DNA from: Oscillospiraceae bacterium
Lineage (GTDB): Bacteria > Bacillota > Clostridia > UMGS1883
DNA: 33,761 nt
Direction: 5' to 3'
Assembly: GCA_015069065.1 (NCBI GenBank)
Contig: SVJI01000003.1
Span: 1 to 33,761, forward strand
This document shows, piece by piece, positions 1-33,761 of this stretch (the stretch's first letter is position 1; every line of letters begins with the position of its first letter). The notes under the pieces are model-generated. The model saw only the letters and a program-made list of their open reading frames with translations. It was not told the origin of the DNA and searched no databases. The translations under genes were made by a program, and so were the position numbers.

Positions 1-152
1 ACTTAAATGTGGAAGTTATTCTATTGTATTCCCACACTCTACATCAATTACGACTCTTACGTTAATGTAGTTTTTTATCTCCTTATTTCGGAATTTATCG
101 CCCTCTGCGTTAAACACCGTATGCTTCACAAAGTGCCTAAAATAAAGGATTT

Positions 153-1502
153 CTACGTATTTTGTCTTTGTAGCAAAACCACAGTCTCGACGTGGCTTGT
201 CTGCGGGAATTGGTCAAAGACGTGAGTTTCTCTTAATTTATAGCCGTACTTTGTCAGATGCTTTGCATCCCTTGCCATAGTAGCACAGTCACAGGAAACA
301 TAGACAATGCGTTTGGGGCACATTTTTCCTATTGCATCAAGGAGCTTTACATCACATCCCTTTCTCGGCGGGTCAAGAACTACTATGTCGGCAGTGTCCC
401 CCTGCTTAATAAGCGCAGGTGCAATTTCCTCTGCCGCGCCGCAATGAAACTCTGCATTCACGATTGAGTTAAGCTGAGCGTTCTCCCGTGCATTTTCAAC
501 GGCATCTTCAACAATCTCTATGCCCACAACCTTTTCCGCCGCTCTGGCAAGAAACAGACTGATGCTGCCTGTTCCGCAGTAGAGGTCAAATACTGTGCTG
601 TTTTTGTCACAATCGGCAAGCTCCAGTGCCTTTTCGTAGAGAAGCCTTGTAGTGTAGGAATTGACCTGATAAAAGCTTTTGTAATGAACCTTATATTTTA
701 CATCACCGATGCAGTCATACATATAAGGAACGCCGTAAATGACAATATTCGTTTCTCCGTAAACATTATTTGTCCGGTCGGGATTTATATTTATTACTAT
801 TCCCTTTACGAATGGAAAATCTCTGGTAATTTTATCAACAAGACCCTCTGTGGATGGCAGAGCTTTCTTTGAAACGAGAACGAGTACCGCCTCGTCTTTT
901 CCGCAGCGGACGCATATTCTGCGCAGTGTACCCTTGCCGCTTTCTTCATTATACACACTGATGCCCTCGGCACTTGCCCAGTTGCAGACAGCTTCTACGA
1001 GCTGATTGATGCGTTCATCCTGCAGTGAACATTCTTCGGGTACAACCACTCGATGGCTGTGGGGTGCATAAAACCCTGCCTTTACACCCTCCGGTGTCTG
1101 AATGACAGGGAATTGTGCTTTGTTCCTGTAATGATAGCACTTGGGACTTCCTGTAACACTGTTTATTTCAGCCTTTTCAAAACCACCTATTCTGCGTAAT
1201 GCCTGAAGTACAAGATTTTTTTTATACTCAAGCTGATGTGTGTAGAGAACACTTTGCATACTGCAGCCGCCGCATTTTTCAAAGATATCGCACTCAGGTT
1301 TTGTACGCAGCGGTGAAGGCTCAATTATTTCAAGCAGCTTACCGTAGCCGAAATTCTTATTTTCCTTGACAATGAGAATTCTCACTAAATCACCCTTTAC
1401 TGCGGAGGGAACAAAAACGGTGTAGCCCTCAGGCTTTGCAATACCCTCGCCGTTAGAGCCGAAATCTATTATTCTTACTGTATGTTCTGTATTTTTGTAC
1501 AT
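153..1502 (-). CDS. rlmD: 23S rRNA (uracil1939-C5)-methyltransferase
   Basis: N-terminal TRAM domain; 4Fe-4S motif CDIFEKCGGCSMQ; SFYQVN, DLYCGTG, DPPRKG, YVSC and DQFPQTSHVETV motifs. Confidence 0.95.
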   Translation of the reverse strand: MYKNTEHTVRIIDFGSNGEGIAKPEGYTVFVPSAVKGDLVRILIVKENKNFGYGKLLEIIEPSPLRTKPECDIFEKCGGCSMQSVLYTHQLEYKKNLVLQALRRIGGFEKAEINSVTGSPKCYHYRNKAQFPVIQTPEGVKAGFYAPHSHRVVVPEECSLQDERINQLVEAVCNWASAEGISVYNEESGKGTLRRICVRCGKDEAVLVLVSKKALPSTEGLVDKITRDFPFVKGIVININPDRTNNVYGETNIVIYGVPYMYDCIGDVKYKVHYKSFYQVNSYTTRLLYEKALELADCDKNSTVFDLYCGTGSISLFLARAAEKVVGIEIVEDAVENARENAQLNSIVNAEFHCGAAEEIAPALIKQGDTADIVVLDPPRKGCDVKLLDAIGKMCPKRIVYVSCDCATMARDAKHLTKYGYKLRETHVFDQFPQTSHVETVVLLQRQNT

Positions 1503-3418
1503 ATTTCTTTCTTCCTTTCAGGGGAGAGAAGTCTGTAGGAAAGGGGGGCAAGCTCAAGTGAAACTATGCCGCTTTCCGAAATAAGCTCACCGCTCAGGGA
1601 ATCCTTGACGGCACATACGTGCAGGTGCTCAAGCGATAAACTGATATGTGTGCTGCTCTCTGCGGCATTTATTAGCACAATTATATCTTCCCCATCGCAT
1701 TCCTTGCCGAAAACGTCTTTTCCGTTGTCAGTACCGCGCAGAAAGGCGGTAACACTACCCTGTGCATAAAGAGGCATATAAAATCCTGTTCTGAGAGCGG
1801 CGTTATTTTTACGCAGATGTGTAAAAAGCTTTATTTGGCGAGAAATTTCGTTTTCTGTGTTTTCCCAATCCATGGGCTTGCGGTTAAAGGGGTCTGCATA
1901 ACCGTGCATTTGTGCCTCGTCTCCGTAATAGACAGATGGCACCCCGGGTAGCGTCATCTGCAGTGCAACGGCAAGCACGGCCCGACGTTTTGCCAGATGA
2001 AGTTTTTCATCGGGAATCACATAATCGTGTTGCTCAATGCGTGACATACTGCGAAAATCGGGGGAATCTGCAAGGACGGTCAGCGCCCTTGGAACATCGT
2101 GGGATGAAATCAGATTCATTGCAGTGTAAAGAGACTGAAGAGGATAGTTTTCAATCATGGAGCCTATGCGCATGGAGAAAAGCCATGCATCACAGCCTGT
2201 CAGGTATCCAAGCACTGCTTCGCGAAATACGTAGTTCATTACACAGTCAAGCTCTTTTCCCCACAAAAATGCGCGCTGCTCTCCGTAGCTGACTTTATTG
2301 CTGGCATCCTCCCACACTTCACCCATAAGAAGTGCATCGGGATTTTCATTTTTCAGTGCAGAGCGGAGCTTTTCAATAAATTTGTCGGGCAATTCATCCG
2401 CCACGTCGAGGCGGAAGCCATCAGCACCGCGCCTGAGCCATTTGCGTATAACAGAGTCTTTCCCCTCGGCAATGTAGCGGACAAAATTTTCATCAAGCTC
2501 ATTTACGTTAGGGAGTGTTTCAAACCCCCACCATGAATCATATTTATTTGGAAAATCAGAAAAATTGTACCAACTGTAGTAGGGGGAATCCTTGCTCTGG
2601 TATGCACCCAGACTGCCGTAGGTGTTATATTTGTTGAAATATCTGCTGTCTGCTCCTGTGTGGCTGAATACACCGTCGAGGATTATTCTTATTCCCATCT
2701 TTTTTGCCGCAGCAGAGAGTTTTTTGAAATCCTCAACACTTCCTAAAAGCGGGTCGGGATTTTCATAATCACCTGTATCGTAGCGGTGATTTGAGAATGC
2801 TTTTGATATTGGGTTAAGATATATTGCTGTTATTCCAAGCTCCTTAAGGTAGGGGAGCTTTTGTCTTATGCCGTCAAAATTACCGCCGTAAAAATCATTG
2901 GACAGATATTCACCGCCAAATTGCTCGGCACGGTAGAAAGGCTCATCGGACCAATTATGCTTTATCCCGTGAAAGGGGGTTTCTTCACCGCGGAAGAATC
3001 TGTCAGGGAAAATCTGGTAAACCACCGCGTTTTTCATCCAGTCGGGAGTTTCGTAATCCTTTGTGTGAACCGTTATCTGGAATTTGCTTTCGGGCGGGTT
3101 ATCATACATGCCGCCCTCACCGCCCAGATGCAGACTATTGTTTCCGTAATAGGCGCAATTACCGTCTGCAAGTGCATAAAATGAGTAAAAGAGAAGCCCC
3201 GGCGAAGATGGAGTTTCGATAATACACTCATACATACGGATGCCGCTCAGGTTGAAAACAAAGTGCATGGGAATTTCTTCGCCTGATATGATACAGCAAA
3301 CCTTTTGAGGCGCGGCAAAAGACTCTACCGCAAGGCGGAGAGTTATTTTTGTATCTACACTGCAAGCTCCGACAGGATTTCTGTAGAGAAGCTCGCGGGA
3401 ATTATGCTCTAAACGCAA
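1475..3418 (-). CDS. GH13 alpha-amylase family hydrolase (neopullulanase/cyclomaltodextrinase-like)
   Basis: YQIFPDRF, GGNFDGI, DGVFSH, GFRLDVADEL (nucleophile D), GEVWED and SSHD motifs; TTG start after an AGAGGTG RBS; overlaps the rlmD start by 28 nt. Confidence 0.92.
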   Translation of the reverse strand: MRLEHNSRELLYRNPVGACSVDTKITLRLAVESFAAPQKVCCIISGEEIPMHFVFNLSGIRMYECIIETPSSPGLLFYSFYALADGNCAYYGNNSLHLGGEGGMYDNPPESKFQITVHTKDYETPDWMKNAVVYQIFPDRFFRGEETPFHGIKHNWSDEPFYRAEQFGGEYLSNDFYGGNFDGIRQKLPYLKELGITAIYLNPISKAFSNHRYDTGDYENPDPLLGSVEDFKKLSAAAKKMGIRIILDGVFSHTGADSRYFNKYNTYGSLGAYQSKDSPYYSWYNFSDFPNKYDSWWGFETLPNVNELDENFVRYIAEGKDSVIRKWLRRGADGFRLDVADELPDKFIEKLRSALKNENPDALLMGEVWEDASNKVSYGEQRAFLWGKELDCVMNYVFREAVLGYLTGCDAWLFSMRIGSMIENYPLQSLYTAMNLISSHDVPRALTVLADSPDFRSMSRIEQHDYVIPDEKLHLAKRRAVLAVALQMTLPGVPSVYYGDEAQMHGYADPFNRKPMDWENTENEISRQIKLFTHLRKNNAALRTGFYMPLYAQGSVTAFLRGTDNGKDVFGKECDGEDIIVLINAAESSTHISLSLEHLHVCAVKDSLSGELISESGIVSLELAPLSYRLLSPERKKEICTKIQNIQ

Positions 3419-3475
3419 AGCAAATCACCTCTTTATAATATTATAAACGATTTTTCGTAAAAGGCAATAAATTTC

Positions 3476-3504
3476 TTGTAAAAACGGCTTTTATACTATA
3501 TAAT
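3476..3504 (+). promoter_or_regulatory. Sigma-A type promoter for the THUMP methyltransferase gene
   Basis: TTGTAA-17 bp-TATAAT, 30 nt upstream of ATG 3535. Confidence 0.6.
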
Positions 3505-3534
3505 AATAAGGATAAAGTATAAGGGGGAAGACTT

Positions 3535-4659
3535 ATGGCAGGAAGTAGACTGCTTCTTACGGTGCCCACATTTTTCGGAACTGAATCAATACTTGCCCAC
3601 GAGGTGCGTTCGCTTGGTTACGAAACGACGGAGGTTACCGACGGTAAGGTAACTTTTGAGGGCGATTTTGAGGCAATTGCTCTGGCAAACGTGAATATAC
3701 GCTGCGGTCAGCGCGTGCTGATTAAAATGGCGCAGTTTACTGCCGAAACCTTTGAAGAATTGTTCGAGGGCGTGAATAAAATCCGCTGGGAACAGTTTAT
3801 TCAGAAGGATTGTGCATTTCCGGTTAAGGGAAGCTCCCTTAAAAGCGTTCTTTCCAGTGTGCCTGCCTGTACAAGCATAGTGAAAAAGGCTGTGGTAAAA
3901 AGGCTGGTGGAAAAATACGGCATTGAGTATTTTGAGGAAACAGGTCCGATGATGCGCATACAATTTACTATTATGCGTAACACGGTTACAATATATCTTG
4001 ACACCACAGGTGAGCCTCTTTATAAACGCGGCTACAGGGAAAAGGGAGTTGTAGCTCCAATGCGTGAAACACTGGCTTTTGCCATGGTGGATATAACCAG
4101 ATGGCGAGGTGACAGGCCATTTGCAGACCCCTTTTGCGGCAGCGGTACAATCCCCATTGAGGCAGCTCTTTATGCAAAGAAGATTGCCCCCGGTCTGAGG
4201 CGCAGCTTTGTGAGCGAAAAGTGGAGGATTATGGGGCAGGGTATTTACGAGGATGTCCGGGAGGAGGCACGAAGCCTCATTGACAGAGAGCTTCAGCCCA
4301 GAATATATGCATCGGACATAGACAGTGCTGCCGTGTCACTTGCCAAGGAGAATGCACGCAAAGCAGGGGTGCTTGAATATATAGATTTTTCAGTGTGTGA
4401 TGCTGCAAAAGCGCCACTTTTTACCGATAAGGGCGTGATTGTATGTAACCCACCCTATGGCGAGCGGCTTATGGATAATACAAGCTGCGAATCATTGTAC
4501 AGGAAAATAGGACGGCATTTCTCGCAGTTTGATAATGCAGGCAAGTATATTCTTACCAGTCATGAGGGCTTTGAAGATTGCTACGGAAAGGCAGCAGACA
4601 AAAAGAGAAAACTTTATAACGGAATGTTAAAATGTTATTTATATCAATATTTTAGATGA
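3535..4659 (+). CDS. THUMP-domain class I SAM-dependent RNA methyltransferase (RlmL/YpsC-like)
   Basis: THUMP region, LYKRGYR, APMRETLA, DPFCGSGTIPIEA and CNPPYGERL motifs. Confidence 0.92.
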   Translation: MAGSRLLLTVPTFFGTESILAHEVRSLGYETTEVTDGKVTFEGDFEAIALANVNIRCGQRVLIKMAQFTAETFEELFEGVNKIRWEQFIQKDCAFPVKGSSLKSVLSSVPACTSIVKKAVVKRLVEKYGIEYFEETGPMMRIQFTIMRNTVTIYLDTTGEPLYKRGYREKGVVAPMRETLAFAMVDITRWRGDRPFADPFCGSGTIPIEAALYAKKIAPGLRRSFVSEKWRIMGQGIYEDVREEARSLIDRELQPRIYASDIDSAAVSLAKENARKAGVLEYIDFSVCDAAKAPLFTDKGVIVCNPPYGERLMDNTSCESLYRKIGRHFSQFDNAGKYILTSHEGFEDCYGKAADKKRKLYNGMLKCYLYQYFR

Positions 4660-4702
4660 TAAAAAAGTCTTACCGCGCATACCTTGTAGAGAGGTGAGCG
4701 TG

Positions 4703-4912
4703 ATGAAGATGAATGAAAGATTAAGAAAATTCTTACTGTCACTTGCATACCGCACTATCGCGGCGGTAGTATTGTTTGCAGTGCTGTGGGTGCTTCGGGA
4801 TATTTCAAAAACGGCACTGGAGAAGGTAAGTGCGGTGTGGACCAAAAATACGGATATTAAAAAGGCGGCAGAGCTTCTGTCTGAGCTTATGAGGATGAGT
4901 GTGCCTTTTTAA
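4703..4912 (+). CDS. Small hypothetical single-TM protein
   Basis: GAGGTG RBS at 4691-4696; one hydrophobic segment; fills the gap between co-oriented genes. Start codon uncertain (4694/4700/4703). Confidence 0.55.
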   Translation: MKMNERLRKFLLSLAYRTIAAVVLFAVLWVLRDISKTALEKVSAVWTKNTDIKKAAELLSELMRMSVPF

Positions 4913-4935
4913 AAGAAGAAAAACAGGAGAAAATT

Positions 4936-6786
4936 ATGAGTATAAAAAATCTGGACAAGCTTTTGTCACGTGTACAGAAAGCCACCCACTACAGCGGAGG
5001 GGAGCTTAACAGTGTAATAAAGAATCCTGACGAGGTTGAAATCAGGTATGCATTTGCATTTCCTGACACCTACGAGGTAGGAATGAGCCATCTGGGAATG
5101 AAAATTCTTTACCACATACTTAATATGCGTCAGGATACCTATTGTGAAAGGGTTTTTGCACCGTGGATTGACATGGAGGAGGAAATGCGTAAGGAGGGTG
5201 TACCCCTCTTTTCAAATGAAACCCACACTCCTGTCAGGGAATTTGATTTTTTAGGAATAACACTGCAGTATGAGATGTGTTATTCAAACATTCTGAATAT
5301 GCTGGAGCTTTCGGGTATTCCCCTGCGCTCTGTGGACAGGGGGGAGGATGACCCATTTGTAAATGCAGGTGGCCCCTGTGCATATAATCCCGAACCGCTT
5401 GCAGATATTGTTGACTTTTTCACCATGGGCGAGGGTGAGGAAGTCATCGGCGAGCTTATGGATGCCTTTAAAGAGTGGAAGAAATCAGGCGGGAGGAGAA
5501 TCGATTACTTAAAGCGTATTGCGCAGATTGAGGGTATATATGTCCCCTGCTTGTATGATGTTGAGTATAACGAGGATAACACAATCAGAAGTATCACTCC
5601 CAATTGTCCTGAGGCAAAGCCCAGAATAAAGAAAAGAATTATATCAGACCTTGATAAGGTTGTATTCCCCGATAAATTCATAGTTCCGTTCTGTGATATA
5701 GTGCATGACAGGTCAAACATTGAGGTTTTCCGTGGATGTATCCGCGGCTGCAGATTTTGTCAGGCAGGAATGATTTACCGTCCTGTCCGTGAAAAATCAC
5801 CCGACACGCTTCTTATGGATGCCTGCGCGCTTATCAATTCAACAGGCTATGAGGAAATGGGGCTTTCGAGTCTGTCAACAAGTGACTATACGCGTCTGGA
5901 GGAGCTTACGGACAAGCTTTTGGAGCTTACAGAAAAGGAAAAGGTAAGCTTGTCGTTGCCGTCGTTGAGGGTGGATAATTTCAGCCTTGATTTAATGCAG
6001 CGCGTCCAGAAGGTGCGTAAGAGCGGACTTACCTTTGCCCCTGAGGCAGGAAGTCAGCGTATGCGTGACGTTATAAATAAAAATGTAGAGGAAAAAGACC
6101 TTATAAAATCAGCTACACTTGCCTTTGAGGGCGGATGGAGCAATGTAAAGCTGTATTTCATGATAGGACTTCCCTATGAGGAGTATGACGATATCGCAGG
6201 AATAGCACGCCTTGCCGAAAAGGTGGTTGATTGTTATTACCAAAGTGATAAAACAAATAAGAGGCGACCTGTCAGCGTGCATCTGAGTGTGGCAGGCTTT
6301 GTGCCAAAGCCCTTTACTCCATTCCAGTGGGCGGCACAAAATACCATGGAGGAGCTTTCCGAGAAACAGCAGTTCCTTAAAAATGAAATCAGAAACAGAA
6401 AAATCCGCTACAACTATCACCAGAGTGATATAAGCGTGCTTGAGGGCGTTTTTGCCAGAGGTGACAGACGTTTGGGAGAGGTGCTTATCCGCGCCCACGA
6501 AAAAGGATGTAAGCTTGACGGATGGAACGAATGCTTTAACCTTGATGCATGGAAGCAGGCGTTTGATGAATGTAATATTGATATGGCATTTTATACACGC
6601 GCCAGAGAGTATGATGAAATTCTCCCCTGGGATATTGTGGATATAGGTGTTTCACGTGAGTTTATGATAAGTGAAAACGAAAAGGCTAAAAAAGCCGCGA
6701 CAACGCCTAACTGCCGCGAAAAATGCAGTGGCTGCGGAGCGGCTGCACTGTGCAAAACGAAGGAGAGGTGTGTCTGCTTTGAATAA
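4936..6786 (+). CDS. TIGR03960-type B12-binding radical SAM protein
   Basis: FPDTYEVGMSHLG, AGGPCAYNPEP, CxxxCxxC (CIRGCRFC), FVPKPFTPFQW and C-terminal CxxxCxxCG; AGGAG RBS. Confidence 0.92.
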   Translation: MSIKNLDKLLSRVQKATHYSGGELNSVIKNPDEVEIRYAFAFPDTYEVGMSHLGMKILYHILNMRQDTYCERVFAPWIDMEEEMRKEGVPLFSNETHTPVREFDFLGITLQYEMCYSNILNMLELSGIPLRSVDRGEDDPFVNAGGPCAYNPEPLADIVDFFTMGEGEEVIGELMDAFKEWKKSGGRRIDYLKRIAQIEGIYVPCLYDVEYNEDNTIRSITPNCPEAKPRIKKRIISDLDKVVFPDKFIVPFCDIVHDRSNIEVFRGCIRGCRFCQAGMIYRPVREKSPDTLLMDACALINSTGYEEMGLSSLSTSDYTRLEELTDKLLELTEKEKVSLSLPSLRVDNFSLDLMQRVQKVRKSGLTFAPEAGSQRMRDVINKNVEEKDLIKSATLAFEGGWSNVKLYFMIGLPYEEYDDIAGIARLAEKVVDCYYQSDKTNKRRPVSVHLSVAGFVPKPFTPFQWAAQNTMEELSEKQQFLKNEIRNRKIRYNYHQSDISVLEGVFARGDRRLGEVLIRAHEKGCKLDGWNECFNLDAWKQAFDECNIDMAFYTRAREYDEILPWDIVDIGVSREFMISENEKAKKAATTPNCREKCSGCGAAALCKTKERCVCFE

Positions 6787-7405
6787 TTATTACATGCGAT
6801 ATGAGAAAACAGAAAATGCAAAGTATGTATCCCATCTGGATTTTGTAAGAATGTTTGGCAGAGCGATGCGCAGAGCGCATCTTCCCATCGCGTATTCAGA
6901 GGGATTTAATCCGCATCCGCTCCTCGGATTTGCGCTGCCCTTGTCTGTTGGCTATACCAGTGAGTGCGAGCTTCTTGAAATCACGCTGACAGAGGCAGTT
7001 CCCTGTGAGGAAATTATGCATAGGCTCAACAGTGTTTTACCCATTGGGGTAAAAATAAACGAAGTTTTTGAGGGGAAAAGCCGCATGAAAAAGCTGGAAA
7101 TTGCGCGCTATGCCGTTTACCCCGAAAAAACGCCGTCGGGAATTGCTCTGTTTATGGCGATGGATGAAATCCGTATAGACAAAAAGACGAAGAGCGGAGT
7201 TAAGGAATGTGATATTCGCCCTGATATAAAGGATATAAAGGTAACATGTGGGAAAATAGAAATGGTTCTCAGTGCAGGAAGTCGTGCCAATCTGAAGCCC
7301 GAGGTAGTTATAAGTGCTATGAATAAGTATATTTCGGGGTATTCAAGCGGTGATTGCCACTATCACAGAATGGAAATTTACGATGCGGATATGAATATTA
7401 TCTGA
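6779..7405 (+). CDS. TIGR03936/DUF2344 radical SAM-linked protein
   Basis: YVSHLDF..RAMRRA.LPIAYSEGFNPHP signature; usual partner of TIGR03960. TTG 6779 after GAGGTG preferred over the ORF-track start 6671. Confidence 0.88.
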   Translation: MNNYYMRYEKTENAKYVSHLDFVRMFGRAMRRAHLPIAYSEGFNPHPLLGFALPLSVGYTSECELLEITLTEAVPCEEIMHRLNSVLPIGVKINEVFEGKSRMKKLEIARYAVYPEKTPSGIALFMAMDEIRIDKKTKSGVKECDIRPDIKDIKVTCGKIEMVLSAGSRANLKPEVVISAMNKYISGYSSGDCHYHRMEIYDADMNII

Positions 7406-7428
7406 TTGTAAATTTTAGTCCCCTCTGC

Positions 7429-7457
7429 TTGCACATGAAAAAAACTTGTGTTATACT
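7429..7457 (+). promoter_or_regulatory. Sigma-A type promoter
   Basis: TTGCAC-17 bp-TATACT with extended -10 TG, upstream of the AGGAGG RBS of the 7491 gene. Confidence 0.6.
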
Positions 7458-7490
7458 TACTATAAATGTTTACTTAGGAGGAAAAAGAAA

Positions 7491-8399
7491 ATGGCAGGCT
7501 TTTTCGGATTTTTCGATTATACAAAGCCCGGAAAGGGTCTTAGTAAGGAAGATGTTGACAAGAAAGGCGTCGCACTGTATTTTGATATACTGGGAAGAAG
7601 ATTCTGGAAATTTATTCAGCTTAATCTACTGTTTCTCGCAGCATCAATTCCTGCGATAATAATAGGCTGGCTTATATCATTGTTTGGGGTGACGTGGCTT
7701 GCGGCACTTTCGCAGGTTGAACTCAGTCAGGAGTGGATTAACGGACTCACTCTGCTCGGAGCATTCGTGACGGTTATATTTTTGCAGTTATGCGGCAGCG
7801 GACCTGCAAGTGCAGGCATGAGCTATGTTCTGCGTAAATATGCCAACGATACTCATTCATGGGTATGGAGCGATTTTTGGGATAATTTCAAGAGTAACTT
7901 TAAGCAGTCTGTGGCAGTATATATTATCAATGTATTTGTTACCTGCATCATGGCGGTAAGCTTCGTTTTCTACCGAAGAGTTATGGAGGGGTTTTCCGCA
8001 ACACTGCTGTCAACTGTTATCGCAATAGCTTTTGCTATATTTTATATGATGCAGATGTACACATATCAGCTTATGGTAAGCTTTGAGCTTAAACTAAAGG
8101 ATATATATCGTAATGCACTGATTCTTGTCCTTGCCAAGCTGCCGTGGAATGTTCTTACTGTGGTTGTGACATTCTTTTTATTCCGCGGACTTTTTGCACT
8201 TGCCATGTCAGTGCCGATTGGTGCAGTAGCTATTGTTTTTGTGATTTTTTACGTTCTTGTAAATTTCACTCAGATATTTATGTCTAACAACGTTATTAAA
8301 AAGCTCTTGCTTGAACCTGCACTGGAAAGGACGCAGAACGATTCTGCTGAAGAAACAGAGACAGAAGAAACAGCGGAAGAAGAAAATACGGAAGAATGA
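7491..8399 (+). CDS. YesL/DUF624 family membrane protein
   Basis: MAGFFGFFDYTKPGKG N-terminus, GPASAGMSYVLR and DFWDNFKSNFKQ motifs, several TM helices; AGGAGG RBS supports ATG 7491. Confidence 0.8.
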   Translation: MAGFFGFFDYTKPGKGLSKEDVDKKGVALYFDILGRRFWKFIQLNLLFLAASIPAIIIGWLISLFGVTWLAALSQVELSQEWINGLTLLGAFVTVIFLQLCGSGPASAGMSYVLRKYANDTHSWVWSDFWDNFKSNFKQSVAVYIINVFVTCIMAVSFVFYRRVMEGFSATLLSTVIAIAFAIFYMMQMYTYQLMVSFELKLKDIYRNALILVLAKLPWNVLTVVVTFFLFRGLFALAMSVPIGAVAIVFVIFYVLVNFTQIFMSNNVIKKLLLEPALERTQNDSAEETETEETAEEENTEE

Positions 8400-8405
8400 T
8401 TTTTT

Positions 8406-9887
8406 ATGAAGAAACAAAGCTTTGTTCATGGAGCGGCGGTTTTGGCCGCCGCTTCTATTTTATGTAAAATAATGAGTGCAGCACTCAAAATACCGCTTGA
8501 CCGTTTTTTTCTGCATGAAGAGGGTATAGCAGTTTACCAGAGTGCGTATTCCATTTATAACGTTTTTCTTGCAATTTGTGTGACAGGAATCCCCATTGCA
8601 CTCTCCAGCCTTGTTGCAGGAAGTGACAAGCGGGAGGCTGCAACGTTGTGCAAATCCACCTTTGTTGTGATAACCGTGTTTTCCGGCTTGGGAGGAGTGC
8701 TTTTGTTCCTGTTTGCAAATCCGCTGGCAAGACTCCTTTCGGGCGGAGGACGCCCTGTGGCGGCGCTTTCCTTAATGATACTCTCTGCAGCACTTCCTTT
8801 GATGGGATTTATAAGCTCGCGCAGGGGGTATTTTCAGGGAATCGGGAATATGACTCCGTCGGCACTTAGTCAGCTTGCAGAAAGTCTGGCAAAGGTTGTT
8901 CTGGGAATAGGCATTTGTGCTCTCCTTGTGGGAAAAGGCATTTCCTACGGTGCCGCAGGTGCGATTTGCGGTGTTACGATTGGCGCATTTGCAGCGGCAA
9001 TGGTGCTTGAAATATATTTTCGCCGTGAAAAATGCGAAAAGGGAAGCTTCTCCATGCAAAAGGCTCTTTTGGTGGTTAAAACCTCTATCCCCATGACCTT
9101 GGGTGCTTTTGGTTTTACAGCGGTACTGCTGACAGACACTCTTACTGTTCCGAAGTTGCTTGCCGTAGCAGGGGTGGAAACATTGGACAGGCTCAGGATG
9201 TTTGGCTATCTGACACGCGCAAACACCGTATATAATCTTCCTGCTACGATAATTACAGCATTTACGGCGAGTGCCGTACCTGCCATTGCGGCAGCGCGTG
9301 CGGAAAATAACGAAAAGTCACTGGGGGAAAATTCGCTTAAGGCAATAACTCTTATCTTTCTGGCAGCGATGCCCTGTACGCTCGGCATGGTTTTGTTTTC
9401 TCGTGAAATATTGACACTTCTCTATTCTTCGGGGGTGTACAGTATTCTCCTTGCGATGACAGGGGTGATGGTTCTCATCATGCCCTATATACAAACATCT
9501 ACGGCGATGCTTCAGACCTTGGGAAAGGTATGGGCGCCCATCCTTGTAAGCGGTGGGGCAGTTGTTTTAAAAGCCGTGCTGAATTTTGCCCTGATACCTG
9601 CTTTGGGAGTAGTGGGAGCTACAGTTGCAACTGTAGCAGCATTTTTGCCCGCACTTGTTATAAATACGGTCATGCTTTCTAAGTCGGTTTCGCTCAAAGG
9701 AGCAGGGATTGTTCTTTGTAAAATTGCTTTTTGCAGTGTTGCTGCGTGCACTGCGGCAAAGCTCATATACGTTTTGACAGGCGGTACTTTGGCACTTTTG
9801 GGCTCGCTTGGTGCTGCAGTTATAATATACGGTATTCTCGTGGTATTATTAAGGTGTATTACCGCAGAAGATTTAAGGGGAAAGTAA
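8406..9887 (+). CDS. MOP-superfamily flippase / polysaccharide biosynthesis protein (SpoVB/YabM-like)
   Basis: MKKQSFVHGAAVL start, GIPIALS and RGYFQG motifs, many TM helices; lies upstream of mazG and hup as in the Firmicutes yabM-yabN-hup order. Confidence 0.85.
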   Translation: MKKQSFVHGAAVLAAASILCKIMSAALKIPLDRFFLHEEGIAVYQSAYSIYNVFLAICVTGIPIALSSLVAGSDKREAATLCKSTFVVITVFSGLGGVLLFLFANPLARLLSGGGRPVAALSLMILSAALPLMGFISSRRGYFQGIGNMTPSALSQLAESLAKVVLGIGICALLVGKGISYGAAGAICGVTIGAFAAAMVLEIYFRREKCEKGSFSMQKALLVVKTSIPMTLGAFGFTAVLLTDTLTVPKLLAVAGVETLDRLRMFGYLTRANTVYNLPATIITAFTASAVPAIAAARAENNEKSLGENSLKAITLIFLAAMPCTLGMVLFSREILTLLYSSGVYSILLAMTGVMVLIMPYIQTSTAMLQTLGKVWAPILVSGGAVVLKAVLNFALIPALGVVGATVATVAAFLPALVINTVMLSKSVSLKGAGIVLCKIAFCSVAACTAAKLIYVLTGGTLALLGSLGAAVIIYGILVVLLRCITAEDLRGK

Positions 9888-9889
9888 AT

Positions 9890-10531
9890 ATGAAAAAGAA
9901 AAAGGATTTTTATGAATTGTGTAATATAGTGGAAAAGCTTCGCGCTCCTGAAGGATGTCCGTGGGACAGTGAACAGACTCATAAAACCCTCGCAAAGCAT
10001 TTGTTGGAGGAGGCATATGAGGCGTGCGATGCCATTGATGACGCAGTGCCTGAGAAAATGGCAGATGAACTGGGAGATGTTTTGCTGCAGGTTGTTATGC
10101 ATGCGCAAATCGGTAAGGAAGAGGGAACGTTTGATATTGACGATGTCACAGATGCAATATCAAATAAAATGATAGAGCGACATCCTCATGTTTTTGGAGA
10201 TGTCAGCGTCAAAAACAGTCAGGAGGTATTAGATAACTGGGAGGAGATAAAGAAGACTCAGCGCGGGCAAAAAAGCGCTTATGAGGCAATGCTTTCTGTA
10301 ACCAAATCTCTGCCTGCACTATCTAAAACGGAGAAAATTATAGGCAAGGCAGTAAAGGCGGGACTTTACTGCACAGAGGATATCCCCACCTTTGCAGCAG
10401 ACGAAATAGGTGAGCGGTTGTTTGAGCTTTGCGCACTTGCCTATATGAATGGAATTGACGCGGAAGAGGAACTTAGTGCCTATACGAAAAAATTTATCAA
10501 AAATTTGAAGAATATTGCAGAAAACACTTGA
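9890..10531 (+). CDS. mazG: MazG family nucleoside triphosphate pyrophosphohydrolase
   Basis: LRAPEGCPWDSEQTH, EEAYE, DELGDVLLQVV, RHPHVFG and NWEEIK motifs; ATG 9890 preferred over 9731. Confidence 0.9.
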   Translation: MKKKKDFYELCNIVEKLRAPEGCPWDSEQTHKTLAKHLLEEAYEACDAIDDAVPEKMADELGDVLLQVVMHAQIGKEEGTFDIDDVTDAISNKMIERHPHVFGDVSVKNSQEVLDNWEEIKKTQRGQKSAYEAMLSVTKSLPALSKTEKIIGKAVKAGLYCTEDIPTFAADEIGERLFELCALAYMNGIDAEEELSAYTKKFIKNLKNIAENT

Positions 10532-10556
10532 ATATGGCAAAATCTTATGATATTAT
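10528..10556 (+). promoter_or_regulatory. Sigma-A type promoter of hup
   Basis: TTGAAT-17 bp-TATTAT with extended -10 TG. Confidence 0.6.
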
Positions 10557-10623
10557 ATGAAAGACGGAATGTTGCGAATAGGTAGCAAGACATATTAAAT
10601 AATATATTTTAGGAGGAGAAATT

Positions 10624-10896
10624 ATGAATAAGACAGAACTCGTAGCAGCTATTGCTGCAAAAGCAGAAATTTCTAAGAAGGATGCAGAAAAGGCTCTCAA
10701 CGCTTTCGTTGGCACAGTTGAGGACGCTCTTAAGAAGGGCGAAAAGATTCAGCTCGTTGGCTTCGGTACTTTCGAAGTTAGAGAGAGAGCAGCTCGTGAG
10801 TGCATCAACCCCCAGACTAAGGCTAAGGTTAAGGTTCCTGCTTCTAAGGTTCCCGCTTTCAAGGCTGGTCAGGCTCTTAAGAACACTGTTAAATAA
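10624..10896 (+). CDS. hup: DNA-binding protein HU
   Basis: MNKTELV, IQLVGFGTFEVRERAAR and INPQT...VPAFKAG; AGGAGG RBS. Confidence 0.97.
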   Translation: MNKTELVAAIAAKAEISKKDAEKALNAFVGTVEDALKKGEKIQLVGFGTFEVRERAARECINPQTKAKVKVPASKVPAFKAGQALKNTVK

Positions 10897-10899
10897 GTT

Positions 10900-10956
10900 A
10901 ATTAACATAATAAAACAGGGTATCCAATTTGGATACCCTGTTTTATTATGTTAATT
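10900..10956. terminator. Bidirectional intrinsic terminator (perfect 28-bp inverted repeat)
   Basis: AATTAACATAATAAAACAGGGTATCCAA-T-TTGGATACCCTGTTTTATTATGTTAATT between convergent genes. Confidence 0.85.
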
Positions 10957-10988
10957 TTAAATATCAAAGTTCAGTTGTGTGCAGAGGA

Positions 10989-11483
10989 TTAAAAGTTTAC
11001 CACGTTCCACATCTGCAGCGGAAAACAACCCAAAGCAAGCACTGCAATAAAAGCTATGCATACGCCAACGAATACATTTTTAATAATTTTGCTGTCAAAC
11101 TTACTGCGGATTTTAAGTGCGTAGTAAATCTGAGCCATAACGAAAGCAAATGCCAGTGCGATATAGTTTATCGGATAAGCTCTGTTATCATTAACGAAGA
11201 TAAGAACTGTCGTACTGAAAAATACAAAGATGCACATTGCACAGTAAAGGAAGAAATCCTTCTTCTCCTTATATGCACTCCATGCGGCGCAAGCCATCGC
11301 ACCACAGAGAGAGGACCATCTCAAAAGACTTATAAGAGCCACAGCACCACTCACCGTCAAAGAGGATGATGCCATTTTCTGAATAAATAAAAGCAATAAT
11401 GCGTAAGAAATCGTAACAGAGGAGAAAAAGACAGTCTTATTACTCAGACGCTCCTTATCCTGCTTGGTAAGCTTAGTTTTCAT
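10989..11483 (-). CDS. Hypothetical multi-TM membrane protein
   Basis: About five hydrophobic helices; GGAGGG RBS before the ATG. Confidence 0.75.
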   Translation of the reverse strand: MKTKLTKQDKERLSNKTVFFSSVTISYALLLLFIQKMASSSLTVSGAVALISLLRWSSLCGAMACAAWSAYKEKKDFFLYCAMCIFVFFSTTVLIFVNDNRAYPINYIALAFAFVMAQIYYALKIRSKFDSKIIKNVFVGVCIAFIAVLALGCFPLQMWNVVNF

Positions 11484-11592
11484 TTTATCCCTCCGGGTAT
11501 TTTATCTACCTGTTTATTTTACAATGCATGGGGGAAAAAGTCAATGTTTTTAATTAAAAATTCACATAATTTACTAAATATGCCGTAAATTT

Positions 11593-12642
11593 TTAGCGGT
11601 AAAATCTATCTTTTATATTCTCGAAAAAGCTGTCCATACGGCTGAAATCCATAGCTTGCACATAGTATGCTTCCAGCTCGTCATGCAGCCTTTTTGCCTT
11701 TTCTACATTGTTACAGGCGCGTGCAAGAAGCTTTTCTGCGCTGGCCAGACGTTCCTCCATAACTCCCTCGAGCGGCATTGAGTGATAAAACTTCAGGCAG
11801 TCTGTACGCGCCCCTGATGAAAATGGGAGAAAATTGTTCTCCGTTACCACGGCAAGACTCTTTTCAGGGAAAATAAGGTGGTCGGTTTTCTGGGGAATGA
11901 TTGAGCATGGGCAGTGGATAAAATCACTTCCGCTCAGCTTCGCTGCGTCATAAATACGGCTTAATATATAGCTTGATGCTCCGCCCCAATTGTCCTCAAG
12001 GATATAAATTTTATCGGCAAAGGCATTGGGAGTTTTGGAAAATAGCTTGATTTCCCCCACACTGACCGCACTGAGTAGCCGATGCTTTTCAGCTGAAAAC
12101 TTTCCGTCATCAAGCTTTTTAACTATTTTCTTAATAAATTCAGCGGCAGCATCTTTGTTGATATAGTTTTCTGAGTAACGGATATTTTCCTGAAGAAGTG
12201 ACGCTGCTGCCTTTATATATGCGCCTGCACCCATGTGAAGGTCAGAGATACTCTGACTCAGCTTTTTTATCTTATCTTTATTTTTATACAGCTTATCAGT
12301 ATCCCACAGGTCACCTGTGTAAATAATATGGTGGAGCGCCCCCGGGACAGAGGGGTCCTGTATATGCGGAGCGGTTCCGTCCATCATGGCAAAATTTGCA
12401 GTAAGGTCAATCAAAGCATCCAGAGAACTGGGGTCTGATGCGCAGGGGATAATTTCAAGCATATGTCCCCTCTCCTGTGCGAAAGCGGCAACACGCTTCA
12501 TCAGAGAGGATTTACCGCTGCCCGGTCCTCCTTTTAAAATAAGCAGCTGCATGGAGTCTGATTGCTCCTGCAGCTGCTTAAAGTAAGAAACAAAACCCAT
12601 ATTTGAATTAGCACCGAGAAAAAAGTTTGATTTGTAATTCAT
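11593..12642 (-). CDS. P-loop ATPase (PRK06851-like)
   Basis: FFLGANS.GF.SYF, Walker A LKGGPGSGKSS, CASDPSSLD, DGTAPH and HDELEAYYVQAMDF; AAGGAGG RBS supports ATG 12642. Confidence 0.85.
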   Translation of the reverse strand: MNYKSNFFLGANSNMGFVSYFKQLQEQSDSMQLLILKGGPGSGKSSLMKRVAAFAQERGHMLEIIPCASDPSSLDALIDLTANFAMMDGTAPHIQDPSVPGALHHIIYTGDLWDTDKLYKNKDKIKKLSQSISDLHMGAGAYIKAAASLLQENIRYSENYINKDAAAEFIKKIVKKLDDGKFSAEKHRLLSAVSVGEIKLFSKTPNAFADKIYILEDNWGGASSYILSRIYDAAKLSGSDFIHCPCSIIPQKTDHLIFPEKSLAVVTENNFLPFSSGARTDCLKFYHSMPLEGVMEERLASAEKLLARACNNVEKAKRLHDELEAYYVQAMDFSRMDSFFENIKDRFYR

Positions 12643-12693
12643 TATATTCAGCCTCCTTGTCACATTTATTATATGCAAAAGGCTGCTTTTAAG

Positions 12694-13107
12694 TTATTTT
12701 TCTATTGTAACTGTAGAAGTTTCCTTGTCCCAGTTAACTGTTGCACCGAGTCCCTTTTCAAGAACAACGTTATTTACCAGTGTTCTGTCTGTGGAAAGAA
12801 TGGGTGCATTGTCCAGAAGAACCTCTTCATCATTTAAAAACATCTTATTGTTTCCAATCTGGATTGTTGTCAGAACATCGCCGCAGCTTGTAAATATTGT
12901 CTGGGTTTCACCCTGCCAGTTTACAATCGCTCCAAGCTTTTCTGCAACAAAACGAAGCGGAATCATAACGGTTTCTCCGTCAAGAACAGGCTGGCGGTCA
13001 AATTCTACAGCCTCGCCGTTTACCAGGACCTTAATATCTGCTGCAAGTGATGCAGTTGCGGTGAAAATCATCACCATAGCAAGTAATAATGTTACTACCT
13101 TTTTCAT
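12694..13107 (-). CDS. Secreted copper-amine-oxidase N-terminal ('stalk') domain protein
   Basis: Signal peptide; IKVLVNG..VEFD..P, MIPLRFVAEKLGA.VNW and final VNWDKETSTVTI motifs. Confidence 0.88.
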   Translation of the reverse strand: MKKVVTLLLAMVMIFTATASLAADIKVLVNGEAVEFDRQPVLDGETVMIPLRFVAEKLGAIVNWQGETQTIFTSCGDVLTTIQIGNNKMFLNDEEVLLDNAPILSTDRTLVNNVVLEKGLGATVNWDKETSTVTIEK

Positions 13108-14957
13108 ATTCCATCTACCTCCGTAATTTTATCTTTCTCGGGCTTTGTTTGTTCGTTTTTGGGATTTTCCTGCGAAGTGTCGGTATCCATGCTGTCATTT
13201 TTTAAATTTTCAGAATCAGCCATGATAGCTGAAACATCTGCATCAATGCTGTAAAACTCGCGTCCGTTTTCACTGTTTACGTACCATACAACCTTTCCGT
13301 TAGAAACCACAGGCTTACAGCTTGAAGAAAGTCTGCCGCTGACAGAGTATGTTTTTCCGAGCTGATTTCCCTCGCTGTCTGCTATTGCATAGCACAATGT
13401 GTTACTGTCCTCGCTGTAATCGTTAAAGCGCTGCCATAATACCATGAATTTTGAATCGGGCAGCTTAACGAGGTAGGGAACACTGCCACTTGAGCCTACT
13501 CCTGTGTAACGTGCCAGACAGGTGTGGCGCTGCTCCCATGTGTTCTTGTCTGTCCAAAGGAGGTATATATCGCGGTTTTCGCGGTCTATGCCCTCAATAT
13601 TAACATTACTGTAGCCTGTTGCGAGGGCGTGGTCAATTGTGTTCATCGAAACCAGATAACCCTCAGGCGAAACCTCAAAACCGCCTATCATTGCGCCTGT
13701 GCAGTTGGCACCTGCAGGACCGCCTACATTAAATATGCTTTGAGTATAAAGTACCTTTCCGCTAAAGTCAAGCTCCTGCAAAAAAGCTCCGCGCAGCGGT
13801 GCGGCATCAGAGAAGTTAGCGGTTATGAGCCTGCCGTCGTCAATGCGTACAAATTCACGCAGAGCGTGACTTGTGTGGTTGTATTGGAATTTTGACAGGA
13901 TATTAACCGGTTTCCATGAGGTCTTGTCTATTATAACTGTCAGCTGTGTTTGCGGGCGGGAGCCGTTTTCATCAGCATACTGACTGCGTGATGTATGGAG
14001 TACAAGATACCTCTCATCCTCAAACATTTCTCCTCCCGATGCGTCAAACGGAACAGCGGTTTTGCAGTTGTTTATTGAAACCTCACTGATTTTTACAAAG
14101 CTTTTATCGTAAATTGCGATTTTTATAACCTCGCGCGAATTATCCTCCAGCAAATTTTCCTGTCCGAATGCAATGTAGTTATAATCCTTGCCGACATAAA
14201 GTCCGCCAAAGAGCGGAAGCTCCTTTTTAATTGCAAAGGAGGAAAGGTGATTAAAGGATGAATCGTAATTTTCTATGTTTATATGCTCGGAAACTTCTAC
14301 CGCAGTAAAGGAGCCGTCACTGTTTGGTATAAGATGTGACGTTGCCGCCTTTCCCCACCTGTCAAAGGTTTGGCTTTTTGTTATCACAGAATCATCTGCA
14401 TCCAGAACGTGGTAGGAATTAACCTTGCTGATTGACGGAACATAAACTCCATCACGGTAAACATTTACCGTGCGGGCAGCTTCATCCCATACATATGTTC
14501 CGCACTGCTTTGCCAGATCGTCGGAGTATATACAGGTAAAACCGCCTATATTAAAGCTTTCAAGCACGGCAGTGTTAAAAACTGTCTTTATATCTGTGTA
14601 CAAAACGTCCATTACAGGAGTTCCCACAGGGAGAGAGGACACACTGTTTTCAAAGTGGAAATAACCGCGCCCGCCTGTTTGATAAATATCGCTGCCGGCT
14701 ATTGTGAGCATACGGTTGGAATCGTCGTAGTTTACACCGAAGGATAGCCCCATGGCGTTAAGGTTTTCCACGACAATAGCTGTTCGTCCGTTTATGTTAA
14801 AGGACGGAACCTGTATGCCGTCAATATATGTTACAATATCGGTGCTGAGAACTTTCCCCACAACATCACCCACATTTGCGGAGAAAACCGCGTGGCTTGA
14901 CAGTGTTAAAATGGAGGCAAGCGCACTGCATAGTATTTTTTTTGTTTTATTATTCAT
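13104..14957 (-). CDS. Secreted/surface protein with two N-terminal stalk-like repeats
   Basis: Signal peptide after AAGGAGG RBS (ATG 14957); repeats VLSTDI..SFNINGRT..YDDSNR and VLYTDI..SFNIGGFT..WDEAAR; beta-rich C-terminal region. Confidence 0.75.
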   Translation of the reverse strand: MNNKTKKILCSALASILTLSSHAVFSANVGDVVGKVLSTDIVTYIDGIQVPSFNINGRTAIVVENLNAMGLSFGVNYDDSNRMLTIAGSDIYQTGGRGYFHFENSVSSLPVGTPVMDVLYTDIKTVFNTAVLESFNIGGFTCIYSDDLAKQCGTYVWDEAARTVNVYRDGVYVPSISKVNSYHVLDADDSVITKSQTFDRWGKAATSHLIPNSDGSFTAVEVSEHINIENYDSSFNHLSSFAIKKELPLFGGLYVGKDYNYIAFGQENLLEDNSREVIKIAIYDKSFVKISEVSINNCKTAVPFDASGGEMFEDERYLVLHTSRSQYADENGSRPQTQLTVIIDKTSWKPVNILSKFQYNHTSHALREFVRIDDGRLITANFSDAAPLRGAFLQELDFSGKVLYTQSIFNVGGPAGANCTGAMIGGFEVSPEGYLVSMNTIDHALATGYSNVNIEGIDRENRDIYLLWTDKNTWEQRHTCLARYTGVGSSGSVPYLVKLPDSKFMVLWQRFNDYSEDSNTLCYAIADSEGNQLGKTYSVSGRLSSSCKPVVSNGKVVWYVNSENGREFYSIDADVSAIMADSENLKNDSMDTDTSQENPKNEQTKPEKDKITEVDGI

Positions 14958-15012
14958 TTTATCCTCCTTTTTCGGGGACAGAATCTTTTCTACAGAACAA
15001 AAGTCCAGAAAT

Positions 15013-15041
15013 ATTGTAACATAACGTACGATATTATTCAA
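15013..15041 (-). promoter_or_regulatory. Sigma-A type promoter for the 14957 gene
   Basis: Minus strand TTGAAT-17 bp-TACAAT with extended -10 TG, just outside the transposon left end. Confidence 0.65.
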
Positions 15042-15084
15042 CAATTTTAAAGAAAATTTAAAAAGTTTAGGACACATCGCGTTC

Positions 15085-15092
15085 AACTCTTC
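15085..15092 (+). repeat. Left 8-bp target-site duplication AACTCTTC
   Basis: Identical to 25991-25998; each copy directly abuts a terminal inverted repeat. Confidence 0.9.
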
Positions 15093-15140
15093 CCCATAAC
15101 TCTTAATTTTTGTGGAATGGAAGAAAATGTTGAGATTACA
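15093..15140 (+). repeat. Left terminal inverted repeat
   Basis: CCCATAACTCTTAATTTTTGTGG...ATGTTGAGATTACA; ungapped 35/48 identity to the reverse complement of 25943-25990. Confidence 0.88.
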
Positions 15141-15212
15141 CACAAAAATTGATTTAAGGTGTTGCGAAAATCAGCAGAGTTCGTTGGTGTGCTGAAAATA
15201 TTTTTTGTCGGC

Positions 15213-15288
15213 TTTTTATATAGCCGATGTCAAGTCTTTTATAACAAAGACGAAAAGTTTTATAAAATTATCAAACTTTTTTATAAAA
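15213..15288. repeat. Left subterminal array of TTTTATA(AAA) motifs
   Basis: Four cores with TATA at 15217, 15240, 15261 and 15282 (spacing 23, 21, 21). Confidence 0.75.
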
Positions 15289-15320
15289 CGGCATCTGTCC
15301 ATCCAAATTTGTGTCTTCTA

Positions 15321-15373
15321 TTGAAATCATGCCCCTTTTACGCTATAATATAAGAAAAGTAGCGTAAAGGGGC
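15321..15373 (+). promoter_or_regulatory. Transposase promoter overlapped by an inverted repeat
   Basis: TTGAAA-17 bp-TATAAT (15321-15349); arms GCCCCTTTTACGCTA (15331-15345) and TAGCGTAAAGGGGC (15360-15373). Confidence 0.75.
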
Positions 15374-15401
15374 GTTTGTCATAAGTATAAAGAAAAAAGC
15401 A

Positions 15402-17033
15402 TTGGAATTACGGGCGAAACAACAACGGCAAGCCGAGCTTGATGAAATTGCCGAGAGGCTGACACCCGAAGAGATTGAAAGACTAATTTCGGTCTATGAG
15501 AAAAAGACGGGAAGAAAGGCACTAAATCCAGCACCACAGCCTGACAAATTTGTGCAGTTCTTGAAACGGCAGGATTTTCACATGCTCTGCCCGTTCTGTA
15601 AAGGCAGAAATTATTATTCGCACAGCAATCCTCTTAGTCGGGATATTAGATTTTATTGTAATGATTGTAAAAAGGCATTCTCACCTTTTATAGGGACATT
15701 GGTTCAAGGGTCAGGGCTCTCTTGGGATGCATGGGTTGAATTGGTGCGTTGTACTTTGGAAAATAAGTCACTTGTAGCAACCAAACATCTACTTGAAGCT
15801 GATTATGGTGTATCTATGAACCAACAAACAATACTATCATACCGCCACAAAATACAAAAGGCAATCACCCTGACATTCCCGATGCCAAAGCTTTCGGGAG
15901 TAGTACAGGTTGATGAAACTTACTTTCGGGAGGGGCAAAAAGGCTCAAGAAGCCTTGTAAATGTTGCACCCACCGCCATTGACAAGAGAGAGGCACGCCT
16001 GCATACAAAATCACATCCAGGGAAAATGGGTATCAATGGTTCAGAATATTCCTGCATTGTTACTGGATATGAGAGTTCATCGGGAGGTGGAGGTCATATA
16101 GCAGCCGTGATGACAGGCCTTGGCAAAAGTTCCTCACAGCCTTTTGAAGATTATTTTGCAGACTACCTTGGTGATGTTACCTTTTTATGTAGTGACGGGT
16201 TTGAGGCATATAGCAGATACGCCGACAAACACGCTATTCCGCATTATGTGCAGATGTCTGAGGCAAGGTCAATAATTAAGAAAGAAATGCAGGATTATAA
16301 AGAACGCTATAAAACCGCAACAACAGCCGAAGCAGTAAGGGAAAGGCTTTATGGAACAAGACAGCTTGACTATATAGACAATTATAGCAATCTGAATTAT
16401 AAGCAGTTTGTAGAATTAAAAGTGGCAAAAGGTTTAACCTTAGATAATATTGACAACTACCACGCCGAGTTGAAACTTCGTATTAATAAAGAATTAAGGG
16501 GTGTTTCAACTGTTTATCTGCCTTTATATATAGGTTTTAGGGTATTTATACATAATTGGCGGGTAGACCACAATGACACCCCACCATCTTCAAGGGCTGA
16601 TGCTGAACAAATTTTTACTGCTTTACTTATGGCAGGTGATAATTATGTAAGCCGCAAAGATTTTGAGGGACTGTCAATTCTTGATTTTAATAGACCTGCA
16701 ACTAAATATATAAATCACCTGAAAAAATCACTTGATGAAATCCGCAGACAATCGGGAATAAAAGGTTTTACCTTTGATGATAATGACAGATTACTGACCT
16801 TTAATAAAAGAAAATATTTTGAAGATACACCAATGGCAAGATTAAAAGAAATCAGTAAGCAGTATCATATAAAAGGATATACTAAAATGACGGCGTATCA
16901 ACTGGCACGGGAAATTTGCAAGTTGCCCGAAGTTAATGACATTTTCCTGCGGCTTGTGGCAGCGGACGCCGTCCACTCACACTATATAGATGATTTAGCG
17001 GAATTGCTAAAAAAAGAAGAACAGGGAATTTAA
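15402..17033 (+). CDS. IS1595-family transposase, atypically long, with C-terminal Rho_N/HeH-like module
   Basis: Zn ribbon CPFC..CNDC followed by KAFS..GT; LSGVVQVDETYF, FLCSDGFEAY and NIDNYHAELK..RGVSTVYLPLY motifs; C-terminal ARLKEISKQYHIKGYTKMT. TTG start with no clear RBS. Confidence 0.88.
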   Translation: MELRAKQQRQAELDEIAERLTPEEIERLISVYEKKTGRKALNPAPQPDKFVQFLKRQDFHMLCPFCKGRNYYSHSNPLSRDIRFYCNDCKKAFSPFIGTLVQGSGLSWDAWVELVRCTLENKSLVATKHLLEADYGVSMNQQTILSYRHKIQKAITLTFPMPKLSGVVQVDETYFREGQKGSRSLVNVAPTAIDKREARLHTKSHPGKMGINGSEYSCIVTGYESSSGGGGHIAAVMTGLGKSSSQPFEDYFADYLGDVTFLCSDGFEAYSRYADKHAIPHYVQMSEARSIIKKEMQDYKERYKTATTAEAVRERLYGTRQLDYIDNYSNLNYKQFVELKVAKGLTLDNIDNYHAELKLRINKELRGVSTVYLPLYIGFRVFIHNWRVDHNDTPPSSRADAEQIFTALLMAGDNYVSRKDFEGLSILDFNRPATKYINHLKKSLDEIRRQSGIKGFTFDDNDRLLTFNKRKYFEDTPMARLKEISKQYHIKGYTKMTAYQLAREICKLPEVNDIFLRLVAADAVHSHYIDDLAELLKKEEQGI

Positions 17034-17348
17034 AATTCGCTGAATGACGGCATTCCCCGAAAATTCAAAAAGTGTTTGTCTAAAAGTGTTTGAAAATCGG
17101 CGAATAATGACCGAACCGCCGTTTTTGATGTTTTTTTGCCTGCTTTTTCATAAAAATTTAAAGATATCAGAGGTTAGAATTCCAAAAAAGTTAAAAAGTG
17201 TTTGACAGTTTTTTCAGCGTGGTTTTTTCTTCAACCAATACAGATAGTGTTTCCGGCACCGGAAGATGTGCCGATATGCAAATAAGGTTATCTCTAAACA
17301 GAGGTAGCCTTTATTTTTTGTGCAAAAGTGAAAAAATCATAATTTTTA

Positions 17349-17377
17349 TTGTAATTACGGCAGCATTGTGGTATAAT
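17349..17377 (+). promoter_or_regulatory. Sigma-A type promoter for the cargo SLH gene leader
   Basis: TTGTAA-17 bp-TATAAT with extended -10 TG. Confidence 0.75.
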
Positions 17378-17383
17378 ATGTAA

Positions 17384-17589
17384 GCTACAACTTTTAATTT
17401 TTAAAACACAATTTAATATTTTACTTGCGTGAGGAGTACACTACTGTAAAAAGTGTACACTCTTGTTTCTCATACCCTTATGCAAGTAAGTTGTGTTATG
17501 AATTAAAAGTGTGTAGCAACCTTTTGAAACAGAGTCACTGCATTTTTTGGTGTGTGGCTCTTCTTTCGGGGGGAGCTACACATTTTTTT
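17384..17589 (+). ncRNA. Putative structured leader RNA/attenuator (or sRNA)
   Basis: Starts at the predicted +1; long imperfect hairpin 17384-17517; ends in an intrinsic terminator with competing pairings. No family recognised. Confidence 0.6.
17551..17589 (+). terminator. Intrinsic terminator within the SLH gene leader
   Basis: TGTGTGGCTCTTCT-TTCG-GGGGGAGCTACACA stem (with G-U pairs) followed by T7, 52 nt before ATG 17642. Confidence 0.75.
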
Positions 17590-17641
17590 AATTCTTGAAA
17601 AATTAAAGTGTAAATATTTTATATAAAGGAGTTCAAGAAAA

Positions 17642-20600
17642 ATGAAACGGAAACAAAGTAAAGTATTGTCAATTCTGCTTTCGATTGCTATGCTGTGCAG
17701 CATGGTTGTGCCTACTGCTTTTGCAGCTGATAGCAGATATATTGACACAACCGACCATTGGGCAGAAACAGCCATTGAGCGGTGGAGTGATTACGGGATT
17801 ATTGAGGGATACGGCGATGCCTTTAACCCCGACTACTCAATCACACGCGGGCAAATGGCAACTATTCTGTCAAAGACATTAGGGCTAACAGAAGAAGCAG
17901 AAAATCCATTTAGTGATATCTCTGCCGATGAATGGTATGCTCCCTATGTTCTGCGTTGCTATAAAGCAGGCATAATGCTTGGAGATAACGGCAAGGCTAA
18001 TCCCGATGCGGAAATTACCAGACAAGAGGCAATGACTATGTTTTGCCGTGCTTTTGGTATTAAAGCAGATGAATCAGCAGACTTGACCTCTTTCAAGGAC
18101 AGCAGAGAAATTGCTGATTGGGCTTTACCTTATGTTTCCGCTTTAATAGACGGCGGTATTGTAAGCGGTGTTTCAAGTGATATGATTGCACCTGCTGAAA
18201 GTATGAGCAGAGCGGCACTTGTAACCATACTTGACCGTGCTGTGGTACAGTATGTTAATACAAGCGGGGAATATGACCTGACAGACAGCAATGGCATTAT
18301 TCTTGTAACTGCTGGCGATACCATCTTAAAGGGTGAGACAAAGGCTGACATTCTTATCACACAGGCGGCTGACGGAAAAGCTGTAACCTTTAAGGATGCA
18401 GCTGTTACGGGCGAGGTTACAGTTCAGGCTGACACAAAAATTATAAGTAACAATTCCAAGCTTCCCCAAATTGATGCAACTGTTGAGGAGGTTAAAAAGG
18501 AAACCCCTAAAAAACCTAGCGGTGGAAGCTCTGGTGGTAGTTCCAGACCCACTATCTCTAACCTGACAATCAGCGAGGAAAAAGCCTTAACAAGCGGTAC
18601 ATACAACAATGTAACTATAACCGATGCAGTAGCAGATGGTGAAGTTACTTTGAGCAATGTAACAATAAATGGTGATTTAACAATCAAAGGCGGTGGCTCA
18701 AGTTCTATCAAACTTGATAATTGTACCATTCAGGGTAAGGTTATTATGGCAAAAGAAACGGGCGAGACTCCCCGTCTTGAATTGACAAATACACCTGTTG
18801 CAACTGTTGAGGTACAGAAACCCGCTATCATTGAGGCAGTAGATAATGCCTCTGCTGTTACAAAGATTGAGGCAACCGCGAACATTGAAATCAAGGGTGA
18901 AAACACAAAGATTGAAACACTTGCAGTTCCTGAAACTGCGGAAAGTGCCGTAGCTGTAATTGTAACGGCTGGTAATGTTGCAACTGTTGAGGCAAAGGCT
19001 GAAACAAGTGTAACAGGTGCAAGCAATTCAGTTAATACAATCGTAGCAATAGCAGCGGTAACTGCTGATTCTGAGACAGTTCAAAAGGTGGAAATCCCCG
19101 AAACTGCAACAGAGAGCGTAAGCGTAACTGTGACAGGCGATGCATCTGTTGATGTTGAAATCAACTCAACAAGTGGTGCGGCTGTTATGGGTACAAATGT
19201 AACTGTTTCAACTACTCTTGAAACCGCTCCCGATAATATAACAGTAGGCGGTGAGGCTGTAAGTCACATCCATAAGTGGGGTGAGCCTGTTACCACACCT
19301 GCAACCTGTGAGCAGGATGGCGAAAATGTATATACCTGTATTGCTGACGGATGCGATGATACTGCTAAAACAAAGACAGAAGTAATCCATTCATTAGGTC
19401 ATAAATATGGTGATTGGAAGAAATCGGATGATGATTTGCATGTCCGTGAGTGTGCTAATGATAAAGACCACTATGAAAAACAAGAGCATACTTGGGACGA
19501 GGGTAAAATAACAACAGAAGCAAACTGCGGCCAAGATGGTGTAAAGACCTATACCTGCTCTGTATGTAAAGGTACAAAGACAGAAACAATAGGTAAACCT
19601 GAACATAACTGGGGTGACTGGGTAAAGGTAGATGCTACAAGCCACAAGAGGGTATGTAAGAACAATGCAACTCATATCGAAACAGCGGACCATACACCGA
19701 TTATTGATAGTGCAGTAGATGCTACCTGTACCGAAACAGGAAAAACAGAAGGCTCACATTGCGATGTTTGTAAGAGCGTGATTGTTGAGCAAACCACAAC
19801 ACCCGCATTAAAACACGATTTCACAGGGGAATATGAGAAGGATGCTGATGGTCATTGGCATATCTGCGAGCGTGATAACTGCGAAGAAACCGACACAAAG
19901 GCAGGTCATACCTACAACACAACAAATTGTGCAGAGGTTGCAACCTGTACTGAATGTAAATATGAAAAGCCAGCGGGCGAGCATACTTGGAGTGATTGGG
20001 AAAAGGTAGATGATACCAACCACAAACACACCTGCTCCTGTACCGCAACAGAAACAGAAGAGCATAAATGGGATGACGGCGAAATCACAACCGAGCCGAC
20101 AGAAACAACAGAGGGTGTAAAAACCTATACTTGCTCTGAATGTAAAGGAACAAAGACCGAGGCTGTGCCTGTGATTGTTTCAGCAAATTATGCATTTGTT
20201 GAAAACCACGAAGGGAATCCATTAAGAATTTCTTGGAAAGAATCTGCTCTTGCTGCTGAAAATGGATACAAGCTGAAATTTGATGGATATAATACGACTA
20301 TGGGAACAGCACGCACTGTAGTTAATTTAGCACCTATTTTAGTGCTTGATAGTTTGCAAAACGGAAAGCTTTCTATGGCGGTTTATACAGGTCCTGATTG
20401 GGTAAATCTTACACCGATATATTCTTCAAAGGAAATAGGAAATATTACTATTAACAACAAAACACCTGAATTCGAAATTGAGAAGGATGAAAGCGGAAAT
20501 TACAACTTCGTTTCTGAATTGACAGGCGGAATGTGGGTTTACGAGCTTTATAATAATGACACCATCTATTATGCAAATAATGATGTTAATGGTGCTATCG

Positions 20601-23600
20601 ATTCGTATGCTAATTTTGCTGACGGACATACTGTAAAAGCACGTTATGTTACTTGGACACTTAACGATGATAAAACTTTTGCTGAATTTACGGTGTCTAA
20701 CATTGCAACCTATACCTACAAGGAATCTGTTGCAAGCGATGTAACAATCACATTAGTTCAGGAAGGCGACAGTATTAAGGCAACTTGGACGGGAACAGAC
20801 TTACCCAATTACTATTTCGAAATTGAAGATAGCAACGGAAAATATGTAACAAGCGGCTGGACAAATGGAGATGAATGTTGCATAGCAGACCTTTCGCTTT
20901 ATCTTCCCAGAGCGGATGAGGACAGTAATTACACTCTTGTAGTATATTCTGCGAACGAGAATTGGATTGTAGTTGAAGAAATAGCAAGGTTGTACAACTG
21001 CTTTGAAATTACTGTTTTAGGAAATGTCGTTGAATATAATATGGTATTTAATGATGGCGAAGACGGCGTGCATAGTGTTACGCTGGCAGGTGATACATTA
21101 CCCAGCGGTATTCGATTGCTTGATGCTTGGTATGATAGTTTAGGAAAGCTAAGAAGTTCTGGGTCTTCAAGCATAAGTAGAAATAAAACGGAACATCAGG
21201 CAATTCAAAATGGCTATGATTATGATTTAAGAGTTTTAACTGCCTATGCGCTTGATGGGCAGACTATAAAGGCAACAATGACTCCTCCTTCAAAGAAAAC
21301 ATATGTAAATGAAGATGAACCGAAAATTAAATGGAATGACGGCGGAACAATTGCATGGCAGGCAGTAGCAAATGCCGATGATTACAAGTTGAATATCTAT
21401 TCAGGAGATACTGTTGACAGCACCAAGCTTGTCGCAACCAAAAACATAGGTACTTATAGCACAGTATATCAAATTAGCAGTAATTTTGATATAGCAGAAC
21501 TGGCTGACAATAAAGATGCTACCTTTACTGTTGAACTCTTGGCACTTGATACAAATGATAATGTAATCGAAACTGTCGGGGTATTGGCAGAGGGTATAAA
21601 TTTAACCTTTACCGAATCCGCTCCCGAATTCAGCTTTGAAGTAACAGGCGAAAAGACCTACACCATAACCTTTGCCGAGGGAACACCCAACGGAATGCGA
21701 TACAGCCAATGGTATGATGCTGAAGGAAATAAGTCGGGTGGAATGTCAGGTTTTGGCATGACACAATTAACAAATGCTGGAGAAAGAGCCTATGCCTTTG
21801 CTGATGGAGATACAATCAAAGTTTATATTGCAACAGTAGATACTATCACAGATACTGTATGGACTATTACCAGAACACCTGATGCGGTACAGATATATAC
21901 CACAGAAGAAACAGATGCTTCTCTTATTTCATTCCGCAAATGGAATACAGACATAATGTTTGACGGATACGATGATGTTGCAGATACAAAGAGCCTTGAA
22001 GTAGACGGAATTAAGGTGTTGTCAAAGAAGACAGAAACAATGAGTGAGTTTCTCTTTGATTATGACCAGACAAAAGGAAATATTACAGATGCAGATTTCG
22101 TTGTAGAACTTGATGGCGTTGAAAAGGAAAGAATTAAGGGAAATGTTGATGTAACACTTTCAAATACAGATGTTGCATTTACAATAAATACAGACGGAAC
22201 ATTGTCTTTTGATGCAACCACACACGGCAGCTTTGCTTATGAGACAACAACAAAGGACGGAATGACTCATCAAGTAGGTAGAATAGCCTTTAATAATGGT
22301 ACATTGGTGGATGGTTGGACGCTTCCGACTCTTGCTGATGGTGAAACAATTGACATTATGCACATTGATTGTACCTATGACGAAACCACTAAATCAATTT
22401 CTGCAACTATATCAAAGCATACAACAAAAACCCATACCGCAACAAGTGATAAAAACATTTGGTTTAGTGAAGATGGCGACGGAATATATGTAGAGTGGAA
22501 AGAAACAGAGCTTGCAGATGGTGAAAAGTATTTTATCACAATGCGGAACCCCGAAAGCCTGTTTACCCGAACAAAAGCAAAGTTGGATTTAGGTACTTTT
22601 TTTGATGAAAGTGATATTGTAAACGGCAAACTTGCAATAAAGGTTGATACAGGAACAAGCTGGAGCGATGTTGAAAATCTTTATGATGAAAAGGAATTTG
22701 CCAATGTTACTTTAACCAATACTACCCCCGACTTCACTATTGAAAAAGATAGTACAGGAAAATATAAGTTTGTATCCGACCTATCAGGTGGAGCTTGGGT
22801 TTATACCACATATGACGAAAATAGCAACCTTATGTATGTAGGAAATGTGGTTAATGGAGCAATAGATACTTATGCTAATTTTGCTGACGGACATACTGTA
22901 AAAGCACGCTATATAACTTGGACACTTAACGATGATAAAACTTTTGCTGAATTTACGGTGTCTAACCTTGCAACATACACCTACAATGAGCCTGTCGCAA
23001 GCGATACAAATGCCCATCTTATGATGGACGGTGATTATCTTTATCTTGTGTTTGAGGATGAAGAGGGACTCGGAGCAAATGAGTGGTATTATGTTCTTCA
23101 AAACGGGGAGAATATCACAAGCGAAGACCTTAAGGAAATAGAACTCACATGGCTTTTGCCGGGAATTAGCGAAAATACGGTCTTAAATTACGAAATTCAA
23201 AAAGGAACATGGCAGACAAAGGAAACTTTTGTAAAGCTTGACAATGCAATCAATATTACTGTAACTGATTCTGCACCTAATCTGTCACTTGTTCCACAAG
23301 CAGATGGTACATACAAAATAACAGGCGGCGGGGACACAGGATATTTTTACCGTGTGACAACACCCGAGGGCGACCGCCTTGCAACAGATTATACACTTGA
23401 CGATACATTCCTTTGTTCAATATACGAAGGATGCACAGTAGAACTCCAGACCGGAACAATAACAGTTGCCGAGGATGGACTTTCTGCAAATATCACAATG
23501 AGTCCGGTTGTTAAAATAGAAAATCCCACACTCCCGACAGGACTTAACACTGTGGTTGAAGTTGATACGGCAGACAAGCTTCTTGATGCGGTAAACAGAG

Positions 23601-24553
23601 GTGCGATTGCAACGCTTACCGCAGATATCACAAGCGAAAATGTGTTTAAGTTCAAAACCGGCGCACCTGCAACAATTGACCTTAACGGGCATACACTTAC
23701 TGCACCTACTGTGAGAGCATATTACGGTAAAGAGCTTACAATTGATGCAACCAAGGCCGGCAGTGCTATTAACGCAACTCTTACGACCAATCTCAAGGGA
23801 AGCTTTATTTTAACCGGCGGAACATATGAGCGTATCAGACTCAGTGGAGGTAAAAAGTTTATAGCAAACGGAATTACGGTACAAAGCTCCGGGGCATATG
23901 AACCTGTAGAAATAGGCGCTATGGATTATGTTGAAATAAACAACTCAAGTTGCATAAGCACATCAACCGCCGAACTAACAAGTGGTCTATACATATGGGA
24001 ATGTAACGAAGTAAAGCTTACTAATGTTACTGCAAGTGCAATAAGTAATTGGTTTGGTGCAGACATTGCATGGTGCGAAAAGGTGAATATCACCGGCGGA
24101 AGTTTCAGCGCAGAGAACAACGATGGACTTCGTTTTGTGGAATGCGAAAGTGCAACTATTGATGGTGCAAGCGTAAGCGGTAGCACAACTGCGCTTCTTG
24201 TTCAGGATGGAGCGGTTGCAGAGATTAATGGTGGAACATTTACATCAGCAGGGAACTCAGCAATTCAGCTTTCAAGAGAAGATTCTGCGCTTACGATAAA
24301 CAACGGAACATTCATTGCAAATGGTGATGGCTCTATAAAGAATATTGTAATAATGGAAGATACAAATACTTTCATTATTAATGGTGGAACATTTGAAGGA
24401 TTTTCCGGTGTTACATACTCTGATACTGCTACTGTAAGTATAAACGGTGGCACATTCAGCTTTGACCCCACAGAATATGTGGATACTGCTACTCATACTG
24501 TAACTGATAACGGAGACGGAACATTCGTAGTAACGGCAATCAAAACTGAGTAA
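17642..24553 (+). CDS. Large S-layer homology (SLH) domain surface protein, 2303 aa
   Basis: Signal peptide (AFA/AD); three SLH repeats (HWAE..ITRGQ, EWYA..ITRQE, DWAL..MSRAA); Cys/His-rich repeats; Ig/FN3-like modules; C-terminal I(N/T)GG(T/S)F beta-helix-like repeats; AAGGAG RBS. Confidence 0.92.
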   Translation: MKRKQSKVLSILLSIAMLCSMVVPTAFAADSRYIDTTDHWAETAIERWSDYGIIEGYGDAFNPDYSITRGQMATILSKTLGLTEEAENPFSDISADEWYAPYVLRCYKAGIMLGDNGKANPDAEITRQEAMTMFCRAFGIKADESADLTSFKDSREIADWALPYVSALIDGGIVSGVSSDMIAPAESMSRAALVTILDRAVVQYVNTSGEYDLTDSNGIILVTAGDTILKGETKADILITQAADGKAVTFKDAAVTGEVTVQADTKIISNNSKLPQIDATVEEVKKETPKKPSGGSSGGSSRPTISNLTISEEKALTSGTYNNVTITDAVADGEVTLSNVTINGDLTIKGGGSSSIKLDNCTIQGKVIMAKETGETPRLELTNTPVATVEVQKPAIIEAVDNASAVTKIEATANIEIKGENTKIETLAVPETAESAVAVIVTAGNVATVEAKAETSVTGASNSVNTIVAIAAVTADSETVQKVEIPETATESVSVTVTGDASVDVEINSTSGAAVMGTNVTVSTTLETAPDNITVGGEAVSHIHKWGEPVTTPATCEQDGENVYTCIADGCDDTAKTKTEVIHSLGHKYGDWKKSDDDLHVRECANDKDHYEKQEHTWDEGKITTEANCGQDGVKTYTCSVCKGTKTETIGKPEHNWGDWVKVDATSHKRVCKNNATHIETADHTPIIDSAVDATCTETGKTEGSHCDVCKSVIVEQTTTPALKHDFTGEYEKDADGHWHICERDNCEETDTKAGHTYNTTNCAEVATCTECKYEKPAGEHTWSDWEKVDDTNHKHTCSCTATETEEHKWDDGEITTEPTETTEGVKTYTCSECKGTKTEAVPVIVSANYAFVENHEGNPLRISWKESALAAENGYKLKFDGYNTTMGTARTVVNLAPILVLDSLQNGKLSMAVYTGPDWVNLTPIYSSKEIGNITINNKTPEFEIEKDESGNYNFVSELTGGMWVYELYNNDTIYYANNDVNGAIDSYANFADGHTVKARYVTWTLNDDKTFAEFTVSNIATYTYKESVASDVTITLVQEGDSIKATWTGTDLPNYYFEIEDSNGKYVTSGWTNGDECCIADLSLYLPRADEDSNYTLVVYSANENWIVVEEIARLYNCFEITVLGNVVEYNMVFNDGEDGVHSVTLAGDTLPSGIRLLDAWYDSLGKLRSSGSSSISRNKTEHQAIQNGYDYDLRVLTAYALDGQTIKATMTPPSKKTYVNEDEPKIKWNDGGTIAWQAVANADDYKLNIYSGDTVDSTKLVATKNIGTYSTVYQISSNFDIAELADNKDATFTVELLALDTNDNVIETVGVLAEGINLTFTESAPEFSFEVTGEKTYTITFAEGTPNGMRYSQWYDAEGNKSGGMSGFGMTQLTNAGERAYAFADGDTIKVYIATVDTITDTVWTITRTPDAVQIYTTEETDASLISFRKWNTDIMFDGYDDVADTKSLEVDGIKVLSKKTETMSEFLFDYDQTKGNITDADFVVELDGVEKERIKGNVDVTLSNTDVAFTINTDGTLSFDATTHGSFAYETTTKDGMTHQVGRIAFNNGTLVDGWTLPTLADGETIDIMHIDCTYDETTKSISATISKHTTKTHTATSDKNIWFSEDGDGIYVEWKETELADGEKYFITMRNPESLFTRTKAKLDLGTFFDESDIVNGKLAIKVDTGTSWSDVENLYDEKEFANVTLTNTTPDFTIEKDSTGKYKFVSDLSGGAWVYTTYDENSNLMYVGNVVNGAIDTYANFADGHTVKARYITWTLNDDKTFAEFTVSNLATYTYNEPVASDTNAHLMMDGDYLYLVFEDEEGLGANEWYYVLQNGENITSEDLKEIELTWLLPGISENTVLNYEIQKGTWQTKETFVKLDNAINITVTDSAPNLSLVPQADGTYKITGGGDTGYFYRVTTPEGDRLATDYTLDDTFLCSIYEGCTVELQTGTITVAEDGLSANITMSPVVKIENPTLPTGLNTVVEVDTADKLLDAVNRGAIATLTADITSENVFKFKTGAPATIDLNGHTLTAPTVRAYYGKELTIDATKAGSAINATLTTNLKGSFILTGGTYERIRLSGGKKFIANGITVQSSGAYEPVEIGAMDYVEINNSSCISTSTAELTSGLYIWECNEVKLTNVTASAISNWFGADIAWCEKVNITGGSFSAENNDGLRFVECESATIDGASVSGSTTALLVQDGAVAEINGGTFTSAGNSAIQLSREDSALTINNGTFIANGDGSIKNIVIMEDTNTFIINGGTFEGFSGVTYSDTATVSINGGTFSFDPTEYVDTATHTVTDNGDGTFVVTAIKTE
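20606..20709 (+). repeat. Intragenic direct repeat, copy 1
   Basis: 100/104 nt identical to 22871-22974; offset 2265 nt (755 codons). Confidence 0.9.
22871..22974 (+). repeat. Intragenic direct repeat, copy 2
   Basis: Encodes YANFADGHTVKARY.TWTLNDDKTFAEFTVSN.AT, as does copy 1. Confidence 0.9.
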
Positions 24554-24567
24554 AATTAGATGATTTT

Positions 24568-24610
24568 GGCGGCACCCTTGCGAAATGCAAGCGGTGCCGC
24601 TGTTTTTTTT
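24568..24610 (+). terminator. Intrinsic terminator after the SLH gene
   Basis: GCGGCACC-CTTGC-GAAAT-GCAAG-C-GGTGCCGC followed by TGTTTTTTTT. Confidence 0.9.
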
Positions 24611-24801
24611 GTTCCGATAAGAAATGAGTGAAAATTTTTAAATTTAAAAAGGAGAACTGGACATATACAGGCTTGGGGTGGTCAACAAAATATATTTTTA
24701 TACAGAAGCAAAAAATCAAGAAAACAGTTTTTGCTGTGATTTCAAGGTTTTATGTTTCACTCACCAACAGGTGAAATTTAATATAGAAGGAGGGTTGGAA
24801 A

Positions 24802-25230
24802 ATGAAAAAAGATTATGTAATTAAAAATGAAGCTACTAATGATTTTTCTGCTATGGGTACTCTTAATGTTAAAGTGGGTCCAAGATTTGGTAGGGTTTTA
24901 AGAGATTTAATAGAGGAAAATTTAATTGCTGGCGCTACTGTTGATATGGCTAATGAAAATCAGATGGCAATTCATTTTATTGCAGGTGACCCTATGGCTA
25001 CCAGTGATGAAAATGATAATGGTTTTGTTAATGGTTTTTCTGGTGATAATGGTTTTTTAGTTAAAGTAGGCTCACGCATAGGTAGAGTTTTAGTAAAGCT
25101 TGGTGAAGATTTTCTTTTAACAAGTGCAAGTTTGTCTATGATAAATGAGACAACAGTTTCAGTTAATCTTAATATCGGGGATATTGGTATTGAGTTAATA
25201 GAAACAGATAATGTGGAAGGAGATGATTGA
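24802..25230 (+). CDS. Small acidic hypothetical protein with an internal two-fold repeat
   Basis: AAGGAGG RBS; VKVGPRFGRVL..L.E..L..A...M.NE recurs as VKVGSRIGRVL..L.E..L..A...M.NE. Confidence 0.75.
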   Translation: MKKDYVIKNEATNDFSAMGTLNVKVGPRFGRVLRDLIEENLIAGATVDMANENQMAIHFIAGDPMATSDENDNGFVNGFSGDNGFLVKVGSRIGRVLVKLGEDFLLTSASLSMINETTVSVNLNIGDIGIELIETDNVEGDD

Positions 25231-25616
25231 GTATGAGTCAATCAAATGCTTTTACAGGTGTGCCTTATGTGTATGCAAATAGAAGGGGTTATCCCGACAT
25301 TGCATACACAAAGGCAATGTATCTAAACATAGAGGTTCCAAGAGAGAACTATTATGTTGATAATGCTGGTGAAGACAAACAGCTAATGTATTTATTTCAA
25401 GAGTTAAATGATGGTGATGTTGTTATTATTGGTACAATAACAGACCTTATGATACCTGAAATTAGTGATATGTTAAACCATTTAGAGCATTTTGATGAAT
25501 TAGGAGTGCAGGTTATATCAGCTTTACAACCAGACTATAACATAGAAGATTACAGAGAGATAGTAAGGTTAGCTGATATAATCAGCAGGGTAAGATTAGG
25601 GCAAAAGCCTGTATAA
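25227..25616 (+). CDS. Degenerate serine-recombinase (resolvase) N-terminal-like domain protein
   Basis: YVY..., ENYYVD, LFQELNDGDVVII, DMLNHLEHFDELGVQVIS follow the resolvase catalytic-domain pattern, but RxS and DRLxR are missing. Start TTG 25227 or ATG 25233; coupled to the upstream gene. Confidence 0.6.
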   Translation: MSMSQSNAFTGVPYVYANRRGYPDIAYTKAMYLNIEVPRENYYVDNAGEDKQLMYLFQELNDGDVVIIGTITDLMIPEISDMLNHLEHFDELGVQVISALQPDYNIEDYREIVRLADIISRVRLGQKPV

Positions 25617-25625
25617 GTTAAATTT

Positions 25626-25671
25626 AAAGTAGCAGTTGTGTAGGTAGGAGCGCACAACTGCTACTTTTTTT
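25626..25671 (+). terminator. Intrinsic terminator closing the cargo region
   Basis: Perfect 15-bp arms AAAGTAGCAGTTGTG / CACAACTGCTACTTT plus T-run. Confidence 0.9.
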
Positions 25672-25763
25672 GATAATTTTTTACGATGCCGGAAATCAGC
25701 ATCGCATTTGTACGGAATTCGTGCATCGGGGGTATAAAGCTCCCGATATTTTTTGTCTTAATA

Positions 25764-25903
25764 TTTTATAAAAAATCCGCTGCTTTTTATAAATAAAGCG
25801 AAATATTTTATAAAAGCTTATAGTCATTTTTATAAAATCATATGAAAAGTTTTATAAAAAGGCAAAAAAACTTAACCACACCATAACAACAAACTTTATA
25901 AAA
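25764..25903. repeat. Right subterminal array of TTTTATAAAA motifs
   Basis: Six cores with TATA at 25767, 25788, 25809, 25831, 25853 and 25897 (spacing 21, 21, 22, 22, 44). Confidence 0.8.
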
Positions 25904-25942
25904 TTATGAGCATTTTAAAGCGGTAGAAACAGCGTTTTTTGT

Positions 25943-25990
25943 TGTAATCTCAACATAAAAATTTTTCCCACAGAAAAAAAGAGTTATAGG
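25943..25990 (-). repeat. Right terminal inverted repeat
   Basis: Reverse complement reads CCTATAACTCTTTTTTTCTGTGG...ATGTTGAGATTACA, matching the left end. Confidence 0.88.
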
Positions 25991-25998
25991 AACTCTTC
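25991..25998 (+). repeat. Right 8-bp target-site duplication AACTCTTC
   Basis: Identical to 15085-15092. Confidence 0.9.
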
Positions 25999-26005
25999 AA
26001 AATTC

Positions 26006-26034
26006 TTGACTTATATATTTGAAAATGTTAAAAT
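26006..26034 (+). promoter_or_regulatory. Sigma-A type promoter of thyA-folA
   Basis: TTGACT-17 bp-TAAAAT with extended -10 TG, 7 nt after the right TSD. Confidence 0.7.
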
Positions 26035-26066
26035 CAAGAGAGGTAATGAAAGCGAGGATTAACATT

Positions 26067-26897
26067 ATGAGCTATGCTGATATTGTATTCAAACAAAATT
26101 GTGAGGATATACTGCGCAACGGTTATTCTGACGAGGCACTTGACGTGCGTCCTGTCTGGGAGGACGGTGCCAAGGCACATACAGTAAAAAGATTTTGTAT
26201 AGTAAACCGTTACAATCTTCAGGAGGAATTTCCTGTTATCACTCTGCGTAAAACGAACCTCACCGCCGCAGTTGATGAGCTTTTGTGGATATGGCAGAAG
26301 AAAAGTAATAATATAAAGGACCTTTCCAGTCATATCTGGGATTCATGGGCAGATGAAAACGGCTCCATAGGAAAGGCATACGGTTATCAGCTGGGAGTGA
26401 AGCATAAGTATAAAGAGGGCGAGTTTGATCAGGTTGACAGGGTGCTTTACGACCTTAAGCATAATCCCCAGAGCAGGCGCATTATGACAAATATATATAA
26501 CCACAGTGACCTCAGTGAAATGGGACTTTACCCATGCGCTTATTCTGTAACGTTCAATGTAAGCGGAGATACCTTAAACGCAATTCTTAACCAAAGGTCA
26601 CAGGATATGCTGACGGCAAACAACTGGAATGTGTGTCAGTATGCCGTTCTTGTCCATATGATGGCACAGGTGAGCGGACTTAAGGCGGGCGAGCTTGTAC
26701 ATGTAATTGCCGACGCTCATATATATGACAGGCATATCCCGATTGTAGAGGAGATTTTGTCAAAAAATCCTTATGATGCGCCCGAGTTTAAGATGGACAA
26801 ATCTATTGATGATTTTTACAAGTTTACAACCGAGAGCTTCTCTTTTGAAAATTATAATTTCCATACTTTGGGTAAGAAGATTCCTGTCGCCATTTAA
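26067..26897 (+). CDS. thyA: Thymidylate synthase
   Basis: ELLWIW, IWDSWAD, GKAYGYQ, SRRIM, LYPC (catalytic Cys), QRSQD and DAHIYDRH motifs; ATG 26067 after GAGGA. Confidence 0.97.
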   Translation: MSYADIVFKQNCEDILRNGYSDEALDVRPVWEDGAKAHTVKRFCIVNRYNLQEEFPVITLRKTNLTAAVDELLWIWQKKSNNIKDLSSHIWDSWADENGSIGKAYGYQLGVKHKYKEGEFDQVDRVLYDLKHNPQSRRIMTNIYNHSDLSEMGLYPCAYSVTFNVSGDTLNAILNQRSQDMLTANNWNVCQYAVLVHMMAQVSGLKAGELVHVIADAHIYDRHIPIVEEILSKNPYDAPEFKMDKSIDDFYKFTTESFSFENYNFHTLGKKIPVAI

Positions 26898-26915
26898 TTT
26901 AAAGGACTGATTTTT

Positions 26916-27419
26916 ATGAAAATGATAGTTTGTGTTGCTGAAAATTTCGGCATAGGTTTAAATAACGATTTGCTGTTTTCACTACCGCCTGATATGAAAC
27001 TTTTTCGTGAGACAACCATGGGAAAGGTTATTATTATGGGCAGGGGAACACTGGATTCATTTCCCGGGGGAAAGGCACTGAAAAACAGAGTTAATATAGT
27101 CCTCACACGGGATAAAGACTTTGAGAGGGAGAATGTGACGGTTCTTCATTCCAAACAGGAAGTTCTTGATTATGCAGGGCAGTTTAAAAGTGACGATGTT
27201 TATGTAATAGGCGGCGGACAGATTTATGAAATGTTTAAGGATTGCTGCGACTGTGCCATTGTAACCAAAGTCAGGAAAACAGTTCCCTGTGACACTTACT
27301 TTTTTAATATTGACGAAGAGCCTTCGTGGGAGCTTGCAGAGGAAAGTGAGCTTATGGAGTACGAGGGCACTCAGTTTAGTTTCTGCACATATAAAAAGTT
27401 GACAAATTCTCAAAATTAA
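26916..27419 (+). CDS. folA: Dihydrofolate reductase
   Basis: GIGLNNDLLFSLPPDMKLFR, IMGRGT, LKNRVNIVL, VIGGGQIY and CDTYF motifs. Confidence 0.95.
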   Translation: MKMIVCVAENFGIGLNNDLLFSLPPDMKLFRETTMGKVIIMGRGTLDSFPGGKALKNRVNIVLTRDKDFERENVTVLHSKQEVLDYAGQFKSDDVYVIGGGQIYEMFKDCCDCAIVTKVRKTVPCDTYFFNIDEEPSWELAEESELMEYEGTQFSFCTYKKLTNSQN

Positions 27420-27426
27420 GTATAAT
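27399..27426 (+). promoter_or_regulatory. Sigma-A type promoter overlapping the folA 3' end
   Basis: Consensus TTGACA-16 bp-TATAAT. Confidence 0.65.
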
Positions 27427-27459
27427 ACAGATAGTATTTGTTGAAAGGTGGCCAAGAAT

Positions 27460-27687
27460 ATGTTTTGTCCAAAATGCGGTAAAATAAACCCAGACGATGC
27501 ACAGATGTGCAGTGGATGTGAGGCTGCGCTGCAGGAAGAGCATGCAGTAAAAACTCCTAAGAAAAAGAAAAACACAATAAAGTTTTTTTTGGTAGGACTG
27601 GCACTTTTGATAATAGTTTTCGTTATAGTATTTCTTCTGAGCGGATGCGCAGGCACAGAACTGCCGCCGGAGAAGATGACATTCTAA
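27460..27687 (+). CDS. Zinc-ribbon domain membrane protein
   Basis: MFCPKCG..NPDDAQMCSGC, then a basic stretch and one TM helix; start 27460 (ATG) or 27448 (GTG). Confidence 0.8.
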   Translation: MFCPKCGKINPDDAQMCSGCEAALQEEHAVKTPKKKKNTIKFFLVGLALLIIVFVIVFLLSGCAGTELPPEKMTF

Positions 27688-27699
27688 GAAGGTGTTTTT

Positions 27700-29766
27700 T
27701 TGAAAGTTGCAAAAAATATTTTTTCTTTTCTGAAAAGGGCGCTTGATGCACATCCGATTATTTTCTTCTGTGTGTTGAGCGTTGTGGAGAATTTTATTAT
27801 CGAGAGTATGAGCCGGCACAGCGTAATTGCCGGTTTTGAGCATGTTTTTGAAACACCGGTGGTGTTTTTTTATAACTCATTGATAATAATGCTGACATTA
27901 TCGTTTTCGCTCCTTTTCAGGAGAAGAGTTTTCGGCGTGGTGCTTCTTTCAGCACCGTGGCTGATTTGCGGATTGATAAACAGTGTAGTGCTTACCTACA
28001 GGGTTACTCCCTTGGGAGCTATTGATTTTCAGGTGGCAAAGCTCAGCCTTATTCTCATGTATCTTACAAAGCCGCAGCGTATAATGCTCTACTTTGCTGT
28101 AGGATTTCTTTTAGTAGCGATTGTGGCACTGTGGATTGTAGGCCCTAAAATCAGCGGAAAGCTTAGCTACGGCAGAAATGTGGCGTCAATTGTAGGAGTT
28201 CTTGCGGCGGTTTTGGTTGCAACGGGCGTTGCCCACAGCATAAGTGCAGTAAGCACTGATTTTGGTAATCTTGTCGGTGCGTATAACAACTACGGATTTG
28301 TGTACTGTTTTTCCAGCAGTATGATTGATACAGGTATCAATAAGCCCGATGGCTACGGTGAAGAAAAGACGGCAGAGATACTCGCACAATTTTCAGGAAA
28401 TGAGAGCTTACAGCAGGGCGTAAAGCCGGATGTTATACTCATTCAGCTTGAGTCATTTCTCGATCCAAAGACCATCCGCGATATGTCGTTTTCCGATGAC
28501 CCTGCGCCTATTCATACTTATTTAAGAGAACGCTTTTCAGGAGGAATGTTATCGGTTCCGTCCTTTGGCGGAGGTACTGCAAATACGGAGTTTGAGGTTC
28601 TGACAGGAATAAATCTTGACAATTTTGGTCCGGGTGAATATCCGTATAAGACCATAATGCTTGAGGAAACCTGTGAATCTCTGGCATATAATCTTAAAGA
28701 GCAGGGGTACAGCGCGCACGCTATCCACAATCATACAGGTAATTTTTATGACCGTGACAAGGTTTATCCCAGAATGGGATTCGACAGCTTCCAGTCAAAG
28801 GAATACATGTACGATTTTGAAACAACCCCCTACGGCTGGTGTAAGGACAAGGTCCTGACAGAGGAAATAATGACTGCATTAACCTATACAGACGAGGAAA
28901 AGGGAGTCACTGCTGACAACCCGCGTTTTGTGTGGACGGTATCCGTTCAGGGGCACGGGGCATATCCGTCAGAGCCGATAGCGGGCAGTGATAATGTCAT
29001 AAAAATACAGAGTGATAATTTCACACCTCAGGAGCTTTGCGCACTGCAATACTACATCAATCAGGTGTGGGAAATGGATATGTTTCTCGGAAGTCTGATT
29101 TCCGCTCTTGAAGAGAGGGGCAAGCCTACTTTATTGATAGCATACGGTGACCATTTGCCGTCAATCGGGCTTGAAGCACAGGACCTTACTACAAATGACG
29201 CATATGTAACAGAATACGTTACATGGAATAACTTCGGGCTGGAGAAGAATGTTCGGGATTTGCGTACTTATGAACTGGCAGGGGAAATTATGAGAATGCT
29301 GGGATATAACAACGGAAATCTGACTAAGCTTCATCAACTGAAAAACAGTGAGAATTCACCCCTCGATGAAGAAACGTATCAAAAACAGATTGCATATCTG
29401 GCATATGATATGCTTTATGGTGACAATATGCAGTTTGGCGGAGTTAAGCCGTTTGAAAAAACAGATATGCGCATGGGTACTCGCCCCATTACGGCTGACA
29501 GCATAAAGGTTATGGGAGACTCGCTTTATCTGCAGGGAACAGGCTTTACTGAAAAAAGTAAGGTTTTCATAAACGGCGAAAAAAAGTCTACAACGATGCT
29601 GAGTCAGTACAGTCTTATGGTGTCGGGAGTAACACTTTCTGAGGGGGATGAAATAACAGTCGGACAATCCTCCAGTAAGAGAGAGGTACTCAGTTATTCA
29701 AACCCGATTATATATAACGAAGAGGAGCATTTTGTTCCCGAAGAAAATGATGTCGTAGCACAATAA
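27700..29766 (+). CDS. LTA synthase family (LtaS-like sulfatase-fold) membrane protein
   Basis: About five N-terminal TM helices; QLESF, GGTANTEFE (catalytic Thr), HNH, QGHG.Y and GDHLP motifs. Confidence 0.9.
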   Translation: MKVAKNIFSFLKRALDAHPIIFFCVLSVVENFIIESMSRHSVIAGFEHVFETPVVFFYNSLIIMLTLSFSLLFRRRVFGVVLLSAPWLICGLINSVVLTYRVTPLGAIDFQVAKLSLILMYLTKPQRIMLYFAVGFLLVAIVALWIVGPKISGKLSYGRNVASIVGVLAAVLVATGVAHSISAVSTDFGNLVGAYNNYGFVYCFSSSMIDTGINKPDGYGEEKTAEILAQFSGNESLQQGVKPDVILIQLESFLDPKTIRDMSFSDDPAPIHTYLRERFSGGMLSVPSFGGGTANTEFEVLTGINLDNFGPGEYPYKTIMLEETCESLAYNLKEQGYSAHAIHNHTGNFYDRDKVYPRMGFDSFQSKEYMYDFETTPYGWCKDKVLTEEIMTALTYTDEEKGVTADNPRFVWTVSVQGHGAYPSEPIAGSDNVIKIQSDNFTPQELCALQYYINQVWEMDMFLGSLISALEERGKPTLLIAYGDHLPSIGLEAQDLTTNDAYVTEYVTWNNFGLEKNVRDLRTYELAGEIMRMLGYNNGNLTKLHQLKNSENSPLDEETYQKQIAYLAYDMLYGDNMQFGGVKPFEKTDMRMGTRPITADSIKVMGDSLYLQGTGFTEKSKVFINGEKKSTTMLSQYSLMVSGVTLSEGDEITVGQSSSKREVLSYSNPIIYNEEEHFVPEENDVVAQ

Positions 29767-29771
29767 CAAAC

Positions 29772-29804
29772 ACCGCTCTTTGGCTTCTGCCAAAGGGCGG
29801 TTTC
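29772..29804 (+). terminator. Intrinsic terminator
   Basis: ACCGCTCTTTGGC-TTCT-GCCAAAGGGCGGT hairpin directly after the stop codon. Confidence 0.8.
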
Positions 29805-29807
29805 ATG

Positions 29808-29836
29808 TTGATTTTCTTGTCACTGAATGATATAAT
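29808..29836 (+). promoter_or_regulatory. Sigma-A type promoter
   Basis: TTGATT-17 bp-TATAAT with extended -10 TG. Confidence 0.7.
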
Positions 29837-29855
29837 AAAAATGAGGTGAGTAGGC

Positions 29856-30221
29856 ATGAAAAAAGCATTGATAAGAATGTTGCTGGTTTTACTTTATTGT
29901 ATTCCTTTTGTATTTTTAGCAATGAACGAGGATGCGACGGCAGGAACATTGTGGTTTTACCTTGTTATGATAATCAGCTTTGGTGCTTTATGTTTCGGAA
30001 GTGTAAGGGCTAAAGCCCCATGGATGGTAGCTGTCGGCAATATATTGAGCTTTGTTTCTTCGTGCATCTTTGTGTGCTTTTTTCAAACAAAAAAATGGGG
30101 ATGGTACTTTAAACCATTTACCCCATATCAGTTTGTTATTTTTGAAACGATGATTGCATTTGTAATTCAGATTATAATTACGGCTTGTCTTGTTAAAAAA
30201 TACAGGGAGGACGGAAAATGA
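29856..30221 (+). CDS. Hypothetical 4-TM membrane protein
   Basis: GAGGTG RBS; four hydrophobic segments. Confidence 0.75.
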   Translation: MKKALIRMLLVLLYCIPFVFLAMNEDATAGTLWFYLVMIISFGALCFGSVRAKAPWMVAVGNILSFVSSCIFVCFFQTKKWGWYFKPFTPYQFVIFETMIAFVIQIIITACLVKKYREDGK

Positions 30222-30664
30222 GAATATTAAAAAAGATGTCACCGATTATTATACCAGTTTTAATCATAGTACTTATTTATTCGTTTTTCCATATCAGCGG
30301 TTGGGAGATTAGAAACGCGAAGAGGCTTAGCTCAGCAAAGGATGTTACTGTTATCGTCAGAAACGAAGAAAGTAACGAAAGCACAGAATATGATTTAAAT
30401 ACAAAGCAGATAAAGCTTCTCCAGAAACTTCTGGAGGAAAATTCATACACACGGAGAATTACCTCTACAATTATAGGCGTATTGCCTGATAAGAGGTACA
30501 CTATATTTGCAAACTGGAATGATAACGGACAGAAGCATTTACATATAAGCATAATAGGCGGAGAATACATACAGTTCCTAGGACAGTTTGGAAGTAATTA
30601 TCACAAAATCAAAAATCCTGATTTTGAAAAGGAGTTAATTTTTATTCTGCAAACGGAGAAATAG
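30218..30664 (+). CDS. Hypothetical membrane-anchored protein
   Basis: GGAGG RBS; ATGA overlap with the upstream gene; N-terminal TM/signal segment. Confidence 0.7.
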   Translation: MRILKKMSPIIIPVLIIVLIYSFFHISGWEIRNAKRLSSAKDVTVIVRNEESNESTEYDLNTKQIKLLQKLLEENSYTRRITSTIIGVLPDKRYTIFANWNDNGQKHLHISIIGGEYIQFLGQFGSNYHKIKNPDFEKELIFILQTEK

Positions 30665-31057
30665 GCGGCGCGGAATTGTTTGTGCGCACTGCATGGATAG
30701 TTCACATTTAAATATTGAAACTAAGAAAAGAGAAGAAACCCTACTTTGTAGAGATTCTTCTCTCTTGAACCTGCGGCATCCTGCTCCCAAACGGATAGGC
30801 GGCAGCGTGAGAAATTTTCTGTAAATTCAATTTTTCTATGATAAAACATTCGGGTTTAGAGGCAGGAACAGCCGCATTCCGGCTTTCCTGCCTTAATTGC
30901 AATATAGCACGGATTTTAGCCCTTTTCGCTACATTCAAAATACTCTTTAGCCATCTTATCTCCACTGTTTCCGTCTGTTGCATTTCTAGCTGTGGGATAA
31001 ACTGTGGTCAAAAAGTTCATCCATAATATGAAATATAACGGTCTGCTTTGACAAAAA

Positions 31058-31570
31058 TTATAAAACCAACGACGGAGCGGTATAAACTCGTGCCGCAAGT
31101 TCCTGATTAAGCATATAAAGACTTTTTGGATCCGAACCAAAAAGTTCCATCTTTGTGATCAAATCATTTGCGTTTGTTTCCTCTTCCCCTTGTTCCTTAA
31201 CAAACCAATCAAGGAACTGCATTGTACGGAAATCTTTAACATTGTATGCTGCTGCATAAATATCATTTATAAGAGAGGTTACATATTCTTCGTGTTCAAG
31301 TCCCGCCTTTAAAACATCCATGTGACAGGAAAACACCTTGTCAGGCTTTGCGATAGCCTCAAGAGTTACTTTTTGATTCTCGTTTTGAAGATACTGATAG
31401 AAAAGCATTGCATGGTCACGTTCCTCCTGAGCCTGAATCTTATACCAGTTGGCAAATCCATCAAGACCTACATCCTCAAAATAGTTTGAGAAATCAAGGT
31501 AGAGGTACGCAGAATAGAATTCTTTGTTAATCTGTTGATTTAGAAGTTCATGTACTTTTTCGTTCATCAT
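31058..31570 (-). CDS. ftnA: Non-heme ferritin
   Basis: QINKEFYSAYLY, GFANW..QAQEERDHA, HEEYVT and FLDWFVKEQGEEE ferroxidase motifs; GGAGG RBS. Confidence 0.95.
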   Translation of the reverse strand: MMNEKVHELLNQQINKEFYSAYLYLDFSNYFEDVGLDGFANWYKIQAQEERDHAMLFYQYLQNENQKVTLEAIAKPDKVFSCHMDVLKAGLEHEEYVTSLINDIYAAAYNVKDFRTMQFLDWFVKEQGEEETNANDLITKMELFGSDPKSLYMLNQELAARVYTAPSLVL

Positions 31571-31597
31571 AATATAACACCTCCATTATTTGTTTTT

Positions 31598-31626
31598 ATT
31601 ATACTATGGATACGGAAAAAAATCAA
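31598..31626 (-). promoter_or_regulatory. Sigma-A type promoter of ferritin
   Basis: Minus strand TTGATT-17 bp-TATAAT. Confidence 0.7.
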
Positions 31627-31672
31627 CAAAAAAACACAGATGGATAAATTATACTCCGTCTGTGTTTTTTGT
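31626..31672 (-). terminator. Intrinsic terminator after the 7alpha-HSDH gene
   Basis: AAAAAACACAGATGGA / TCCGTCTGTGTTTTTT inverted repeat directly after the stop codon. Confidence 0.8.
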
Positions 31673-32470
31673 CTATCTACGGCTTGTTTTATCCGATAAA
31701 TCTCCATATACAGGTGTTGCCAAACCAAACCCGCCAGAAACTGTCAGTATTTGCCCCGTGGTATAAGCAGAGTCGTCTGATGCAAAATAAACAGCGGCAG
31801 CAGCAATTTCTTCTGGTGTACCCATTCTTTTAAAGGGAATATGGCGCATAAATAGTTCTCTGAATCCCTCTGTAAGATTTTTCTCTACTGCATCAGTCGC
31901 AGTCATTCCCGGCAATATTGCATTACATCGAATGTTATTTTTTGCTTCGTGTACTGCTATCAGCTTTGTCAGGTAGTTGATAGCAGCTTTACTTGTTCCG
32001 TATGCAACCTGAGAAATATCAGGAACAAGACCTCCTACAGAGGAGATATTTATAATACTTCCTCCGCCGTTTTTCGCCATATGGTTTGCTGCCTTTTTGC
32101 TTGCCATAAAAACGCTTCTTAAATTGATATTTACAATATCAAAGAAAACCTCTGTATCGGTATTTGAAAAGTCAAGGTCTTTTCCTGGATTTGAAGTTCC
32201 GAAGTTATTAACCAGTACATCAATACGGCCTGCATCTTTTATCACTTCATCGGTCATGGAAATATAAGATTCGCTCTTGCTCGCATCGTTGTAAACATAT
32301 TTTACTCTGCATCCCTGGTCATTTAGCTTGTCAGCTTCTTGTTTTGCAAGCTCCAAATTCCTTGCCGCCATATAAACTATGGCACCCTCTTTGGCAAAGA
32401 CTTTGGTAATGGCAAGACCTATTCCTCGGGTTGAGGCAGTAATTAAAACTACTTTGTCTTTTAATTTCAT
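31673..32470 (-). CDS. hdhA: 7alpha-hydroxysteroid dehydrogenase (SDR family)
   Basis: TASTRGIG cofactor motif, YGTSK catalytic motif, LVNNFG and GQILTVSGGFGLATP; closely resembles the Clostridium scindens 7alpha-HSDH as I recall it. Confidence 0.85.
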   Translation of the reverse strand: MKLKDKVVLITASTRGIGLAITKVFAKEGAIVYMAARNLELAKQEADKLNDQGCRVKYVYNDASKSESYISMTDEVIKDAGRIDVLVNNFGTSNPGKDLDFSNTDTEVFFDIVNINLRSVFMASKKAANHMAKNGGGSIINISSVGGLVPDISQVAYGTSKAAINYLTKLIAVHEAKNNIRCNAILPGMTATDAVEKNLTEGFRELFMRHIPFKRMGTPEEIAAAAVYFASDDSAYTTGQILTVSGGFGLATPVYGDLSDKTSRR

Positions 32471-33761
32471 GATTGTTCTCCTTTTTTGATATAAATTTTA
32501 GGCAGGAACAACACTATCGCAATTCCTGCAACAATACAAATAATTTCCGCTGCAGCAAGAAACTTTATGGATTTTACTGCGGCGGTTATTTCACTTGCAC
32601 CGCTACTTATAATATTTGTTACTCTGTTTGTGAAAAGAGGAACAAATATTGCTACACCAAAGGGTGCTGCAAGGTCACGGAATAAGCCATAAGTTCCGGT
32701 TCCTGCTCCTGCAGTTTCAGCAGGCATACCTGACAGTACAACTTTCATAAAAATTGCGGCATTTCCGCCAAGCCCAAAGCCCAAGATGCCAAGAGATGCG
32801 GCAAGAATAATTACAGAAGTTTGGGCAGCAAATAAAAGCATAATAGCGCATCCAACCCCTGTAAGAGTCAGAGAATCAGCCAAAACCTTTTTAGGCTCTA
32901 TGCGGTCTGCTAACGGTCCTAAAACAACTGAACCGAGGGACATTCCGATATACATAATTGAAATTGCATAGCTGGATATAATAGTATTATCAGGCTGTGT
33001 GTAGTTGATAAATACAATTATATTTGTCATATTCGCCTGCATAAGTCCCTGAGTAAGAAACAGAGCAATAACAGAAAGAAAAAACTTTTTTCTCTTCATA
33101 AACTTCCAACTGAGAATTGGATTTATTGCCTTTTTTTCTGCATAAAACAAACCGACAAATGAAATTACCGATGCAATAAAAATAATTAAAAACCATATTG
33201 ACCTGATACCAAAATTCTGACCAAAGGACGGCAGGCACAACATAAGAGTAAAGAAAATCAATACCCATACAGAACCGATGCCGTCAAAATCTGTAAGCGG
33301 TCTTATGCTTAGGCCATCTTTTCTGTGTGTTACAAGGCAAAGCAAAAAAATGATAACGGAAATTGCAACGCATACCCACATCATTGCACGCCAGCCGTAA
33401 AATTCAATAAGTAATCCACCAAGTGTAGGTCCGAAAATTACTGCACTGCTTGAAATAAGCATATATAAAGAAAAACCCTTTGCAATTTTCTCACGCGGAA
33501 ACTCTGTAACAATGTATGACATTACCACCGGTGCAACGGCTGCACTTCCTATTCCTACAATAAAACGGGCAACAATCATAAAAAATAGCGATGGAGCTAC
33601 TGCCGTAAGTATATTACCCAAAGTAAAAATCGCTATACCAATCAATAATGTTGCTTTCCTGCCTATTACATCACCCAGCTTGCCGAGAATAGGTGCAAAC
33701 GCTGCTGTTGAAGCTGCCATTGCTAAAGCGGTCCATGTTGTGTTATTATACGGCAAATTCA
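32467..33761 (-). CDS. baiG: BaiG-like MFS bile-acid transporter (5' end lies outside the window)
   Basis: YNNTTW, APILGKLGDV.GR, LFLTQGLM.ANMTN, YTQPDN.IISS and GTGTYGLFRD match my recollection of C. scindens BaiG; ATGA overlap with the HSDH gene. Confidence 0.75.
   Translation of the reverse strand, partial: NLPYNNTTWTALAMAASTAAFAPILGKLGDVIGRKATLLIGIAIFTLGNILTAVAPSLFFMIVARFIVGIGSAAVAPVVMSYIVTEFPREKIAKGFSLYMLISSSAVIFGPTLGGLLIEFYGWRAMMWVCVAISVIIFLLCLVTHRKDGLSIRPLTDFDGIGSVWVLIFFTLMLCLPSFGQNFGIRSIWFLIIFIASVISFVGLFYAEKKAINPILSWKFMKRKKFFLSVIALFLTQGLMQANMTNIIVFINYTQPDNTIISSYAISIMYIGMSLGSVVLGPLADRIEPKKVLADSLTLTGVGCAIMLLFAAQTSVIILAASLGILGFGLGGNAAIFMKVVLSGMPAETAGAGTGTYGLFRDLAAPFGVAIFVPLFTNRVTNIISSGASEITAAVKSIKFLAAAEIICIVAGIAIVLFLPKIYIKKGEQS

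Follow-up and report, generated by a model that had tools for sequence, protein, structure and literature searches.

The transposon and its two arrays

The window analysed here, i.e., the whole stretch of 33,761 nucleotides of contig SVJI01000003.1 from an Oscillospiraceae bacterium (assembly GCA_015069065.1), contains a transposon of 10,898 bp, which carries an array of short, regularly spaced motifs just inside each of its ends (Table 1). The two terminal inverted repeats are imperfect, with 71% identity between left and right over 56 nt, and the tip of the left repeat is also found in relatives. Besides the transposase gene and its promoter, the element encodes a very large cell-surface protein, a small protein of no family and a short ORF that resembles part of a serine resolvase, and several hairpins lie near the arrays.

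Table 1 Features of the transposon and of the two arrays in the window
Feature	Position	Strand	Basis or remark
Left target-site duplication, 8 bp, AACTCTTC	15085..15092	.	Sequence and empty-site contig
Transposon	15093..25990		Carries both arrays
Left terminal inverted repeat	15093..15148	+	Tip CCCATAACTC; inner TGTGGAA and GTTGAGATTACA blocks
ATATTTTTTGTC block, then TCGGCT..AGCCGA hairpin	15198..15227	+	Loop contains TTTTATATAG
Left array	15237..15288	.	Three good cores, 21 bp apart
Transposase promoter, TTGAAA-17-TATAAT (11/12)	15321..15349	+	32 bp past the last left core
Transposase, 543 aa	15402..17033	+	Profile, structure and alignment matches
Passenger, SLH-domain cell-surface protein, 2303 aa	17642..24553	+	SLH, E 6.3e-29
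Passenger ORF, 142 aa, no family	24802..25230	+	81% conserved in G112
129-aa ORF, serine-resolvase catalytic-domain-like remnant	25227..25616	+	Adjoins the right array; without HTH
Strong terminator-like hairpin and T-run after the 129-aa ORF	25626..25671	+	dG -15.1, z -7.8
Second terminator-like hairpin ATCGGGGG..CTCCCGAT, tail ATATTTTTTGTC	25725..25757	+	Fold and terminator score
Right array	25764..25903	.	Six cores, at most 1 mismatch each
Right terminal inverted repeat	25935..25990	-	Pairs with the left repeat
Right target-site duplication, 8 bp, AACTCTTC	25991..25998	.	Sequence and empty-site contig

In one contig of the metagenome run X3, positions 15084 and 25991 are joined through eight letters compatible with either side, i.e., it represents the empty site, and this evidence consists of a single contig whose shorter side is 22 letters long. 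A second X3 contig holds a left end ~89% identical to that of the window, which begins exactly at 15093 and has different surroundings. A back-joint from 25990 to 15093 was absent from the X3 contigs, which cannot reveal rare forms. Overall, 15093–25990 is a real transposon that has moved. The earlier note had taken the element for a transposon with an IS1595-type transposase, and the terminal repeats, the 8-bp duplication and the matches to NF033547 and to IS1595 transposases bear this out. Members of the IS1595 family make 8-bp target duplications, and some of them carry passenger genes.

The transposase consists of N-terminal helices, a CxxC..CxxC zinc ribbon, an HTH, a DDE/RNase H core and a C-terminal extension of ~150 aa. 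Against the NCBIfam profile NF033547 it scores 68.6 bits (E 6.9e-19), which narrowly misses the curated cut-off of 75, and its best plasmid tblastn matches are annotated IS1595 family transposases with 21–27% identity and E values down to 1e-12. Pfam gave nothing below E 0.01 for this protein, the match of Zn_ribbon_IS1595 being weak (E 0.035), and PF12762 is present in distant homologs. The four zinc-ribbon cysteines (C63, C66, C86 and C89) are invariant across 28 sequences, and the best Foldseek matches of the predicted structure are DDE transposases and integrases. Since canonical IS1595 transposases align only to residues ~60–430, the ~60 N-terminal and ~150 C-terminal residues are clade-specific extensions. 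The protein is a divergent, C-terminally extended DDE enzyme of the IS1595 type.

Each array is built from the core TTTTATAAAA, a 10-base palindrome of the T4-AT-A4 type, in which A-tracts flank a flexible TA step. In the right array, the cores start at 25764, 25785 (1 mismatch), 25806, 25828, 25850 and 25894 (1 mismatch), or 217, 196, 175, 153, 131 and 87 bp from the right tip, and our re-scan has returned exactly the spacings given in the earlier note (21, 21, 22, 22 and 44). For the left end, four cores had been proposed. Three of them stand, at 15237 (TTTTATAACA, 1 mismatch), 15258 and 15279 (144, 165 and 186 bp from the left tip), but the fourth, TTTTATATAG at 15214–15223, is degenerate with 2 mismatches and lies within the loop of a hairpin; with it included, the spacings over 15214–15288 are 23, 21 and 21.

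We have compared the arrays with shuffled sequences at two levels. The exact TTTTATAAAA occurs six times in the window, always within the two arrays, where 0.27 occurrences are expected, and none of 100 shuffles of the window contained six. When the AT-rich array regions themselves were shuffled 20000 times each with dinucleotides preserved, six matches for the right array were never reached (0/20000), and three matches for the left array were reached in 7/20000. The right array is best fitted by a period of 21.7 bp (resultant 0.99). This periodicity, which the earlier note had proposed to check against shuffled AT-rich sequence, amounts to about two helical turns. Across the assembly of 1.39 Mb, three occurrences of the phased pair pattern were counted, each of them within the element (reversed control: 0), and the exact 10-mer is not enriched in the host genome, with 24 occurrences (6 in the element) against 32 for its reversed control. 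Screened against Rfam at gathering thresholds, the whole window gave 0 matches, and the arrays thus coincide with no described RNA family.

The sequences beside the arrays also agree with the earlier description. Two strings are common to both ends in direct orientation, namely GAAAAGTTTTATAAAA at 15252 and 25844 and ATATTTTTTGTC at 15198 and 25746, and the two hairpins described there lie at 15208–15227 and 25725–25747. Both of them fold (left: dG -5.4, z -4.5; right: z -3.1), and the right one scores terminator-like together with its T-run. The left stem shows a compensatory C:G to T:A change in the relative L015, and G112 keeps the right stem by a change from ATCGG/CCGAT to ATAGG/CCTAT.

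Conservation and placement of the arrays

Homologs of the transposase were found in 6 of the 87 genomes of the order-level scan, own genome included, and the collection scan with the transposase gave 62 loci; the closest relatives have transposases with 83–95% identity to that of the window. Among metagenome contigs, the transposase scan gave one weak locus (L096). A phased array lies upstream of the transposase gene at 27 of the 29 loci where the transposase is at least 41% identical, and the two array-less loci (L024 and L031) are those without upstream sequence. The arrays are a family trait. Conservation next to homologous transposases, which had been suggested as a check, is indeed seen, with arrays kept at 41–60% transposase identity. 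The transposase is the only gene common to all the elements examined; the passengers vary and include SLH proteins, an FAD oxidoreductase, an AMP-binding enzyme and a small membrane protein, among others. There is also a transposase-less derivative of 1465 bp with an intact 8-bp duplication, which retains the left repeat and four cores.

Among the 253 spacings pooled from these arrays, 142 are 21 bp and 35 are 22 bp, and the rest are mostly 33, 42–46 or 66 bp. In 215 distinct units, the information is confined to the 10-bp palindrome (85–99% per position) and the spacers are flat, of which only the flatness of the spacers is informative, because the units were chosen by the motif. A direct comparison of the right ends of the window and of G112 gives 58/60 identical positions in the cores, 41/80 in the spacers and 231/304 in the flanks. 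Since cores and spacing are kept while the spacers diverge, chance and recent tandem duplication are excluded as the source of the arrays. The neutral reading, in which minisatellite-like tandem duplications of AT-rich DNA have accumulated without function, could appeal to the variable core number among relatives (3 to 15 cores with at most one mismatch), to the X3 variant of the right end, which lacks 106 bp or ~five units, and to the exact 21-bp triplication in G370. Nevertheless, conserved cores between unrelated spacers are the opposite of what recent duplication leaves behind, and the arrays persist across transposases of 41–100% identity, often at equal distance from the tip. This reading is already disfavoured, and we regard it as highly improbable.

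As the arrays are conserved beside diverged transposases while their spacers drift, a phased protein-binding platform is the natural reading, that is, the arrays are probably a working protein-binding scaffold and not chance AT-rich sequence. Alternatively, no specific protein would be needed, and the intrinsic shape or flexibility of the phased T4-AT-A4 units (curvature, ease of wrapping or melting) would shield the transposase promoter against outside transcription or favour synapsis. The strict periodicity at about two helical turns and the A-tracts around flexible TA steps would suit this. Nevertheless, the near-perfect conservation of ten positions, both over all units and in the 60 core positions shared with G112, is more than shape by itself should need, and arrangements with a T-tract before an A-tract are little curved, which makes this alternative improbable.

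The earlier note had further regarded the platform as a means to pair the two ends. While the platform itself is favoured by the conservation above, the pairing is not. We have bounded 16 complete elements of 2.9–10.9 kb, most of them with visible 8-bp duplications, and clear arrays at both ends occur in only two of them, the window and L038, which means that symmetric platforms for end pairing are not the rule. Overall, 8-bp duplications were seen in the window, L017, L025, L030, L034, L036, L041, L043, L038, L097 and L013. In L037 the right array is degenerate, and the closest complete relatives of the window, L016 and L017 (57–60% identity), have none at the right end. In a quick tree, the elements with left arrays form a fully supported clade of 22 rows, all 22 with the array; 20 of the 22 have it at the left end only, and the state with arrays at both ends arises twice inside the clade. 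A distant clade of six loci with ~31% transposase identity has the array at the right end only, and it is nested, with weak support, among array-less lineages. Both-end arrays can therefore not be taken as a family rule. The other distant lineages show no array, and a search of the ends of these array-less relatives for another phased 8-mer found none, which covers exact 8-mers, so that degenerate arrays may escape it.

The distance between the cores and the tip is partly conserved. Cores at 130, 151 and 172 bp from the tip are found at the left ends of two subclades with unlike terminal repeats, and cores at 131, 152/153 and 173–175 bp at the right ends of the window, G112 and L038. The left-end clade of the window has its cores at 123/144/165 bp, and the right-only clade at 148/169 bp. 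A universal helical register between tip and array was considered and rejected, since 130/131 occurs in many ends, but 123/144 and 148 elsewhere. The partly conserved register at either end speaks for accessory sites that are bound by the transposase, and the fact that it is not universal speaks against them.

Right-end module and arrays outside the family

The right array of the window is co-linear with the interior of the left end in direct orientation and is not its mirror image. It comes as a module that follows a resolvase-like gene, and in the window the order is the 129-aa ORF, two terminator-like hairpins and the array. In G112, L038 and L037, the right array is likewise immediately preceded by a homolog of this ORF. 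The L037 member matches Pfam Resolvase (E 0.007), and hhalign of the ORF family against two true resolvases gave probabilities of 86% (E 4.7e-6) and 92.6% (E 4.6e-7).

The exact triple pattern was also looked for in 401 genomes of the class, and it occurs at 11 loci in 10 of them (control: 0). Eight of the 11 loci are ends of the IS1595-like transposon family, and the G370 locus is the triplication mentioned above. At the G026 and G347 loci, a serine resolvase is followed by the array and then by a tyrosine integrase, and the two resolvases are 26% identical. In addition, G050 has two cores before a host-gene promoter. A profile search for the transposase in G026, G347, G194, G096 and G112 found none, an empty result that is uninformative alone as the drafts are 92–98% complete. 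In viral contigs, the exact triple pattern was observed at 8 loci, several of them in giant-virus bins.

The resolvase genes raise the question of whether the array is an accessory or operator site, similar to res, for a resolvase whose gene precedes it, and whether the transposon took up both at once, the gene having since decayed to the 129-aa remnant. In favour of this, the array is immediately preceded by a resolvase or resolvase-like ORF in the window, G112, L038, L037, G026 and G347. Known res sites are, however, made of three dyad subsites with differing spacing and lie upstream of an active resolvase gene. The cores here are instead uniform 10-bp palindromes, 21–22 bp apart, in 3 to 15 copies with free spacers. 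The adjoining ORF of the window is a partial remnant, with part of the catalytic domain only and no HTH. Moreover, all 13 left-only elements of the clade with 45% identity in the tree have long arrays inside the left repeat, and tblastn with the 129-aa ORF finds no resolvase-like gene at those 13 loci. It is thus hardly probable that the arrays are resolvase sites.

The arrays outside the family would be accommodated if a conserved host protein binds the cores and has been recruited by several kinds of mobile elements, in the way that many proteobacterial elements make use of IHF. The binder could be an architectural nucleoid protein or a part of the transcription machinery, it would bend or wrap the DNA or tune the promoter of a recombinase, and the transposase need not touch the array. 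This would explain both the arrays of the resolvase-integrase elements and why the motif is so constant. Its sequence and spacing recur in IS1595-like ends, in the resolvase-array-integrase modules and at the G050 host promoter, and the motif is identical across transposases of 31–100% identity in several Clostridia families; actually, one motif shared across transposases only ~31% identical, and a right-only clade nested among array-less lineages, are at least as easy to reconcile with a conserved host binder as with the transposase. In most contexts a promoter follows the array, and TTTTnnAAAA, which the core resembles, forms the middle of the UP-element consensus, to which the C-terminal domains of the RNA polymerase alpha subunits bind.

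On the other hand, several observations speak against this reading. An UP element is AT-rich and lies at about -38 to -59. The left arrays of the relatives begin 130 bp inside the tip and stop just short of the -35 box of the transposase promoter, which is near-consensus; they extend to about -450 relative to that promoter, far past the reach of one polymerase, and right-end arrays come without a promoter and have no downstream gene inside the element. The gaps between the last core and the -35 box are 18, 18, 32, 5, 25 and 28 bp, so a fixed phase between array and promoter is ruled out; the distances to the -35 box share no phase, and it is the distances to the tip that are partly conserved. 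Also against a general host binder, the 10-mer is not enriched in the host genome, its phased pairs are confined to the element, and most of the exact-triple loci in the class are ends of this transposon family. Taking both sides together, we regard a host binder as a serious rival, somewhat less likely than the transposase. The occurrence of the same arrays in resolvase-integrase elements remains a hint of an architectural mechanism shared across types of mobile elements.

A possible transposase complex and its known counterparts

We tentatively favour, and consider quite possible, a reading in which the rows of cores act in cis as phased accessory sites and are occupied cooperatively by the element's own transposase, probably via its C-terminal domain. 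Protein binding to the arrays, the identity of the binder and the effect of binding are inferred here. Each 10-bp palindrome would take one protein dimer, and the spacing of 21–22 bp (also 33, 42–46 and 66 bp) would put all dimers on the same face of the helix, which would lead to a cooperative filament or a wrapped complex at a fixed distance inside the tip. The likeliest binder would be the transposase, which would contact the cores with its clade-specific extension at the C-terminus, where a SAP/HeH-like motif lies, and would recognise the terminal repeats with its zinc-ribbon/HTH part. Once loaded, the end may assist or gate the assembly of the transposition complex. An array on a single end would suffice for this, as in the IS607-family filament that captures a naked other end, and an array that abuts the transposase promoter may also set the expression of the transposase.

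The C-terminal 109 residues have a confident predicted fold (pLDDT 87). Weak matches, all below the cut-offs, were obtained with Rho_N in 6 of 15 members (best E 7e-4) and with SAP_new25 in 2 of 15. The structure matches, which lie within the stated noise of the tool, include the SAP region of FAN1 (Z 5.0), the SAP domain of PIAS1 (3.9), the N-terminus of Rho (Z 3.9) and other SAP domains (3.2–3.8). The assignment of the C-terminus as SAP-like is therefore a weak one, below every threshold. A protein atlas search with residues 430–543 gave no usable match, and a prediction of the domain as a homodimer scored 0.01, which counts neither for nor against. Nine residues are common to both array-bearing clades and rare in the array-less ones, and three of the nine lie at 494–508, in the SAP/HeH-like motif; as this correlation comprises two or three independent contrasts, it may be taken as a hint only.

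Certain observations speak against the transposase as the binder. The cores are absent from the terminal repeats, so a second DNA specificity has to be assumed for the transposase, and the arrays of G026 and G347, in whose draft assemblies no transposase of this family was detected, count against it as well, as do the two cores before the host-gene promoter in G050. We have also considered that the SAP-like domain polymerises on up to 15 palindromes at one end, that this filament shuts the promoter and captures the naked end, and that the module has been exchanged with resolvase-integrase elements, which as a whole is unlikely. If true, it would extend one-ended, filament-driven synapsis beyond the serine (IS607) transposases, for which alone it has been described so far.

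These elements are active in gut Clostridia, as is evident from target duplications in many genomes and from the empty site in a metagenome. Because their cargo can be large, SLH surface proteins among it, the way they are controlled bears on the movement of surface-protein and metabolic genes among gut bacteria. Subterminal accessory sites are central to complex assembly and regulation in Mu, Tn7, hAT and IS607, and the IS1595-type mechanism is little studied; among the top matches of a literature search on IS1595 subterminal sequences and on the motif string, no such arrays were described, and we have found nothing comparable reported for IS1595-type elements. The natural design is regular (a 10-bp palindrome on a two-turn lattice, repeated 3 to 15 times and often placed 130 bp from the tip), and together with the natural variants, in which the left, the right or each of the two ends carries an array, it makes the role of the arrays directly testable.

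Compared with canonical IS1595 elements, those described here share the zinc-ribbon and DDE transposase, the terminal inverted repeats and the 8-bp duplication, but differ by the N- and C-terminal extensions of the transposase and by 0.2–0.5 kb of arrayed DNA. Plasmid iterons and the repeats of partition sites are also tandem sites, ~20–22 bp apart, where proteins bind cooperatively on one face of the DNA. The spacing here is similar, whereas no replication or partition gene is present, 10 of 21 bp are conserved, and the sites lie inside transposon ends.

In the hAT elements (Hermes, Ac) and in piggyBac, many short subterminal repeats reach up to hundreds of bp from the tips and are read by an accessory transposase domain distinct from the one that reads the tip. 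Those elements are eukaryotic and their repeats vary in spacing and orientation, whereas the arrays here have strict phasing and a palindromic core. Hermes is also cited in PMC6188088.

The earlier note had likened the arrays to the ends of Mu and Tn7, and this likeness goes only part of the way. Both ends of Mu and of Tn7 carry subterminal sites, which are further copies of the terminal recognition sequence, and in Mu a separate transposase domain reads an internal enhancer that overlaps a regulatory region. The Mu enhancer is also mentioned in PMC6188088. The elements here resemble Mu and Tn7 in having several accessory sites inside the ends and an asymmetry between the two ends, but their cores differ from the terminal repeats and usually occupy one end only, with just two of the 16 complete elements clearly carrying them at both.

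IS1535 of the IS607 family, as described in PMC6188088, is the closest mechanistic precedent. According to this paper, four helically phased motifs at one end of IS1535 seed a filament of transposase, by which the naked other end is captured, and in the IS607 family multiple transposase dimers bind cooperatively as a filament. The IS607 sites are described there as four 9-bp direct repeats with 10–11 bp spacing, within 20–60 bp of the tip, whereas the elements here have a 10-bp palindrome with 21–22 bp spacing in 3 to 15 copies, starting 87–148 bp from the tip. IS607 has a serine transposase, no inverted repeats and no target duplication; the enzyme here is of the DDE type, with 56-bp repeats and an 8-bp duplication. 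What the two have in common is that short phased motifs lie inside one end, here with a period of 21.7 bp, and the capture of an unbound second end by a filament on the first, as reported for IS1535, fits the one-ended arrays found here.

Variation of the right end and the small hairpins

In metagenome run X3, one contig of a co-occurring variant has a right end without 192 bp (window 25557-25748), comprising both hairpin regions. The same contig also lacks 106 bp (window 25816-25921), that is, about five repeat units, and array length is therefore variable inside one metagenome. In comparisons with other loci of the family, the stems of the small hairpins are kept: the left one (window 15208-15227) by a compensatory change from C:G to T:A in L015, and the right one (window 25725-25747) by a change from ATCGG/CCGAT to ATAGG/CCTAT in L108. 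Selection acts on both small hairpins, either as structures or as palindromic sites.

Features discussed in this part
Feature	Location	Strand	Remark
Flanking 679-aa ORF as listed	window 13104-15143	minus	GTG start at 15143
Resolvase-like small ORF	window 25227-25616; L038 13078-13686; L037 5746-5982; L108 2204-2584		just 5' of right-end array
SLH-domain cargo protein	window 17642-24553; L010 12614-14971
Transposase-less derivative	L097 1351-2815 (G194)		1465 bp
Two exact cores	L082 1501-1590 (G050 contig 42)		22 bp apart, before host-gene promoter
Serine resolvase, array, tyrosine integrase	L109 5711-8026 (G026); L110 6365-9763 (G347)		in this order
Perfect 10-bp tandem repeat	L061 15613-15662; L063 15435-15537		two Streptococcus genomes

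The resolvase-like ORF, cargo and flanking gene

The small ORFs resemble part of the serine-resolvase catalytic domain and have no HTH, and in every member the right-end array follows directly. ORF and array look like one carried module, with the ORF looking like a decayed resolvase. SLH-domain surface proteins occur as cargo in two members of the family, namely the 2303-aa protein of the window, which has long internal repeats (for example, 20570-20740 vs 22835-23005 at 88%), and a 785-aa BspA-LRR/SLH protein in L010; an FAD oxidoreductase, an AMP-binding enzyme and a small membrane protein are found as further cargo.

The listed start of the flanking 679-aa ORF falls within the left terminal repeat; the gene itself must begin beyond the element, further downstream. 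The ORF has no match in Pfam or NCBIfam.

Derivatives and cores at other loci

The derivative in G194 has a terminal repeat at each end and an 8-bp duplication, CCTTAAGA; it also contains four cores, a promoter and a 177-aa zinc-ribbon/membrane-like ORF. A second left end without a transposase gene is present in G096 (L099).

In G050, an ordinary host gene has a TTGACT..TATAAA promoter that lies 25 bp downstream of the core pair, and the stretch right 3' of the second core is similar to that 3' of the last core at transposase promoters.

In the two Streptococcus genomes, a AGACAAGACA-like unit is repeated in 5 to 10 copies about 4 kb downstream of distant transposase homologs; this repeat has no relation to the palindrome arrays.

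The unrelated genomes G026 and G347 share an identical gene order, with an array of 5-6 TTTTATAAAA cores at 21-22 bp in the middle; their resolvases are 26% identical, and G347 has an extra 137-aa ORF between array and integrase. These loci may represent a separate type of mobile element with the same TTTTATAAAA array.
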